64,000 nucleotides of DNA from Candidatus Saccharimonadota bacterium (GTDB lineage Bacteria > Patescibacteriota > Saccharimonadia > Saccharimonadales > Saccharimonadaceae): the NCBI GenBank assembly GCA_030445265.1, contig JAUCSC010000001.1, forward strand, positions 482,494-546,493, given 5' to 3'. Every line of letters starts with the position of its first letter. Positions within the stretch are counted from its first letter, which is position 1. Below are positions 1 to 64,000 of this stretch, piece after piece. A model generated the notes under the pieces. That model was not told where the DNA came from and did not search any database. It saw only the letters and a program-made list of their open reading frames with translations. The position numbers and the translations under genes are program-made.

Positions 1-546
1 CTCCGTGGCACTTCCATAACTAACGAGTAAGTCATCGGCGCTATTGATAATTCGGTCGTCGAGTGAGCGGATCTTCTGTCCGTTCAGCAGGAAAGATATT
101 TGATGCGTACCGTCGGCGACATAAAGTGTCGTATCATTTCGGATGGAAGAGGTACTAATATTCCAGCCTATGTTTTCGAAGAAGTTATTCCACGTCACCG
201 CGCCATCATGAACATGAATCGTATCCCCAACGTTGTCATGCATGTGGGCGCGTTGCGCGGGTGTCTTAGCCTCATCAAGAGTACAGGACGTGGCACCGGT
301 CTCCTCAAAATATTTAATGCCCTTAAAGACTTGGCGCTCGCCGTTAATAAAAATACCAAAATTTGCGTGATAGTGTACGGAATGCGGGTCGTAGGTAAAA
401 AAGCGAAATGCCGCAAATAAAATCAGCCCGAGTACAAGACCTATGAGGAGAGTTACAAAAGTGCGCTTAGATTTTGTTTGAGTACGAGCATCGTTTGCCG
501 ACTGTTCTTGATCTGTCTCGTCATTTTCAGATTGGTGATTTGTCAT
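1..546 (-). CDS. Membrane-anchored His-rich hypothetical protein (partial, runs off left edge; not in ORF track)
   Basis: Manual translation from ATG at 546: MTNHQSENDETDQEQ...TFVTLLIGLVLGLILFAAFRFFTYDPHSVHYHANFGIFING...AHMHDNVGDTIHVHDGAVTW. One TM helix followed by HxH motifs. Confidence 0.75.
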   Translation of the reverse strand, partial: MTNHQSENDETDQEQSANDARTQTKSKRTFVTLLIGLVLGLILFAAFRFFTYDPHSVHYHANFGIFINGERQVFKGIKYFEETGATSCTLDEAKTPAQRAHMHDNVGDTIHVHDGAVTWNNFFENIGWNISTSSIRNDTTLYVADGTHQISFLLNGQKIRSLDDRIINSADDLLVSYGSATE

Positions 547-573
547 GCCCTTATTGTAACAAGAATTCTGGAC

Positions 574-1863
574 CTATTCATCTGAGTACAAATCCTGCAT
601 ATCTCTAACGCTACCAAATGCCACCCGGTCAAGAATAAAGCTATCCATGTTCATGAGTAACGCCGAGCCGATAACCATGTCACCATACTTGTCGTTAACC
701 GCGTCAACTGCTCGAGATAAAGCATTTATATCACCCTTTACGCCATCAAAGAGGCCGAGCTGTTCCGGCTCATATGGCACAAGGTCATAAACAGTCACGC
801 CCATCTTGGCAATTGGCTTATCCTTTTGCCGTAGCTCAAACACTTTCATCGCATACGCAAATATATCCTGCGTCGTATAAAGTCTCGTTCCAACGCGCAT
901 GCCTTGATGCCAGAAGTCATGGTCAGTATAAAGAACCCAGACATGTATACCTTCCGCAAAAAATTTATTGCGCCGAAGACGCCGCCCCGTTTTTTCACTA
1001 AGTTTCATCATAAATTTACGTAGCAAGAGGGGATTATTGGTACGGTCTTGAAGAGTATAATCATGTCCAATACTCTGACGCTCGCTGTCATGATCCTCAA
1101 TTTCCCAGCCACGAAGTTTGAGATACCAATAGTAACCGACAATCGACTTAAAGACCTGTTTTTTTAGCTTCATGACTGGTGCGTCAAAGAACTGCAACGG
1201 AGTAAAGATGCCTTCACTATTCAGTCGAGCACCATAGCGAGTGTTAATTCCAGAAATATCAAGCAGGTCCATACCGGCATATGTATCCAGCAAATTGTCT
1301 TTGGTGATTACATCGAGGCCATCCGGCTTATGAAGGCCTGCAGCCGTCTTTGCCAGAAAGCGATTGGTAGAAATGCCGACGTTGACTCGTACCCATTCAC
1401 CGATCTCATCATGGACGCGATGCTTAATTTCGTAGCCAATATCGACGAGGCTTTTCGTCCGGATGCGTTCTGTACCAGCAAAATCGATGACCGCCTCATC
1501 AATTGATTTAGGCGAGACCTTATCCGAGTATGATTCGAAGATTCTCCTAAACTTCATGTGTGCATCCCGGTAAAGCGGTGGATGCGATTGGATGATGACG
1601 ATATCTGGACAGACTTTTTGCGCCTCCCATACCCGCATGCCGGTCTTGACACCATATTTCTTGGCTTCAATCGATGGCGCAATCACACAGCCATAAGGGG
1701 CAGCATAGGCTGCTACCCCCACCGGCCGGCCGCGCAGCAGTGGATTTGCTTGCTGTTCCATCGTAGCAAAGCAACTGTTCATATCGACGTGCATCGTGAG
1801 TGGCTCGGCTGAGTTAATAGGGACGTCAAGCCCGATCATGTGATGCTTAGTTAGCTTCGCCAT
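574..1863 (-). CDS. dinB: Y-family DNA polymerase IV (DinB-like)
   Basis: Catalytic motifs HVDMNSCFAT and SIDEA; clamp-binding QLGLF; C-terminal AVDAVNDKYG. Start moved to ATG 1863, which overlaps the upstream gene. Confidence 0.9.
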   Translation of the reverse strand: MAKLTKHHMIGLDVPINSAEPLTMHVDMNSCFATMEQQANPLLRGRPVGVAAYAAPYGCVIAPSIEAKKYGVKTGMRVWEAQKVCPDIVIIQSHPPLYRDAHMKFRRIFESYSDKVSPKSIDEAVIDFAGTERIRTKSLVDIGYEIKHRVHDEIGEWVRVNVGISTNRFLAKTAAGLHKPDGLDVITKDNLLDTYAGMDLLDISGINTRYGARLNSEGIFTPLQFFDAPVMKLKKQVFKSIVGYYWYLKLRGWEIEDHDSERQSIGHDYTLQDRTNNPLLLRKFMMKLSEKTGRRLRRNKFFAEGIHVWVLYTDHDFWHQGMRVGTRLYTTQDIFAYAMKVFELRQKDKPIAKMGVTVYDLVPYEPEQLGLFDGVKGDINALSRAVDAVNDKYGDMVIGSALLMNMDSFILDRVAFGSVRDMQDLYSDE

Positions 1864-2107
1864 CAGCAATCCTCCCAATGACCCAACTAAGATCGTCAGT
1901 GTTAAAGATGAGCTCAAAAAAGTTTACTCCATCCGTCGCCGAAAAAACGTGGAGAAGTGCTTTGCCCTCCTTGAGCTTATGAACGTAGCCAATCTTTGTG
2001 ATAGTATGCTCGCGTCCATTCCATTTGATGCGGAAGGGGCGGACATCCTTATAGGTGTCTCCAAATATTGCGACCACTGATACTCTTTGATTAATTCTTT
2101 CATACAT
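1847..2107 (-). CDS. Small hypothetical protein coupled to dinB (PxxxxWxGRxxxI-type beta protein)
   Basis: 86-aa ORF with a strong SD (AGGAGG); overlaps the dinB start. Confidence 0.75.
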   Translation of the reverse strand: MYERINQRVSVVAIFGDTYKDVRPFRIKWNGREHTITKIGYVHKLKEGKALLHVFSATDGVNFFELIFNTDDLSWVIGRIADGEAN

Positions 2108-2115
2108 ACTCCCTC

Positions 2116-2214
2116 CTAGTTAGTGTGCTTACGGCGCTCGATAAAGAATTCCATGCGCTGTTTTAAGATAGTGTCAATTCGGACTGGCTCAGTAATAACT
2201 TTTCTTGTTTTCAT
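2116..2214 (-). CDS. 32-aa small ORF, first gene of the dinB operon
   Basis: MKTRKVITEPVRIDTILKQRMEFFIERRKHTN*; GGAGA SD upstream; its stop overlaps the SD of the next gene. Confidence 0.55.
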   Translation of the reverse strand: MKTRKVITEPVRIDTILKQRMEFFIERRKHTN

Positions 2215-2240
2215 ACAAATTCTCCGTAAGGTTTTAAGAC

Positions 2241-2267
2241 AAAAAACAACTAATAAAGATTAGCTGT
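2241..2267 (-). terminator. Intrinsic terminator/attenuator in the dinB operon leader
   Basis: ACAGCTAAT-CTTT-ATTAGTTGT followed by a T run, about 26 nt before the first ORF. Confidence 0.5.
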
Positions 2268-2483
2268 AAACGGATTTTATTGTCGCTGCCTGGTAAGAGG
2301 TGATTCACCGTCTCAAGAATGATCTCTGCAGGTGTAGCGTAATTTGTATGAGGCGCACAGGGACCGGAGTATGCTTGCCTGAAGTAGCTTTATAAGCCTG
2401 AGTGCTATGACCGACGTACGGTTCATGCTCCCATAGCTACTTTTATTATACGCCACCAAAATTGAAAGCAGTACAATAGAAGT

Positions 2484-3176
2484 ATGTGCGGACGATACAC
2501 CCTCTATCAAATTGAAAAACTCCAAGCTCGTTATAATCTCAACAAAAAAGAAGCGGCGGCATTACTCAGAGAGCTAAAAAAACGGTACAACATCGCCCCC
2601 ACGCAGTTTAGCCCCGTAGTGACTGAGGATAAAGATAAGAACACACACATCGAAATGATGCGTTGGGGCTATATGCCCGCGTGGGCCAAAGATCCAAAAG
2701 ACGTATTCAAGTACAAGACCTTTAATGCCCGCTCTGAAGAGATATTCGGTAAACGGACATGGAAGGACGCTATACTGTATCGTCGCTGCCTCATACCGGC
2801 CAACGGCTTTTACGAGTGGCAGAAAAGAGAGGATGGTAAGCAGCCTTACTTTATTAGGCCTCACGACGATGAGTTGTTCTCATTTGCCGGGCTCTACGCC
2901 ACATGGAATAATGGCGGCGTGTCATATAATACCTTTTCGATACTGACAACAAATCCAAATGACCAGATGGAAAGTATACACAATCGCATGCCTGTCATTT
3001 TACACAGAGATCAAGAGAGTGAATGGCTCAATAACAACATGACCGACCCAGATCACATAACCAATTATATGGCTCCGTACGAAAACGGTTCACTCGAGCT
3101 TTTTGAGGTAAGTAGGGATGTAAATGCGTCGCGCATTGACGACGAAACATTGGTTATGCCCATCAATTCACGATGA
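2484..3176 (+). CDS. SOS response-associated peptidase (SRAP/YedK/HMCES family), abasic-site protein
   Basis: N-terminal MCGRY, FNARSE, GFYEW and IHNRMP; intact Cys/Glu/His set. Confidence 0.93.
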   Translation: MCGRYTLYQIEKLQARYNLNKKEAAALLRELKKRYNIAPTQFSPVVTEDKDKNTHIEMMRWGYMPAWAKDPKDVFKYKTFNARSEEIFGKRTWKDAILYRRCLIPANGFYEWQKREDGKQPYFIRPHDDELFSFAGLYATWNNGGVSYNTFSILTTNPNDQMESIHNRMPVILHRDQESEWLNNNMTDPDHITNYMAPYENGSLELFEVSRDVNASRIDDETLVMPINSR

Positions 3177-3182
3177 ATTTCC

Positions 3183-3545
3183 TTAACCGATTTGTTGGAG
3201 CGCCCAGGTGTTTCCTGTTGGGTCGCTAAAATGAGCATATTTTACTCCACCCATATCATCGACTTCGCTGATCTCAAGTCCGCGTTCGACTAGTTCATTG
3301 CGCGCAGCCTCAATATCATCCACTACGAGGTGAATATTCTGAACAGGCGATGCATTCTCGGTACCCATACCTGTACCGATTGCTATCGAGCATGCTGATC
3401 CCGGAGGAGTGAGCTGAATAATATGCATACCATTGCCAGGCTCAACATCATGATCAAGATGAAAGCCGAGGGTATGTTCGTAAAAGTCTTTAGCCTGCTG
3501 GATATCGTTAGCTGGCAGGGGTATAAGCTCTATCTTCATAGTCAT
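3183..3545 (-). CDS. VOC/glyoxalase family protein
   Basis: DIQQAKDFYEHTLGF...HLVVDDIEAARNEL...FSDPTGNTWAL. Confidence 0.85.
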   Translation of the reverse strand: MTMKIELIPLPANDIQQAKDFYEHTLGFHLDHDVEPGNGMHIIQLTPPGSACSIAIGTGMGTENASPVQNIHLVVDDIEAARNELVERGLEISEVDDMGGVKYAHFSDPTGNTWALQQIG

Positions 3546-3550
3546 CGCTA

Positions 3551-3970
3551 CTACTGGTTGCCTTCGCTATTAATATTGACCATCCAGTTTATGCCAAATT
3601 TATCGACAAAATAGCCAAAAGAATCGCCCCATGATTCGGTTTTGAGCGGCTGCTTGACTTGTCCTTCAGCTGATAGCTTATCGAACGCCAGCGAAAGTCG
3701 ATCGTGGTCGGTTCCAGACAGCGCAATTGCCACATTATCACCGACTGTTGGTGGGTAGTCGGGATGACCATCAGAACCCATGATACGTAGTCCGTCGGAC
3801 GACAGCATACCGTGCATTATCGGATCTTCGGGGCCAGCTTCTTTCGGTGGGCCAGCAGGATCCGCTGCCATAAGCGTCAGCTCACCGCCGAGTGCGTCAT
3901 GATAAAACTCTAATGCCTTTCGCGCCTGTCCCTGAAAGTTGATGTATGGATTTGCTGATATTTGGCTCAT
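3551..3970 (-). CDS. VOC family protein (PhnB-like)
   Basis: PYINFQGQARKALEFY...WGDSFGYFVDKFGINWM. Confidence 0.87.
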   Translation of the reverse strand: MSQISANPYINFQGQARKALEFYHDALGGELTLMAADPAGPPKEAGPEDPIMHGMLSSDGLRIMGSDGHPDYPPTVGDNVAIALSGTDHDRLSLAFDKLSAEGQVKQPLKTESWGDSFGYFVDKFGINWMVNINSEGNQ

Positions 3971-4085
3971 ATGACCCCTAAACCTTTTTTACAGATATTC
4001 TATCTGAATTGTACGCGCATGCGAACCTTTAACAAGTATAGCTATTTCGGTCAGGGTGGGGGAGAGCGCTTGCGCAGAGTCTCTC

Positions 4086-4247
4086 AAAAGCAAAGAGAGA
4101 CATTTACATGTCTCTCTTCTGGGAAGATTTGCACCAACAGATGTGACCTACGAACTAAATAATTGAACCATTGAACATTTGTACATTGAACTATTGAACT
4201 TGTTTGGTCACACATAATGATATGTGCTGTATCACTTGATCTTCCTA
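4086..4247 (-). ncRNA. Candidate stand-alone small RNA (~160 nt) with a GUUCAAU-repeat loop
   Basis: Own sigma70 promoter; closing stem GGAAGAT/ATCTTCC; inner stem GTGTGACC/GGTCACAT; 11-bp terminator stem at 4093-4118. Confidence 0.5.
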
Positions 4248-4253
4248 CTCATT

Positions 4254-4282
4254 ATTTTACCAAGGCATTTTTTGGTCGTCAA
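4254..4282 (-). promoter_or_regulatory. sigma70-type promoter
   Basis: TTGACG-17 nt-TAAAAT with TG extension. Confidence 0.65.
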
Positions 4283-4339
4283 CATTTTTTTTGACTTTTT
4301 TATTAATTGTTTACGCTTAACAGAGATGCACTGGTTATT

Positions 4340-4690
4340 TTAAAAATTCTTATCAAGCGACGCCTTGATGAGGGCCTTCAAGCTTGCTCTATCAATGATC
4401 GCGTCCTCTCGTAGATCAATCGCTCTCGACTTTTTTGCGTCAAACCCATTATTAAATAGGTGATTGGCGTCATCCACTAAGGCACCATTAGCAATAAAAT
4501 TATACTTGGTGTGCGCCTTGAAAGCCGACATCGCAAAAATCATTTTACCGTCCACTAAAAATACCGGCACGTTCCATTTGAAGTCTTCGGTTACTGAAGG
4601 AGAAGCCTCGTGAATTAAAGTCCGGAATAATGATAGATTCTTCTTTTGCCATTCAGGCAACGCGTTAAGGTATTCCTCGATTTTGTCCAT
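4340..4690 (-). CDS. DUF1801 (YdeI/YdhG-like) protein
   Basis: IEEYLNALPEWQ...LIHEASPSVTEDFKWNVPVF. Confidence 0.8.
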   Translation of the reverse strand: MDKIEEYLNALPEWQKKNLSLFRTLIHEASPSVTEDFKWNVPVFLVDGKMIFAMSAFKAHTKYNFIANGALVDDANHLFNNGFDAKKSRAIDLREDAIIDRASLKALIKASLDKNF

Positions 4691-4763
4691 ATCAACATCA
4701 TAGCAAACTTGCGTGCCTTATGTTTTTCCGATCAAGAACTGCACATATATGTATACTAGGCAC

Positions 4764-5522
4764 ATGAACATCAAAGCAGTTGTGTCTGATATCGATGGGA
4801 CTCTCGTCCAGTACTGTCCCGATCTTTCTGGTCTTGATGAAGCCGATGCCCTGATTGCGGCAAGCACCATCGATGCCATCAGCCGGCTTCATCAGAATGG
4901 GCTTATTGTCGCTGGGGTTACGGGGCGCACCTATGAACAGTCTAGAGACGTGTTGACTCGACTCGGCATCACGGGCCCTTGCGTCTTTGCTGGTGGAGCA
5001 ACGATCCGGGATCTGCCGAGCGGAGAGATCTTGTACGAAGCGAGTCTGGCGCCGCACACACTGATAGCAGTAAAAGCCATTTTGCTTGAAATACTCGGCG
5101 ATGATTACCCACTCGATATCGCTCCGTCCGCCAAAGATCCGAACAGCTATAACTCAGTGTGGGCTATTGTTGAACGTACTAAGATAGCTATCATTGCTGA
5201 GCAGCTCGCAGCCTTGAATGATATATATCATGTCGTAAACGACGGGGCGGGCAAGCAAGATGAGGTCGGACTTCTTGTCCTACAAGCGGGCGTCGATAAG
5301 GGAAGCGCTACAAAGCGCCTCCTGTCACTACTGGCCCTCGAGAAGACCGAGGTAGCCTGTATCGGCGACGGAGCAAATGATGTATTGATGTTTGAGCAAT
5401 GCGGAGTCACATTTGCCATGGGCAACGGCGAGCAGTCTTTAAAAGATCAGGCAAATTATATTGTCAGCGACATTGATAAAGATGGCTTTGCTGAAGCAGT
5501 CGATATCATTCTGCGTCTCTAG
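4764..5522 (+). CDS. Cof-type HAD hydrolase
   Basis: VSDIDGTL, VTGR, GVDKG and GDGAND motifs; start set at ATG 4764 just after TATACT. Confidence 0.88.
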   Translation: MNIKAVVSDIDGTLVQYCPDLSGLDEADALIAASTIDAISRLHQNGLIVAGVTGRTYEQSRDVLTRLGITGPCVFAGGATIRDLPSGEILYEASLAPHTLIAVKAILLEILGDDYPLDIAPSAKDPNSYNSVWAIVERTKIAIIAEQLAALNDIYHVVNDGAGKQDEVGLLVLQAGVDKGSATKRLLSLLALEKTEVACIGDGANDVLMFEQCGVTFAMGNGEQSLKDQANYIVSDIDKDGFAEAVDIILRL

Positions 5523-5959
5523 GGTATTAACTCGTGATCAGCACAGTAGTTGATTGCATTTTTGTAAAACGGGCGAAACTCGGTACTTTGCGTGAGGCCT
5601 GCGAGCGGCACCCACTCATATGACGCATGCTCCCAACTAATTCTTACGTCAGGCGTATGGTCGAGGAATGCGAGATAGAAGAGCTTGGTGATGGACTTGT
5701 GCCCTTTCTCTACGTATTCCGTCTCCGTGTAAGCAAGTTGGATCCTGCTACTATCAATTTCGATACCAGCCTCTTCTTTAATCTCTCTGATGACCGCTTC
5801 ATGCTCAGATTCACCTGGATCGACGAGTCCGCCCGGCAAATCGGGTTTGAATGATTTTTCTGGATGCGACTTATATTCGCCAACGGTTAAGATAAGAGCT
5901 TGGTTCTTCTCATTCACCACCAGAGCTTTGGCTACCGATATAATCGTTGCTTTAGTCAT
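5519..5959 (-). CDS. NUDIX hydrolase
   Basis: Nudix box GGLVDPGESEHEAVIREIKEEAGI. Confidence 0.9.
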   Translation of the reverse strand: MTKATIISVAKALVVNEKNQALILTVGEYKSHPEKSFKPDLPGGLVDPGESEHEAVIREIKEEAGIEIDSSRIQLAYTETEYVEKGHKSITKLFYLAFLDHTPDVRISWEHASYEWVPLAGLTQSTEFRPFYKNAINYCADHELIP

Positions 5960-6034
5960 AGATCCATTCTAACAAAACGACACGTTTTATATCATAGCGT
6001 TGTACAATAAGATTATTAGACGAAAGGGTGAGCG

Positions 6035-6115
6035 ATGAGTAAAGGAACGGGTCAGAAAAAAGCTGTTAAAAAGCCAAAAAAAGATAAGAAGGTTAAAGTT
6101 GCTACTAGCAGCTAG
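6035..6115 (+). CDS. 26-aa Lys-rich microprotein (not in ORF track)
   Basis: MSKGTGQKKAVKKPKKDKKVKVATSS*; TACAAT -10 and GAAAGGG SD upstream; terminator downstream. Confidence 0.55.
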   Translation: MSKGTGQKKAVKKPKKDKKVKVATSS

Positions 6116-6124
6116 CTAAAACAT

Positions 6125-6150
6125 AAAGTCTCCACTGCGGAGACTTTTTT
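6125..6150 (+). terminator. Intrinsic terminator, possibly bidirectional
   Basis: AAAGTCTCC-ACTGC-GGAGACTTT followed by Ts. Confidence 0.75.
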
Positions 6151-6198
6151 GTTAAGTTTCTGATCATTGAGCCTGCGCTATGGCTCCTATTGACCCGT

Positions 6199-6753
6199 TT
6201 ATCGCATTGTCTTTAATGCTGTCGCCCAGCGCTGTAGCTCAGTGAGTAGCGTATTAGCAGATTTTACTTGCTGCTCAGTCGCCTGGAATACCTCATCGTC
6301 TAAAAGCGTTTTGACATTTATGATATTGACCGCTTCGTAGACAGGCATCATTTTTAGACTAGTGACTAATGGCTTGATGCTTTGTACGGACCGCATGCCA
6401 CCCGATATGCCACCGTAGCTGACAAATCCAACAGGCTTATAATTCCATTCTTTATAGAGATAATCGAGCGCATTGATAAGGCTCGCAGGAGCATTATGGT
6501 TGTACTCCGGCATGACAAACACGAACGCATCGGCGGCATTAATCTTTTCCGCCCATGCTTTGGTATGCTCTTTAGTATATTGCTGCAGGTTCGGCTCATT
6601 CGGTTCATCAAGTAAGGGTAAGTTTATTTTCGCCAGATCGGAGATCGAAACTTCGAAGCCCTGAAAGCCTTTGGCGACGTCGGCAAACCACTCAGCCACT
6701 GGCAGCCCGCGTCGGCCTGGACGCGTACTCGCAATAATAATTTCTAATTTCAT
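6199..6753 (-). CDS. NADPH-dependent FMN reductase
   Basis: IASTRPGRRG, FVMPEYNHN and VSYGGISGG; GGAGG SD before ATG 6753. Confidence 0.9.
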   Translation of the reverse strand: MKLEIIIASTRPGRRGLPVAEWFADVAKGFQGFEVSISDLAKINLPLLDEPNEPNLQQYTKEHTKAWAEKINAADAFVFVMPEYNHNAPASLINALDYLYKEWNYKPVGFVSYGGISGGMRSVQSIKPLVTSLKMMPVYEAVNIINVKTLLDDEVFQATEQQVKSANTLLTELQRWATALKTMR

Positions 6754-6989
6754 TTTAGGCTCCTCCAAACTACATACTCCTTGAATATACAATTGCGCAA
6801 TTAGATGATGACTTGCTCCTTCAAAAGGTGCTTAGCCATCCAGTCAAGCAATACAATTCCTTTTTCTATACTTTGATTATACAACAGTAATCGATTAGCT
6901 ACTGGCGTGCTGCTTCAACGTACGGCAGTCCGCCAACGTATCCAAAGACTTAGCCTTATTATACAAATAGCGGAGAAGTACCGATTGAA

Positions 6990-8249
6990 CTATTGCTCTG
7001 CAAATACATTTGTGTCCTGGATTGAACCTTGGCCGGCACGTGCAAGATACTCAACAAGCTCAGGGGATTGCTCGTAAAGGCGAGCCATTAAGAGTACTGC
7101 CTTTTCTTGAAGGATAGGCGATTCGCTCGACTCAACCGTCCAGCGATTCCAGTTTCCTATTAAGTCCTGTCCGAGGGAGGCTTTATCCTCAACAATGTTA
7201 GTCAGCCCGTACTCATTGGCAGCCGCAACGCGAGAATCTATCTCATCAATTTTTGATTGAATCTCAGCTTTTTCGGCTTCAGTAGATGCAAACTGGATAT
7301 CGGTCATGAGACCCTGATCGTTCTTAAGCTTAAATGCTTCGTCATCACCATAATAGCCCTGGGTATCGGCGTAGAAATTGAATTTTCCCTCGGCTGGCGG
7401 TGGATTAATCTCGTCGTACTGTTCATCCCGCATAGCTCCTATAGGGCCACACTGTTGATGATCCCAGAGGTGAAACATCTCATGTACTAAGACCGTGCCG
7501 CTGCCAGTCTTGTAGTCTATATATACCGTGTTGTTTTCGAGCTGATCCGGGACAACAAAGCCAGCGACGTCGCTGCTGACTGTATCGGTCAGAATAATCC
7601 GCTGTAGGCCCATAGCTTGCACGAGCTCAACAGGAAGATCACCCACACTCGATATAAGACTGTACAACACTCGCTTTGTTTCAAGACTATTCTCGGATAC
7701 CAGACTCTCATAGCTATATGGCTTACTACTGGTTGGCACCGCGAGTTCAGTGTTGCTTACTTCTGCGCTAGAAAAGACAATAGAAACTCCATACCGTGAG
7801 AGAAATTCTTCAGAGTGTTCGAAATATGTTTCGGCAGAAATAACGGATGTGTCGGCATATAAATCAACTGACAAATCAGCCATCTCGCTCCTGTAATCGT
7901 AAACCGTAAGGCCGAGCTCATTTGCCACGGACTTTTTCTTTTCTTTTTGCGCTTTTAGGTAATCATCAACTGAATCACTACCGCCCATGATTTCTGATTT
8001 CGACCAAGTCTCGGCATATACATCCTCGGTTTCATCGATGACCTCATCAGGAACGATGGCGCATTCTTTATCGTATCGGGGGTCTATATCAGTATCGTAC
8101 GGCGTGCTTGATATCGTCGGCTTCGGCGTCTCGGCAGTCGTACAGCCTGATAAGTTAAGTGCTAGAGGCACTGCTATAGCGAGGGTTGCGACCTTTCTCG
8201 AGAACGGATATTTATCGCTCGAGTCCTTGAGAAATTTTTCGTAATTCAT
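6990..8249 (-). CDS. Acidic lipoprotein-like protein with a zincin HExxH motif (putative metallopeptidase)
   Basis: Hydrophobic segment ending LSGC; VLVHEMFHLWD; later YGLTNIVEDKA; consensus TTGACA-17-TATAAT promoter upstream. Confidence 0.6.
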   Translation of the reverse strand: MNYEKFLKDSSDKYPFSRKVATLAIAVPLALNLSGCTTAETPKPTISSTPYDTDIDPRYDKECAIVPDEVIDETEDVYAETWSKSEIMGGSDSVDDYLKAQKEKKKSVANELGLTVYDYRSEMADLSVDLYADTSVISAETYFEHSEEFLSRYGVSIVFSSAEVSNTELAVPTSSKPYSYESLVSENSLETKRVLYSLISSVGDLPVELVQAMGLQRIILTDTVSSDVAGFVVPDQLENNTVYIDYKTGSGTVLVHEMFHLWDHQQCGPIGAMRDEQYDEINPPPAEGKFNFYADTQGYYGDDEAFKLKNDQGLMTDIQFASTEAEKAEIQSKIDEIDSRVAAANEYGLTNIVEDKASLGQDLIGNWNRWTVESSESPILQEKAVLLMARLYEQSPELVEYLARAGQGSIQDTNVFAEQ

Positions 8250-8309
8250 ATCGGCATTAATTATACTATATTTTGTATATTATGTCAATAACGGATGGCC
8301 CCTATCAAG

Positions 8310-8981
8310 TTATCCGATGCGGTTTATAAGGGTAGGGTTGTCAGCCTTAGGTGAATGTACCGCTGGGCTTACCTCATATGCAGTCAGTTGCCCTGCAGGA
8401 TAGGCACGGAGCATATCATACAGTGAGCTCATGTCGCTAACCGCAGGGTCAAGCCAGCGTGCTTCGTCTTCTGGCTTAATAATAACGGGCATACGACTAC
8501 TGATTGATGGCATATCTGCATTTGCTTCAATCGTAACGATAGAAAACGTGCCATGCACAGCGCCTTCAGGATCTTGCCATGAACTATAGACACCAGCAAA
8601 TGAAAAAAGCGATTTATCTTTAGGCTGGGCATAATATGCCCGCTTTTTTCCGCTGCCATTGAGCTCGTAAAAGCCATTTGCAGGAACTAAACAGCGTCTT
8701 TCGCGTACGGCTTGCTCCCAGCTATGACGCGAAAAAATATTCTCCGAAGAAATATTGTACGTTTTATAGCGGAATACCGAATTAGTATCTTTAGCGCCTT
8801 TAGCAACGAGCCCCCACTTCATCAGCTTAATAGTAGTGGCGCCTTCATCGCTCACGATGACAGGTGCGCTAACCGTCGGACTGTAGTTGTAGTGTGGCTT
8901 AACGCCTTTTGGTAGGCCTGAAGTAAGATTAAAGCGATTGCTTATATCGGATGTGTCATATAACGCATATCTGGAAATCAT
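8310..8981 (-). CDS. SRAP-family paralogue lacking the catalytic Cys and His
   Basis: Aligns with 2484..3176 (RRCLVPANGFYE, FSFAG, RMPVI) but begins MISRY and has ISSRMP. Confidence 0.85.
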   Translation of the reverse strand: MISRYALYDTSDISNRFNLTSGLPKGVKPHYNYSPTVSAPVIVSDEGATTIKLMKWGLVAKGAKDTNSVFRYKTYNISSENIFSRHSWEQAVRERRCLVPANGFYELNGSGKKRAYYAQPKDKSLFSFAGVYSSWQDPEGAVHGTFSIVTIEANADMPSISSRMPVIIKPEDEARWLDPAVSDMSSLYDMLRAYPAGQLTAYEVSPAVHSPKADNPTLINRIG

Positions 8982-9016
8982 CTCCTCAGTATAGCAAAGA
9001 GTAGGAGAGCACGTCG

Positions 9017-9475
9017 CTACCAATCACGCATGCGATAAACAGCGATAATCTTTCGCTGAAGCTGACCGAAGTGTATATCATGCTTGAATACCTTCTGCTG
9101 CGAGGAAGAAGTGCTAATCGCACTATTTTCACCAATATAAAAGCCGACATGTTGGCTTACATTATCGTCATCTCGCCCCGCCCAGACAATCACATCACCC
9201 GGAACAATATCGTCCTCATCCACAAGCACCCAGCCCGACTCTTCGAGTTCTTTCACCGTGTTTGAAACGGTAGCGTGGACGCTTTTTAACTTACCAAAAG
9301 CGATCAAAACACTCGTCACGTAAAACGCACAGGCATTTTCACCATTTCCTATAACATCCGTCAGCGGACCATCATCAATACGGACGTAAAAATTTCGAAA
9401 CATTTCTGTTCCGACCGAATTATGAATCATTGCCAAATATGACTCAAGGTATTGCCGTTTGACATTTTCGCTCAT
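9017..9475 (-). CDS. NlpC/P60/CHAP-like papain-fold protein
   Basis: ACAFYVTSVL...PGDVIVW...HVGFYIG Cys-His pattern. Confidence 0.6.
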   Translation of the reverse strand: MSENVKRQYLESYLAMIHNSVGTEMFRNFYVRIDDGPLTDVIGNGENACAFYVTSVLIAFGKLKSVHATVSNTVKELEESGWVLVDEDDIVPGDVIVWAGRDDDNVSQHVGFYIGENSAISTSSSQQKVFKHDIHFGQLQRKIIAVYRMRDW

Positions 9476-9532
9476 GGATTTAGTATAACAAACGGAGTTT
9501 ACGCTGGATCACTGGCCGGGTAATTAAATAGC

Positions 9533-9946
9533 CTACTCGGGCATCGGCAGTATAGCGTACATAGGAGCACCAGGCAGTCGCTTTCTGAAACCTGATTTCG
9601 CCTCATTAATATTTGCATTATAGGGGAGGTTAATCCATGGGTCCATCCAGGCGTTTTGGTGCCTGACTAGATAATGACCGACAGGATACCGTTTTGATCG
9701 TTTGATCAGCACGATAACGCCCTCCTGATAAATACGCGATCTAATATGAGGTTTTATGTACTTTGGCTCATACCCTAAGCCGGCTTTATTGAGAGCATCT
9801 GCCAAGCTCTTGACCCAGAACCGTTCACTAGACGCCTGCTCGCTGCCCAACCTTATTTTAGCGTCCGTATATGAGATTCCGAGCACAAACGCGTAGCATG
9901 CGATCCCACAGCCAAAACCGTATTCTTGTGTAATACTTTGCTTCAT
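9533..9946 (-). CDS. Stand-alone peptidase C39-like protein
   Basis: Q..GCGIAC...GHYLV...MDP Cys-His-Asp pattern. Confidence 0.6.
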   Translation of the reverse strand: MKQSITQEYGFGCGIACYAFVLGISYTDAKIRLGSEQASSERFWVKSLADALNKAGLGYEPKYIKPHIRSRIYQEGVIVLIKRSKRYPVGHYLVRHQNAWMDPWINLPYNANINEAKSGFRKRLPGAPMYAILPMPE

Positions 9947-10230
9947 ATGTGAAGTGTAGAATTTATATTTTTATATACAAGTAAAAAAAATGAAAAAGTT
10001 TTTAAAAGCATACAATTTATTACGGGGAATGCCGGACGTGCTTCAGGAAGATTTCCACTCAGAACCAAAACCCGGATATATAACTGCGTCATTATCGTTA
10101 TACAGCTTTGGCGGATAGCCGTTCAATGCTAAAATCAGTCCTTGATAAAAGATTTCTTTTCCCGTTCCACAGCGTAGTGCAGCGGCGTCAGAATCTTGAA
10201 CCATAAGTATCTTGGTTGGAGAACATAGTT

Positions 10231-10557
10231 CTAATACCTAAAAATAAAGGCTAGCACTATAGCTACAACTATTCCAGTTATCACACCAAGCACGGTAAAC
10301 CATATAGGTAATTTAGTTTTCGATCTCAGCTCACTATATAAGCCGTGTATAGAGATGGCTAGAAGAACGAATACAAATATGAGATCAAAAAGACTCCATC
10401 CGTCTGCATATACATAGAAAAACTGTAAAAGTACATAAAGCGGAATAGCAAAAAAGAGCAGAAACAAAGAAATATAATATCTTTTACCATACTTCGCCTG
10501 ACGAATTTGCTGATTCAGGCGTTTTGAAACTTCGTCAGAAACTTCTTTTCTATTCAT
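10231..10557 (-). CDS. Small membrane protein (3 TM)
   Basis: Three hydrophobic segments in an AT-rich ORF. Confidence 0.6.
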   Translation of the reverse strand: MNRKEVSDEVSKRLNQQIRQAKYGKRYYISLFLLFFAIPLYVLLQFFYVYADGWSLFDLIFVFVLLAISIHGLYSELRSKTKLPIWFTVLGVITGIVVAIVLAFIFRY

Positions 10558-10730
10558 AACACAATCATAACAAATAAGTATTCACATAACCTGAATACTG
10601 ATTTGACTTTGGTTCGAATATATCGTGGCGGGGGATAGTGGATGTGCTCCAGGATGAATCAATACTACTTATTAACTAGCCTGAGGCAAATTTATAAGGC
10701 CAACAATCATAAAACCAGCAGGTTTACGAG

Positions 10731-11255
10731 TTATTTACCCGAGATTACATCTATAATGTGCAATAGCACAGGGTCAGATTTGGACGCCGCTTCTATAGAA
10801 TCCGGTTTAAAGACTTTCAGATAATGTATAAATGCCGTTCTTCTGTCTGATCTTATATATTTTCTTTGAAAATAAGATTTATGTCCCTTAGCCGTATTGT
10901 ACCAATTCTTTTGTGGCTCTAAAATATTCAGCAAAAGCGCTTCCATGCAAGGTGTTACGATAATTAACTCAACGTTGTGCTTATCGGATAATACTCGCGC
11001 TTCTTCAATTTCAGCGGCGGTTTTATCACCGTCAACAATCGCCACAACATGTTCAAACGAACCTGAGACAAGTTTTTGTTTATTTATAGCTGCCTGTACT
11101 ACTTCGGCAGGGGAACCTCCGTTAGCCGATTCTATAACTACACTATATTTAGCTTGATCAGTATATATGGCCTTTAATAGATGGCACCACGCCCTGTCGT
11201 GTCTTCCCTCCGTTTCAACAAGACGTGCTTGTTTTATTTTTTTATCCCTACTCAT
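10731..11255 (-). CDS. RloB-like (AbiLii-like) protein
   Basis: VETEG, NGGSP, VAIVDGD and TPCMEALLL motifs; directly downstream of an AAA_21 ATPase. Confidence 0.72.
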   Translation of the reverse strand: MSRDKKIKQARLVETEGRHDRAWCHLLKAIYTDQAKYSVVIESANGGSPAEVVQAAINKQKLVSGSFEHVVAIVDGDKTAAEIEEARVLSDKHNVELIIVTPCMEALLLNILEPQKNWYNTAKGHKSYFQRKYIRSDRRTAFIHYLKVFKPDSIEAASKSDPVLLHIIDVISGK

Positions 11256-11266
11256 CGTCAAGCTCT

Positions 11267-12436
11267 TTAGTAAATTTCCGGTATTCCGCCATACCTTCCG
11301 CTCATGTAATTAGCGAAGAAATTATCATCTGCTCTCGTGCCTTGAATTTCATCGAGGCGACTGACCTCCTGTTTGCCATCATTAATATCAGTTACATAAA
11401 TTTGATATTGCTCCAGTAGATTCAATACCTGGGGATTATGCGTACTAGTGAGCAGCTGGGCATTCTTCTTATTGATATTAGGGTCAATAAACTGAGAGAT
11501 TAGGTCGGCCAGCCAAATGGGATGAAGGTAGGCGTCAAATTCATCAATAACTGCGATTCCACCAGACGATAATGCTTTTTCCAGCTTATCCTTAATTACA
11601 ACTAACTGCGTAGTACCTGACGATAACTGATCAATATCCAAACCAAACTCTCCGTCGGAAGTCACTACCTCGACTTTATTCGTTTTAGCATTGTACCGGC
11701 TGAGGTTCTGATTGTACGTATGGATGGATTCAAAGAACTGTTCTGCCTTTTTCTTAGATTGGCTAAGCCTATAAAAGATCAGTTGAGCTTCCATTCCATA
11801 AATCGCAAAGTTATGTTTAGACAAATCAATATTTGTTACGACTTTATTCCAGTAACTTGCGATTTTAACAGCAAGATCATCTCCATATATCGCTGCTATA
11901 GCGTTCATGCTTATGTCTTCAAGCATTGTGGTATTCATTCTCTCAAATGATGTCTTTATATCCTCTTTTGACTTTTTAAAGTTATACTTTTTTTTCTTAC
12001 CGTCCCATTCTCTTGCGAATATAATTTTGGTCGACTGTCTCAAATTATTTTTACGTCGTACATTTAAAAGTTCAGATAATATTTTGGTACCCATGACCTG
12101 AACAGAATAAGTAAATAAATCATCGTCGATATTAAATACTACTTCGACAAGTGTCGGCACGTCTTTTGCCGTTGCAAAGGGCTCTATAAGAGAACTAACA
12201 TTGTTTTGATCCTTAACTGAAGCACTAAGTAACCATTTCAAAATAGCAAGCGTCCTTAAAAGGTTTGTCTTGCCAGATCCGTTAGGTCCTACTACTACAC
12301 CGACTTTAGAAACCCGCTCTCCTGTTGGTGTGGTGGCATATTTATTTTTACTCTTCGGCCGATTATTAACCAAGAAGGATATTACTGCCTCATCCTTGAA
12401 TCCTTTGAAATTGCGTAGTTTGATTGAATGTATCAT
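11267..12436 (-). CDS. AAA_21/ABC-type ATPase (RloA/AbiLi-like)
   Basis: GPNGSGKTN, LSSGT, IDEFDAYLHP, STHN and C-terminal YMSGRYGGIP. Confidence 0.85.
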   Translation of the reverse strand: MIHSIKLRNFKGFKDEAVISFLVNNRPKSKNKYATTPTGERVSKVGVVVGPNGSGKTNLLRTLAILKWLLSASVKDQNNVSSLIEPFATAKDVPTLVEVVFNIDDDLFTYSVQVMGTKILSELLNVRRKNNLRQSTKIIFAREWDGKKKKYNFKKSKEDIKTSFERMNTTMLEDISMNAIAAIYGDDLAVKIASYWNKVVTNIDLSKHNFAIYGMEAQLIFYRLSQSKKKAEQFFESIHTYNQNLSRYNAKTNKVEVVTSDGEFGLDIDQLSSGTTQLVVIKDKLEKALSSGGIAVIDEFDAYLHPIWLADLISQFIDPNINKKNAQLLTSTHNPQVLNLLEQYQIYVTDINDGKQEVSRLDEIQGTRADDNFFANYMSGRYGGIPEIY

Positions 12437-12685
12437 GTTTATAATTATATATTTATTGATTATATTGTCAATACATACATGATTTCGTATGAATAACCCT
12501 TATTTCTCTATTTTTATTGCATATAACAGTGAGTCGTGCGTATAATAAAGGTGTAGCGAAAAAACAAAAAGCATTAATGTGCGCGAAGTACGCGACACTA
12601 CCGTAATGGCGGATTCGGTGGTTGCGGGTATAGACCAAAACCAATAAGGTCGATTGATATCAATTTAAGTCTTAGGGGAATTAAG

Positions 12686-12862
12686 GTGAATGCAAATTTC
12701 GTGATTTACATCGACTCAGCAGGTCATTACCGTTGGCGACTTGTCGCTATGAATGGTGAGAAGATTGCTTCCAGTGGTGAATCATTTTACGATAAAGCGG
12801 GTGCAAAACGCGCCGCCGAACTTGTAAAAGCTTACGCTGGATCAGCCAGTATCGACACATAA
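12686..12862 (+). CDS. DUF1508 (YegP-like) protein (not in ORF track)
   Basis: From GTG: NANFVIYIDSAGHYRWRLVAMNGEKIASSGESFYDKAGAKRAAELVK; AGGGG SD; terminator downstream. Confidence 0.85.
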   Translation: MNANFVIYIDSAGHYRWRLVAMNGEKIASSGESFYDKAGAKRAAELVKAYAGSASIDT

Positions 12863-12924
12863 ATTTTTTACGTAATCGTTCTATCTATTATCTATACGAA
12901 AAGATTAATGCTTACGTAAACCAC

Positions 12925-12955
12925 GAAGGCACCCCACGGGGTGCCCTTCTTTTTT
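12925..12955 (+). terminator. Intrinsic terminator
   Basis: GGCACCCC-AC-GGGGTGCC hairpin followed by a T run. Confidence 0.75.
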
Positions 12956-13008
12956 ATAATAGCAAATACTGATAGACTTAGGTATTTTTAGGAGTATTGT
13001 TGTGAGTA

Positions 13009-13140
13009 ATGGAAAATAATTTACAAATAAATTACTGCTTATACGCAACGAGGTCGACAGAGTCCGACGAACGTCAGACAATGAGTATTGGATCTCAAAT
13101 CAAGGAAATGACGATTCTATATAACATCTGCTGGGGATGA
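13009..13140 (+). pseudogene. Truncated large serine recombinase (N-terminal catalytic fragment)
   Basis: MENNLQINYCLYATRSTESDERQTMSIGSQIKEM resembles the Y-x-R-x-S...Q..S...Q resolvase start; ends after 43 aa inside a tRNA-like 3' sequence. Confidence 0.7.
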
Positions 13141-13165
13141 GGGACTGACTTCAGTTCATTTCTCT

Positions 13166-13240
13166 TGGCTGGGATGGAGGGATTCGAACCCCCGAATGCC
13201 AGGACCAGAACCTGGTGCCTTACCACTTGGCGACATCCCA
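13166..13240 (-). tRNA. tRNA-Gln(CTG)
   Basis: Acceptor TGGGATG/CATCCCA; anticodon arm CCAGG-TTCTGGT-CCTGG; GGTTCGAATCC; encoded CCA. Confidence 0.95.
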
Positions 13241-13301
13241 TTATAGCCAAGAGAGATAAACTGAATCATATTATTAATAGTTATTCGGTCACGTTCCGCG
13301 A

Positions 13302-13353
13302 CCCCGAATGCCAGGACCAGAACCTGGTGCCTTACCACTTGGCGACATCCCCA
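13302..13353 (-). repeat. Duplicated 5' part of tRNA-Gln
   Basis: 13302-13351 is identical to 13190-13239 (50 nt); the copy stops in the T-stem. Confidence 0.9.
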
Positions 13354-13456
13354 GTGCTCGGTGATGTATTATAACCTAATATATACCTTGTCTCAATGGT
13401 CAAGCTTGCAGTCAAACCAAGGATAAAATATGGTAGTGTCAGAATACGGAGGACCT

Positions 13457-13918
13457 ATGGAAGCAAAAGAAGCTTATGAAGTTGCGACAACTATTGCAGA
13501 ACATCAACACGAAGCAGAAGTTCAGGCTATGATCAAAGAAGAAATAGTAGATGATCATGAACTAGAGCGACGAGCATTTGAATTTAAAGTCAAAGCTGAC
13601 CGGCTCATCCTGCACGCAATGCACCGAGGCGAATATTCGGCGACCATCGTCCACACTGAACTGGCAGAGCCGTACGCTATATCAGAAGAGGCAGCACAGG
13701 AATGCCAGCTGAATTGGGACGCGCTCAACCTTGCTATCGATCGGCTCCAGGCTGAAGGCTACAAGACTGAAGGCGTAGGGATGCGCGGCTACGAAGGATC
13801 AGCTCCTGACACCTGGACGCAAGAAACAAAGATTTATTGGTCAATGTCTGAAATAAGTAACCCAAAGGCTACATTTAAGCAAAAGCTGATTGCATTGCTC
13901 GAGCGACTACCTGATTAA
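13457..13918 (+). CDS. Hypothetical protein
   Basis: Acidic ORF; GGAGG SD before ATG 13457. Confidence 0.6.
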   Translation: MEAKEAYEVATTIAEHQHEAEVQAMIKEEIVDDHELERRAFEFKVKADRLILHAMHRGEYSATIVHTELAEPYAISEEAAQECQLNWDALNLAIDRLQAEGYKTEGVGMRGYEGSAPDTWTQETKIYWSMSEISNPKATFKQKLIALLERLPD

Positions 13919-13957
13919 TGCCGCTGTGTAATGGTCACGTTTTGCTAAACTAGATGC

Positions 13958-14536
13958 ATGATAGCCCGTACGCATGACCTTGCTTCCTTTACCGCATTAA
14001 GTGCCGTTTTCTTCCTTACCGTTCCGAACGGTCTGACGCTTTCGACGGTCATCGTGGCGCTGATCGCCAATATTATCGGTGGCATTACGCCGGATATTGA
14101 TCAACCGACCGCACCATTCTGGCGCAACTTGCCCATTGGCAAATACTTCGGCCGAGCATTTGGCATGCTGACGGGTGGACACCGCTTTTTGACGCATTCA
14201 TTCATCGGCGTTGCCATCGCAGCATTCCTAGTATGGAACTTCCTTCGCTTTTTATCCCCAATAATACCGACTGTCGATATATTTATTGTCTGGATTAGCT
14301 TCCTGATTGGTGTGCTGTCTCATCTTTTCATGGATATGTTTACGAAAGAGGGGGTACCGTTACTGCTGCCCATACCCATAAAGTTTGGGTTTCCACCGCT
14401 CAAACGGCTCCGCATCACGACGGGCAAAAAGCTAGAAATGTACATCGTGATACCACTGCTGATTGCCCTAAACGTATACCTATATCTCTTATTCTACGGC
14501 GACGTAGTGACGTTCCTGCACAGTATAAAGTTGTAG
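13958..14536 (+). CDS. Metal-dependent membrane hydrolase (YdjM/DUF457 family)
   Basis: RTH, PDID, HRFLTHS and SHLFMDMFTKEGVPLL motifs. Confidence 0.87.
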   Translation: MIARTHDLASFTALSAVFFLTVPNGLTLSTVIVALIANIIGGITPDIDQPTAPFWRNLPIGKYFGRAFGMLTGGHRFLTHSFIGVAIAAFLVWNFLRFLSPIIPTVDIFIVWISFLIGVLSHLFMDMFTKEGVPLLLPIPIKFGFPPLKRLRITTGKKLEMYIVIPLLIALNVYLYLLFYGDVVTFLHSIKL

Positions 14537-14731
14537 TGCTGCGGCAGAAACCGTGCCCTAAAATATGCCGAGATCCTAGACAAAGAATACGGCTTGTGCT
14601 ATAGTAATTATATTGCATCCGAATGGATACCGTCTCTATTGGTCTATCAGACAAAAATAGATATCAAAATGGTTCTCACTGTTCGTCTGCAGACGATATC
14701 ACTTATAACCCCCAGAAAGGGGCTACAACAC

Positions 14732-15952
14732 ATGGCATCAGCCTTCTCGAGTCGACGGACTAGTCGACCAACATCACGCCCAGGTGTGCGTTCATTTTCA
14801 CCTAATAATCGAAGTAACCGCAGCGGCAATCGCGGCGCGGCTTATATTCACCCAAGCAAATTTATTAACAAGGCCGTCGCTGCGGCCGATGAAGTAATAT
14901 ATGAGTCCAAGCACCAGTTTAGCGATTTTCCGTTCAACAGCGTTCTCGCTCAGAATATTGTTCGCAAAGGCTACGTTACGCCGAGCGCTATCCAAGACCA
15001 GACGATTCCATACATCTTGGACGGCAAAGACGTTATCGGTCTCGCTAATACCGGCACCGGAAAGACTGCAGCCTTCGTACTGCCGATCATCGAACGTCTT
15101 TCAAACAATGGCTTACAGCCAAGTGTGCTTATCATGGCTCCGACCCGCGAGCTTGCTCAGCAGATCGATGAAGAGTTTAGGACATTTGCGTCCGGCATGA
15201 AGCTTTTTTCAACCATCGTCGTTGGTGGTATGAACATTGAGCGTCAGATCCGCGATTTGAAGCGGCACCCACACGTCGTCATCGGTACACCGGGACGTCT
15301 GAAGGACCTTATGAATCGCCGAGCGCTTGACCTCAGCTTTATTTCAACACTCGTGTTGGATGAAGCCGACCGCATGCTCGACATGGGCTTCATTAACGAC
15401 ATCAAGACGATCTTGGCTCAAACACCTTCAAATCGTCAGACGTTGTTCTTTAGCGCTACTATAACGCCGACCATACAGACGCTTGTACAGCAGTTCCTCA
15501 ATGACCCAATCACGGTATCGGTACGAACCGCTGAAACCAGCGAACATGTCGAACAAGACATCGTACAGACGAATAGCAAAGAGGAAAAGCTTGACCGACT
15601 CGTTGAAATGCTTGGCGAAAGCGAATACGAAAAAGTCCTGATCTTTGGTGAAACGAAGTACGGCGTCCAACGCTTGTCTGATCATTTGACAAAAGTTGGC
15701 CATCCATCTGCTGCTATCCACGGCAACAAATCACAGTCTCAGCGTCAAAAAGCCCTCAACAGCTTTAAGAAGCACGAAGTAAAAGTACTGGTTGCGACCG
15801 ACGTCGCTGCTCGTGGTCTCGACATTCCAAATGTCAGCCACGTTATCAACTTTGACCAACCGGCAACATACGAAGACTACATTCACCGTATCGGTCGAAC
15901 TGGCCGTGGTGGCGCCAAGGGCAAAGCACTGACTTTTGTCTCGCATCGCTAA
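14732..15952 (+). CDS. DEAD-box RNA helicase
   Basis: TGTGKT, PTRELA, DEAD, SAT and HRIGRTGR; AGAAAGGGG SD before ATG 14732. Confidence 0.95.
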   Translation: MASAFSSRRTSRPTSRPGVRSFSPNNRSNRSGNRGAAYIHPSKFINKAVAAADEVIYESKHQFSDFPFNSVLAQNIVRKGYVTPSAIQDQTIPYILDGKDVIGLANTGTGKTAAFVLPIIERLSNNGLQPSVLIMAPTRELAQQIDEEFRTFASGMKLFSTIVVGGMNIERQIRDLKRHPHVVIGTPGRLKDLMNRRALDLSFISTLVLDEADRMLDMGFINDIKTILAQTPSNRQTLFFSATITPTIQTLVQQFLNDPITVSVRTAETSEHVEQDIVQTNSKEEKLDRLVEMLGESEYEKVLIFGETKYGVQRLSDHLTKVGHPSAAIHGNKSQSQRQKALNSFKKHEVKVLVATDVAARGLDIPNVSHVINFDQPATYEDYIHRIGRTGRGGAKGKALTFVSHR

Positions 15953-15971
15953 ACCCAGGTAAACTAGGTAA

Positions 15972-17276
15972 ATGCCTCAGAAATCCTTGCCAATCGTGAC
16001 TGTTACCCTCGATAAAATTGTCGGGGGTGGACAGGCATTGGCAACGATGGACGATGGCCGTAAAATCTTTGTGTGGGGAGGTCTGCCCGGCGAACAAGTC
16101 GAGGTCCAGCTTACCAAGCGTAAGTCGAAGCTCGCCGAAGGGGTCGTTATCAATGTCCTCACAGTGAGCGATGAACGCATTAAGCCAACGGACGCCGATA
16201 GCTATATGTCGACGAGCCCGTGGCAGATTATGTCATTTGACGCCGAGCAGCGCTACAAGTCTGCACTTATCGAAGAGGCCTTTGAGCTTCATGACATCGT
16301 ATTGCCCGATCCAATCGCCATGTACTCCGACGAACGGATCTTTGAATACCGCAACAAGATAGAGTACAGCTTTTGGTGGGATAATGAGCGGGATCAGCTT
16401 GATCTCGCTTTTTTCCGCCGCGGCACGCATGGCAAGATCGCCATCGAAAAAACCAGCCTCGCTTCGACCGAGATTACTGCCGCCTCTCAGCGGCTGCTTG
16501 AACTTCTACGCAACAAGCAGGTCAATGGGTTCTCATTGAAAACGCTCCTTGTGCGCAGCGCGCGCAGTGGTGCCGTCAGTATGCAGCTGTATGTCAAAGA
16601 CAAAGATGCAATAATCTTTGATGCGAACGACTTTACGAGACTCGATGTACAGGGCTTTGAAATCATTTACTCCAACCCAAAAAGCCCCGCCAGTGTCATT
16701 ACCGAACGCTTGGTCGCCTTTGGCAGCACGACCTTAATTGACACCATCCTCGATATTTCATATCGCTACAGTACCGAAAGTTTTTTTCAAATTAATCTGC
16801 CGGTCTACGAGCAAGCACTGCATGATATGAAAGAGTGGGTCCAGGCCGATAAACCAACTGTTGATTTATATAGTGGGGTAGGAACGATTGGGCTTTCGAT
16901 TGGGAGCAGTCCGCTCACCCTCGTAGAAATAAACGAATCGGCAGTCGACGAAATGAAGGCAAATATTAGTGAGCTTGAAAGGTCCGACTCCGCCACGGCC
17001 ATTCTCGCCGCCAGTGAGAATGCCCTCGATTACATCGATAATGAATCATTGATTATTGTTGACCCGCCACGCGCCGGTCTACATGACGACGTCATCGCAA
17101 AGTTGTTAGATGAGAAACCCGAGCGCATCATATACTTATCTTGTAATCCAGTGACACAGGCACGAGATGTCATGAAGCTCGCCGATACGTACGGCATTCG
17201 CTGGCACCGCGGCTATAACTTCTTTCCGCGTACCCCACACATCGAGCACCTTGTCATACTCGACAAGAAGGCTTAG
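15972..17276 (+). CDS. RNA (uracil-5)-methyltransferase, RlmD/RumA/TrmA family with TRAM domain
   Basis: SFFQIN, DLYSGVGTIG, VDPPRAG, YLSCNP and FPRTPHIE. Confidence 0.9.
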   Translation: MPQKSLPIVTVTLDKIVGGGQALATMDDGRKIFVWGGLPGEQVEVQLTKRKSKLAEGVVINVLTVSDERIKPTDADSYMSTSPWQIMSFDAEQRYKSALIEEAFELHDIVLPDPIAMYSDERIFEYRNKIEYSFWWDNERDQLDLAFFRRGTHGKIAIEKTSLASTEITAASQRLLELLRNKQVNGFSLKTLLVRSARSGAVSMQLYVKDKDAIIFDANDFTRLDVQGFEIIYSNPKSPASVITERLVAFGSTTLIDTILDISYRYSTESFFQINLPVYEQALHDMKEWVQADKPTVDLYSGVGTIGLSIGSSPLTLVEINESAVDEMKANISELERSDSATAILAASENALDYIDNESLIIVDPPRAGLHDDVIAKLLDEKPERIIYLSCNPVTQARDVMKLADTYGIRWHRGYNFFPRTPHIEHLVILDKKA

Positions 17277-17761
17277 TTCGTGCGGATACGACGATAGGCG
17301 AACTTCGTCGCAAGTCGCCATTTGCCCGTGTTGTCGCTATCGAACTGAAAAATCTCACCATTCTTTACTTCGCTGATAAGCACCAGCCCAGGGTTGTACG
17401 GTGCCAAGGTCCGATAAAACTCAAGATCATCGTTTGACGCCTGAGTCCTGCCGGGAAATACTTCACGGAACTTAACGACGGCTACTTCATCAAAATACTG
17501 AGGACGGCCTTTTGGCGGTATATACAGTTCGGCTTTAAGCCCGACGCGGGAAATAATCTTCTTCACATCAGCCAAAAGTATTTTAGCTTTATTATCTGTA
17601 TAGATATAAAGCTGTTTTTTTGTGGTCAAAAAAATAGTCGCCGTACCAGTGCGGCTAATTGGGAAATGGCGAATAATTGCCGAGTCGATGGTCAGGTCGA
17701 GACCAAACTGTGCCTTAATCAAGCGCTCGAGCTCGATATCGTCGTAAATTTCACTCTCCAT
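17273..17761 (-). CDS. Hypothetical protein
   Basis: 162-aa ORF with a leaderless-type -10 upstream. Confidence 0.7.
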   Translation of the reverse strand: MESEIYDDIELERLIKAQFGLDLTIDSAIIRHFPISRTGTATIFLTTKKQLYIYTDNKAKILLADVKKIISRVGLKAELYIPPKGRPQYFDEVAVVKFREVFPGRTQASNDDLEFYRTLAPYNPGLVLISEVKNGEIFQFDSDNTGKWRLATKFAYRRIRTN

Positions 17762-17837
17762 GTGTGCTCATATTGTATCACCCCAAAGGGGAAACTCATA
17801 AACACGCCGCTAGTCAGCTAGCGTATAATAGGCAGTA

Positions 17838-20800
17838 ATGGAGTTCGAACACCGCTATACGTCGCTTAATGCGGCACAACGACAAGCAGTCGATACTATT
17901 GAGGGGCCAGTCATGGTCATTGCTGGACCGGGTACCGGTAAAACGGAATTGCTTGGCATGCGCGTGGCTAATATTCTCAAAAAGACCGACACCTTGCCGG
18001 AGAATATTCTCTGTCTGACCTTTACCGAAAGTGGTGCGGTTGCAATGCGCGACCGGCTGATTGGGATAATAGGACAAGCCGCCTACAAGATCCCGATTCA
18101 TACCTTTCACAGCTTTGGTAGTGAGATCATCAATCAAAATCGTGAGCATTTTTACCGCGGGGCGCTTTTTCAACCAGCTGAAGAACTCAGCATTTACGAA
18201 ATCGTCCGTACCATCTTCGATGAGCTCGAATACAGTAACCCACTGGCCACAACTTCCAACGGCGAGTATGTCCATCTGCGCGATACCATCACGGTTATTT
18301 CAGAGCTGAAAAAAAGTGGTCTGACGAGCGATGAGCTGCTGGCGGTACTGGATGCGAATGACGAAGTGCTCGAAAAAGCAGATCAAATCATTCTGCCGGT
18401 CTTATCGGATCGCATCGCCAAAGGTAGTATCGATAGACTGCGCGGCGCGCCCGAGTCACTCCGCAAGCTGACGATCAGTCTCGACAAGTACGCCATCGTG
18501 CCGCTGAACCATGTCATCGCCGACAGCCTGCAAGAAGCAATTGAGACAGCTGACGCGCTCGGCAAGACCTCACCGTTGACTGCCTGGAAGCGAGACTGGC
18601 TCAAATTAAGTTCTGACAAGACACTTATATTTAAAGCACGCGAACGGCAGGAGAAGCTCCGCGCCGCCAGCTATATCTACTATCAATATTTGGTCCGCAT
18701 GGAGGAGGCGAGTCTTTATGACTTTGACGACATGATCCTCCAGGTCGTCCATGCTATGGAAGTAAAGGACGACCTCCGCTTCAACGTACAGGAAAATTAT
18801 CAATATATTCTGGTTGATGAATTCCAAGATACCAACCTTGCCCAGATGCGTTTGATTACGAGTCTCGCCGATAACCCTGTCAACGAAGGCCGGCCAAATA
18901 TTTTGGTAGTGGGGGACGACGACCAAGCAATCTTCAGTTTCCAGGGCGCCGATATCAGCAATATACTGACATTTCAGCAAGCGTATCCTACCAGGGAGCT
19001 CATCGTCCTGACGGAGAATTATCGTTCGACCGCCAATATCTTGACGGCTTCCCGCAACGTTATTGTGCAAGGAGAGGGACGGCTCGAAAATACGATCGAA
19101 GGAATCAATAAAGAGCTCCATGCAAATACCAACACGAGCGGCACCGTCGCGCTCCGCGAGGCCGCGAGCCAATCGGATGAACGACGGTGGCTGGCGCATG
19201 CGATCAAGTCATCGATCGAAAAGGGGACTAAGCCGACGGACATTGCCGTCTTAGCTCGCCGGCATTATGAGCTTGAACAGCTGCTCCCGTACTTTGCCGA
19301 TGCCGGCGTCAACGTCAGCTACGAGAGAAGTGATGATGTCCTGGAGCTAGAACCAATTCGTCTTTTGTACCAACTTGCTACATTTATCATGCGTCTGGCT
19401 GGCGGTGACCATGATGGGGCTAACGGTATCATTTCCCAGGTCTTGGCGCATCCCGCTTGGGGATTTAAGCCAAAGGAGCTGTGGCAGCTGAGTGCAAGTG
19501 CGTACGACAACCGTTTGCGTTGGCTTGATGCTATGGCAACAAATCCTCGGTTTGAATCACTCCACGCCTGGTTTATTGAACTCGTTGCCTTATCGACGTT
19601 TTCGCCGCTCGAGCATATGCTGGATCGCATGATCGGGTATCAAGACGACGAGTTAGTCCATATTCAGGCATCAAGTCCACTGTTCCAGTATTTCTTCTCG
19701 GAAGAAAAGTTAGCGGAAGATCCCGGCAGCTACATTTATTTTCTGGAAGGTTTAGCCACGCTTCGTAATCATTTGAAAGAATTCCGACCTAAATCACTCC
19801 TGACCCTCGCGACATTTATCGAATACATTGAACTACACCTCCGGCTGGGGAGCCGTATCCAGATCACTCAGTCCATTGCCGCCAGTGACACGGCGATTAA
19901 TCTGCTGACGGCCCACAAATCAAAAGGCTTGGAGTACGATTCCGTCTACATTATCGGTGCGACGGATAATATGTGGGGCGAGAAATCACGTTCAAGGAGC
20001 CGCCTTATTAGTTATCCCGAAAACCTGCCGATCGCTCCGGCGGGAGAAACTCGTGATGAACGGTTACGGCTCTTTTATGTCGCTATGACCCGCGCCAAGC
20101 GCCATCTGACGATCAGCTACAGCCGGCGTAGTGACCTCGGGAAGCCACTGCTGAAAGCCGATTTTATCGCTGGTATGTCGATAGAGCCAGAGCTGATTAC
20201 ACCAGGTCACACCACAGAATATCTAACCCATTCCGCCGAACTTGCGTGGTATCACCGTATCACCACGCCATCGAGCGATTTGAAAGTCATGTTGGCTCCC
20301 ATGCTGGCAAGTTATAAACTGAGTGCAACACACGTCAATACATTTCTCGACGTCACCATCGGGGGACCGCAAGCCTTCTTACTGCAGAACCTCCTTCATT
20401 TTCCTCAGTCTCGCAGCCCACAGGCATCGTATGGCCTGGTCGTCCATAAGACGCTCCAGCAAGCACACCTGCATGTTATTGCCACCGGCACAGAGAAGCC
20501 CACCGAAGACGTTCTGAGAGATTTTGAAAATAACTTACGCGAACAACGCCTCAGCACGCTCGATTTTGATACCTATTTGCAAAAAGGCGTGACCGAGCTG
20601 CCGATATTCCTCAGCAAGCGCAGCCATACATTTACCCAGTCTCAGCGCACCGAGCTCAACTTTGCCGGACAACATGTCATGCTGGGTGAAGCGCGATTAA
20701 CTGGCCTGCTTGATCTCATTGACGTCGATAAACAGACAAAAACAATCACCGTGTCAGACTACAAAACAGGTAAGCCGGCGAAGAGCTGGGTCGGTGTCAG

Positions 20801-21116
20801 TGACTATGAAAAAATCAAGCTGCACAAATATAGGCAGCAGCTCATGTTTTACAAATTGCTCCTGGAAGGTTCTCGTGATTACGGCACCTACGAAGTCAAG
20901 GGCGGCATATTAGAATTCGTTGAGCCGGATAAGACAGGGGAGGTGCGGTCTCTCATCCTCCAATACGACGACGATGAACTCGAACGCTACAAGCGGCTCA
21001 TTGGAGCCGTCTGGGAGCATATCGTCGTGCTCGACCTGCCAGATGTATCAGCATATGACCTGTCATACAAAGGCATTTTGGCTTTTGAAGAATACTTACT
21101 CGGCGAACAGGAGTAG
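17838..21116 (+). CDS. UvrD/PcrA-family helicase fused to a C-terminal PD-(D/E)xK nuclease (AddA/AdnB-like)
   Basis: AGPGTGKT, LVDEFQD, GDDDQAIFSFQGA, HKSKGLEY and YVAMTRAK; C-terminal GLLDLID..VSDYKTG. Confidence 0.9.
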   Translation: MEFEHRYTSLNAAQRQAVDTIEGPVMVIAGPGTGKTELLGMRVANILKKTDTLPENILCLTFTESGAVAMRDRLIGIIGQAAYKIPIHTFHSFGSEIINQNREHFYRGALFQPAEELSIYEIVRTIFDELEYSNPLATTSNGEYVHLRDTITVISELKKSGLTSDELLAVLDANDEVLEKADQIILPVLSDRIAKGSIDRLRGAPESLRKLTISLDKYAIVPLNHVIADSLQEAIETADALGKTSPLTAWKRDWLKLSSDKTLIFKARERQEKLRAASYIYYQYLVRMEEASLYDFDDMILQVVHAMEVKDDLRFNVQENYQYILVDEFQDTNLAQMRLITSLADNPVNEGRPNILVVGDDDQAIFSFQGADISNILTFQQAYPTRELIVLTENYRSTANILTASRNVIVQGEGRLENTIEGINKELHANTNTSGTVALREAASQSDERRWLAHAIKSSIEKGTKPTDIAVLARRHYELEQLLPYFADAGVNVSYERSDDVLELEPIRLLYQLATFIMRLAGGDHDGANGIISQVLAHPAWGFKPKELWQLSASAYDNRLRWLDAMATNPRFESLHAWFIELVALSTFSPLEHMLDRMIGYQDDELVHIQASSPLFQYFFSEEKLAEDPGSYIYFLEGLATLRNHLKEFRPKSLLTLATFIEYIELHLRLGSRIQITQSIAASDTAINLLTAHKSKGLEYDSVYIIGATDNMWGEKSRSRSRLISYPENLPIAPAGETRDERLRLFYVAMTRAKRHLTISYSRRSDLGKPLLKADFIAGMSIEPELITPGHTTEYLTHSAELAWYHRITTPSSDLKVMLAPMLASYKLSATHVNTFLDVTIGGPQAFLLQNLLHFPQSRSPQASYGLVVHKTLQQAHLHVIATGTEKPTEDVLRDFENNLREQRLSTLDFDTYLQKGVTELPIFLSKRSHTFTQSQRTELNFAGQHVMLGEARLTGLLDLIDVDKQTKTITVSDYKTGKPAKSWVGVSDYEKIKLHKYRQQLMFYKLLLEGSRDYGTYEVKGGILEFVEPDKTGEVRSLILQYDDDELERYKRLIGAVWEHIVVLDLPDVSAYDLSYKGILAFEEYLLGEQE

Positions 21117-21119
21117 TTA

Positions 21120-21148
21120 TTGACACTATCTCTATTAATTGCTATAAT
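21120..21148 (+). promoter_or_regulatory. Consensus sigma70 promoter
   Basis: TTGACA-17 nt-TATAAT with TG extension. Confidence 0.8.
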
Positions 21149-21154
21149 ATTATT

Positions 21155-21520
21155 GAATAGATTGAGAGCGTGAAGCAAGCGTACAAATACTTGCCCGTTT
21201 ACTTTACGCTCTCTCTGTTCGCACTTTGACAGAGATAGCAATACTTTCGGATGTTCGTTGAGATCTGGTGTCTTTCCCCCTTGCACCACAGATCTGCCCG
21301 CCAACTGATGTCCGAAACGGGCGGTGTTATTGGAGACGTTTGAGAGGCAACGGGTTGTCTTCTTTTACGTCCGCGTCTGGCTTCGTGCCCTACGTAAAGC
21401 AATAGCATCGCCTACCACCGGGTGGGTCGCTGAAAGGCTCCTTCGTGGAGCGCCTTCAGGCTTGGGGACGGGTATCCCCTTGTTCTTCTGAAGAAGTAGG
21501 CGGCCCACTCGGCCCACTCA
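21155..21520 (+). ncRNA. Long structured RNA / 5' leader (unassigned)
   Basis: Stems 21155-21220, 21245-21317 and 21364-21398; a 14-bp stem (21418-21431/21499-21512) closing a multibranch junction; no convincing + strand ORF. Confidence 0.5.
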
Positions 21521-21565
21521 CCATTCTGCAATTCCACAGCACGAGCACCCTAGGAGGTGATTCAT

Positions 21566-21718
21566 ATGCAGTGCAGTCAATGCAAGGGAAATGGCACTTG
21601 TCCTAACTGTGGTGGCCGAGGCTGCAGCAGTTGTGGCGTCAAGGACGGTCTCTCGGGAGTGTACCGAGGCAACAACGTCGGCAAGTGTCCCGCCTGCAAA
21701 GGCAGAGGCTCCGTATAG
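21566..21718 (+). CDS. 50-aa Cys-rich zinc-finger microprotein with DnaJ-type CxxCxGxG repeats (not in ORF track)
   Basis: [50 protein letters not shown]; perfect AGGAGGTGA SD. Confidence 0.8.
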
Positions 21719-21784
21719 GAGCACTGGATGGGCAATGTGACGCACACCAGTGCTCGCATCGTGGGACAAAATGCTATCTCTGTC

Positions 21785-21830
21785 CATCCCTCAGTCTTCA
21801 TAAATTATTATGGACAGTGAGGGATGTTTT
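21785..21830 (+). terminator. Long terminator-like hairpin
   Basis: CATCCCTCA...TGAGGGATG followed by TTTT. Confidence 0.55.
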
Positions 21831-21843
21831 ATGTGCAAACACT

Positions 21844-22794
21844 ATGAATAACTTTTGGCACGAACTACCAAAACCTTTTTTTATCCTGGCTCCAATGGAG
21901 GCAGTGACTGATGTTGTATTTCGCCATGTAATTAGCGAAGCGGCTCGACCAGATATCTTTTTCACTGAATTTACGAATGCCGCAAGCTACTGCAGCCCGC
22001 TCGGCCAGCAAAGTACCAGAGGACGACTGAGCTTTACGCCTGATGAACAGCCGATGGTTGCACAGATATGGGGGAGCGTGCCCGAACAATTTAAAATAAT
22101 GTCTCTAGGCTTAGCAGCCGCTGGCTTCAAGGGTATCGATATCAATATGGGATGCCCCGATAAATCAGTCGTCAAAGGCGGAGCAGGCAGTGGCCTTATC
22201 CGAAACCCTGAACTAGCCGCACGTCTCATCGCCGCAGCCAAGAAAGGCGGCCTGCCGGTCAGCGTCAAGACTCGACTGGGAGACACCAGAATCGATGAAT
22301 GGAAAGAATGGCTGACGCATATACTAGGGCAAGATATCGTCAATTTGACGATCCACCTTCGTACGCGCAAGGAGATGAGCAAAGTTGATGCCCACTACGA
22401 ACTGATCCGTGAAATTAAAGAATTGCGCGACGCGGTTGCACCTAAGACGTTACTAACCATTAATGGCGATATCAGAGACCGGGCACACGGTCTGGAACTT
22501 GTCGAGGAATATGGCGTCGATGGCATTATGATTGGCCGCGGTGTTTTCTCCAATCCCTTTGGATTTGAGATAGAGCAGCGGCAGCATAGCCGCGACGAGT
22601 TACTAGGACTCTTAAAGTTACACTTAAATCTTTTTGATAAATATAGCAACGAGCTCGAACCGCGAAAGTTCGAGCCCTTGAAGCGTTTCTTTAAGATTTA
22701 CATACGCGACTTTCCTGGCGCCAGTGAGCTCCGAGAACAACTCATGCACACGAAGTCGACCGATGCAGTGCGTGCCGTCCTTGCTACGATCTGA
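21844..22794 (+). CDS. dus: tRNA-dihydrouridine synthase
   Basis: [28 protein letters not shown] and MIGRG; start at ATG 21844. Confidence 0.92.
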
Positions 22795-23650
22795 CGTGTA
22801 TTTGCATCGTTGGGCCACAGAGCACGAGTGCCGCAGCGATGTTATAGTAGACCATCGCTGCCACTTTTTGCTCAACTTCCCTCGCGGTCCTGGAGATTAA
22901 TTCTGCGCCTGCGGCAAACGACCATACGTCGACATTAAATGCCTGGTAGTCGTTGCCGAACTCCGCCTTGAGAGCAGCTCGATCAATTGTCGTTCCTTCG
23001 ACGGTGTTGATCATAATAACAACCTCGTTATGGCTACCGGCGATGTGATCGATAATGACATTATCGGATTGCTGTATCTTGATATTCTCCAGCGTTTTCA
23101 ATAGATTTGCCCCGCTCGAAAATGACGAACGATCACCAGCGCGGCCAACGATCAGCTGATGTGTTTCATCGTCGACTTCAACACCAAGCTTTCCAGCGAG
23201 ATCACGAATAGCAGCACTACTCGAAGTGATGACTCCGTAAATATCAGCTAACCGGTCGTTTGCCCCGCAGCCGCTCTTGTCCCCGGACGCATTTTCATCA
23301 TCGTGACCGCCAACCAACTCTTCATTGGCAATTAAATGATTCAGTATATGCACGTAGCCGCTCTGTGTTGAGCCATCCTCGCCGCGAAAACGCTGCGTCG
23401 TCAAATCATCGGCGACAAATAAGCTTTCAGTGCCTCCTGCGCTGTTCGGTACGACGACCATGCCGCGGCCATCTATGCACCCGACTGCAATATCTATTGG
23501 CGTAGTGACATAAAATTCACCGCTTTTCAGACGCTCAACAAACTCTTTACGACGTTCCTGCTGGTGAGGAGCGGCTTCAATCAGTCCCGTGGCGTGCTCA
23601 AGTACGAGTGGCTTATCTTCCATTTCCATAGAATCCTTCTCTTGCTCCAT
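22784..23650 (-). CDS. Carbonic-anhydrase-like protein (CDCA/zeta- or beta-type Cys-His-Cys site)
   Basis: CIDGR...GGH...GCGA ligand pattern and a later HNE motif. Confidence 0.6.
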
Positions 23651-23664
23651 ATTTATCTTTCCTA

Positions 23665-24090
23665 TTATCGTTTGTGTCTGCGTCGAAGTTCGGCGACTTT
23701 GAGCCGTACTTGGTGTCGGTCAACAAGCTGATGGGCGTGATCGCGTTCCACTTGATTCTCGGCTTGATCACGCATCTTGATGGCCCGCTCCAATGCGGCC
23801 TGTGATTCTGCTTCGATGATGTCATCACCATGATCAGCTTCATCGACGAGCACCCGAATTGCTTTTTGGGATATCTCAATGATGCCACCACTGATCGCAA
23901 AGTACTCAAGACGATTGTCGGGATCGCCTTTTTTGTGTCGAATAGCGATAGCGCCCGGTATAGCGAGCGTGACGAGCGGTTCGTGTTCAGGAAAGACAGC
24001 GATTTCACCAGCAGCGGTCGGGGCAATCATCTCGTAGATTTCGTCATCGACTTTTATGCCGGCCAGCGTAATAAGTTGCAAATGCATCAT
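23665..24090 (-). CDS. atpC: ATP synthase epsilon subunit
   Basis: GEIAVFPEHEPL and FAISGG; position in the operon. Confidence 0.92.
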   Translation of the reverse strand: MMHLQLITLAGIKVDDEIYEMIAPTAAGEIAVFPEHEPLVTLAIPGAIAIRHKKGDPDNRLEYFAISGGIIEISQKAIRVLVDEADHGDDIIEAESQAALERAIKMRDQAENQVERDHAHQLVDRHQVRLKVAELRRRHKR

Positions 24091-24097
24091 GAGCTCC

Positions 24098-26353
<2,256 letters not shown>

Positions 26354-26354
<1 letters not shown>

Positions 26355-27886
26355 TACAACGCTTCCTTGAATCCCTTCGCGGTGGCACGGGCCGTTTTTT
26401 CAATTAACGCCGTTGTTTTTTCATCTGGCTTATCGCCGCTATCAAGCTGCTTCATCTCATCAGCATGATCTGACGTCAGCTTACTCAGAAGTGCCGCCTG
26501 CGCATCTTTGACGCGACTTGGGGGTACTTCGTCAAAGGCGCCGGTACTGACGGCTGAAATACTTGCCACTTGCTGCCAAATGCTCAGCGGCTGATATTGT
26601 GGCTGCTTCAGCAGTTCGGTCAAGCGCTGACCACGGTCGATGAGTGACTTGGTTGATTCGTCAAGGTCGCTGCCGAACTGCGCAAAACTGGCAAGTTCGC
26701 GGAACTGGCTGAGTCCGAGCTTCAAGTTTCCACTCACGCTTTTGACGGCCTTCGTCTGGGCCGCACCACCAACCCGGCTCACCGAGAGTCCGGCTGATAT
26801 GGCGGGACGGATACCTTGGTAAAAGAGATCAGTTTCGAGGAATATTTGGCCATCGGTAATTGAGATGACGTTGGTCGGAATGTAGGCGGAAATGTCACCA
26901 GCTTGTGTTTCGATAATTGGTAACGCCGTCAGTGAACCGCCACCAAGCTCATCGCTTAATTTTGCGGAACGTTCCAACAGGCGAGAGTGGAGATAGAACA
27001 CATCACCGGGATAGGCTTCGCGTCCCGGTGGACGACGGAGCAACAATGACATTTGCCGGTAGGCCACTGCATGCTTCGTCAGGTCATCATAAATCATCAA
27101 CGCGTGCTGAGAGTTGTCGCGGAAGTATTCGCCCATAGTCGTTGCCGCGTATGGTGCTAGGTAGAGCAGTGAAGCGGGGTCAGACGGGCTGGTTGCGACA
27201 ATAATAGTCTGGTCCATGACACCTTCTTGTTTCAGCCGCTCAACTAAACGAGCTACTTTTGAAAGCTTTTGTCCAATCGCGACATAAACGTTGACGACGC
27301 CGGTCTTTTGGCGAGCTTGGTTGATCATCGTATCAATAGCGAGTGCTGTCTTGCCGGTCTGGCGGTCACCAATAATAAGCTCGCGTTGGCCACGTCCGAT
27401 AGGAAACATGGCGTCAATCGCCACGATGCCAGTCATCAGCGGTTCATGTACTGATTTACGACCCATGACACCGATTGCTTCACGTTCAACAATACCAGTT
27501 TGCTTGGTCTTGATAGGTTCACCGCCATCAAGCGGTCGCCCGAGCGGGTCAATGACACGACCTAATAATTCCGGCCCGACTGGTACTTCGAGAACCGTCC
27601 CTTTACGACGGACGGTCGCACCAGCGATCACATTTTTGTCGGAGCCGAGCAGCACTGCACCAATCTCATCTTCGAGAAGGTTCAGCGCAAAGGCATCGAC
27701 GGATCCATGAGGAGATTCGATCTCGAGCATTTCACTATAGCCAGCTTTTCTCAGGCCATGAATCCAGGCCACGCCATCACCGACACGGACAACGACACCG
27801 ACTTCTTCTAAACCATCGCGGCGTTCCAATTTTTCAACGGCAGCGCGAAGGTCGTTGGATAATTCTGTTATTGATAAATCGCTCAT
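26354..27886 (-). CDS. atpA: ATP synthase alpha subunit
   Basis: GDRQTGKT and [21 protein letters not shown]. Confidence 0.98.
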
Positions 27887-27899
27887 ACGTTACCTGTCC

Positions 27900-28298
27900 T
27901 TATGCCTTAAAAGTTGTTTCTAATCGTAATAATTGGGTCCGTACGGTTTGATCAAGCTCTCTGCCTGGCAAACTGATTCTCATGCCGCCAAGGACAGCTT
28001 CATCGACCGTCTCATCGAGTGACACGGCGGTGGCGGCTGTCTGTTGCTTGATTAAGTCAATCGTTGACTGACGCAGCGCGTCTCCGAGTGGATACGCTGT
28101 CGTTACTTCGGCGCGGATATGACCACGCTCCGCAAGCTCATACTCAATGTCGCGTACCAGCAAATCAATTTCACTAGTCCGGCGTGACTCCACCAAGTAA
28201 CCAGCGACTTCTTGGAGCAGTTTCTTAGCATCTTCCGAGTCGGTCAGTTCACGCGCCACGTACTGAGCGATTAAACGCCGAGACAGTCGTTGTGCCAC
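27900..28298 (-). CDS. atpH: ATP synthase delta subunit (short form)
   Basis: AEVTTAYPL...VDEAVLGG...LDQTV; lies between atpF and atpA. Confidence 0.85.
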   Translation of the reverse strand: MAQRLSRRLIAQYVARELTDSEDAKKLLQEVAGYLVESRRTSEIDLLVRDIEYELAERGHIRAEVTTAYPLGDALRQSTIDLIKQQTAATAVSLDETVDEAVLGGMRISLPGRELDQTVRTQLLRLETTFKA

Positions 28299-28828
28299 TA
28301 CGAACGGCCCTCTTTGAGAAGCGTCGCGATCATCGCCTCATCAGCCTTGCTGTCATGCGATGCAGCGACAACCTTTGAGGTGGTCGATGCAACCAAGCTG
28401 ATTGTCTCCTGGCGAAGCGCGTTCCTGGCCGCAATGACATCTTTCTCGAGCTCTTCTTTGGCGGACGCAACGATATGCTCAGCCCGCGTCTTTGCTTTTT
28501 GGTCACTGGTAGCGATGAGGGCAGCTGATTCTGTTCGTGCCGTATCAACAATTTCTGCGGCATCCTTGCGCGCCTTTTGCAGTAGCTTTTCGACGCGTGC
28601 TTCAGCCTCAGCGGCTGCATTCTGAGCTTCGCTTGCCGCCTTTGACGCAGCGTCGATTTTTGCTTGCCGTTCGTCAACTTGTTTCATGAGGATAGGGTAA
28701 ACATATTTGCCGAGCAGAAAGACGAGCAGCAAGAATGCGATGATCTGCAAGACAAGCACCTGGATATCAATACCCAGGGCTTCAAAAATGCCTCCGGACG
28801 TTGCTTCAGTTGCGGCAAACCAATTCAT
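28298..28828 (-). CDS. atpF: ATP synthase subunit b
   Basis: N-terminal TM (QIIAFLLLVFLLGKYVYP) followed by a long charged helix. Confidence 0.92.
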   Translation of the reverse strand: MNWFAATEATSGGIFEALGIDIQVLVLQIIAFLLLVFLLGKYVYPILMKQVDERQAKIDAASKAASEAQNAAAEAEARVEKLLQKARKDAAEIVDTARTESAALIATSDQKAKTRAEHIVASAKEELEKDVIAARNALRQETISLVASTTSKVVAASHDSKADEAMIATLLKEGRS

Positions 28829-28830
28829 TG

Positions 28831-29046
28831 TTATCCTAAGAATTTGGCGATAATGGCGACGATGATACCGATGATTGCCAATGAGTCAGCAAAGACGATG
28901 GCGGTAATCATCAGAGTACGGATATCACCTAATTTTTCTGGGTTTCGACCGAAAGCGTTCAAGGCGCCTGCGCCAATAAAGCCAATACCGAGTGCTGCAC
29001 CGAGGGCAGGCAGGGCGTAGGCAAGACCAAATGCTAATTGTTCCAC
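28831..29046 (-). CDS. atpE: ATP synthase subunit c
   Basis: Gly-rich helix, RNPE loop, carboxylate in FADSL. Confidence 0.95.
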   Translation of the reverse strand: MEQLAFGLAYALPALGAALGIGFIGAGALNAFGRNPEKLGDIRTLMITAIVFADSLAIIGIIVAIIAKFLG

Positions 29047-29087
29047 GTTATTCTCCTTATTATTGTCACTTGTTACTTCTTATTATA

Positions 29088-29876
29088 TCATTCCTGCTTC
29101 AGGGGCTGTTTAGCCAGAGCGGGGGAATGGTCAGGAAGGTGATCGCCGTGTGCAACGGCGAGAGCGGTAAAGATGAGCGTCAGGACAAAGAAGACATAGG
29201 CTTGGATGAATCCAATAAAAAGCTCAAAGGCCATAAAGAAGGGCAGAACGACACTCGCAAAATAGCTCGTTAACACAGCGATGACTACCAAGAGTACTTC
29301 ACCGGCAAAGGCATTACCAAAGAGCCGGAGCGCAAGCGCCGTCCCTCGAGAAACTTCACCGATCAATTCAAGGACCCCTTCAAATGCACCGACAGGATCC
29401 TTGAGCGGATTACGCAGATAGCGACCCGCATTGCCGAGCACGCCAAGATGGCGAATGGCATAAATCTGAACAGTCACGACCGTGATGATAGCGAGGCCGA
29501 GCGTAAAGTTGAGATCAGCCGTTAAACTACGAAGAAGGGGTACGCCATGTATGCGGATCGTATCGAGACCTGGAATAACGCTGAGCCAATAGTTAAGCAA
29601 TACAAAGAAAAAGATAGTAATTGCGAGCGGTGCGATTTTACGGCCCAATCGCTTATCGGGCACAATGTCGTCAATTTGTTTTAACAGGCCTTCAAAGACC
29701 CACTGCACGAGCCCAACAAAACGATTGTACGAACCTTTTTTTACCTTACTAGCTACGTACCACAGTATGGTAACGGTCAGGATCAATCCAACGACACCAG
29801 TAAGTAGCGCGTTGGTAACCGGAAATGAACCAATGCGGAATAGCTCTTCAGCCGCAATACTAATATGGAGTTCCAT
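29088..29876 (-). CDS. atpB: ATP synthase subunit a
   Basis: TADLN, LALRLFGNAFAGE and ELFIGFIQAYVF. Confidence 0.96.
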   Translation of the reverse strand: MELHISIAAEELFRIGSFPVTNALLTGVVGLILTVTILWYVASKVKKGSYNRFVGLVQWVFEGLLKQIDDIVPDKRLGRKIAPLAITIFFFVLLNYWLSVIPGLDTIRIHGVPLLRSLTADLNFTLGLAIITVVTVQIYAIRHLGVLGNAGRYLRNPLKDPVGAFEGVLELIGEVSRGTALALRLFGNAFAGEVLLVVIAVLTSYFASVVLPFFMAFELFIGFIQAYVFFVLTLIFTALAVAHGDHLPDHSPALAKQPLKQE

Positions 29877-30130
29877 TACCGGCGTACCTTTCTAAACTGT
29901 TGCGCAATGAGAAATGCCGCGGTGGTGAACCCAACGACGAGAAGGACAATGGTGAACAGTGGGATGGTCTTAAATGTTGTATCAAGCCAGATTCCGAGGA
30001 GAGTACCCCCAATTGTTGGTACAAAAGTTCGTACTGTTGTATCGATAGCCGTAGCGAGCAATAAAAGCGCCGTCGAGTTTTTCGACGGCGTCTCAGGATT
30101 TTCCCCCTGCTGAGAGTGCGACGTGGTCAT
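29876..30130 (-). CDS. AtpZ/AtpI-like 2-TM protein
   Basis: GTLLGIWLD..F..PLF pattern; first gene of the atp operon; ATG 30130 lies just after a -10. Confidence 0.75.
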   Translation of the reverse strand: MTTSHSQQGENPETPSKNSTALLLLATAIDTTVRTFVPTIGGTLLGIWLDTTFKTIPLFTIVLLVVGFTTAAFLIAQQFRKVRR

Positions 30131-30179
30131 TACTATTACTATAGCACTTAACCCCTTGTCGGACAACCGGCCGCAGCGC

Positions 30180-32936
30180 TTAATACTTGAGGTAGGTCAT
30201 CTTCACAATCGATGGCTGGATATTGCTATGCGCTTCACCGCCACCAGATGGTTTCGTTTTCTGGCCAGGCGTGTACTGAGTTCCCGCATCTGCTGGCGGG
30301 TACTGGTTATTGAATGTATACCCTGTGAAGCTTTTATCATCGACAACACCAACAGTCAGCGTATGTGTATGCGAGGGGAGTTGGGCGACGGTTAACGTCT
30401 GCATCTTCGTACCGTACAGCTCTCCGATAGTGTCGAAGTCGGTGTCCGTATCACTCTTATTTACACTGACACGTCCTCTCGAATCCGGCACATTGAAGGT
30501 TGTTGACCCGTCGCCCGCACCAAACGTTGTTCCGAGGAGTGCAAATAGATTCGCGTATGTCGTACGAGACACGGCGGCACCATCTTCTGGTAAATAGCCG
30601 CTCGGTGTCGATCCGAGCCACGATTGAATCGATGATCCTACAATTGGGGATGAATTTGGGCTCGACAGTGTCGTATGCTTAATCGCCACCATCTTCACAA
30701 TCGATGGCTGGATATTGTTGTGGGCACCGCCGCCCCCGGTTGCCTGCGTCGTTTGACCAGGTGTATAGATACCGCCGGCGTCGGAAGGCGGATACTGGTT
30801 GGCGCCACCGGCAAAGTTTTTGTCGTCGGTATTTCCGATGATCAGCCCGTGAGAGTGAGCCGGAATTTGATTTAACGTTAATGTAACGGTTTTGGTGCCA
30901 AACTTTTCACCCATCGTGTCAAATTCTGTATCGGCAGTATTCTTGTTGACGGTGACACGTCCGCGTGAATCGGGTACATTGAAGGTCGTCGACCCATCAC
31001 CAACGCCATAAGTCGTACCAATTGCCGCATAAAGATTCGGATACGTCGAGCGCGACACAGCGGCACCATTCTCTGTTAAATATCCATTCGGTGACGCACC
31101 CCAGTATCCTTCAATCGATGTGCCAGCCGGCAATGTACTAATTGTTCCCGTTGGTGGACCGATATATTTAATAGCAGATAATTTAACAATGGATGGTTGC
31201 ACCTCATTATGACCCAACCCGCCGCCCGCCGCCTGCGTCGTGATATTTGACGCCACGGTGCCGGTTGCGTCACCTGGTGGGTACTGAGCGTTGGAGCTAA
31301 ATCCCGTAAAGTTCTGATCATCGACATCGCCGATAATAAGTGGGTGAGTATGACTCGGCATTTCTGGAATGGTCAGGATATGATTTTTTTCGCCGGATTT
31401 CTCACCGTATGTGTCAAATTCAGGATCTGACGGGCCAATCATGACGGTAGCGTAACCTCTTGAGTCGGGTAGGTTGAAGGTTGTCGACCCATCGCCGGCA
31501 CCGTAGGTCGTACCGATAAGAGCGAACAAGTCAGCGTAAGTCGTACGAGACACGGCGGCACCATCTTCTAAGAGATAGCCAGCTGGTGGGGCGGACCAAT
31601 ATCCTTGTATAGATGTACCCTTAGGAAAACCGTCATCGTCATACGGCTTTACAGTACGGTTCACGTAGGTTTCGGAAAATGTTCGCCATGCCGTGTTAGC
31701 ACTGGTGCGCACAAGTGATGTCTTGCCCGTCACGTTAAAATCTTTCGCCTCTCCAGCGGAATTGAGTGGGGGAGCACCTACCGTAAAGGTCGTTCGTATA
31801 TCCCCGTCGACGAGTACAGAGCACGTAGGGTCAATGGTGCATCCGCCAGCTGGAGCGCTGACAGAGGTGACCGAGAAAGTACCGCTCGCCGTAAAACGAT
31901 GGATCGTATTTCCACCTGAAGTAGTGACTGTACCTCCCGTAGCCGTAATTGTACCGGTAGGATAACTGACAATAACCACGCCAGAACCTCCGTTACCCCC
32001 AGATGTTCCTGAGCTTGCGCCGCCGCCACCACCGCCACCCCCGGTATTGGCCGTACCATTACTGAGGCTTGCGCCGCCGCCACCACCGCCATTACCGCCA
32101 GCAGCAAATACACCGGGGGGGCACGTAGGGCCGCCACCGCCACCACCGCCATACATGACGCTAGTACCCGTTATGGCGTTACTGATTCCAACGCCGCCGG
32201 CGCCAGCAGCGTTGTCAGCACCGACCGCTCCAACGCCGCCAGCGCCACCGCCACCACCGCCAGTACCGTTACAACCACCGAGAAAACCGTTCGCACCAGC
32301 GAAGCCTTGGCCTGCCGTACCAGCTGCACCAATGTTTCGCGCAGCATAGTCAGAGCCACCACCACCAGAACCTCCGGTAGTTGCGGCTGTTCCGCCGTCT
32401 CTCGATGCGCCACCACCACCACCAATGGCGGTGATTGTTCCGAAGACTGAATTAGCTCCGCTCGACCCTGGTCCCGTGGTAGCTGGTCCTGCCGCCCCGC
32501 CATCACCAACCGTCACCGTAATGACATTGCCTGCGGCAACATTGTAGTTCGTCGTGTACACAACGCCGCCAGCGCCACCGCCACCACCACCATTCGAGCC
32601 ACCACCGCCACCACCGGCGACAACAAGCGCCTGTAAGCCAGGTGCTGCACCAGAGCTCGGATCACCGCTACAGGTTGAATTAGGTCGGAGCGGACTAGCA
32701 TCACTCCACTGGGGAATATTATTATTCTGCGCCAGACAGGTACGCGCCATGGCTGCTCCAGCTTCAGCAGCTAAATCTGCCAGTTTCGTGTAGTACTGAT
32801 TACGAAGAGCCTTGCTGATTGACACGGTCAATTGGACAGCCGATAGCATGACAGCTATCATGACAATGGAAGCAATCAAGACAGTCGGCAATGCAAAGCC
32901 GCGCGCTGTTTTTTTCCGGCCGAGCATAAGCATCAT
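30180..32936 (-). CDS. PilX-like minor pilin/adhesin with a Gly-rich domain and three phage tail-collar domains
   Basis: KKTARG|FALPTVLIAS..., LAAEAGA motif; VVAGGGGGG-type Gly-rich block; three copies of GYLxEDGAAVSRTTYxxLF...GDGSTTFNxPDSRG...HNNIQPS. Confidence 0.8.
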   Translation of the reverse strand: MMLMLGRKKTARGFALPTVLIASIVMIAVMLSAVQLTVSISKALRNQYYTKLADLAAEAGAAMARTCLAQNNNIPQWSDASPLRPNSTCSGDPSSGAAPGLQALVVAGGGGGGSNGGGGGGAGGVVYTTNYNVAAGNVITVTVGDGGAAGPATTGPGSSGANSVFGTITAIGGGGGASRDGGTAATTGGSGGGGSDYAARNIGAAGTAGQGFAGANGFLGGCNGTGGGGGGAGGVGAVGADNAAGAGGVGISNAITGTSVMYGGGGGGGPTCPPGVFAAGGNGGGGGGASLSNGTANTGGGGGGGGASSGTSGGNGGSGVVIVSYPTGTITATGGTVTTSGGNTIHRFTASGTFSVTSVSAPAGGCTIDPTCSVLVDGDIRTTFTVGAPPLNSAGEAKDFNVTGKTSLVRTSANTAWRTFSETYVNRTVKPYDDDGFPKGTSIQGYWSAPPAGYLLEDGAAVSRTTYADLFALIGTTYGAGDGSTTFNLPDSRGYATVMIGPSDPEFDTYGEKSGEKNHILTIPEMPSHTHPLIIGDVDDQNFTGFSSNAQYPPGDATGTVASNITTQAAGGGLGHNEVQPSIVKLSAIKYIGPPTGTISTLPAGTSIEGYWGASPNGYLTENGAAVSRSTYPNLYAAIGTTYGVGDGSTTFNVPDSRGRVTVNKNTADTEFDTMGEKFGTKTVTLTLNQIPAHSHGLIIGNTDDKNFAGGANQYPPSDAGGIYTPGQTTQATGGGGAHNNIQPSIVKMVAIKHTTLSSPNSSPIVGSSIQSWLGSTPSGYLPEDGAAVSRTTYANLFALLGTTFGAGDGSTTFNVPDSRGRVSVNKSDTDTDFDTIGELYGTKMQTLTVAQLPSHTHTLTVGVVDDKSFTGYTFNNQYPPADAGTQYTPGQKTKPSGGGEAHSNIQPSIVKMTYLKY

Positions 32937-33029
32937 ATGCGACCAGTATACCGCTCTCACGGTCTATGCACAACCGGCTGACACATGCTATAATATTTAT
33001 AGAAACTTTTAGGCGAAAAGGATACTTAC

Positions 33030-33308
33030 ATGAGCGATGCAACGACACCACAGGTAATTGTTTACAGCACCAGCTGGTGCGCCTTCTGTCATACCGAGAT
33101 GCAATGGTTAGATAAATTAGGCATTCCATTTATCGCCAAGGACGTTGAAGCCGACAAAGAAGCGTACGATGAATTAATGGCAAAGAGTAATGGTGATTTT
33201 CGCGGTGTACCCGTGACCGATATCGCCGGAGATCTCGTGCTTGGTTTTGATCGCCCCAAGATCCAAGAAGCAATTAAGACCCACAATATTCAGCCGGTAG
33301 CCGCTTAA
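33030..33308 (+). CDS. Glutaredoxin-like (NrdH/YruB-type) protein
   Basis: WCAFC, GVP and GFD motifs. Confidence 0.88.
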   Translation: MSDATTPQVIVYSTSWCAFCHTEMQWLDKLGIPFIAKDVEADKEAYDELMAKSNGDFRGVPVTDIAGDLVLGFDRPKIQEAIKTHNIQPVAA

Positions 33309-33331
33309 CCATTCAGCGAGACGACGTCACG

Positions 33332-33358
33332 ACCGCTCCCGCAATAGGAGCGGTTTTT
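33332..33358 (+). terminator. Intrinsic terminator
   Basis: ACCGCTCC-loop-GGAGCGGT followed by Ts. Confidence 0.75.
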
Positions 33359-33372
33359 GCTATCATAGAATA

Positions 33373-34200
33373 ATGATCTCAAAAACCTTCGGCGAGACTG
33401 CCTATTGGCAATACGGAACTGTTGCCACCGGGCCTATCTTTGTACTGATCCATGGCTTCAGAGGAACGCACCATGGCCTCAGCGCGATTGCCGAGAGACT
33501 GAAGGGAACCGTCGTCGTGCCAGATCTGCCAGGTTTCGGCGAGTCCCAGGCGCTCAAGAGTCACCATATTGAAGACTACTCGAGCTGGCTTGATGATTTT
33601 ATTACCGCTATCGCCGGTCAGCAAACAATTGTTTTAATCGGGCATTCATTTGGGAGTATTATTTGTGCGCATTATGCCGCCACACACGGCGAGCGACTCA
33701 AACAATTGATACTGATAAACCCGATCGGTGAATCTGCCCTCAAGGGCCCTCGAAAAATCCTTACCGCCGGAGCGGTGCTCTTCTATAAGATAGGCCGCAT
33801 GCTACCAGACAAGTTAGCAAAACCTTGGCTTTCGAGTCAGCTGATGGTCGATACGATGAGCCATGTCATGACAAAGTCCAAAGACCCGACGCTAAAGGCT
33901 GACATTGTTGACCAGCACCGCCGGTACTTTAGCCGCTTTTCCAGTCCCGCATCACTCGATGAGGCTTTCCGCACGTCCGTCAGCAAAAGCGTACGTGATG
34001 TTGCACCACAGATTACGACGAAAACACTGCTTATCGCCGGCGAGCGAGATGATATCACATCAATCCGACAGCAGCAGTCGGTACATGCTTTGTTTACCAA
34101 TGCGACGCTTAAAATCATTCCCAATGTCGGGCACCTGACTCATTACGAAACGCCGGATCAGGTAGTAGAACTTATCGAAGCCTTTATCACACGGTCGTAG
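33373..34200 (+). CDS. Alpha/beta hydrolase
   Basis: IHGF, DLPGFG, GHSFG nucleophile elbow, GERD and GH. Confidence 0.9.
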   Translation: MISKTFGETAYWQYGTVATGPIFVLIHGFRGTHHGLSAIAERLKGTVVVPDLPGFGESQALKSHHIEDYSSWLDDFITAIAGQQTIVLIGHSFGSIICAHYAATHGERLKQLILINPIGESALKGPRKILTAGAVLFYKIGRMLPDKLAKPWLSSQLMVDTMSHVMTKSKDPTLKADIVDQHRRYFSRFSSPASLDEAFRTSVSKSVRDVAPQITTKTLLIAGERDDITSIRQQQSVHALFTNATLKIIPNVGHLTHYETPDQVVELIEAFITRS

Positions 34201-35342
34201 ATAAATTCAAAACGTTCAAGCGTCGTCGTGAGATTATGATGATTGGCAATTTCAAGGCTCTGTTTAGACATATGAGCACGCAGCGGGGGATTGGTGATCA
34301 CAGCCGTTAGTTTATCGGCAATTGTTTCGGCGTCATCCTGCGCGCACAAATAACCATTCTCACCGTCGTGGCAAAGCTCGGCCAGGGCACCGGCAGCTAC
34401 CGCGACAACCGGTTGACCGCTTGCCATAGCCTCCAGTGTTGCGATACTTTGAAGCTCGGCAGGGGATGGCATACAGAATACCGTCCCGACTTTATGCAGT
34501 TGCACCAAATCTTCATCACTGACTCGTCCGGTAAAAGTGATGTGCTTTGTAAGACCAAGATGTTCGGCCATAAAATGCAAACGCTCACTCTCGGTCCCGC
34601 TTCCGACAATTAATAGATGCGCTTCGTTGGACTGAATAACCGCAGCGAAGGCTTTTAGTAAAACAGGTAGATGTTTTTCGGCATCGAGCCGGCCGATGTA
34701 GGTAATAATCGGCGTTTTTGTCGGCAATTCATAGCGTTCATAGAGCGATACATCTATGTCTCGAGGCGTAAAATGTGCCAGGTCTATTCCATTTGAGACG
34801 GCTTCGATCGGGACAGTGATTTTCTCTGACTGCTTAAACATATCGATGGCCGCCTGCGTCGGAAGTGTCACATAGTCAGCTTTTGAGTGAAACCGCCTAC
34901 CATACTCCGAGAGCATATAGTTGATTGGACGAGCAACCGGTGCCAGAAGCTTCAGATTATCAAGCAGGTTTTCCGGCATTGCATGATTCGTACTGACAAT
35001 TGGGATACCGTACTTGTTGCCATAACGCATGGCTGCCTGACCAATCCACATCAACATCTGAATATGGATGACGTCAGGATCAAATTCTGTGATAATTTTT
35101 TTTACTTCGCGCTGTGGTGTCAGTGAAATTTTAAAGTTTTGATAAAAGGGAAAGGCGACCGAAGCGGTCCGTATAATGACGTGATTTCCGTCAACTTCCT
35201 TATAGCGTTTTCCGGTCTGACTGGGAGCGATGACCAATACTTCATGCCCGCGAGCAGCCAGCCCGCGAGCCAGGTTCCGGCTAAACGTTGCCACACCGTT
35301 GATCGTCGGGTAATGGAGGTCCGACGCGATAAGAATTTTCAT
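34158..35342 (-). CDS. GT4 glycosyltransferase (diacylglycerol glucosyltransferase-like)
   Basis: SDLHYPTINGV, GRLDAEK and ELQSIATLEAMASG. Confidence 0.88.
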   Translation of the reverse strand: MKILIASDLHYPTINGVATFSRNLARGLAARGHEVLVIAPSQTGKRYKEVDGNHVIIRTASVAFPFYQNFKISLTPQREVKKIITEFDPDVIHIQMLMWIGQAAMRYGNKYGIPIVSTNHAMPENLLDNLKLLAPVARPINYMLSEYGRRFHSKADYVTLPTQAAIDMFKQSEKITVPIEAVSNGIDLAHFTPRDIDVSLYERYELPTKTPIITYIGRLDAEKHLPVLLKAFAAVIQSNEAHLLIVGSGTESERLHFMAEHLGLTKHITFTGRVSDEDLVQLHKVGTVFCMPSPAELQSIATLEAMASGQPVVAVAAGALAELCHDGENGYLCAQDDAETIADKLTAVITNPPLRAHMSKQSLEIANHHNLTTTLERFEFIYDRVIKASISSTT

Positions 35343-35409
35343 ATTGGCTTATTATATCATGCGCTCCGTCGCCCAAAACGGTGTCCACCTCATGCTACAA
35401 TAATCGTGC

Positions 35410-36489
35410 ATGAAATTATTTTTTGACGCCCGCTATATCCGCACTGATTTTCATGACGGCATCAGCCGTTTTTCAATGGAGCTCGGGAATGCCATCGCTA
35501 GTCTTACTGATGTCACCTTTATTATTTCCGACCCCGCACAATTAATGAAGCTCCCGAAAAATGCTAATCATCTCTTAGTCCATGCGCCAGATTCTGCGAA
35601 GGAGCCGTTCACGGCCTACATCCTCAACCGGTATAAGCCCGACGTTGTATATTCACCGATGCAGACCATCGGCTCACTCGGCCGCAAGTTCAAGCTCATC
35701 GTAACGGTACATGATCTGATTTATTATCGGCATCGGACGCCGCCACAACAATACAGTACACTCCTTAAAGTCGGCTGGCGGCTTTACCACGCTACCTATG
35801 CCATCGAGCGCCAGGTGTTGAAGGGTGTTGATGTTGTCGCGACCGTTAGTCATACCGCCAAACAAGATATCCTGAAGGCTCGCCTAACCAAGAAACCAAT
35901 CGTGGTGGTGCCCAACGCACCGGAAGCATTATCCCATTACCTCAAACGTCCGGTCAGCCTGAAGGGCAGCCCGCGTAATATTGTCTATATGGGCTCGTTT
36001 ATGCCGTATAAGAATGTCGAGACGCTTGTGCGGGCGATGGATAGCTTACCGGAGCACCGCCTGCATCTCCTGAGCCGCATCAAAGAGGGCCGAAAAGATG
36101 AACTGCTCAAGCTGACTCAGCGGCCCGAAAACATTACCTTCCATAATGGCGTCAGCGATAAGCAATACGCCCAGCTCCTTGCCGACAAGGCCGTCCTTGC
36201 CAGTGCGAGTCTTGATGAAGGCTATGGGCTTCCCGTTGCAGAAGCATTGGCACTCGGCATCCCCGTCGTGGTTAGCGACATTCCGATTTTTCACGAAGTC
36301 GCAGGGAAAGGCGGCCTCTTCTTCGACCCTAAAAGTCCGGCGGAGTTTGCCGACATGGTCAAAAAACTTGATGATAAGGCTTTACGCACATCTCTCAATA
36401 AAAACGGCACACGGCACATAAGCCAATATGACTGGCGTAAATCCGCCCAAACCCTGTTAGAGACTATCGAGAACACTTTGCTACAATAA
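35410..36489 (+). CDS. GT4 glycosyltransferase
   Basis: TVHDLI, YKNV and EGYGLPVAEA. Confidence 0.88.
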   Translation: MKLFFDARYIRTDFHDGISRFSMELGNAIASLTDVTFIISDPAQLMKLPKNANHLLVHAPDSAKEPFTAYILNRYKPDVVYSPMQTIGSLGRKFKLIVTVHDLIYYRHRTPPQQYSTLLKVGWRLYHATYAIERQVLKGVDVVATVSHTAKQDILKARLTKKPIVVVPNAPEALSHYLKRPVSLKGSPRNIVYMGSFMPYKNVETLVRAMDSLPEHRLHLLSRIKEGRKDELLKLTQRPENITFHNGVSDKQYAQLLADKAVLASASLDEGYGLPVAEALALGIPVVVSDIPIFHEVAGKGGLFFDPKSPAEFADMVKKLDDKALRTSLNKNGTRHISQYDWRKSAQTLLETIENTLLQ

Positions 36490-36496
36490 GGGGAAT

Positions 36497-36964
36497 ATGG
36501 CAAAGAAGCAGAAGAAATCGTCCCCAGGTGTCGTCGTTAATCGCCGCGCACGCTTTGATTATGCCCTCGGCGATGAGCTCGTGGTTGGTATTGTTTTGAC
36601 TGGGCCAGAAGTCCGGGCTGCCCGTGACGGCCACCTTCAGCTCAAAGGTTCATTCGTTTCACTGAGAAATGGTGAACTCTGGCTCAACAATGCGAGTTTT
36701 AGCTTGCCAGGAACGACGGGCGCGCACGAGCGTACGATCGATACTTCACCGAGAAAATTACTGGCAAGCCGCCGTCAAATTGATGCCCTCGACAAAGAAA
36801 AACAGACGGGCCTCACGATTGTACCCCTAAAGCTACTGATTGCAGGGCGGTTTATTAAAGTCGTCATTGCCCTCGGAAAAGGCAAGAAACGCTATGACAA
36901 GCGCGAAACATTGAAGCGGCGCGATGAGAGTCGCGACGTCGCCCGAGCACTAAAGAACCGCTAA
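36497..36964 (+). CDS. smpB: SsrA-binding protein
   Basis: NRRARFDY, GIVLTGPEV, RKLL and GKGKKRYDKRE. Confidence 0.95.
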   Translation: MAKKQKKSSPGVVVNRRARFDYALGDELVVGIVLTGPEVRAARDGHLQLKGSFVSLRNGELWLNNASFSLPGTTGAHERTIDTSPRKLLASRRQIDALDKEKQTGLTIVPLKLLIAGRFIKVVIALGKGKKRYDKRETLKRRDESRDVARALKNR

Positions 36965-36992
36965 CTACCGGCGCGTGCACTATAATATAGAT

Positions 36993-37793
36993 ATGAAACT
37001 CTACTCCTGGAACGTCAATGGGATACGCGCCGTCATCAAGAAAGGCTCATTCCAGTCTTTTATTGCCGAACATCAGCCTGATGTCCTCTGTCTCCAAGAA
37101 ATAAAAGCCAAAGAAGGGCAGGCCGAAGTTGACCTGCAAGACTACCATGAATATTGGAACAGCGCCGAGAAAGCCGGTTACAGCGGCACGGCAATCTATA
37201 GCAAAATGAAGCCGCTTCAGGTCATTAATGGCTTCGCTCTCGACATCGCCGAGAAATATCAGCTTGCCGGCGACAGTTACGGCGACCCTGCTAAAGAAGG
37301 TCGGGTTCTCTCGGCAGAGTTTGATCATTTTTGGGTAGTGACCGTCTACACCCCAAATTCTAAAGATGATTTGTCCCGGCTCGAACTTCGTCATCAGCGG
37401 TGGGACCCGGCTTTTTTGGAGCATATTAAAGAGCTTGAAAAAACGAAACCAGTCCTTTTTTCGGGGGATTTGAACGTAGCGCATCAGGAAATTGATCTAG
37501 CGAATCCCAAGCCAAATATTGGCAAGCACGGTTTTACCAATGAAGAGCGCGAGGGTTTCACAAAATTTCTCGACGCTGGCTTCATCGATACGTTCCGCAC
37601 CCTCCACCCGGAACAGACAGACGCCTATAGCTGGTGGAGTCATTTCGCCAATGCCCGTGCGCGTAATGTTGGTTGGCGTATTGATTACTGGTTGGCCAGC
37701 GTTAGTTTGCAGGACAAAATCGTAGCGGCGAAGATCCACCCAGAGGTTCTCGGCTCGGACCATTGCCCGATCAGTGTTGAGGTGAATATATAA
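36993..37793 (+). CDS. xth: Exodeoxyribonuclease III
   Basis: SWNVNGIRA, LQEIK, GDLNVAH, GWRIDY and SDHCP. Confidence 0.95.
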   Translation: MKLYSWNVNGIRAVIKKGSFQSFIAEHQPDVLCLQEIKAKEGQAEVDLQDYHEYWNSAEKAGYSGTAIYSKMKPLQVINGFALDIAEKYQLAGDSYGDPAKEGRVLSAEFDHFWVVTVYTPNSKDDLSRLELRHQRWDPAFLEHIKELEKTKPVLFSGDLNVAHQEIDLANPKPNIGKHGFTNEEREGFTKFLDAGFIDTFRTLHPEQTDAYSWWSHFANARARNVGWRIDYWLASVSLQDKIVAAKIHPEVLGSDHCPISVEVNI

Positions 37794-37846
37794 CGGCGCG
37801 GTAGCAAAATAACGGTAAGCAGAAGGTGGGGGATAGGATACATATC

Positions 37847-38602
37847 ATGACGGAACAGACTGAAGCATTAATCATCCAAGAGCTCGCCGCTAAGCAGGAG
37901 TTATACGAGCCCGACCTTAGTGTTCAGGATATGCTTTCTCAAAAAGTCCTCACACTTGTTATTGGGCCGACTGCCGTCGGTAAATCAACGATCATTGAAC
38001 GCGTGCTAGCCCGACGACCGAGCTGGGCAATTGCCGGCACAACGACAACGAGACAACGCCGCGACGGCGATCCGGCCAATTACCATACGGCGACTGAAGG
38101 CATTACCAAGGAGCACATCATTGACCTCATTCATAACGGCGAGCTCGTTAATTATTCTGTTTTTCGAACGGGTCATATATATGGGACTCTGCCAGAGGAT
38201 TTTGTGGGCGATGTGTCACTTCTTCCCGCGTTACCAAGTAGCATTGCATCCCTCGGCAAAGCTGGCTTTAAACGACTGGAGCAAGCGTATGTCGTAACCA
38301 GCCCAGCGCCGTGGGAGCATTGGCTGAACGATCACGAACGAGCAGCTGACAATCTGCCAAAACGCTTACATGAAGCGGTCGACTCATTGGATTACGCTCT
38401 AGCCCATAAGGATGAACTGCACCCAGTGTTAAATAATGAAGATCCGGGCCGGCTCGAGCAAGCGGCAGAAGAGATTATTAGTCTGACCGAAAATGGTGAT
38501 ATTTTTATACCGGGATCTGAACGTAACCGCAGGTGGGCTCTTGTCGAAGAGTTGCAGCAATATGTTTTACAGAAGCTAGTAAGTAATTCAAGTCATGGAT
38601 AG
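37847..38602 (+). CDS. Guanylate-kinase-like P-loop protein
   Basis: GPTAVGKST, TTRQRRDGD and HIYGT. Confidence 0.65.
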   Translation: MTEQTEALIIQELAAKQELYEPDLSVQDMLSQKVLTLVIGPTAVGKSTIIERVLARRPSWAIAGTTTTRQRRDGDPANYHTATEGITKEHIIDLIHNGELVNYSVFRTGHIYGTLPEDFVGDVSLLPALPSSIASLGKAGFKRLEQAYVVTSPAPWEHWLNDHERAADNLPKRLHEAVDSLDYALAHKDELHPVLNNEDPGRLEQAAEEIISLTENGDIFIPGSERNRRWALVEELQQYVLQKLVSNSSHG

Positions 38603-39383
38603 TAGCTATTGGCGGCGCCAAGATCCGGACAAAGCGCTTTTTCCTGATATCGAATGGAGTAAGCCAGAGCAACGCTCGATGGCTGGCCGTTTGGGCATTA
38701 TCGGTGGCAACAAGCTCGGCTTTGCCGGCGTCGCCGATGCCTACGAGACGGCCAAAGCAGCCGGTGTCGGTGATCTTCGAGTGCTCCTGCCAGACGCTCT
38801 TCAAAAAACGATTCCGCGGACCATTATCGATACGGTCTTTGGCCCGACGACCTTATCTGGCAGCCTATCAAAAGAAGCGCTCGATGAAATGCTCGCGCTC
38901 GGAGACTGGGCACAGGCCACGCTTCTTATCGGTGACGCCGGACGTAACAGCGAAACGGCTATTGCCTACGAAGCATTCGTGACTCGTTACCAAAAACCAT
39001 TGATTATCACTCGAGACGCCGTCGACCTTGTCAAGAATGCCTCGACCTTACTTGTTGAACGACCCGAAACCCTCCTGGTCGTCGCTTTCGCGCAGCTGCA
39101 GAAGCTGTTTCAGGCCGTCTATTACCCAAAGATTTTAACATTCAGCATGCAGCTCGCAAGCTTAGTAGAAGCGGTCCATAAATTCACGATCACATACCCC
39201 GTGACTATCGCCGTCTTGCACAAAGAGCATTTCGTCATCGCCCATAACGGTCAAGTTGTGAGTATGCCATGGGATAATCCGATGGCCATATGGCGGGGAA
39301 GTGTGGCGACTCGAGCAGCCACCTACTGGCTCTGGAACCCTGGCAAACCACTTGAAGCAATCAGCGAAAGCATCCGGACATAA
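38595..39383 (+). CDS. Ribokinase-like / NnrD (YjeF-C)-like conserved protein
   Basis: GRLGIIGG..GFAG, AGVG and LIGD pattern; divergent. Confidence 0.5.
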   Translation: MDSSYWRRQDPDKALFPDIEWSKPEQRSMAGRLGIIGGNKLGFAGVADAYETAKAAGVGDLRVLLPDALQKTIPRTIIDTVFGPTTLSGSLSKEALDEMLALGDWAQATLLIGDAGRNSETAIAYEAFVTRYQKPLIITRDAVDLVKNASTLLVERPETLLVVAFAQLQKLFQAVYYPKILTFSMQLASLVEAVHKFTITYPVTIAVLHKEHFVIAHNGQVVSMPWDNPMAIWRGSVATRAATYWLWNPGKPLEAISESIRT

Positions 39384-39433
39384 AATCTTGGAACGACCAA
39401 GCATCTCCATCGTACTAGCTGTTTTTTACTAAC

Positions 39434-39520
39434 TGGTACCGCGAGCCGGACTTGAACCGGCACGTCCTAATGGACACCAGATTTTGAGTCTAGCGTGTCT
39501 ACCTATTCCACCATCGCGGC
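39434..39520 (-). tRNA. tRNA-Leu(CAA)
   Basis: Acceptor GCCGCGA/TCGCGGT; CTAGA-CTCAAAA-TCTGG; long variable arm; GGTTCAAGTCC; CCA. Confidence 0.95.
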
Positions 39521-39641
39521 ACGAGTTATTAAAAAACAGTTGTTGGGTTACGCTGACATCACACCATAGTAAGCATAGCCGCTTTCGACAACCGTGAAGT
39601 ACTAATGTATTGTACAATATAAGGTAATAGGAATCTATAAA

Positions 39642-40850
39642 ATGAACCCCGAACCATCTGCACATCCAGTTCCCGCTAACGACACGCCAGCCGTGCCGAA
39701 TTCTGTTACGCCGCAAGTAGTTGAGGTTTCTGAAGACAATCAATTGCAGCGCGACGCCGCCGTGTCAATCCTCCGTTCCAAAATAGACACGCTGTACCAG
39801 ACCGGCACTCCTCATGTTGAAGCCGAGCCAAAAAATCCATACGCCAGGACTCATGCCCAGCATGTTGATCCGACTGCTGACCAATGGAAGCAGTATCATA
39901 CCGCCTGGCAAAATTATTACCAGAAATATTACGAACGATACTATACCGAACATTTAAAAAAATCGCAGGCGAGCCTAGCTGCACAAAAACAAAGCGCATT
40001 GCCAGATGCTAATGGTATTTTTTCCAAACAGCTCGATACGCCAACAACACCACGCTCAGAGTCGATCAGCAAGGACGAGGCGCTACTTGATCTTCGCAGT
40101 AAGCTGCGCTCGCAGGTCACGGAACGCGCTAAAAAATTCCGCAGGAGCAAACATTTTGTTCCGCTAACAGCCGCCATCATCGTGATTTTGCTTTTTGTAT
40201 TTCTTCAGTACAATCGTACCTTTATCGCGGGCGTTCAAGCCTATGTATCACCGGGCAGTATCGATCCTCAGAATATCGTCATCGATCCATCAGCTGCTAT
40301 TGCCGTGGGGCCCGAGTCGAGATTAATTATTCCGAAAATCAATGTTGACGTGCCGGTCGTATATGACGTCGGCAATGATCATGATTCACAAATGGCGGCC
40401 ATGGAAAAAGGCGTGGCTCATTTTGCCATCCCGGGAGCAGATAGCCATCCAGGTGAGTTCGGGAACACCGTCATCGCAGGACATAGCAGTAACGACCTGT
40501 TCGATCCCGGTGACTATAAATTCATTTTTGCTCAGCTCGAACGCCTGCAGACCGGTGATAGTATTTACGCCAATTACGGCGGCATCCGTTATACGTATAT
40601 CGTTACTCAGACCGAAACAGTCAGGCCTTCACAGGTTGATAAGCTTGTATATACAGCGAGCAAACCCAACCTTATTTTAATCACCTGTACACCAGTAGGC
40701 ACCGCCCTGAATCGATTTCTGGTGACGGCTGAACAAGTGAGCCCAGACCCGACTGCATCCGACCCTGCACCGGTGTCTTCATCAAAAGCAACGTCGACAG
40801 GTATACCGGGTAATTCACCGACACTGCTCGAACGTCTCTTTGGCGCTTAG
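39642..40850 (+). CDS. Sortase with a long N-terminal cytoplasmic extension
   Basis: TM near aa 172-190; LIIPKI, GNTVIAGHS and LITCTP..R (His-Cys-Arg). Confidence 0.9.
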   Translation: MNPEPSAHPVPANDTPAVPNSVTPQVVEVSEDNQLQRDAAVSILRSKIDTLYQTGTPHVEAEPKNPYARTHAQHVDPTADQWKQYHTAWQNYYQKYYERYYTEHLKKSQASLAAQKQSALPDANGIFSKQLDTPTTPRSESISKDEALLDLRSKLRSQVTERAKKFRRSKHFVPLTAAIIVILLFVFLQYNRTFIAGVQAYVSPGSIDPQNIVIDPSAAIAVGPESRLIIPKINVDVPVVYDVGNDHDSQMAAMEKGVAHFAIPGADSHPGEFGNTVIAGHSSNDLFDPGDYKFIFAQLERLQTGDSIYANYGGIRYTYIVTQTETVRPSQVDKLVYTASKPNLILITCTPVGTALNRFLVTAEQVSPDPTASDPAPVSSSKATSTGIPGNSPTLLERLFGA

Positions 40851-40859
40851 TCAGTTCTT

Positions 40860-42317
40860 TTAATCGAGTAGCATTCGAATACGCTGCAAGTGATAGACGT
40901 CGTCGATTTTTTGAATACTGTAAAGATATTTTCCATTTTGGCTTAACGATACATCGTAGCCAGGGGTAACATTGTGCATTGCATAGCTATTGCTACCATC
41001 GAATTCTCGGAGTGTCAGTTTGCCACCCTCGTCACCCCATAGATATGCACTGTCGAGCCAACGCAGCCGCGGGGCTGTAGTCTGACCTTCTGCATAGGTA
41101 AAGTGTGACAGCCGTTGATGTTCGAGGTCATAGGTATCGTATGCTGCCTGTGACTGTACGAGCAGGAAGTCTCCTGATGAGCTAAAGCTAAGCGAGGTGA
41201 CAGGGGAGCTGACATCGAAGTTTGCAAACTCATCAAGACTCGTATCATCACGATTCGACGTCGGATAGCTACCCTTGAGTATTTTTACTTTGGACCCAGC
41301 TATAACCGCGACATAGTCGTCGTTGAAATAACGGGTAGTTGCAATGAAGAGGGGAGTAGAAGCATCGGTTGTTGCAATGACGTGCGCTTCATTATCGCCA
41401 TCGCGGTAGACCCCGGCAACACGCTTGCTGGGATCACTCGCATCCGTGCCAACATAGGTCACGATATTGCTTTCATACATATCAAAGGACGCTACATTGC
41501 TCACCAGTGCCCGCGAAATCGTGGAAGAACCCAAATCAAATCGTCGAATGATTCCGTTACTCAACGCATAGAGAATATTGCCACTGGTACCCGAGAAAAT
41601 CGGATTCACCATATCGACATTAAATAGGCGAGTAACATTGACGCTCGACGGGGCGTCCTGCGTATCTAAGACGATCCACTCAGTCTTATCACCATATACA
41701 TGTTGTATAAAGACATGCCGGCTGCCCGTGTCCCAACGGCCAATAGCAAATTGCTCGGTCGCTCCTTGTGGCGCAGCGGTAAAAATGTCGGCAGGTAACG
41801 TCAGCGCGTCTTGCTTGATGGTGTCACTACGAATATCTACCAATGAGAATGACGACTCATTACTGCGCGCCTGCAGCAAGATTGATCGTCCGTCTGGAGA
41901 TGCACTCACGCTCGCTAGCTCAGCATAGTTGCTCACATTCGCCGGCGTTCGGCTTTTTGGAATGAGGCGAGCATAATCGAGCCATGTCAGCGTCCCGGCG
42001 TTGGTTGGAAGCGTTTTTGTCCACGTCTCATAGCCTGTCCGCGCCATCGAGAAGCTATGAGTCCCCGCCATGATTGACTGTTTACTCGGTGTACGGGGTC
42101 CTATGTCGACACCGTCAATAGCAACCGTTGCGCCCGAAGGTTTGGAGGCAAACTGCACTAATGCATTCTGCTCTAACGTGCCATTATTGCTGTCGAGGCG
42201 ATAGCCAAGTATGAAGAGGATGATGCCAGTGACGATCACCAGAACCGCCAATGACATGACGGAATAGACAGCAATACGCTGTACGAGTTCTTTCTTTTTT
42301 GAAGGTTTTTTGTACAT
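40860..42317 (-). CDS. PEGA-domain membrane-anchored protein with a beta-propeller-like region
   Basis: N-terminal TM; SKPSGATVAIDG...GYETW; WD/TolB-like SPDG and SQNGKYL repeats. Confidence 0.8.
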   Translation of the reverse strand: MYKKPSKKKELVQRIAVYSVMSLAVLVIVTGIILFILGYRLDSNNGTLEQNALVQFASKPSGATVAIDGVDIGPRTPSKQSIMAGTHSFSMARTGYETWTKTLPTNAGTLTWLDYARLIPKSRTPANVSNYAELASVSASPDGRSILLQARSNESSFSLVDIRSDTIKQDALTLPADIFTAAPQGATEQFAIGRWDTGSRHVFIQHVYGDKTEWIVLDTQDAPSSVNVTRLFNVDMVNPIFSGTSGNILYALSNGIIRRFDLGSSTISRALVSNVASFDMYESNIVTYVGTDASDPSKRVAGVYRDGDNEAHVIATTDASTPLFIATTRYFNDDYVAVIAGSKVKILKGSYPTSNRDDTSLDEFANFDVSSPVTSLSFSSSGDFLLVQSQAAYDTYDLEHQRLSHFTYAEGQTTAPRLRWLDSAYLWGDEGGKLTLREFDGSNSYAMHNVTPGYDVSLSQNGKYLYSIQKIDDVYHLQRIRMLLD

Positions 42318-42454
42318 CTGCGTTCTATTATAGCAACGGCCAGCATCCCGGCGCTAAAAATAGGCTTGCATATTTAACCAGTTGTTCTTAAGATAATGAT
42401 ATTACTGCTTACGCATAAAAACTAACAGTAGGTGTACTAGCGAGGAAAGCGTGC

Positions 42455-43420
42455 ATGGAAAAAAATAAAACAATCTCGATTAATGGGCGTGACTACGATG
42501 TACGTACCGGCTTGCCAATCAATGATTCGGCTTCTTCGAGCATTCCACCCCATGCAGCACCCCGCGCCACTCACCACGCTACTGAAGTGCATAAGACGCC
42601 TGAACGATCAAAAACACTCCTTCGCCGTTCCGCCAAAAAACCAGCGAAACCAGCGATCGTTGCGCCCCGCAAGCCAAGCACTGGCCGCACTATGGACATC
42701 GCCCGCAGCAGTAGCATTTCAAAATTTGCTCCACATCCCGTGATTGAAACGCCAGTTCACGCCAAGCGCACCGACGTGCATGTACTCGCCAAGCCGCACC
42801 CAACAGTGCAGCGTGCTCTCCAGCAGCAGTCAAAGCGGTCTACTCAACCCACACCTGCCTCCAGTCATCAAACTGCTAAGCAGATTAAGGATACCGCCAT
42901 CGCCAAAGCGCTCGCTACTGAGGTACCAAAGAAAAAAGCGAACAAAAAGCCATTCAAAACGAAATTATCGCGCTTTAGCCTCATAGGCGGCTTACTGCTG
43001 GCAGTTCTCGGCATTGGCGGCTACTTTACCTATGTCAACATGCCAAGCCTATCAGTACGAGTCGCTTCGGCGCAGGCAGGCATAGAAGCATCTTTCCCTA
43101 ACTATCACCCAGATGGATATAGTATGAATGCGCCAGTATCTTACAGCGATGGAGAAGTGGTACTTTCGTTTAAATCAAACTCGAGTGACACCGGCTTTAC
43201 CATTACTCAGTCACGCAGCTCATGGGATTCATCCGCCGTTCTCGAAAACCTGGTGAAAAAGGCTGTCGATGCCAACTACATCACGACCCAGGAACAAGGA
43301 CTCACTATCTTCTCGTACGGCGGTAACGCTGCGTGGGTCAATGGTGGCATCCTCTATGTTATCGACAGTACCGCACCGCTCTCCGGTGAACAAATTCGAC
43401 AAATTGCTACCAGTCTCTAA
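42455..43420 (+). CDS. Membrane-anchored DUF4367-like protein
   Basis: Basic disordered N-terminus, one TM, PNYHPDGY...AAWVNGGILYVI...LSGEQIRQIATSL. Confidence 0.65.
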   Translation: MEKNKTISINGRDYDVRTGLPINDSASSSIPPHAAPRATHHATEVHKTPERSKTLLRRSAKKPAKPAIVAPRKPSTGRTMDIARSSSISKFAPHPVIETPVHAKRTDVHVLAKPHPTVQRALQQQSKRSTQPTPASSHQTAKQIKDTAIAKALATEVPKKKANKKPFKTKLSRFSLIGGLLLAVLGIGGYFTYVNMPSLSVRVASAQAGIEASFPNYHPDGYSMNAPVSYSDGEVVLSFKSNSSDTGFTITQSRSSWDSSAVLENLVKKAVDANYITTQEQGLTIFSYGGNAAWVNGGILYVIDSTAPLSGEQIRQIATSL

Positions 43421-43452
43421 TTTCTTTATAACCCTTATGTTAAACTATCGTT

Positions 43453-44472
43453 ATGCATAGGGCAGCGCAAAAACAAACAGGTTTTACGATCGTTGAACTT
43501 CTTATCGTGATCGTCGTAATTGGTATTCTTGCTGCTATTACGATTGTGGCCTACAACGGGATTCAGAATAGGGCGAAAAACAGTGCTGCCCTGAGCGCAG
43601 TCAACCAGACGTATAAAAAAGTTGTTTCATACGCCGTAGTGAATAATGATAATTATCCCTTAGCATTGAGCGCTGTAGGTATCAGCGATAATGATTCCAC
43701 AAACTATCAATACAGCGTCAATAATTCATCCTTACCGCGGACATACTGCGTAACCGTGACAGTCGGCAACGTAAGCTACTTTCAAAATAACTCAACACAG
43801 ACCACTCCAGCACCCGGCGGTTGTCCTGGACATGGGCAAAATGGCATTGCAGCAATAACGAATTTATCGCTGAACCCCTCAGCTTCAGGCTCATCGAGCG
43901 AAATCGGTGAGTGGTCTAGCCGGTATGCAATGGCCCGTACCTGGATTACGGGCGCTTCCGACGGCCCAATACCAGCATTGACAACCTATGGCCGGTGGAC
44001 ACAGGGCACGGCTGCCACGGGCGGAGGCCGTGGTGTTGACCATAGGGGCAATTTAGACCTAACAAATCCTCAGGTTGATGCAACATGGCCGGTAACAGTG
44101 GGGGTCCCTATAAGTGTATCGACCTACCTCCGGAGTACTATCGCTAATTCCACTGCCCGAATAGATTATCGCATTTCCGACGGGAGCAGCACCTGGCTAA
44201 CTGCCACACTTGCTTGTCCTTCAACGAACTATTCAGGGACCGGTACATGGATTCGACTCATCTGCACTATTACTCCGAGCGCGACAGGCTATATTCAGTT
44301 TTCAACTCGATTTGACCAAAGTGTTACATGGACGACGGGCGCAACACTTGATGTAACCGGACTTATGATAGTAAACAGCTCAAACGTACCAAATTATGCC
44401 GATGGCAATTCCACCAACTGGATATGGAACGGCTCAGCGAACAGTTCGACCTCAACCGGCCCACCACTCTAA
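43453..44472 (+). CDS. Type IV pilin-like protein with a C-terminal carbohydrate-binding-like domain
   Basis: G|FTIVELLIVIVVIGILAA class III signal with E5. Confidence 0.92.
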   Translation: MHRAAQKQTGFTIVELLIVIVVIGILAAITIVAYNGIQNRAKNSAALSAVNQTYKKVVSYAVVNNDNYPLALSAVGISDNDSTNYQYSVNNSSLPRTYCVTVTVGNVSYFQNNSTQTTPAPGGCPGHGQNGIAAITNLSLNPSASGSSSEIGEWSSRYAMARTWITGASDGPIPALTTYGRWTQGTAATGGGRGVDHRGNLDLTNPQVDATWPVTVGVPISVSTYLRSTIANSTARIDYRISDGSSTWLTATLACPSTNYSGTGTWIRLICTITPSATGYIQFSTRFDQSVTWTTGATLDVTGLMIVNSSNVPNYADGNSTNWIWNGSANSSTSTGPPL

Positions 44473-44521
44473 GCTTTCCTCGGTTCTTCATTCTTCACAC
44501 TTCTTATGCTAAAATACCCAC

Positions 44522-45562
44522 ATGCATAGGGCAGCGCAAAAACAAACAGGTTTTACGATCGTTGAACTTCTTATCGTGATCGTCGTAATTGGTATTCTTG
44601 CTGCTATTACGATTGTGGCCTACAACGGGATTCAGAATAGGGCGAAGGCTACTGCCGCTCAATCTGCCGTGAGCCAAGCCGCCAAGCGTGTCATAGCTTA
44701 TTCCGTAGAAAATAGTGATATCTACCCAGTCGCATTATCAAATGCCAGTATCAACGACTCTGGTAATACGACCTACCAATATAGCGTTAATAACTCCACG
44801 ACTCCTAAAACGTATTGCATTACCGCCACGACTTCAAACATCAGTTACTATATCAACAACACGACTCAAACGACTCCAGCCGCCGGAGGGTGTCCTGGAC
44901 ACGGTCAAAATGGCGTAGCGGCGATTACCAATATGGCCACGGACCCAGAAGCAACTTCATACGCAACCACGGCGGGCCAAATTGGCTGGCGATCTACTCG
45001 GTGGGCAGGTGGCTCACCCGCGGCAGCCACATACTCATTGGTTAGTGGTGCGTCTGATGGTCCAAGTGGCATGACGACCTACGCGCGAAAAACCTGGACA
45101 ACTGCTCCGGCAGCGATTGGCAACACCGGAGACACTGGCTTTGATAGTTCACCGAGCGCCTTTAATGTTACCGAAGGCAAAACATATTACATTTCGTGCT
45201 TCCTGCGCGCGTCTGTAATAAGAAACTTTGAAATAGGCGTCTACCAATCTACGCCAGCTGGTGCCGCTTTTTCTCCGGCTCGATCTGCTAGCGGCTCGGT
45301 CATAAGTGCCGCGGGGCAATGGACACGAGTCAGTTATGCCTACACAGCTCCGATTGGTGTAGGTAGGATCGGCCCCGTGTGTGACTCGAATAGTAACTCG
45401 GCCAATGGTGCGGTTAACTGGGCAGTTGGTTCTACCTTAGATGGTACTGGCCTTATGATTACCGAAGGTAATACGTTATATAATTTTGCCGATGGAGCAT
45501 CGACGAACTGGGCATGGAGTGGCGCAGTGAACAACTCTTCTTCAACCGGCCCGCCTCTGTAA
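44522..45562 (+). CDS. Type IV pilin-like protein, tandem paralogue
   Basis: Same prepilin motif; first 125 nt identical to the upstream pilin. Confidence 0.92.
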   Translation: MHRAAQKQTGFTIVELLIVIVVIGILAAITIVAYNGIQNRAKATAAQSAVSQAAKRVIAYSVENSDIYPVALSNASINDSGNTTYQYSVNNSTTPKTYCITATTSNISYYINNTTQTTPAAGGCPGHGQNGVAAITNMATDPEATSYATTAGQIGWRSTRWAGGSPAAATYSLVSGASDGPSGMTTYARKTWTTAPAAIGNTGDTGFDSSPSAFNVTEGKTYYISCFLRASVIRNFEIGVYQSTPAGAAFSPARSASGSVISAAGQWTRVSYAYTAPIGVGRIGPVCDSNSNSANGAVNWAVGSTLDGTGLMITEGNTLYNFADGASTNWAWSGAVNNSSSTGPPL

Positions 45563-45585
45563 TTTTCTGTTATACTGAGCGGGTA

Positions 45586-47040
45586 ATGTCTGAAAACAAC
45601 GCTTCTATTCGTACTCGTTTCGCCCCGAGCCCCACGGGATATATCCATGTCGGTAATGTCCGTTCAGCACTTTTTCCGTATCTCTTAGCAAAACAGCAGG
45701 GTGGTAAGTTCGTCCTGCGTATCGAAGACACTGACCGAGCCCGTTTCGTGGAAGGTGCGACTGATATGATTCTCGATACCCTTGAGTGGCTCGGGATTGA
45801 TTGGGACGAAGGTCCGCGAAAAGGCGGGGATTACGGCCCTTATACCCAAACTGAACGACTGGATCATTATCATGCCTGGGCGCAAAAATTAATAGAAAAA
45901 GGCTACGCCTACGCCGACCCCTACACTGCAGAAGAGGTTGAGTCATTTCGAGATAAAGCCAAGGCCGAAAAACGCGCCTTCCTCTACCGCGATCACCGCC
46001 CGTCGAACCCGCCTATCTGGGACGGATCACAACCGTTACGATTCAAGGTGCCCGTTATTAAACGCTACACGTGGACGGACGCGGTCATGGGTGAGCTATC
46101 AGCCGGCGAAGAAGCCCTCGATGATTTTATTCTGATAAAGAGCGACGGACTGCCGACGTACAATTTTGCCCATATTATTGATGATTACGAAATGGGCATT
46201 ACTCATGTCATCCGCGGGCTCGAATATATCGCTTCCATCCCAAAATATTTATCACTCTACGATGCCCTTGAAATAGAATGGCCAGTCATCGCGTGCCTGC
46301 CACATATTCTCGCGCCAGATGGCAAGAAAAAGCTTGGTAAACGAGATGGCGCCAAGAGCGTCCAGGAATATAAGACGGATGGATACCTCCCCGAAGCGAT
46401 GCTCAACTTCCTGGCCAGCCTGGGGTGGAATGACGGTACCGAACAGGAAGTCTTTACGAAAGAAGAGTTAATAGACAAGTTTAGCCTGGAGCGCGTCCAA
46501 CGTAGTGGCGCCCGTTTTGACGAGCAGCGCCTCATCTGGCTCAATGGCCAACACATTCGTAAACTTGCTGTTGATGACTTATTTGAGCGAGTTACAGACT
46601 TCTGGCCAGCCGCGGCGACGGAAGCCTCCGAGCAGGCGAAGAAGCAAGTGCTCGCTTTGGTACAAGATCGCCTTAAGACGCTCCGTGATCTGCCGCTTCT
46701 GACCGAATATTTCTTTGCCGAGCCGACACCAGAACCGACAATGATTACCGAAAATAAGCAGCTGTCAAAGCTTGGCACCGATGAGACACTGTCCCTCTTA
46801 TCGGCCTCACGCACGGCGCTGGAAGCATCAGACTATACACCCGATGACCTACAGAACACGCTGAACCGCCTGCTGGAAACAACCGAACAAAAACCAGGGG
46901 TGCTCTTTAGCCTTATCCGCCTCGCCGTCTCCTGGGCACCGTTCAGCCCAGCGCTCAATGACACACTGGCAGTCCTCGGTAAAGAGACGGTTACGCTCCG
47001 ACTGACTCGAGCCATTGAAGCAATCGAATCCCGCTCATAG
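45586..47040 (+). CDS. gltX: Glutamate--tRNA ligase
   Basis: RFAPSPTGYIHVG (HIGH-like), LRIEDTD and KKLGKR (KMSKS-like); start at ATG 45586. Confidence 0.96.
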   Translation: MSENNASIRTRFAPSPTGYIHVGNVRSALFPYLLAKQQGGKFVLRIEDTDRARFVEGATDMILDTLEWLGIDWDEGPRKGGDYGPYTQTERLDHYHAWAQKLIEKGYAYADPYTAEEVESFRDKAKAEKRAFLYRDHRPSNPPIWDGSQPLRFKVPVIKRYTWTDAVMGELSAGEEALDDFILIKSDGLPTYNFAHIIDDYEMGITHVIRGLEYIASIPKYLSLYDALEIEWPVIACLPHILAPDGKKKLGKRDGAKSVQEYKTDGYLPEAMLNFLASLGWNDGTEQEVFTKEELIDKFSLERVQRSGARFDEQRLIWLNGQHIRKLAVDDLFERVTDFWPAAATEASEQAKKQVLALVQDRLKTLRDLPLLTEYFFAEPTPEPTMITENKQLSKLGTDETLSLLSASRTALEASDYTPDDLQNTLNRLLETTEQKPGVLFSLIRLAVSWAPFSPALNDTLAVLGKETVTLRLTRAIEAIESRS

Positions 47041-47089
47041 CGCCATACGTTTACCCAAATACAGTATCTGTTATAATACTGCTAACGCT

Positions 47090-48187
47090 ATGGAAAAAAC
47101 GAAAACAAAAAAATTAGCGACGTTCTTTCTTTGGCTGAAGCGCCATCGTAAGCTCTCTTTGCTTGCCGGAAGCTTCGTCATACTTACGGGGAGCGGTGTG
47201 TCGGCCTTCTTTATTTTGAACAGCCAGCCTGAACCCGTCGCATCTGCACCGGTTGAGTCCGTTAAGCCAGCTCCCGTGCCTGAGCCAGAACCAGTCAAAT
47301 ACTACTCACCACTCAGCGGGGCGCTGGTGAGCGACGAAGCAGCGACCAAACAAGCCGTCACGGCAATCATGATCGAGAATAGTCCAGACGCTCGCCCGCA
47401 GTCCGGCTTAAAAGGCAGCGGCGTAGTGTTTGAAGCCATCGCTGAGGGTGGCATCACGCGGTTTCTCGCACTCTACCAAGAAGGGAAACCACAGCTTATT
47501 GGACCGGTACGCAGCGTCCGTATGTACTATGTCGACTGGCTGGCAGCATTTAACGCGAGTGTCGCCCACGTCGGCGGTAGCGTCGCGGCCTTATCAGAAG
47601 TGAGGAGCGGTACTTACCGTGATATTGATCAATTCTTCAATGCCAACACCTATTGGCGCGCGACCGACCGTTCGGCTCCTCACAACGTTTATACGAGCTT
47701 CGCAAAGCTTGACGCGCTTAATGCAGCCAAAGGCTACAGTAGCTCGACGTTCACTGGTTTTGAGCGAAAAGATCCGGCGCCGAGCACGACGCCAACCGCC
47801 ACAAAAATCAATGTCGTCATTAGTAGTGCCCTCTATAACAGCGCGTATGTATACAAGCCAGAGACCAACTCATACGATCGTTCGCAGGCCGGGGCTCCTC
47901 ACATCGATAGAGAAGGGGGTCAGCTCAGTCCCTCTGCTGTTGTCGTCCTCAAAGTACCAATGCAACTCGTCCTCGAAGACGGCTACCGAGAACAGATAAC
48001 CACCATCGGGAGCGGGCCGGTCACTATCTTTCAAGACGGTGGCGTGATTGAAGGAACATGGCACAAAGATTCAAAGACCGAACAATTATATTTCACCGAT
48101 GCAGCTGGGGCACGGATCAAGTTGGTGCGCGGCCAGACATGGGTTACAGCAATATCAAATAAAACAGGGGCGGTATCATGGCAATAA
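47090..48187 (+). CDS. DUF3048 (YerB-like) membrane-anchored protein
   Basis: IENSPDARPQSGL, AEGGITRF, GPVRS and APHNVY. Confidence 0.88.
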   Translation: MEKTKTKKLATFFLWLKRHRKLSLLAGSFVILTGSGVSAFFILNSQPEPVASAPVESVKPAPVPEPEPVKYYSPLSGALVSDEAATKQAVTAIMIENSPDARPQSGLKGSGVVFEAIAEGGITRFLALYQEGKPQLIGPVRSVRMYYVDWLAAFNASVAHVGGSVAALSEVRSGTYRDIDQFFNANTYWRATDRSAPHNVYTSFAKLDALNAAKGYSSSTFTGFERKDPAPSTTPTATKINVVISSALYNSAYVYKPETNSYDRSQAGAPHIDREGGQLSPSAVVVLKVPMQLVLEDGYREQITTIGSGPVTIFQDGGVIEGTWHKDSKTEQLYFTDAAGARIKLVRGQTWVTAISNKTGAVSWQ

Positions 48188-49725
48188 AAAAAATCAAACC
48201 GGCCTTCGTAAAAGATTATTGGCCGGCGTATCGTCGTCGGATGATTCAGGTGACGCTCGTTGTGCAGATCAGCGCATTCATATTGTTGGCCGCCGTATTG
48301 TTTCTGTTCGACGTATTTCAGTCCAACCTTCCCGTAGCCATCCTCGTGCTGGCTTTTCAGATAATTTCGTCTCTGCTCTTTTCTTTCTTTTTGCTTGACG
48401 TCGTCACGCGGCCGACAAAAGATCTCCTCGCGGCGATTACCCGCATATCGGGGGAGCCGACTAACGTCACCCCGCCAAATCCGAATAATACTCATTATGA
48501 AAAGACCGGATTCAAGGTTGTCCTCCAGACCCTATACGAACTCGCCAGTAAAAGTACCTCAATGCCCGCGCCAAACGTCGTGACGCCAAACGCTCCGGCT
48601 GGCGACGCTTTACTGGCGGCGCTTGATGAAACACCGACGGGCTTTGCCATCCTGAATCATGACCGTGCCGTGACGTTTTATAACCGCGCTGCACCGACCC
48701 GCGAAGATTCAGAGGGCCAACCTCAGCTCACCCTCCTGTTCAACGGGACTGATACGCTCCAATCCTGGCTTGATGAATGCGACCAAAATGCTGTCAAAGC
48801 TGAGCATATATGGGAACGCATTCCTGATCGACTCCCGGATGAAGAAGGCCGTCGATTCTTTGACGTTATGGCAACGTACGACAAAGGAGCCACGAGCGAG
48901 ACAGTCCTGACATTTATAGACCGAACGACTCACTACGAGGGAAGTGAAGAGGCCCTCGAATTCATTTCATTTGCCGCCCACGAGCTTCGTGGACCTATTA
49001 CCGTCATCCGCGGCTACTTAGATGTACTCGAAGATGAGCTGGGAGGCGCCATTGACGACGATCACCGTGAATTATTCCGCCGTTTGACCGTCTCTGCCAA
49101 TCGTCTGTCGGGGTACATCAACAATATCCTTAATACGTCTCGCTACGACCGACGCCACCTCAATCTGCATCTGACGGAGGTTTCAGCCGCGAATGTATAT
49201 AGTACGATCTCCGACGACATGGAGCTACGAGCCTCTTCCCAGCATCGCTTGCTCAGCGTCAATATCCCGCCTGACCTTCCGGCTATTGCAGCAGATGTTG
49301 CCAGCCTCGGTGAAGTCTTTGGTAACCTCATCGATAATGCCATCAAATACACTAATGAAGGCGGGAGTATCAATGTCGTCGGGAAACTCAATCGCGACAT
49401 GGTGGAAGTTTCCGTCCAAGATAATGGCATCGGCATGCCAGGTAGCGTCGTCAGCAACCTCTTCCAAAAGTTTTATCGCTCACACCGCTCACGGGAGACT
49501 GTAGCGGGCTCCGGTATCGGCTTATACATCAGCAAAGCAATCGTCGAGTCACATGGCGGTACGATCGCCGTGCGCAGTGAGGAAGGCCGTGGTTCGACCT
49601 TCACCGTTTCACTGCCGCTCTATAGTGCAGTTGCAGATAAGCTCACAGCAAGCGATAATAATAACAGCAGTATGATAGGAAAGGGGAAGGGGTGGATCAA
49701 AAACCATTCCATGTTCAGGAGTTAA
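48178..49725 (+). CDS. Sensor histidine kinase
   Basis: Two TM helices; AHELRGP H-box; NLIDNAIKY, DNGIG and GSGIGL. Confidence 0.93.
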   Translation: MAIKKIKPAFVKDYWPAYRRRMIQVTLVVQISAFILLAAVLFLFDVFQSNLPVAILVLAFQIISSLLFSFFLLDVVTRPTKDLLAAITRISGEPTNVTPPNPNNTHYEKTGFKVVLQTLYELASKSTSMPAPNVVTPNAPAGDALLAALDETPTGFAILNHDRAVTFYNRAAPTREDSEGQPQLTLLFNGTDTLQSWLDECDQNAVKAEHIWERIPDRLPDEEGRRFFDVMATYDKGATSETVLTFIDRTTHYEGSEEALEFISFAAHELRGPITVIRGYLDVLEDELGGAIDDDHRELFRRLTVSANRLSGYINNILNTSRYDRRHLNLHLTEVSAANVYSTISDDMELRASSQHRLLSVNIPPDLPAIAADVASLGEVFGNLIDNAIKYTNEGGSINVVGKLNRDMVEVSVQDNGIGMPGSVVSNLFQKFYRSHRSRETVAGSGIGLYISKAIVESHGGTIAVRSEEGRGSTFTVSLPLYSAVADKLTASDNNNSSMIGKGKGWIKNHSMFRS

Positions 49726-49728
49726 ATT

Positions 49729-50109
49729 ATGGCGATTAAAAATATTCTGTGTATCGAAGATGACCGATTTATCGGTGAAATGTATGTCCGTAGCCTCAAG
49801 AAAGCCGGATATGAAGTCGACTGGATGGTTGATGGTAATGATGGCTTGATTGCCGCACGCAACAAAGTATATGACCTGATGCTCCTTGATGTGATGCTTC
49901 CAGAACGACGGGGGACAGAGATCCTCGAAGCACTGCGAGGCGGCAAGGAAGATTTGATTCCGCATACCAAGGTCATCGTGCTGACAAACTTTGAGCAAGA
50001 TGATGAATCGCGTATTGCCATGGAGCAACACGCCGATGCCTATCTCATCAAAGCTGAGATTACTCCACGCAAGCTCATGGCCGTCATTGACGAACTGTCC
50101 GCTGCCTAG
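49729..50109 (+). CDS. Single-domain response regulator (receiver only)
   Basis: IEDD, LLDVMLP, LTN and YLIK. Confidence 0.92.
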   Translation: MAIKNILCIEDDRFIGEMYVRSLKKAGYEVDWMVDGNDGLIAARNKVYDLMLLDVMLPERRGTEILEALRGGKEDLIPHTKVIVLTNFEQDDESRIAMEQHADAYLIKAEITPRKLMAVIDELSAA

Positions 50110-50147
50110 ACACGACTAGGGTTATTTGGTAGAGTAGAACGGGTCAA

Positions 50148-50222
50148 GGCCCCATCGTCTAACGGTTAGGACACCAGGTTCTCATCCTGACAATCCGGGT
50201 TCGATTCCCGGTAGGGTCACCA
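50148..50222 (+). tRNA. tRNA-Glu(CTC)
   Basis: Cloverleaf with anticodon loop TTCTCAT, GGTTCGATTCC and CCA; two C-A mismatches in stems. Confidence 0.92.
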
Positions 50223-50262
50223 AAATAAAATACTCATCCCCGCGATGAGTATTTTATTTTGG
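50220..50262 (+). terminator. 19-bp perfect hairpin overlapping the tRNA CCA
   Basis: CCAAAATAAAATACTCATC / GATGAGTATTTTATTTTGG. Confidence 0.65.
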
Positions 50263-50278
50263 ACGGCTTTCAGAGAAG

Positions 50279-50500
50279 CGAACCCGGATTGGTTTTGCGC
50301 ACGCAAAACATAAGCCAGGTGCGATAGCGAGGAGCAGGGCGGAAGAACTACCTCCTAGTTCTTCCGAATGCGACGCTGATATATCCTGATAGTCCCGGTA
50401 GGGTTCGCATGCTGCCCAATCTTTGATTTGTACAGCATCTAGCCGATGTCCGCCGCTAGAATAGCGAGGACATCCAAGCGTCGGAGCGGTGGGGTCACCA
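50279..50500. repeat. Cluster of tRNA-Glu-derived fragments and palindromes (integration scars)
   Basis: Inverted T-arm copy at 50279-50291; TCCCGGTAGGGT at 50393-50404; GGTGGGGTCACCA at 50488-50500; ATAGCGAGGA twice. Confidence 0.65.
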
Positions 50501-50826
50501 AAAGAGATTCGTCAGCCATTAGATGTGTCTTTTTTGATACTTGCTAAGGCGTACGGGCACTCATCTTAGGGGAACCGTATATATTTTCGTTTTAGTCGTA
50601 TCTTAAATCCTCGATAAATATTGGCCGTAGGCAAATTATCTAATTTTCCACCGAGACGATACTCTATATTCTTGGTGCGTTCGACATAAATTTCAGAGCA
50701 TATAAATCAATTAGTATTCAGCTCCAGGAACGACCCAATATCTGCAAGCTCTACTTGCTTTCGCATAAGCATTACCATAAAACGGAATAATTGCAAATTC
50801 CTACTATTACAGATAGAATAAGGGCA

Positions 50827-51285
50827 ATGACTACAACAGTAAAAATTACGCTTAAAAGGTTTAAGCAAATACTAGCAATCAATATTAATTCGTTTACCTT
50901 AAGTGCTGTTGCTACATTGTTTCTATTGGGTTTATTAGCATGGTACAACCCAGAAAAGCTATTCGATATCTCCATACCTGACTTATATAATGCAATACTT
51001 CCCAGCATGATTTTAATTATCTTCGTAGTACCTATATGTATCCTGCTCACATCTTTTATATCCGAAAGGCTTAGGGGACTGTCTGAAACAAAGATAGATT
51101 ATGCTAGGGCAAAAAAATCCTTGTTCAATTTAGCTGGCTCTTTATGGATATGCCTCGGCTTCATGCTTTTCTTAAGCTTAGCTGATGTTGAGAAGTACTA
51201 TTTGACGGTAATAGTTGCCGGCTTACTGACGCTATTCTCTTGGTACTACATCTGTAGGATACTAATATCTTATGTTAAGAGTTGA
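50827..51285 (+). CDS. 4-TM membrane protein upstream of a KAP NTPase
   Basis: Four hydrophobic helices; AT-rich; overlaps the next gene by 14 nt. Confidence 0.65.
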   Translation: MTTTVKITLKRFKQILAININSFTLSAVATLFLLGLLAWYNPEKLFDISIPDLYNAILPSMILIIFVVPICILLTSFISERLRGLSETKIDYARAKKSLFNLAGSLWICLGFMLFLSLADVEKYYLTVIVAGLLTLFSWYYICRILISYVKS

Positions 51286-52804
51286 TCGAAGCACACCGTT
51301 AGAGAGTTTTGACGAGCTCTTCAAAATATACGAAACAAACGACCCGAACTCTATACCCTTCATTGGGAAGGTTAAGGAAATGCAAATGGCTCTCAGGGAA
51401 GTTTTTGCTTTGGAGAATTACAAGTCAAAAGGCGTTGTCCTAAGTGTTGAAGGTACATGGGGTAGCGGTAAGACTACATATATGAATTTAGCACTGAGTG
51501 AGCTTGAGGATGAGAGCGCTATATTTATTAAGTATGATTCTCTCTTCTACGGCAATGTGTCAGAGGCAACATCAATATTCATTGATGACATTTTCAAAAA
51601 AGTACGAGAGTCGTTTGGCGTTGAGCTTAATGAAGGTGGCATAGCAAAAAACATAAGTCCCAAATTGGAGCTAGGTACTGGCTTACCAAGGCTTAGCTTA
51701 GACTTAAGTAAACCGAAGCGTGCTCCTACGGAGTTGATTAAAGATAACCTGGCTAAAAAGCTCAGGAAGATAGACGGTAAAGTAGTCGTTGTTATCGACG
51801 ATTTAGACAGGGTTTCCGGTGGAGATGTGGTTCACTTTCTTAGAATCGTGCGTGTGCTAAGGGAGTTGCCGAATTTCATTATCATTCTTCCTGTCGACAA
51901 AAAAGCGCTGGAAGATCTGTTACAAGGGAGTAGCATTGCAAACCCCCGTAAATATCTAGAAAAGATCATAGATTGGTCTATAGGAATTGATCCCGAGATA
52001 CCTACCGCTAAGACATTATTGACGAAAAAAGTGATAAATGGCTCAAACGGCATATTTAATGAGTCTAGTATTGAAGAGCTTTGGAGAATGATACTCCTAG
52101 AGCTTTCGCTTTATACCCTCGACAATGACGATATTAGAAGTACTGGTGGGAATATTGGTATTGGTCGGTCAGATCCGTCATCGCAACAGTACGAACGCAA
52201 GGCTAAGTCTTTAGCTGCAGGAGGCGATAGCTTGATGCGAGCGTTTATAGATCGAACAAATACCGACTTTGGTGCTAGCTATAATTTGGTAACAAAGGTA
52301 GTGAATAGTGCTGCACCAAATATCAGATTTTTTCGGAGTTACAGCACACTTTATAGTGGACAAAATTTTGCGGATTTTTTACAGGGTCTTACTAGCCCGT
52401 CGCTTTCTGGCACGGAAAGGCTGGAAGATCAGTCTCAAAGTATAATGAAGACTCAATGGTGGAGAGACAGTGATTACATATCTTCCTTCAATGGTGGGGC
52501 TTTGGCTCAAACCTACGATATTGCCGTGCCAAACCCTCAGAATATAAGCTGGGAGGACATTAATGTTAAGTTAAATGAAACTTATATTACTCTGTGGACT
52601 GAACTTAAAAATTTAGTCGAAACTTTCTACCCTTACGAGGGCTTACGTTATTTAGCCCCTCGCTCAATAAATAAGATTGTTGTAGCTTTAAATATGGATG
52701 CACTTAATGGTCTTCTTACTAACCCTATTGATACACCTGACAAGCAAATGGAATTGCATATACAGGTAAGGTACGCGGTAGGCAGAGCACTAAAAGAGCT
52801 CTAG
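51272..52804 (+). CDS. KAP-family P-loop NTPase
   Basis: VEGTWGSGKTT, VVVIDDLDR and KYLEKII. Confidence 0.88.
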   Translation: MLRVDRSTPLESFDELFKIYETNDPNSIPFIGKVKEMQMALREVFALENYKSKGVVLSVEGTWGSGKTTYMNLALSELEDESAIFIKYDSLFYGNVSEATSIFIDDIFKKVRESFGVELNEGGIAKNISPKLELGTGLPRLSLDLSKPKRAPTELIKDNLAKKLRKIDGKVVVVIDDLDRVSGGDVVHFLRIVRVLRELPNFIIILPVDKKALEDLLQGSSIANPRKYLEKIIDWSIGIDPEIPTAKTLLTKKVINGSNGIFNESSIEELWRMILLELSLYTLDNDDIRSTGGNIGIGRSDPSSQQYERKAKSLAAGGDSLMRAFIDRTNTDFGASYNLVTKVVNSAAPNIRFFRSYSTLYSGQNFADFLQGLTSPSLSGTERLEDQSQSIMKTQWWRDSDYISSFNGGALAQTYDIAVPNPQNISWEDINVKLNETYITLWTELKNLVETFYPYEGLRYLAPRSINKIVVALNMDALNGLLTNPIDTPDKQMELHIQVRYAVGRALKEL

Positions 52805-52966
52805 GGGGAAAACCTTTCTTTAAGTTTTATTCTAAGCTGGAATGCTATGCATCACCAATATTTACTCGCAGTTGTCCATCTTGATTAAATCTTAAGGATT
52901 CCGTTCCATTTAGCTTAATAGCCCTCATGCTTGCAGCAAGCGCGTATCGATTGTTACACTACCCCC

Positions 52967-53686
52967 ATGGAACGGCTTGACGTATCGACGATAAGGGAGC
53001 AGCTCGAAGCAATACGCGGCGACGTCGATACCGTTACTGATCTTGAAAGAGATATTGCCCAGGTCTTTGATGAACGAGTCATAAACCAAGGTGTGCACAT
53101 TCATATAGGCAATAAGCCACAAGTGCTCCAAAGGGTACTCGATATCTTCGGAATAGACCAGGCGCTGGCTCAAAATCAGCTGCAGGTCCACAACGTTCTT
53201 CTGACTACCGCTGGCTCTATTAAACATCGTGCAAAAGCTATACCGATCGTGAAAGAAGCGGGGCTTATAACTGCTCTTGACCTTATGCAAGCAGAGATGT
53301 GGGAACGGCCGTATGGCAAAGATGCCGCTTCTACTATCCTCATAGGTTCTCCGAGCGAGCAGCACGGTGAGACTGATATATCAAAGCCGTGGATAACACT
53401 CGACGCTAATTGCCACTACAGTAAGGCGCTCCTTCAGGAATGTCTTGGTCGGTATAATGAGATAAAAGACTGGGCCAGACAGGCGGAGAACGCTTCTGAG
53501 CTCCTGGCGCTCAGTCCGGCACGTCTTTGTTATCAGTATATGAATGCGACGGGCGAAGTCCTGGGCGGACCAGCGAAACACTACCACTTTTCAATCGGGC
53601 GTGTATCAGGAACCTTTTTTGCCAGCGGGGTCTCTACTCGCTACTCATTTGGTGTTAAAGCTGATCGATTGATAGCACGGGAATAG
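52967..53686 (+). CDS. Hypothetical protein
   Basis: Long ORF; ATG 52967 follows a TACACT -10. Confidence 0.6.
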   Translation: MERLDVSTIREQLEAIRGDVDTVTDLERDIAQVFDERVINQGVHIHIGNKPQVLQRVLDIFGIDQALAQNQLQVHNVLLTTAGSIKHRAKAIPIVKEAGLITALDLMQAEMWERPYGKDAASTILIGSPSEQHGETDISKPWITLDANCHYSKALLQECLGRYNEIKDWARQAENASELLALSPARLCYQYMNATGEVLGGPAKHYHFSIGRVSGTFFASGVSTRYSFGVKADRLIARE

Positions 53687-53768
53687 TATTTCCGCGGGGG
53701 TGTTGACCGTAGCATAACCATGATATATGCTGAGGGCTAGAAGCATTATTAAGAAACCAACAATATAC

Positions 53769-54383
53769 ATGAAAAACATTATTCACACCCTTACACCATC
53801 CGCGCTTGTCCTTGCGGCAGCGTTCGTTTTAGTCTCACCAATCTTAGCATCAGCCCAAGCAACCGATCAGGGCGACACGACGGTCACCGCGACGATTGAC
53901 CCGACCATTTCTATGACGACCGGTGGAACGGTTGGCGTTTCACTTGCACCAACGACCAGCGCGACTCTTTCCAGCGCCTCAGACACAGTTACCGTTGCCA
54001 CCAACTCCGAGAATGGCTACAACCTCAAACTCTCTAGCTCAGACACCACCAACGCGATGAGCGGTCCTGGTGGCGATTCAATCACTGCCCATAACGGCAC
54101 CTTCTCAACACCGACCGCCCTCGGAACAAATACCTGGGGCTACCGTATTGTTGGCGCTGGTGGTTTCACATCTACCGCTTATTCGGCCGAGCTCGATGCC
54201 ACCGCCAGTACCTCGACATGGGCCGGCATTCCCGTTAGCAGCGCTCCCCAAACCGTGAAGACGACTGCCGTTAAATCTGCGTCGAGCACAACAACCGTCT
54301 GGTACGGCGTGAAAGTCGATGCATCGATTTCCTCAGGTGCCTATAGCGACACCGTGACCTACACGGCAACAACCAACCTGTAA
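53769..54383 (+). CDS. Secreted Ser/Thr-rich WxL-like / fimbrial-like protein
   Basis: Signal peptide (ASA|Q); VTVATN..GYNL; C-terminal GAYSDTVTYTA. Confidence 0.6.
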   Translation: MKNIIHTLTPSALVLAAAFVLVSPILASAQATDQGDTTVTATIDPTISMTTGGTVGVSLAPTTSATLSSASDTVTVATNSENGYNLKLSSSDTTNAMSGPGGDSITAHNGTFSTPTALGTNTWGYRIVGAGGFTSTAYSAELDATASTSTWAGIPVSSAPQTVKTTAVKSASSTTTVWYGVKVDASISSGAYSDTVTYTATTNL

Positions 54384-54389
54384 TCATCA

Positions 54390-55355
54390 ATGAAGTTCAG
54401 CCCCCTCCATATCCGCATCAATAGAGGCATACTGTCCTTTGGTTTTGTTCTGGCATTATTTGGAGCGGTCATTATCCAGTCATCAGTGGCGCAGGCCCAA
54501 AGCACGGGAGATGCCAGTAGTATTTCACTCAAGCCCGCCTCGCAGTCAATTGCGCTGAAGGCCGGGCAAACAACCAAGGGGACGATTACCGTCATCAATT
54601 CCGGTAATAGCGCCTATGATTTCAATGTCTACGGTCAACTATTCTCCGTCAAGAATGAACAATACGATTATCAGTTCGACGAAACGAACAATACGACCAG
54701 CAATATAGCGACGTGGATAAAGCTGTCAGAGAGCAGGTACCATCTCGAAGCCAAACAGCGGATTGAGGTCCCATATACTATCGTCGTTCCGACCGATGCA
54801 TCACCTGGCGGACACTACGGTGTTATCTTTGCCGAGACCGAGCCTGTTGCCGTCGAAGGCACGGCTATTGCCCGTAAAAAGCGTGTCGGTAGCCTTATCC
54901 TGGCCAAAGTAGCGGGGGACGTGAAACAACAAGGTGCCTACCTGGAAGGCATCGTTTCCTTTTTGCAAACCAGCGTGCCGCTTTCGACCTACAACCGCGT
55001 CCAAAATAGCGGCAACATTGATTTCCAAACCGAAATATCAATGCGCATTTCGAACGTCTTTGGCTCTGTTAAATATGACGAGAATAATAGCTATGTCGTC
55101 TATCCGGGCACCGTCCGTGAGATCCGGACCACCTGGAATGATTCGCCGTGGTTTGGACTATACAAAGTAGAGCAGAACATCAAGATTTTAGCTGACAGTC
55201 ATAAAGTTTCACAGTACGTGCTAATGGCTCCAGTCTGGCTGCTGATCGTGCTCATCGTGGTATTTGCTGGTAGTGTCGGCTATATTATCTACCGCGTTAT
55301 CCGCCGTCTGAAACGTCGTAAAAATACGTCCGCTCATCATAAGAAGAAGGATTAA
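54390..55355 (+). CDS. DUF916-like (WxL-interacting) membrane-anchored protein
   Basis: ITVINSG...WIKL...VPYTIVVPTDASPGGHYG; NSGNID; C-terminal TM with a basic tail. Confidence 0.65.
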   Translation: MKFSPLHIRINRGILSFGFVLALFGAVIIQSSVAQAQSTGDASSISLKPASQSIALKAGQTTKGTITVINSGNSAYDFNVYGQLFSVKNEQYDYQFDETNNTTSNIATWIKLSESRYHLEAKQRIEVPYTIVVPTDASPGGHYGVIFAETEPVAVEGTAIARKKRVGSLILAKVAGDVKQQGAYLEGIVSFLQTSVPLSTYNRVQNSGNIDFQTEISMRISNVFGSVKYDENNSYVVYPGTVREIRTTWNDSPWFGLYKVEQNIKILADSHKVSQYVLMAPVWLLIVLIVVFAGSVGYIIYRVIRRLKRRKNTSAHHKKKD

Positions 55356-55436
55356 TAAACACATCCATATGCTTGCCGTCATAAGCGGAATGCGTCATAC
55401 TACCACCATAAGTTACGAATAGGGTAGGGGGCCGCC

Positions 55437-57416
55437 ATTACACCACTGACACTGACACGATTTTGGCACCGTCGCATCTGCGAAGCGGCGTTCTTCCTAT
55501 CGCTTGCCGTCATCGCTATTTATGCGACGCCTCTCGTCATCGATACGACAGTTGCCGGCGTCTTTGACATCAGCATGATATCAGTCGTTAGCGCCGGAGT
55601 GACGGCTGTACTCAGCATTGTCTTTTATATCTTTCCGCCAAAAAATGAGTCACACCTTCCAGCACTCAGCGTGTTTCTCCTTTTTGCCCTGACTGTCGCG
55701 TTTCTGGTGGTCGAAACGGGCGGACTTAGCTCGCCATTTATCGCGCTATGGATGATTGCTGCTATCTTCAGTGGCCTGTTCGGCATATACGGCGTCCTCC
55801 CGCTCCTGGCAGCCGTCGGCATCTTTCTTGGCGCCACCTACCTGGCGCATGATTTCACCATACAGACGGTCACTACTGTTGCCCTCGTTGGGATTACTCC
55901 GCTTCTAGCAAGCTCGGCCATCTGGCATGGCCGTAACGACAAAAAAGCCGGTGAGCATCTTAACTATAAAGACTTAGCGAATGAGCTGACTGAAGTAGCC
56001 ACGAAGTCGGAAGTCGTCATTAACGCGATCGGCGACGGCGTCATAGCAATTGATACACTCGGCAATATCCAGCTCATCAATCCAGCCGCTCAGCGCATTC
56101 TCGGCTGGGGCAAACAGGACTCAATGGGGCTCAATTACAAATCGGTCTTAAAGCTTATGAATCAGCAGAACGAAGAGCTCGATACCCTTAATGACCCGGT
56201 CCAGCAGGTGCTAAATAGCAATCAGGAAATTCGGACGGACGACTACAATCTAGTAACCAAGAATGGCCGAAAAATAGCCTCGTATGTCAGTGCCTCTCCA
56301 ATCGGTGACGCTGGCTCAGGAGTTATTATCATCTTTCGTGATATTACCAAGGAAAAGGCCGAGGAGCGTGAGCAGGCCGAATTTATTAGTACCGCCAGCC
56401 ATGAAATGCGCACGCCAGTTGCCTCGATCGAAGGCTATCTGGGCCTCGCGCTCAATCCAAGCACGGCGGCCATCGACGAGAAGGCACGTGACTACATTTC
56501 AAAGGCTCAACAGTCTGCCCAGCACTTGGGCCATTTGTTCCAGGATCTTCTCGATGTGTCGAAAGCTGAAGACGGCAGACTGTCCAATAACCCGAAAGTG
56601 GTAAATCTGACCGACTACGTTCACGACATCGTCCAGGGCCTACTCCCACAAGCCGAGGAGAAGGGGTTACGACTCATCTACAAACCGATACCGGACAACA
56701 ACCAGCATATTGTCGCTCCCGTTTTTTATACCAATGCCGATAATGATCACATCCGTGAAATCGTTAATAACTTGGTTGAGAATGCCATCAAGTACACGCC
56801 GGCCGGTGAGGTGACGATCGACCTCAGTGCAACTGAAGAAAGAGTCGTCATTTGCGTGAAAGATTCGGGTATCGGTATTCCCGTCGAAGATATCCCGCAC
56901 TTATTCCAAAAGTTTTACCGTGTCGACAATGAGGATACGCGCCAAATTGGCGGCACCGGGCTCGGTCTGTACTTGTCGCGGCGACTTGCCGAAGCGATGG
57001 GCGGTCGCATCTGGCTGGAGAGCGAATACAAAAAGGGGAGTACCTTTTACCTGGAGCTTCCTCGCATCTCCACACAGGACGCTGAACGACTGAAAGCAGA
57101 GCAAACGCAAAAAGTCATACAGACCCCACCCAGTGTAGCCGCGCCAGTACCAGCCGTTGCCCCAACTCCTATCACTATCCAGTCGGCACAGCCCGCCCCA
57201 CCCGTGGCGCCTCCTACCAATACCCCAGCGAGCCCGACGCCACCACCAGTGGTGCCAAGCCCGCCTTTGGAGCGTTCATCGGTGCGCCCAGCGACGACCG
57301 TGCCGCGGGGACAGAGCCTGACGCCCGAGCAGATCGCTGCCCATGTCGCGAGGCTCGAAGAAATGGCTCGTCAGCAACAAGCCGCGCCCGCCAATAATCC
57401 GCCTGGACAACCTTAG
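55437..57416 (+). CDS. Multi-TM PAS sensor histidine kinase with a Pro-rich tail (start uncertain: ATT 55437 or ATG 55575)
   Basis: PAS region (IGDGVI..INPAA), SHEMRTP, NLVENAIKY and GGTGLGL; the frame is open 46 codons upstream of the first ATG. Confidence 0.9.
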   Translation: MTPLTLTRFWHRRICEAAFFLSLAVIAIYATPLVIDTTVAGVFDISMISVVSAGVTAVLSIVFYIFPPKNESHLPALSVFLLFALTVAFLVVETGGLSSPFIALWMIAAIFSGLFGIYGVLPLLAAVGIFLGATYLAHDFTIQTVTTVALVGITPLLASSAIWHGRNDKKAGEHLNYKDLANELTEVATKSEVVINAIGDGVIAIDTLGNIQLINPAAQRILGWGKQDSMGLNYKSVLKLMNQQNEELDTLNDPVQQVLNSNQEIRTDDYNLVTKNGRKIASYVSASPIGDAGSGVIIIFRDITKEKAEEREQAEFISTASHEMRTPVASIEGYLGLALNPSTAAIDEKARDYISKAQQSAQHLGHLFQDLLDVSKAEDGRLSNNPKVVNLTDYVHDIVQGLLPQAEEKGLRLIYKPIPDNNQHIVAPVFYTNADNDHIREIVNNLVENAIKYTPAGEVTIDLSATEERVVICVKDSGIGIPVEDIPHLFQKFYRVDNEDTRQIGGTGLGLYLSRRLAEAMGGRIWLESEYKKGSTFYLELPRISTQDAERLKAEQTQKVIQTPPSVAAPVPAVAPTPITIQSAQPAPPVAPPTNTPASPTPPPVVPSPPLERSSVRPATTVPRGQSLTPEQIAAHVARLEEMARQQQAAPANNPPGQP

Positions 57417-57467
57417 CCGTAAGAACTATAGTATTTTCTAATAGCATTAGCTACAATAAGGGTAAAT

Positions 57468-58343
57468 ATGGCAAAAATTTTATTAGTAGAAGACGATAAA
57501 AGTCTCCGAGAAATCTACGGCGTACGTTTACTCGCCGAAGGGTACGATATCGTCTCAGCAGGGGATGGTGAAGAAGCATTGGCTATGGCCATTAAAGAAC
57601 GTCCTGATCTCATCGTCAGCGACGTCATGATGCCAAAAATTAGCGGCTTTGATATGCTCGATATTCTCCGGAGTACGACGGAAACTAAAGGCATTAAAGT
57701 TATTATGATGACGGCACTGAGTAGCGAAGACCAACGAGCTCGAGGCGAAGCACTCGGTGCAGATCGCTATCTCGTCAAGTCCCAAGTCGGCATTGAAGAT
57801 GTTGTTCGGACGGTTCATGATGTGCTCGGCGACAGCGTTGCACCAGCCCAGCCTGCTGCTCAGCCCTTTGCTGCGCCCGCACCGCGCCCCGTCGTCGCTG
57901 CTCCGGCACCAGCACCATTTGCTGCCCCAGCGCCACAGGCGCCCGCTCCGGTCGCTCCACAGCAACCTCAAGCACCCGCGCCCCAAGCCCCTCAGCCAGC
58001 ACCATTCTCGCCGCCAGCGCCACAATCAGCTCAGCCGGCACCTCCTTATGTGGCTCAAGGCGCTCCATCGAGTCCGCCTCCGGCTTCTAGTCCCGAGCTA
58101 AGCGTTCCGAATCCCGTTCAACCTTCAGCACCAGTTTCATCCATGCCAGAGCCGACCGCACCGTTCTCAACACCTCGTACCGGTACGCTTGGCGACCGGG
58201 TGATTCATCCTTTACAGCAGACGACGCCTCAAGTTGATGTCGGCGAACTCATCAACCAAGAGCTCAGCACACATACACCAGCCGATCTTTTCACGCCACC
58301 CACGCCTCCTACACCTCCGGTCACTCCAACGCAGAATCAATAG
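57468..58343 (+). CDS. Response regulator receiver with a Pro/Ala/Gln-rich disordered tail
   Basis: VEDD, SDVMMP, MTA and YLVK; no DNA-binding domain. Confidence 0.9.
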   Translation: MAKILLVEDDKSLREIYGVRLLAEGYDIVSAGDGEEALAMAIKERPDLIVSDVMMPKISGFDMLDILRSTTETKGIKVIMMTALSSEDQRARGEALGADRYLVKSQVGIEDVVRTVHDVLGDSVAPAQPAAQPFAAPAPRPVVAAPAPAPFAAPAPQAPAPVAPQQPQAPAPQAPQPAPFSPPAPQSAQPAPPYVAQGAPSSPPPASSPELSVPNPVQPSAPVSSMPEPTAPFSTPRTGTLGDRVIHPLQQTTPQVDVGELINQELSTHTPADLFTPPTPPTPPVTPTQNQ

Positions 58344-58367
58344 GCGTCACCTGATACAATAGTCAGT

Positions 58368-59063
58368 ATGGACGTTGAATCTTATTCAGAACGGCTCAAT
58401 AAATACATCGCGCTAAGGCTCGGTGTGTCACGTCGTGAGGCAGATTCCCTCATCGAGCACGGTCACGTCAAGGTAAATGGCGAGCGCGCCGTGCTTGGCA
58501 GCCGCTTCAAAACCGGTGATTCTATCACTGTCCAGGGCCATCTCGTACCCGGGACTGTTCCTTTACAGTACCTGCGTCTCCATAAGCCCGTTGGGTACGT
58601 CAGCTCACGCCGACGCCAAGGTGAACATCCGACCATCTATGAACTCCTGCCCAGCTCTTACCATGACTTAAAACCGGTCGGGCGTCTCGACAAAGATAGC
58701 AGTGGTGTCCTCTTACTGAGCAATGACGGCGACTTTGCCTACCAGATGACACATCCCAAGTTTCACAAGCAGAAGCAGTATGAAGTGTCCCTCGATAAAG
58801 ACCTGGAGCCGCTGCACCAGCAGATGATCGGTGAGTACGGCTTGTCGCTGGAAGATGGTGTCAGCCAACTGACGTTGACGCGTATAAATGAAACCAGCCG
58901 AAAAGACTGGTATGTCACGATGCACGAAGGTCGGAACCGGCAAATCCGCCGCACCTTTGCCGCCCTTGGCTATACCGTCGTCAAGCTTCACCGTACCCAC
59001 TTTGGGCCGTACCATATCGGCACACTTGCGGCTGGCGCCTACGATGAAGTTGACAAAATATAG
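58368..59063 (+). CDS. Pseudouridine synthase (RsuA/RluB family, S4 domain)
   Basis: SRREAD, HKPVG, GRLDKDSSG and EGRNRQIRR. Confidence 0.93.
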   Translation: MDVESYSERLNKYIALRLGVSRREADSLIEHGHVKVNGERAVLGSRFKTGDSITVQGHLVPGTVPLQYLRLHKPVGYVSSRRRQGEHPTIYELLPSSYHDLKPVGRLDKDSSGVLLLSNDGDFAYQMTHPKFHKQKQYEVSLDKDLEPLHQQMIGEYGLSLEDGVSQLTLTRINETSRKDWYVTMHEGRNRQIRRTFAALGYTVVKLHRTHFGPYHIGTLAAGAYDEVDKI

Positions 59064-59120
59064 TTTTTTCATTGTTTTAGTCTTTTTGCAAGTGCCCACA
59101 TCTGTTATACTGCTATAGAT

Positions 59121-60512
59121 ATGGCAGCAAAACTTCCTACAGTTGCAATCATTGGACAAGCGAATGTCGGCAAGAGTTCGCTTTTTAATCGTCTCGTAGG
59201 ATACAACCAAGCGATCGTTGCCCGTGAAGCCGGCACCACTCGTGATAATGTCCTCGGCAAAGTCACCTATAACGACCATGACTTCTGGCTGGTAGATACC
59301 GCCGGCCTTAAAGACCCAAATGACGAATTTGAAGCCAGCATTCAGGAGCAGATCGATGAAGCGGCAGACGCTGCTGATGTCATCCTAGTTGTCGTCGATA
59401 GCACGCTTTATCCAAGTGACGAGGACCGAGTTGTCGCCAAAAAAGCCCTAAAAAGCAAAAAACCAGTCGTCCTGCTAACCAACAAGATTGACCTGCGTGG
59501 CCATCTTCCCGCTGATGAATTCAAACGCCTCGGTATCAAAACCATTATCGGCACCTCTGCCGAACACCGCGAAGGCATTGAAGATGTCATGAACGAGATC
59601 GTCTCGCTTATTCCAAAGGCCCAAGATGTTGAAGACGATGACGTGCTCCGCATTGCCCTGATTGGCCGCCCAAATGTTGGCAAAAGTTACTTGTTTAACA
59701 CCTTGGCGGGCAAGCAACAAGCCATCGTCGCCAATATTGCTGGCACCACTCGTGACATCAACCGTATCCAAGTCCGCTACAAACAGCGAACGATTGAGCT
59801 CCTTGATACCGCTGGCGTTCGTCGTCAAGGCAAGCAAGTCGTCGGCATCGAAAAGTTCTCGGTCCTCCGCACGCTCCAAGCCATCGAAGAGTCCGATGTC
59901 TGCCTCCTTCTCATGGATGTAAATGAAATTAATACGCAGCTCGACCAAAGGCTCGCCGGCGTCATTGACGAGGCAGGCAAGGGAATGGTGCTGGTCGTTA
60001 GTAAATGGGATACGCTCGATAAGACGCCGTATACTCGTGATAGTATCGCACCGCAAATTGCTAATACCTTCAACTTCACGCCGTGGGCACCGCTCATCTT
60101 TACCAGTAGCGCAACCGGCCAAAATGTCACCAAACTTTTTGACCTGGCTCTCGACATCGAGGCCCGCCGTAAGCAACCGACCAAAACCCGCGTGCTCAAT
60201 GATATGCTCCAAAAAGCCACTCAGAAGCATCCACCTGCCGGCCTGAAGAACACCCAGCCAAAACTCCGCTACATCGTCCAGACTGATACGACGCCTCCAT
60301 GGTTCGTCATCTACGGGTCACATCTAAAATTCGTCCACTGGAGCTACAAACGCTATCTCGAGCGCCTAATCCGCGAAACCTATGACTATTCCGGCACACC
60401 ACTCAAAATGTCGTTCCGCGACGAAAAGCAGATTCAAGCAAACCGCGAAAAAGCTGAAAAAGCCAACAAAAAATCGCCTCGTGATCGAAGCGACAGTGAC
60501 GAAGAAGAATAG
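59121..60512 (+). CDS. der: Ribosome biogenesis GTPase Der
   Basis: Tandem G domains (GQANVGKS and GRPNVGKS, GTTRD, DTAG) and a KH-like C-terminus. Confidence 0.97.
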   Translation: MAAKLPTVAIIGQANVGKSSLFNRLVGYNQAIVAREAGTTRDNVLGKVTYNDHDFWLVDTAGLKDPNDEFEASIQEQIDEAADAADVILVVVDSTLYPSDEDRVVAKKALKSKKPVVLLTNKIDLRGHLPADEFKRLGIKTIIGTSAEHREGIEDVMNEIVSLIPKAQDVEDDDVLRIALIGRPNVGKSYLFNTLAGKQQAIVANIAGTTRDINRIQVRYKQRTIELLDTAGVRRQGKQVVGIEKFSVLRTLQAIEESDVCLLLMDVNEINTQLDQRLAGVIDEAGKGMVLVVSKWDTLDKTPYTRDSIAPQIANTFNFTPWAPLIFTSSATGQNVTKLFDLALDIEARRKQPTKTRVLNDMLQKATQKHPPAGLKNTQPKLRYIVQTDTTPPWFVIYGSHLKFVHWSYKRYLERLIRETYDYSGTPLKMSFRDEKQIQANREKAEKANKKSPRDRSDSDEEE

Positions 60513-60515
60513 ATA

Positions 60516-60568
60516 AGGACACGGCCGGGGCGGGTTCATGACTGAACCCGCCCGCACGGCCGTGCCCT
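60516..60568. terminator. Long GC-rich hairpin between convergent genes
   Basis: CACGGCCG..GGGCGGGTTCA-TGAC-TGAACCCGCCC..CGGCCGTG. Confidence 0.55.
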
Positions 60569-60599
60569 AGTAGGGCTGACGGATATACATGCGCTGCCG

Positions 60600-60899
60600 C
60601 TAACGGCGGCTCTGTCGCAGATATGGCGGCAGTGTCTTCATGATGCCAGCGAGAGAGGCAGCCGCTCCAAGAGCGACCCCCGCCAGGTAGAACCAGGGCG
60701 CCTCGATCGGGAAGATCACCTTGATCCCCGAGAAGAGCACCACGATCATCGCTACCGCGAACGAAACGAGAACAATGAGATATTCATTGGAATCGCCGTC
60801 GTAGTAGCCCCGAGCCTCGCCGCGCAGCCCCATCGTGAACGCGACGATCATCACCACGATCATCAGAACCGTCACAACCCCATAAAAGAACGTCCACAT
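60600..60899 (-). CDS. Small 3-TM membrane protein
   Basis: Three hydrophobic helices; GAAAGG SD; TTGAAT-17-CATAAT promoter. Confidence 0.65.
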   Translation of the reverse strand: MWTFFYGVVTVLMIVVMIVAFTMGLRGEARGYYDGDSNEYLIVLVSFAVAMIVVLFSGIKVIFPIEAPWFYLAGVALGAAASLAGIMKTLPPYLRQSRR

Positions 60900-60988
60900 C
60901 CGAGTACCTTTCGTTGAAATGAGTCGTGCAGAATTGATATATTATGTCATACTTATCCTTATAATTCAATAGGTTACAATATAAGCAT

Positions 60989-61552
60989 ATGAAGATTGTA
61001 CTGGCGCAGGGAAATCCTGGCGACAAATATAAAAACAGCCGACACAATGTCGGCTTCATGATATTGGACGAAATCAGCTCAGACTGGAAGACCCATGCCA
61101 AATTCCATGCAGACATCAGTGAGCGGACGATAGCGGGCGAAAAAGTCTTACTGGTAAAGCCTCGGACGTTTTATAACGAAACGGGTCAAAGCGCCCGAGC
61201 TATCATCGACTTCTACAAATTAAATCCCGCCGAAGATCTGCTGGTCATCCATGATGATTTGGCGCTGGAGCGCGGTATCATCCGTGTCCGCAAGCAGGGG
61301 AGCGATGCGGGCAATAACGGCATCAAAAGCATCACGGCGCATGTTGGCGAGCACTTTCATCGCCTGCGCATCGGAATTGGTCCCAAACCACATCCAGATG
61401 CCTCCGACGTCGATTTTGTGCTCGGCTCCTTTACCAAAACAGAAAAAGAGCAGCTAGAGAAGCTCACCATTCCGATTGCGGAGACCCTGGTGCGAAATTT
61501 TGCCAAAGGTACATTGGATCTAACAAGCCATAAGCTATTCAAGATCGAGTAA
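60989..61552 (+). CDS. pth: Peptidyl-tRNA hydrolase
   Basis: GNPG..Y..RHNVGF, KP.TFYN, IHDDL and GNNGIKS. Confidence 0.95.
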   Translation: MKIVLAQGNPGDKYKNSRHNVGFMILDEISSDWKTHAKFHADISERTIAGEKVLLVKPRTFYNETGQSARAIIDFYKLNPAEDLLVIHDDLALERGIIRVRKQGSDAGNNGIKSITAHVGEHFHRLRIGIGPKPHPDASDVDFVLGSFTKTEKEQLEKLTIPIAETLVRNFAKGTLDLTSHKLFKIE

Positions 61553-61616
61553 AAATGAGAAGGGCGGCAGAAATATCTCTATCTCTGCCGCCCTGGCGGG
61601 TGATCTCCGGAAACAG

Positions 61617-62012
61617 CTAGGAAGTAGCCGCGCTCTGGTGACCTGCCCGTTTGGACCCATGGAGCCGTTTGTTCTTGAGCCACTGGACTCCTCCGAAGAG
61701 GAAGCGCCCACCAGCCCCGATCGCGATGACCACGACGCCGACGATGAACATCGTGACGTAGACCGCATCCGGCACATGGAACTCGGAGTAGTTGACGCCT
61801 TCCGGCGCCAGGTGCCGCTCCATCCATTCGTAGATCCAGAGACCGGCGAAGGCGAAGAGGACACCGATACTGACCACCATGGGCCAGTAGTTGCTCTTCT
61901 TGAAGTAGTAGAAGGTACCGATGAGCCCCGCGAGGCTCAGAGCCCCTAGGAACGCGTACAGTACGACAGCAAACATGATTCCCCAATCCATTGTGTTGTA
62001 CCGTTGCCACAT
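61617..62012 (-). CDS. Small 3-TM membrane protein (start 62012 or 61991)
   Basis: Three hydrophobic helices; consensus TTGACA-17-TATAAT at 62057-62029; hairpin at 61561-61594 downstream. Confidence 0.6.
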   Translation of the reverse strand: MWQRYNTMDWGIMFAVVLYAFLGALSLAGLIGTFYYFKKSNYWPMVVSIGVLFAFAGLWIYEWMERHLAPEGVNYSEFHVPDAVYVTMFIVGVVVIAIGAGGRFLFGGVQWLKNKRLHGSKRAGHQSAATS

Positions 62013-62073
62013 AGCAACAGTGTATTTCATTATAGCATAATCGTAATGATTTGTCAATATACCCCTAAGACAC

Positions 62074-62366
62074 AAAAAAGCGCCAGGTAAGGGTGGGCAT
62101 CACCTGGCGCCATGTTGCCCTTTAACCCACCGCGAGGGCCCAGAGGAAGTCTGGAGCGCGACCCACCTCACACAGATAAGAGGTCCGCCGGTTAAAGGGA
62201 TTAGTATACGCATAATGCTTTTGACGCCAAAGCAGTGGAGGGTAGATACTACTGAAGCACATTATGCGTAACCTAACAGAGATGATAATCGGTATATACA
62301 TACGTTTTATCACTGTTAAAATAGGGGGTATAAGGTGCTTGGTTATCCTCGCTGAATAACCAATCG
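62074..62366 (-). ncRNA. Candidate stand-alone structured RNA (~290 nt)
   Basis: Promoter TTGACA-17-TAATAT (62401-62373); perfect 11-bp and 10-bp stems; GC terminator followed by T6. Confidence 0.5.
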
Positions 62367-62422
62367 TACCTCATATTAGCACTTATCTTTAATAATGTCA
62401 ATAGCCTTGCAACATAAATATT

Positions 62423-63280
62423 ATGAAAATCAATAGCATCGCACCAGATAAGCATAAGTATCTCCAGATTGTGACCACTATTGCTAAACCTCCGATAAAG
62501 TTCTTTTATAGTGGTACATTGCCGGAAGACCGGGTTACGAGTGTGGCGATTGTCGGTACTCGCAAGCCGACACCCTATGGCAGAGAAGTGACCTATCAGC
62601 TGGCATATGACTTAGCGAAGCAAGGTGTCGTCATTATCAGCGGGTTAGCGCTCGGTATCGACGGCATCGCCCATAAGGCAGCCCTGGATGCTGGCGGAAG
62701 GACGATCGCCATTCTTGCCAACGGTCTTGATACGATTTATCCATCAACCCATCGCTCACTCGCGCAATCGATCATAGAGAAGGGGGGAGCAATCCTCAGC
62801 GAATATGACATCGGTGTTGAACCGCGAGTATATCAATTTCTAGCACGCAACCGTATCGTGGCAGCGCTCAGTGATGCCGTCATCGTGACAGAAGCCGCAG
62901 CTCGCAGCGGCACGATGGCTACCGTTGCCCACGCGCTTGAACAGAATAAGGAGATATTCGCGATTCCTGGCAATATTACCAGCCCGATGAGCAGCGGCTG
63001 CAATACGATACTGAAGCAAGGAGCCCACGTACTGACGAGTGCGGACGACGTCTTAGAGATTCTCTCTGTCAACTTACCAGGCAGTCAGCAGCTTTTACCT
63101 CTCGGTACCACACCTCTCGAGACAGTCATTATCGCCCTCTTACAAGCAGGCATTCGGGACGGCGACGAGCTCCAAGAAAAGTCGAGCGCCCCTGCCAGTG
63201 ATTTTGCTCAAGCGCTCACGATGCTGGAAATCAATGGCGTCATCCGAGCACTAGGGGCAAATCAGTGGACGCTGAAGTAG
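62423..63280 (+). CDS. dprA: DNA-processing protein DprA
   Basis: VAIVGTR, ISGLALGIDG, ARNRIV and EAAARSG. Confidence 0.96.
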   Translation: MKINSIAPDKHKYLQIVTTIAKPPIKFFYSGTLPEDRVTSVAIVGTRKPTPYGREVTYQLAYDLAKQGVVIISGLALGIDGIAHKAALDAGGRTIAILANGLDTIYPSTHRSLAQSIIEKGGAILSEYDIGVEPRVYQFLARNRIVAALSDAVIVTEAAARSGTMATVAHALEQNKEIFAIPGNITSPMSSGCNTILKQGAHVLTSADDVLEILSVNLPGSQQLLPLGTTPLETVIIALLQAGIRDGDELQEKSSAPASDFAQALTMLEINGVIRALGANQWTLK

Positions 63281-63362
63281 CCCCCATTTACAAACGGTTG
63301 CAACCTGCGGTATAACTAAGCACTGTGTTGACGCGTCCATAAGCGTCATAATGGATATATAT

Positions 63363-64000
63363 ATGAGTAAGAACGTTGTTATTGTAGAATCACCAGCCAA
63401 GGCTAAGACTATCGGGAAGTATCTCGGTAAGGACTTTACCGTGCTTTCCAGCATTGGGCATATTCGCTCAATCGCCAAGAAGACCAAGACGGGCACGCCG
63501 CCAATTGATATCGAGAATGATTTTAAGACAACCTATGAAATCGATCCAGATAAGAAAAAAACGATTACCGAATTGAAAAAAGCCGTGAAAATTGCCGAGA
63601 CCGTCTGGCTCGCAACCGATGAAGACCGCGAAGGGGAGGCGATCGCATGGCATCTCTGTGAAGTCCTGGGCCTCGACCCAAAGACGACCAACCGCATCGT
63701 TTTTCATGAAATCACCAAAACGGCCATTGAAGAGGCAGTAAAAAAGCCTCGCACCGTTGATATGCAGCTGGTCCAAGCCCAGCAAGCGCGCCAAATTCTT
63801 GACCGCCTGGTAGGCTTTGAACTCAGCCCAGTCATCTGGCAAAAAGTACCTGGTGGTAAATCAGCCGGTCGCGTCCAGTCGCCAGCCGTCCGTCTCCTCG
63901 TCGAACGCGAACGAGAAATTCAAGCTTTTGAGGGCTCATACCAATTCCGCGTCACCGCTGAATTCGACCATCCGGAAGGTATCGTCCGTGCCGAGCTGCC
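63363..64000 (+). CDS. topA: DNA topoisomerase I (partial, runs off right edge)
   Basis: MSKNVVIVESPAKAKTI, SIGHIR, ATDEDREGEAIAWH and SAGRVQS. Confidence 0.97.
   Translation, partial: MSKNVVIVESPAKAKTIGKYLGKDFTVLSSIGHIRSIAKKTKTGTPPIDIENDFKTTYEIDPDKKKTITELKKAVKIAETVWLATDEDREGEAIAWHLCEVLGLDPKTTNRIVFHEITKTAIEEAVKKPRTVDMQLVQAQQARQILDRLVGFELSPVIWQKVPGGKSAGRVQSPAVRLLVEREREIQAFEGSYQFRVTAEFDHPEGIVRAEL

What the first reader, a model, noticed from the sequence alone, without database searches (positions are those of the whole stretch)
4086..4282. Candidate sponge-like small RNA presenting repeated GUUCAAU in one large loop
Seen: a complete minus-strand unit with a TTGACG-17-TAAAAT promoter and an 11-bp terminator stem. 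The ends pair (GGAAGAT/ATCTTCC; GTGTGACC/GGTCACAT) around a ~57-nt loop holding four GTTCAAT copies plus GTACAAAT and GTTCGT, at roughly 8-nt spacing. Established: repeated exposed motifs typify protein-titrating RNAs (CsrB-type), and GUUCRA is the tRNA T-loop motif. Inference: a decoy RNA for an RNA-binding or T-loop-recognising protein. Alternatives are a divergent 6S RNA or a DNA-level binding array.
Basis: partly seen in the sequence, partly recalled or inferred. Interest (0 to 1): 0.7.

Follow-up and report, generated by a model that had tools for sequence, protein, structure and literature searches.

The report
New Saccharibacteria small RNA with GUU-repeat loop
This is a real, previously undescribed small non-coding RNA gene found in about a tenth of Saccharibacteria genomes; a conserved folded scaffold displays a variable row of AGUU motifs, which most likely binds a protein several times over, though the partner is unknown.

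Summary
Window 4282-4086 (minus strand) is a self-contained gene for a small RNA of about 160 nt. It has a TTGACG-17-TGnTAAAAT promoter, a folded core at 4245-4122 and an intrinsic terminator.

- **Family:** a covariance model built here finds the RNA in 8 of 40 genomes of the genus, 13 of 151 of the order (13 different genera) and 1 of about 143 elsewhere in the phylum. About 73 named Saccharibacteria/Saccharimonadales assemblies and at least 60 distinct metagenome sequences also carry it. None was found on viral contigs.
- **Fold:** helices P1 and P3 show strong compensatory changes. The junction nucleotides are almost invariant.
- **Loop:** 33-60 nt, only 9% C, with 2-9 GUU (mean 4.95 against 1.28 in shuffles), mostly as AGUU spaced 8 or 4 nt apart.
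GUUCAAU is a local variant. GUUCRA makes up only 20% of GUU sites, so the T-loop-mimic idea is not supported.
- **Excluded:** no Rfam family matches, including 6S. The 43-codon ORF is not conserved. Neighbouring genes differ from locus to locus, so it is not a leader.
- **Partner:** CsrA, Hfq and Ro60 were not found. Single-domain RRM proteins are near-universal and are the best, but untested, candidate.

The scan noted this element before in other genomes (e1-2808681, e1-4534014).

The parts
4254..4282 (-). Sigma-70-type promoter: -35 TTGACG (4282-4277), 17-nt spacer, extended -10 TGgTAAAAT (4262-4254). An A-rich tract lies upstream (about 4283-4300).
   Evidence: 10 of 12 matches, TG present. 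The same AAAAAGTsTTGACGA-17-TGnTAAAWT arrangement precedes the RNA in all 20 loci inspected.
4239..4245 (-). P1 5' strand, GGAAGAU. The transcript probably starts 1-3 nt upstream (about 4248-4246).
   Evidence: Pairs with 4128-4122. The seventh pair covaries (C-G 41, U-A 30, U-G 3) over 79 distinct sequences.
4216..4238 (-). 5' junction module CAAGUGAUACAGCAC plus a variable tail. It forms the local hairpin P2 (AGUGAU 4236-4231 with AUCAUU 4221-4216, loop ACAGCACAU).
   Evidence: CAAGUGAWACAGCAC is nearly invariant. P2 is paired in 84% of cells. Its loop-closing pair switches between U-A (29) and A-U (26). P2 is poorly kept in some lineages.
4206..4213 (-). P3 5' strand, GUGUGACC.
   Evidence: Pairs with 4148-4141. 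Four of its 8 pairs show changes on both sides (for example A-U 39 / G-C 38, and G-C 48 / A-U 24). 98.6% of cells are paired.
4149..4205 (-). 57-nt C-poor terminal loop carrying the repeat array: four GUUCAAU (4199-4193, 4191-4185, 4176-4170, 4168-4162), GUACAAAU, and the conserved 3' unit UUAUUUAGUUCGUA.
   Evidence: In 77 distinct homologues the loop is 33-60 nt and holds 2-9 GUU (mean 4.95, shuffled 1.28). GUU-to-GUU spacing is 8 nt in 140 and 4 nt in 58 of 304 intervals. The unit consensus is WWAGUU(A/C)(G/A)WW.
4141..4148 (-). P3 3' strand, GGUCACAU.
4129..4140 (-). 3' junction strand, CUGUUGGUGCAA.
   Evidence: CUGUKGGUGCAAR is nearly invariant. This holds even in about 60 distinct metagenome homologues found with a pattern that did not include it.
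4122..4128 (-). P1 3' strand, AUCUUCC.
4086..4119 (-). Intrinsic terminator: 12-bp stem (4119-4108 with 4103-4092), GUAA loop, then UUUGCUUUU.
   Evidence: Every homologous locus has a hairpin plus T-run 2-14 nt after P1, usually AAGAGGCAC-loop-GUGCCUCUUUUUU, and the stem covaries.

Best explanation
Window 4282-4086 (minus strand) is a stand-alone gene for a small non-coding RNA of about 160 nt. The family is specific to Saccharibacteria (order Saccharimonadales) and is not in Rfam 15.

Shown:
- A strong constitutive-type promoter, and an intrinsic terminator immediately after the fold.
- A closing helix P1 and a helix P3, both supported by covariation.
- An almost invariant junction.
- A variable, C-poor terminal loop built from 2-9 copies of an 8-nt unit whose constant part is AGUU.

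Inferred:
- The RNA acts in trans as a multivalent binding platform. The conserved scaffold holds the loop open.
- The phased AGUU units bind several copies or several domains of a single-strand RNA-binding protein. The RNA would either titrate that protein away from mRNAs or assemble it into a particle.
- Copy number appears to have changed by tandem duplication of units, as in this window.

The most plausible partner class is the small glycine-rich RRM-1 protein that nearly all of these genomes encode. Specific recognition of the invariant junction by a second factor is equally open.
For: Independent gene:
- Promoter and terminator are conserved in all 20 loci inspected.
- The RNA is the only part of window 3400-5000 with DNA matches in the other 39 species of the genus.

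Structured RNA:
- 94.4% of cells are paired against 88.1% in shuffles and 34-43% in slid controls. 11 pairs have changes on both sides, and 140 cells carry such changes.

Non-coding:
- Loop lengths fall evenly into the three classes modulo 3.
The median longest sense ORF is 6 aa.

Motif array:
- GUU is about four-fold enriched over composition-matched shuffles.
- Spacing is 8 or 4 nt, the preceding base is A in 85% of sites, and loops are 9% C.
- Copy number ranges from 2 to 9, while the flanking helices stay fixed.

Not an antisense RNA through its best-conserved loop segment:
- The 12-mer complement CCTACKAACTAA occurs essentially only inside the gene itself in 19 genomes that carry the RNA.
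- A BLAST search of the RNA region against its own genome found only the gene itself.

Not cis-acting:
- Neighbouring genes differ from locus to locus, and many downstream genes lie on the opposite strand.

Candidate partner:
- RRM_1 proteins occur in 142 of 151 genomes of the order. G000 has one, 113 aa with a Gly-rich tail.
- CsrA and Hfq were not found in five genomes that carry the RNA.
- By analogy, the single-RRM protein RbpB of Bacteroides binds G/U/A-rich single-stranded RNA presented as three repeats (GUAGGAUA, KD 5 uM) and does not bind a C/U-rich motif (bioRxiv 10.1101/2021.04.27.441718).
Against: - No expression data were available and no protein partner was identified.
- RRM genes are not enriched next to the RNA: 1 in 1.03 Mb of flanks, about as expected by chance.
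- The RRM protein is near-universal, while the RNA occurs in only about 9% of genomes. The pairing is therefore not obligate.
- The mean predicted unpaired probability of the loop is only 0.50, so it may be partly structured.
- The near-invariance of the junction is not explained by a pure sponge model. It could mean that the key function, such as ligand or protein recognition or catalysis, lies there and the loop is secondary.
- Short seeds of 6-8 nt for base pairing cannot be excluded.
Confidence: 0.45

Rival explanations
1. Base-pairing regulatory sRNA. The repeated AGUU-containing units and the conserved UUAGUUCGUAGG segment would be redundant seeds that pair with AACU-containing sites in mRNAs and control translation or decay.
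For: The architecture is typical of trans-acting sRNAs: an independent promoter, an exposed single-stranded region and a terminator hairpin. Multicopy seed motifs are known from C-rich sRNAs of Gram-positive bacteria (own knowledge).
Against: No complementary 12-mer was found outside the gene itself in 19 genomes that carry the RNA, apart from one extra hit. The own genome has no antisense match at BLAST sensitivity. The constant part of the unit is only 4 nt. Loop length and unit sequence drift freely between lineages, which is unusual for a seed that must co-evolve with its targets. No Hfq was found.
Confidence: 0.2
2. The functional centre is the invariant junction: a ligand-binding aptamer, a ribozyme-like core or the specific docking site of one protein. 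The GUU loop would be a tolerated, slippage-prone appendage.
For: CAAGUGAWACAGCAC and CUGUKGGUGCAAR are almost invariant across families, and this holds independently of how the homologues were collected. The helices around them covary. This pattern is typical of aptamers and ribonucleoprotein (RNP) cores.
Against: The loop is never lost or shortened below 33 nt, and it always keeps at least 2 GUU with A at position -1 and 8/4-nt phasing. That indicates selection on the loop as well. There is no expression platform, because the terminator does not compete with P1, and there is no conserved downstream gene.
Confidence: 0.2
3. A divergent housekeeping RNA: 6S RNA, an SRP or 5S-like RNA, or a Y RNA.
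For: The RNA has paired ends and a central conserved internal loop. The 6S, SRP, RNase P and tmRNA models found nothing anywhere in this genome with the tool used.
Against: - No Rfam hit with E of 10 or better to any of these families at the locus or in seven homologous loci.
- The helices are only 7-8 bp, too short to mimic an open promoter.
- The RNA is present in only about 9% of genomes of the order, and one genome keeps only a truncated remnant (G009).
- A genuine 5S rRNA lies elsewhere in the genome.
- No Ro60/TROVE protein was found.
- This assembly is incomplete: 77.55% by marker genes, 30 tRNAs and no tmRNA by ARAGORN. The missing housekeeping RNAs therefore say little.
Confidence: 0.04
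4. A cis-acting leader or attenuator for the downstream gene, or a DNA-level array of protein-binding sites (iterons or operators).
For: The element lies in a 369-bp intergenic region upstream of a co-oriented PhnB-like gene. The repeats are short and phased like operator arrays.
Against: - Downstream genes are unrelated between loci and often on the other strand. The commonest downstream family is found in only 9 of 72 loci.
- A full terminator separates the RNA from the next gene, and no alternative pairing competes with it.
- Compensatory base changes preserve RNA helices on one strand.
- There is one copy per genome and no conserved partner gene.
Confidence: 0.04

Closest known systems
CsrB/RsmZ-type protein-titrating sRNAs (CsrA sponges)
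   Same: An independently transcribed sRNA with a terminator. It carries many copies of a short motif exposed in single-stranded regions, and the copy number varies between relatives. The presumed action is multivalent protein binding.
   Different: The motif is AGUU in one large loop, not GGA in many hairpin loops. No CsrA gene was found in the genomes that carry the RNA. There is no Rfam match. The RNA also has a nearly invariant junction that Csr sponges lack.
sRNA ligands of bacterial single-RRM proteins (Bacteroides RbpB with the FopS and GibS sRNAs)
   Same: The organisms lack Hfq and CsrA but encode small RRM-1 proteins. RbpB binds G/U/A-rich single-stranded RNA repeats in vitro and binds abundant sRNAs, possibly titrating them (PMC11697453).
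   Different: FopS RNAs are about 65-70 nt seed-bearing sRNAs with no repeat array and no structured scaffold. No binding data exist for any Saccharibacteria RRM protein. There is no sequence relation.
6S RNA
   Same: Paired ends flank a conserved internal loop. The RNA is probably abundant and comes from a strong promoter.
   Different: No hit to RF00013. The core is about 125 nt with helices of 7-8 bp, not a rod of about 185 nt. Distribution is patchy. The large terminal repeat loop has no counterpart in 6S.
TRAP and HutP target RNAs (phased triplet repeats bound by ring-shaped proteins)
   Same: Regularly phased short motifs (here AGUU, often within UAGUU) on single-stranded RNA. This suggests wrapping around, or lining up on, an oligomeric protein.
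   Different: Those arrays are cis-acting leaders with 5-7-nt phasing that control a terminator. This one is a trans-encoded RNA with 8/4-nt phasing and no regulated downstream gene. TRAP and HutP genes were not searched for here.

Membership tests
Independent bacterial sRNA gene | Own promoter and own intrinsic terminator, conserved together with the RNA | tested here: met
   TTGACG-17-extended -10 and a hairpin plus T-run in all 20 loci inspected.
Independent bacterial sRNA gene | Conserved secondary structure supported by compensatory changes | tested here: met
   94.4% of cells paired, 11 pairs changed on both sides. 0 of 500 shuffles reached the observed paired percentage, changed-cell count or covariation score, and 1 of 500 reached the count of changed pairs. 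Slid controls gave 34-43% paired.
Independent bacterial sRNA gene | A discrete transcript is detected | not testable with these tools
   No RNA-seq or metatranscriptome data were available.
CsrB/RsmZ (CsrA sponge) | Multiple GGA motifs in loops, and a match to the Rfam models | tested here: not met
   The repeated motif is AGUU. No Rfam hit.
CsrB/RsmZ (CsrA sponge) | CsrA encoded in the genome | tested here: not met
   PF02599 was not found in 5 genomes that carry the RNA.
6S RNA (RF00013) | Match to the covariance model | tested here: not met
   No hit with E of 10 or better at the locus or anywhere in the genome.
6S RNA (RF00013) | Long irregular rod with a central bubble that mimics an open promoter; near-universal in a lineage | tested here: not met
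   P1 is 7 bp and P3 is 8 bp. The RNA is present in 13 of 151 genomes of the order.
   73 of 373 GUU sites read GUUCRA, and only 18 of 77 loops have two or more.
Bacterial Y RNA (YrlA) | Ro60/TROVE protein in the genome, and a match to the Rfam model | tested here: not met
   PF05731 was not found in 5 genomes that carry the RNA. No Rfam hit.
Riboswitch or attenuator leader | Conserved downstream gene on the same strand, and a terminator that competes with the aptamer | tested here: not met
   downstream genes are unrelated and many are on the opposite strand; the terminator is separate from P1.
Type III antitoxin RNA (ToxI-like) | Tandem repeats of about 34-47 nt, followed by a terminator and a toxin gene | tested here: not met
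   The units are 8 nt. There is no conserved downstream gene.
5S rRNA (RF00001) | Match to the covariance model | tested here: not met
   The 5S gene of this genome lies at G000:C1:644908-645017 (83.9 bits). The locus studied here gives no match.

The most novel reading that the evidence does not exclude
This would be the first protein-sequestering or RNP-scaffold small RNA of the candidate phyla radiation. A Saccharibacteria-specific RNA would use a phased AGUU array to bind several copies of the lineage's glycine-rich RRM-1 protein. That is a bacterial counterpart of eukaryotic sponge RNAs for RNA-binding proteins. The invariant junction would add a second, specific recognition site.
Probability: 0.15. 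Interest if true: 0.8.

Novelty: new variant of a known kind. Interest (0 to 1): 0.6.

Why it matters
Almost nothing is known about RNA-based regulation in Saccharibacteria or other ultra-small episymbiotic bacteria. No paper in the searched library describes an sRNA family from them, and Rfam 15 has no matching family.

This work provides:
- a well-supported new RNA family, with about 140 distinct sequences, a covariance model and a secondary structure;
- a clear two-module design, consisting of an invariant junction and an expandable motif array.

The design makes concrete, cheap predictions: EMSA with the cognate RRM protein, loop copy-number series and mapping of metatranscriptome reads. 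If the multivalent-binding model holds, it would show how bacteria that lack Hfq and CsrA buffer a global RNA-binding protein. It would also give a handle on post-transcriptional control in organisms that are hard to grow.

Tried and rejected
- **Rfam:** the window was searched at gathering thresholds. The locus and seven homologous loci were searched at permissive E-values. Only chance hits appeared (U12, NBR2 and similar, E above 1).
- **Housekeeping RNA models in the own genome:** 6S, small and large SRP, RNase P and tmRNA gave nothing or only tRNAs. This is uninformative, because the assembly is incomplete (30 tRNAs).
- **5S mimicry:** I recalled a 9-nt identity (AAGUGAAAC) to E. coli 5S rRNA. 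This genome's own 5S does not share it, and the 5S model does not hit the locus. Dropped.
- **Conserved neighbour or partner gene:** none was found in flanks of ±1.5 kb or ±4 kb.
- **Best neighbour candidate:** an unannotated 128-aa CxC...C...H protein, 'cl1', lies immediately downstream in 9 of 72 loci. It co-occurs with the RNA more often than expected (6 shared genomes against 1.6 expected) but is not obligate. Its AlphaFold model was too poor to search with (pLDDT 58), and the Atlas lists it only as a hypothetical protein.
- **Mobile-element origin:** there were no hits in viral contigs, no integrase and no terminal repeats were seen. No empty site could be recovered, because the flanking genes have no DNA homologues in the genus.
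- **Integron attC site:** considered because the neighbours look like small cassettes. Rejected, because there is one copy per genome and no RYYYAAC/GTTRRRY boxes.
- **Pseudoknot ACAG/CUGU or GCAC/GUGC:** cannot be tested, because both sides are invariant. One compensated case (G215) and one uncompensated case (L186) were seen.
- **RRM gene adjacency:** not enriched.
- **Pattern scans:** seven non-CPR genome hits and seven metagenome hits to the search patterns are chance matches that fail the model or the fold.

Full report
**1.

- The promoter is TTGACG (4282-4277), a 17-nt spacer and TAAAAT (4259-4254), preceded by TG. It scores 10 of 12 consensus matches.
- GGAAGAU (4245-4239) pairs with AUCUUCC (4128-4122).
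- GUGUGACC (4213-4206) pairs with GGUCACAU (4148-4141).
- These helices enclose a 57-nt loop with four exact GUUCAAU copies. The whole window holds 12 copies on both strands, against about 10 expected.
- A 12-bp terminator hairpin (4119-4092) is followed by UUUGCUUUU.
- The 162-nt transcript folds to -42.7 kcal/mol, z = -3.4 against dinucleotide shuffles.

**2. It is a conserved RNA gene**

- BLAST against relatives found the same unit in seven other species of the genus and in two other families.
- I built covariance model R1 from eight sequences. It finds the RNA as follows:
  - 8 of 40 genomes of the genus, one of them a truncated remnant;
  - 13 of 151 genomes sampled from the order, each in a different genus, at 79-128 bits;
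  - 1 of about 143 genomes from the rest of the phylum.
- A 20-mer from the 3' junction retrieved 82 places in the species-representative genome collection.
  - About 73 are labelled Candidatus Saccharibacteria, Saccharimonadales or Patescibacteria, and they match R1 at 72-134 bits. They include the complete genome CP025011.1.
  - Two MAG contigs labelled Chloroflexi and Dormiibacterota also match R1, presumably through mis-binning.
  - Seven non-CPR hits fail the model, which fits chance expectation.
About 60 distinct real homologues were among the 80 returned.
- Nothing was found on viral contigs.
- The genus tally includes the unpublished genome G029 as a genome without a match. The RRM tally below includes the unpublished genome G072.

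**3. Anatomy**

- Every locus inspected keeps AAAAAGTsTTGACGA, a 17-nt spacer and TGnTAAAWT a few bases before GGAAGA. Every locus also keeps a hairpin plus T-run 2-14 nt after P1.
- Over 79 distinct sequences, 94.4% of cells in the 21 modelled pairs are standard pairs. Shuffled controls give 88.1% and slid controls 34-43%. Eleven pairs carry changes on both sides.
  - P1: the seventh pair is C-G in 41 and U-A in 30 sequences.
  - P3: examples are A-U 39 / G-C 38, G-C 48 / A-U 24, and C-G 68 / U-A 8.
  - P2: a small local hairpin that is weaker (84% paired). Its loop-closing pair still flips between U-A (29) and A-U (26).
- The junction strands, 5' CAAGUGAWACAGCAC and 3' CUGUKGGUGCAAR, are almost invariant. 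The 3' strand stays invariant even when the search pattern did not include it. I cannot explain this conservation. Tertiary pairs ACAG/CUGU or GCAC/GUGC are possible but cannot be tested.

**4. The loop**

Measured in 77 distinct homologues:
- The loop is 33-60 nt long and its lengths spread evenly over the three classes modulo 3.
- Composition is 39% U, 32% A, 20% G and 9% C.
- It holds 2-9 GUU, mean 4.95 against 1.28 in mononucleotide shuffles.
- The base before GUU is A in 85% of sites.
- GUU-to-GUU spacing is 8 nt in 140 and 4 nt in 58 of 304 intervals.
- The unit consensus is WWAGUU(A/C)(G/A)WW.

Lineages differ in the unit they use. This genus has AGUUCAAU, and others have AGUUAGUA, AGUUAGAU or AGUUUGUU. 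The window's RNA is an expanded version of its relatives' loop, with extra GUUCAAU units. GUUCRA accounts for only 73 of 373 GUU sites, so the resemblance to a tRNA T-loop is local and not a family feature.

**5. What it is not**

- **Not coding.** The median longest sense ORF is 6 aa.
- **Not a known family.** Rfam 15 gives no family hit at the locus or in seven homologous loci.
- **Not 6S, SRP, 5S or Y RNA.**
  - There are no model hits.
  - The helices are too short and the distribution is patchy.
  - One genome keeps only a truncated remnant.
  - A true 5S gene lies elsewhere in the genome.
  - No TROVE protein was found.
- **Not a leader.**
  - Immediate neighbours are unrelated between loci: NUDIX, DUF1801, VOC/PhnB, heliorhodopsin, GH10, phosphoketolase and many others.
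  - Many downstream genes are on the other strand.
- **Better conserved than its surroundings.** Within the genus, only the RNA part of window 3400-5000 has any DNA match. It is either under strong selection or exchanged between lineages.
- **No mobile-element features.** No integrase or terminal repeats were seen.

**6. Mechanism**

- The design is a rigid conserved scaffold that presents a phased array of short motifs with variable copy number. That points to multivalent binding of a single-strand RNA-binding protein.
- The most conserved loop segment has no complementary 12-mer outside the gene itself in 19 genomes that carry the RNA, apart from one extra hit in G064. The own genome has no antisense match. 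This weakens, but does not exclude, a base-pairing role.
- CsrA and Hfq were not found in five genomes that carry the RNA.
- Small RRM-1 proteins are present in 142 of 151 genomes of the order. G000 has one of 113 aa with RNP motifs and a Gly-rich tail.
- In Bacteroides, which also lacks Hfq and CsrA, the single-RRM protein RbpB behaves as follows:
  - it binds a G/U/A-rich 8-mer presented as three repeats, and does not bind a C/U-rich one (10.1101/2021.04.27.441718);
  - it associates with abundant sRNAs (PMC11697453).
- This is an analogy, not evidence. RRM genes are not enriched near the RNA, and the RRM protein is far more widespread than the RNA.
- I therefore commit to 'trans-acting, multivalent protein-binding sRNA' at about 0.45, and to the RRM protein as partner at about 0.15. 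The base-pairing model and the junction-centred model each stand at about 0.2.

**7. Novelty**

No paper in the searched library describes an sRNA family of Saccharibacteria or Patescibacteria, and Rfam has none that matches. Earlier first-stage notes of this scan had flagged the same element in two other genomes without follow-up. I rate it a new RNA family and a new variant of the repeated-motif, protein-binding sRNA kind. It was found by sequence alone, and its function is unproven.

Noticed in passing
L005 (G009:C3, about 210558-210701): One species of the genus keeps only a remnant. The -35 box (GTGTTGACGA) is joined directly to the 3' third of the RNA (UUAUUUAGUUCGUAGG...terminator), just downstream of a tRNA gene. 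The RNA therefore seems dispensable there. In L010 and L012 the intact RNA also lies just after a tRNA 3' end.
   Followed up: partly
L084:863-1246 (-), alignment A8; G000:C1:188484-188867 and 425330-425668: An unannotated, well-conserved 128-aa protein family (ERRQIENEMIFRRANEKV...CECSDENC...H; no Pfam hit) is the commonest gene immediately downstream of the RNA (9 of 72 loci). It occurs in 18 of 151 genomes of the order. It shares 6 genomes with the RNA, against 1.6 expected. One copy in G000 sits between two tRNA-Arg genes. Its AlphaFold model was poor (pLDDT 58).
   Followed up: partly
G000:C1:285334-285543 (-) and the order-wide tally: Single-domain RRM_1 proteins with glycine-rich tails are near-universal in Saccharimonadales (142 of 151 genomes). 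CsrA and Hfq were not found in the five genomes tested. These proteins may be the lineage's general RNA-binding proteins.
   Followed up: partly
whole genome G000 (645,641 bp, 1 contig): ARAGORN finds only 30 tRNAs and no tmRNA. The Rfam models for SRP RNA, RNase P RNA, tmRNA and 6S found nothing through the genome search. The 5S rRNA lies at the very end of the contig (644908-645017). The contig is probably an incomplete chromosome, or these RNAs are too divergent for the tool's first look.
   Followed up: partly
window 2484-8249: The sRNA sits in a run of small accessory genes: SRAP/YedK-like peptidase, two VOC/PhnB-like proteins, DUF1801, a Cof-type HAD hydrolase, NUDIX and an FMN reductase. 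Similar grab-bags (NUDIX in 14 of 72 loci, plus DUF1801 and VOC) surround the RNA in other genomes without conserved order.
   Followed up: partly
G082 (L048, L060); L122 and L135; L069 and L124; L127 and L128: Four assemblies carry two copies of the RNA of clearly different subtypes. These could be real paralogues, horizontal acquisition or MAG contamination. One G082 copy is of the subtype typical of this window's genus, although G082 belongs to another family.
   Followed up: no
window 4008-4035 and 4060-4084 (-): Between the sRNA terminator and the PhnB-like gene lie two weaker promoter-like sites (TTGTTA-16-TACAAT and TTCGCA-17-TAGAAT) and a short GC-rich palindrome (GAGAG...CUCUC). The downstream gene probably has its own promoter.
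   Followed up: no

Follow-up and report, generated by a model that had tools for sequence, protein, structure and literature searches.

The unit between the helicase-nuclease and dus genes

The unit described here lies in a window of 64,000 nt (the whole stretch of Candidatus Saccharimonadota DNA that was analysed), between a gene for a helicase-nuclease (UvrD/PDDEXK, 1092 aa, stop codon ending at 21116) and the dus gene (ATG at 21844). Its features are collected in Table 1. The promoter has the form TTGACA-17-TATAAT with an extended -10 TG (12 of 12 matches), and a promoter of the same type was found in the same place in 27 of the 28 genus loci. Transcription would start at approximately 21155; like the transcript ends, the stability of the RNA and its translation, this position is a prediction from sequence.

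Table 1. Features of the unit, with window positions and the basis of each assignment
Feature	Position	Strand	Basis
Sigma-70 consensus promoter (-35 21120-21125; TG 21140-21141; -10 21143-21148)	21120-21148	+	Consensus scan
H1, 5'-terminal hairpin at or adjoining the predicted first base, 66 nt	21155-21220	+	Minimum-energy fold
J, junction GCACTTT (family consensus GYACNUU)	21221-21227	+	Alignment; kept in other families of the order
P1, 5' strand of the clamp helix	21228-21240	+	Perfectly complementary to 21772-21784; helix formed in the full-transcript minimum-energy fold
Ha, leader hairpin with an apical loop rich in C (run of five C, ~21271-21281)	21245-21317	+	Fold
Hb, Y-shaped leader domain	21319-21413	+	Fold
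Hc, Y-shaped leader domain, closed around a branch point by a 14-bp helix	21418-21512	+	Fold
CACC/GGUG mini-hairpin, loop displaying AGGA of the Shine-Dalgarno sequence	21546-21559	+	Sequence and fold
Cargo ORF, 50 aa, four CxxC pairs ('ZnA' family), stop 21716-21718	21566-21718	+	ORF translation
Hd, post-stop hairpin (GAGCACTGG/CCAGTGCTC)	21719-21755	+	Sequence and fold
P1, 3' strand of the clamp helix	21772-21784	+	Complementary to 21228-21240; fold
T, terminator hairpin (21785-21826, zero spacer after P1) and U run (21827-21830)	21785-21830	+	Model R1, 73 bits (window in the training set)

The GCACTTTGACAG motif occupies 21221-21232, and the junction together with the start of the clamp forms the most conserved sequence of the frame in the genus alignment. 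A TTGACA internal to the junction was considered as a promoter and rejected, as no -10 element follows it in any locus. The Shine-Dalgarno sequence AGGAGG (21552-21557) lies upstream of the ATG at 21566. P1 is a 13-bp long-range helix that encloses both leader and ORF in one loop, and its 3' strand runs straight into the terminator stem. We defined the frame by five parts: a 5' hairpin, a GYACNUU junction, a clamp helix of 10-19 bp, a Shine-Dalgarno mini-hairpin and a terminator hairpin abutting the clamp. All frame elements (own promoter, 5' hairpin, junction, enclosing helix and abutting terminator hairpin) were found in the unit, which scored 73 bits with the model of the 3' module (R1) and 59 bits with that of the 5' module (R2), values that are high by construction since the unit belongs to both training sets.

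An earlier note on this DNA, made from its letters, had listed a promoter, a 5' hairpin, a motif, several stems, a Shine-Dalgarno sequence, an eight-cysteine ORF, later hairpins and a terminator. All of these are present, displaced by at most 1-2 bases, and the 14-bp helix that it placed at a branch point was recovered in the fold as the helix closing Hc. The anatomy likewise bears out its description of a self-contained unit running from promoter to terminator. The 13-bp clamp was absent from that description.

Folding of the plus strand from 21155 to 21565 gave -164.6 kcal/mol with a z-score of -6.17, and none of 100 shuffled sequences folded as well; the z-score of the minus strand, computed for comparison, was -1.87. 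The fold of this RNA is beyond chance and strand-specific. The proposal of a structured RNA outside known families agrees with the Rfam search that had been suggested as its check: at gathering score or at E <=10 no family matched the unit, the only match being a chance 20-bit sRNA match on the other strand. ARAGORN reported nothing in the element. RNase P RNA (RF00010) gave no window match at E <=10, and in five relatives that carry the frame an ordinary RNase P RNA, scoring ~250 bits, is encoded at another place in the genome. The window's genome yielded neither RNase P RNA nor rnpA nor tmRNA, as fits its completeness of 77.5%. A tmRNA combines a tRNA-like domain, made from its 5' and 3' ends, with an internal tag frame that lacks a Shine-Dalgarno sequence. 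The unit had no ARAGORN or Rfam match to tmRNA (RF00023), and its ORF opens with an ATG behind a strong Shine-Dalgarno sequence.

Conservation and distribution of the frame

The clamp was present in the minimum-energy fold of all 28 genus transcripts. Among 60 loci compared, 47 distinct clamp 5' strands were counted, every one of them complementary to its own 3' strand, and the ungapped helices contained 757 Watson-Crick pairs, 16 G-U pairs and no mismatches. Clamp length ranged from 10 to 19 bp and the distance spanned from 253 to 663 nt. The mean helix was 13.4 bp between cognate partners versus 7.6 bp between non-cognate ones. Variants in which the two strands have changed together include ...GAGAGAGTAC with GTACTCTCTC... 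and GACTGAG... with ...CTCAGTC.

The hairpins on either side of the clamp are conserved in a similar manner. In an alignment of 27 genomes, all 12 predicted pairs of H1 showed pair-keeping changes on both sides. For the terminator hairpin (72 sequences), 94.4% of cells were paired, as opposed to 75% in shuffles and 30-50% when partners were slid; its covariation score was 0.665 versus 0.30, and double changes were seen in 13 of 15 pairs. Many U-G pairs occur on the plus strand in these flanking hairpins which, together with the strand bias in folding, points to pairing of RNA rather than of DNA. In most loci the CACC...GGUG mini-hairpin precedes the ORF, even though the ORFs themselves are unrelated, and a hairpin occupies the post-stop position, where a GAGYGGAYG...GCAAAA signature is often conserved.

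In half of the genus the clamp core is near-invariant in sequence. Such constancy of junction and clamp core hints less at simple protection of the ends than at recognition by a sequence-specific factor or by a processing enzyme. That the clamp might alternate with a local hairpin was also considered and rejected as a general feature: the nascent 5' module leaves the clamp strand mostly free (median of 3.5 nt paired, median gain 0.3 kcal/mol), and the local hairpin was dominant in only ~4 of 28 genomes.

Each of the 28 genus genomes examined has one copy of the frame. Of 40 genus genomes, 14 contain a single exact match to the core motif of the clamp 5' strand, always between the same helicase and dus genes, and a control pattern gave 0 matches. 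When the regions upstream of dus were examined in further genomes of the genus, every one had the covarying frame at the helicase-dus locus. In metagenome loci collected via Dus, the 3' module was present in ~45 of 83. Covariance models of the 3' and 5' modules also placed the frame in at least three, and probably four, other families of Saccharimonadales (G122; G086, with two loci; G068; and G157, which is cut by a contig end), and the units found there have new compensated clamp sequences and different neighbour genes. Five of the seven weak matches of R2 outside the genus were false and lay within coding sequence. Saccharibacteria that carry the frame include the cultivated strain TM7i and Candidatus Microsaccharimonas. 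The frame was not found in 144 sampled genomes from other orders of the phylum.

Scanning genome contigs with a 16-nt motif returned mostly chance matches. The partner strand was located downstream in only 7 of the matches stored, and the four of these seven that were checked all came from Saccharibacteria. We found no description of the frame in Rfam or in the literature searched. On comparative evidence, the conserved, covarying entity at this locus is the outer frame, which moves the focus from the 400-nt fold and the zinc-finger motif to the clamp. The frame is the part that is conserved and, apparently, undescribed, with the folded leader and the small protein as its interchangeable contents.

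A hypervariable segment that sits at a constant chromosomal position between two perfectly matching inverted repeats could also be read at the level of DNA, the repeats being recombination sites of an invertible switch or of cassette exchange and the RNA helix incidental. The repeats are identical to each other and yet vary between species, a pattern that gene conversion at recombination sites would also give, and tandem units exist. Set against this, an invertible switch would be expected in both orientations, and in all 60 loci the interior faced one way with respect to promoter and flanks. In sister alleles the breakpoints are at the ORF borders, between ribosome-binding site and stop codon, and not at the repeats that form the clamp arms. 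Such alleles share the 5' hairpin, the clamp and the leader, along with the hairpins at the ribosome-binding site, after the stop codon and at the terminator, and differ from just past the ribosome-binding site up to the stop codon. The 16 G-U pairs of the clamps, the many U-G pairs of the hairpins and the strong folding bias towards one strand also speak for RNA. The neighbours of the unit are the helicase-nuclease and dus genes, with no recombinase among them, and in viral contigs the 16-nt motif gave 70 chance matches, none of them with its partner strand. We consider a recombination element at the DNA level extremely unlikely.

Variable contents of the clamp

The 325-nt leader of the window had no BLAST match among ~280 related loci. 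Leader length varies across loci from ~27 nt to ~460 nt, and a small hairpin motif with the apical loop AAYGRY recurs in many other leaders. A model of this hairpin (R3) picked it up in nine further leaders and gave no significant match in that of the window (5.5 bits).

Base composition of the loops raises the possibility of a dual-function RNA of the RNAIII type, in which the mRNA of the microprotein would also act in trans, its leader pairing through exposed C-rich loops with the G-rich ribosome-binding sites of other mRNAs. In 28 transcripts, CCC occurred in 36 hairpin loops and GGG in 6, and runs of at least four C were unpaired in 41 of 84 cases versus 4 of 49 for G runs. Hairpin Ha of the window exposes a loop of five C. 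As in RNAIII, conserved 5' and 3' parts flank a variable centre, and the frame is found without an evident ORF in one genus genome (G061) and in several metagenome loci. However, A and C are as a rule enriched in the loops of any folded RNA, so that the loop counts are suggestive only. The leaders are not conserved, that of the window is without a homologue, and in some units the leader is nearly absent (~56 nt in G031, ~27 nt in L288). A trans-acting leader of this kind is, in our estimate, unlikely.

The 50-aa product of the window, ZnA, is hydrophilic, with eight cysteines and no hydrophobic segment, so it is not a hydrophobic membrane toxin of the type I class. Three small relatives were identified, with 66%, 50% and 43% identity. 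An exhaustive HMMER search with ZnA gave three hits. One is a repeat protein of 509 aa; the other two are small proteins, and the genes for both likewise lie between helicase and dus. An additional relative came from a metagenome locus. In the comparison with the closest relative, pN was 0.23 and pS 0.74. These relatives at the same locus, and a rate of non-synonymous change far below the synonymous one, uphold the view taken in the earlier note that the microprotein is a genuine gene.

Its reading of the cysteine motif as the CxxCxGxG repeat of DnaJ held in part. Of the four CxxC pairs, three conform to the repeat and one does not; the Pfam family DnaJ_CXXCXGXG (PF00684) stayed below its threshold (E 0.85, 10.4 bits versus a cut-off of 32.7), and by hand count the spacing of the CxxC pairs is unlike that of DnaJ. 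Anti-TRAP (PF15777), a free-standing protein of ~53 aa with CxxCxGxG motifs, matched neither ZnA nor its relatives. Another cargo family (G019, G002) gave weak matches to both PF15777 and PF00684 (E 0.002-0.014; 18.1 bits versus 32 for PF15777). ZnA and its three relatives fell below every Pfam threshold, a word-indexed protein search returned no match, and a profile search of the PDB with the ZnA family found no relative. An AlphaFold2 model from the four-member alignment (pLDDT 53) was too poor for use. The language-model neighbours of ZnA were clusters resembling DnaJ, BSD2 and Anti-TRAP (score 0.85), which serve as a lead only.

The settings in which these relatives occur bear directly on a second proposal of the earlier note, that the ~400-nt RNA and the zinc-finger microprotein form a dedicated pair, working as an RNP or as a metal- or redox-sensing leader that regulates its own protein. 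The two are co-transcribed in the predicted unit, the leader is exceptionally stable, and Cys4 proteins are often binders of nucleic acids. Of the relatives, the closest (L286, 66%) is a simple gene with a short UTR, a plain terminator and no clamp; another (L288) has a clamp with a leader of only ~27 nt and is the second of two tandem units; and a further one (L221) lies behind a tRNA look-alike. The same frame elsewhere hosts ~15 unrelated ORF families, tRNAs, or no ORF at all. Since relatives of the protein exist without the leader or even without the clamp, and since the leader has no homologue from which a conserved ligand pocket could be argued, the cognate pair is unsupported; no riboswitch match was found in Rfam either. 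With the modules occurring apart from each other, we regard such a pairing as very unlikely.

The ~15 unrelated small-ORF families found inside clamps of the genus encode proteins of 43-81 aa. Several are cysteine-rich, including a second family with a CxxCGGxG motif, and others are zinc-ribbon-like or helical and rich in Lys, Ala and Glu. Pfam and PHROGs searches with ten cargo proteins yielded no significant family. Metagenome units add versions with two ORFs, tandem units and units that hold tRNAs. Look-alikes of tRNAs were seen in the leaders of several lineages, and the tRNA-like match in the leader of two relatives was sub-threshold (27.9 bits versus a gathering score of 47). Among cargo ORFs of one family, pN was lower than pS in each of the 22 pairs compared; judged by this measure, the cargo ORFs are real genes under purifying selection. 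On the Dus tree, close and well-supported sister species carry unrelated ORFs, and the number of changes in cargo label was 19, as compared with 20.8 +/- 0.9 after shuffling and a minimum possible value of 14. Cargo is thus spread over the species tree almost at random.

A long-distance 5'-3' interaction around a small ORF is a hallmark of the hok and aapA1 mRNAs, and pairing of this kind, characteristic of type I toxin-antitoxin mRNAs, is present here as the 13-bp clamp, which covaries in 60 loci. The unit might then be a locked mRNA of that sort or a processing precursor, held inert by its clamp until RNase III (cutting the clamp), RNase P or Z (at tRNA-like modules) or 3' trimming releases or activates the contents. 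Some of the contents would suit such a role: tRNAs or tRNA look-alikes lie within the clamp in several lineages, and the cargo in other families includes small membrane proteins of 75 aa with two hydrophobic segments (G068) and of ~130 aa (G086). The spacer-free continuity of clamp and terminator could give a long stacked duplex, and RNase III is encoded. The cargo proteins of this unit and of most of the genus are nevertheless hydrophilic and not toxin-like, the ribosome-binding site is weakly sequestered by a stem of 4 bp, and the clamp is shorter than classical substrates of RNase III. As to an antisense antitoxin, a consensus scan of 20900-22000, which a weak or non-consensus promoter could escape, found no promoter-like site on the minus strand. 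We give this explanation a low probability.

Proposed role of the frame and its relation to known RNAs

We place somewhat better than even confidence in the view that the frame is a stabilising, translation-setting mRNA chassis for small genes; held jointly with this, the region would be a single transcription unit of ~676 nt whose mRNA, set in a helix-clamped RNA frame, encodes a cysteine-rich microprotein of 50 aa, and the window leader would be a lineage-specific, very stable insert within the clamp and not the partner of the protein. The anatomy of the unit is secure, and from it we infer the function. The frame would act post-transcriptionally, burying both ends of the RNA in one compact junction. 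Faced with RNase Y, an RNase J-like enzyme and RNase III, a transcript whose ends are buried and tied together would be expected to live longer. The frame would also set the translation level of the enclosed ORF, with the mini-hairpin half-sequestering the Shine-Dalgarno sequence, and would in this way be an all-purpose chassis for small genes. The window's genome and two relatives encode RNase III and RNase Y; an RMMBL (RNase J-like) protein was detected in these two relatives but not in the window's genome, which is incomplete.

A role in stability gives no account of the fast turnover of cargo, which counts against the chassis reading. The large leader of the window may, in addition, hold a function of its own for which a chassis does not account. 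The near-invariant core of junction and clamp, for its part, hints at a specific reader, and for this reason the processing or locked-mRNA explanation and the RNAIII-like one stay alive. A more elaborate form of the chassis, which we advance tentatively and with clearly less than even confidence, includes such a reader: a protein or nuclease that recognises the near-invariant junction and clamp core would govern a pool of small genes, for microproteins, tRNAs and folded RNAs, that can stand in for one another. These genes would be exchanged among lineages of Saccharibacteria, with diversifying or frequency-dependent selection acting on them, perhaps as part of the conflict of these epibionts with their hosts or with phages.

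Among known designs, two come nearest: type I toxin mRNAs, with their long-distance 5'-3' interaction, and the dual-function RNAs of the RNAIII type. As far as compared, the unit misses defining features of both. It resembles hok/Sok of plasmid R1 and aapA1/IsoA1 of Helicobacter pylori in having an ORF of ~50 codons in a compact, very stable mRNA whose 5' part pairs with its 3' part, in keeping this pairing via compensating changes, and in partly sequestering the ribosome-binding site. Unlike in those systems, the cargo is hydrophilic and cysteine-rich, a consensus scan found no promoter for an antisense RNA, the pairing begins after a separate 5' hairpin instead of at the very 5' end, and one frame hosts many unrelated ORFs as well as tRNAs. 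With Staphylococcus aureus RNAIII, SR1/SR1P and SgrS/SgrT it shares the format of a structured RNA of ~500-700 nt with a small ORF and, with RNAIII-type RNAs, conserved ends joined by long-range pairing, a variable centre and exposed C-rich hairpin loops. It departs from them in that the leaders are unconserved and in some units nearly absent, and in that the ORF is swapped for unrelated families between sister species.

Further likenesses extend to individual parts only of the unit. The small zinc-type CxxCxGxG motifs recall Anti-TRAP (PF15777) and DnaJ (PF00684), from which ZnA differs in motif spacing, in the absence of a J domain and in the absence of a TRAP system. As in the processing stems of rRNA and tRNA precursors, which are RNase III substrates, complementary flanks that lie far apart close a stem, and tRNAs are located inside some clamps; here, by contrast, the stem measures only 10-19 bp and the usual content is an mRNA. 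Integron cassettes likewise exchange short, diverse and promoter-dependent ORFs at one fixed site and form arrays of units, but the present unit has no integrase and no attC-type site, carries its own promoter and terminator in each copy, and has its breakpoints at the ORF borders.

To our knowledge, hardly any RNA biology has been described in Saccharibacteria, which are ultrasmall epibionts and have few known regulators. In this setting, the compensated clamp variants, the strong promoter and the rapidly exchanged microprotein or tRNA cargo point to post-transcriptional control at a level not yet recognised, and to a fast-changing pool of small proteins overlooked by standard annotation. The two covariance models, together with a 12-nt signature, can locate such genes. 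The frame is also a possible natural template for the expression of small genes in Saccharibacteria, and it offers a hypothesis of structure and function that is open to test in a cultivated carrier (TM7i). If both a dedicated reader and cassette-like exchange proved true, the frame would be categorically new.

Contents of clamp units in related loci

Between the helicase-nuclease gene and dus, two successive clamp units (each a promoter, 5' hairpin, GYACNUU junction, long-range helix P1 enclosing the cargo and abutting terminator hairpin) were seen in tandem at two loci (table); one of these, L288, also carries a third small Cys-rich ORF with its own terminator, lacking a recognisable clamp. 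In several lineages the clamp encloses tRNA look-alikes, which possess D and T arms as well as an acceptor stem; a long insertion occupies the anticodon or variable position. One was called as tRNA-Asp with an unusual ATC anticodon, and one produced a sub-threshold tmRNA match. Additionally, normal-looking tRNA genes (Lys-UUU, Gly-CCC) were located upstream of dus, inside or adjoining clamp units, and the unit at L216 seems to have a tRNA as its content, with no ORF.

Features in the window and at the related loci compared
Feature	Locus	Position	Strand
Tandem clamp units	L288	900-2140	
Tandem clamp units	L243	211-664	
tRNA look-alike	L049	2185-2333	minus
tRNA look-alike	L052		
tRNA look-alike	L221	about 960-1060	
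tRNA look-alike	L196	1026-1098	
tRNA gene, ordinary-looking	L216	807-884	
tRNA gene, ordinary-looking	L208	1029-1105	
Terminator–dus boundary	window	21827-21846	

A paired CxxCxGxG module resembling the 50-aa microprotein was found as five tandem repeats in P0002, a 509-aa protein of unrelated source with a Cys/His-rich N-terminal region.

RNA-processing genes in the window's genome

The window's assembly is a single contig of 645 kb, and across its whole length no RNase P RNA (RF00010), RnpA (PF00825), true tmRNA or RMMBL/RNase J-like protein was found; RNase P RNA and an RMMBL protein are present in relatives. Because the assembly was rated 77.5% complete, its genome is probably incomplete, not reduced.

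Boundary between terminator and dus

In many relatives, the terminator is followed by an extended -10 element of the form TGAGATAAT, which would drive dus separately. Other relatives have a terminator hairpin whose 3' arm continues straight into the dus start codon. In the window, an in-frame ATG at 21832 is preceded by GAGGGA and could be the true start of dus.

A shared leader and a recurrent hairpin

Two close relatives, L030 and L026, have a leader in common (the folded RNA inside the clamp, before the ORF), yet at the place where one carries a Cys-rich ORF of 63 aa, the other lacks any ORF. A deletion between two ACATTGACA repeat copies has also removed most of the 5' hairpin at L026.

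An apical hairpin with a six-base AAYGRY loop and a C-G closing pair recurs in the leaders of 13 genus and nine metagenome loci (alignment A6, model R3). It often tops a long stem, the base of which has GGAGG in one arm and CCUCC in the opposite arm, ~40–70 nt upstream of the real ribosome-binding site; the hairpin could serve as an anti-anti-Shine-Dalgarno device.
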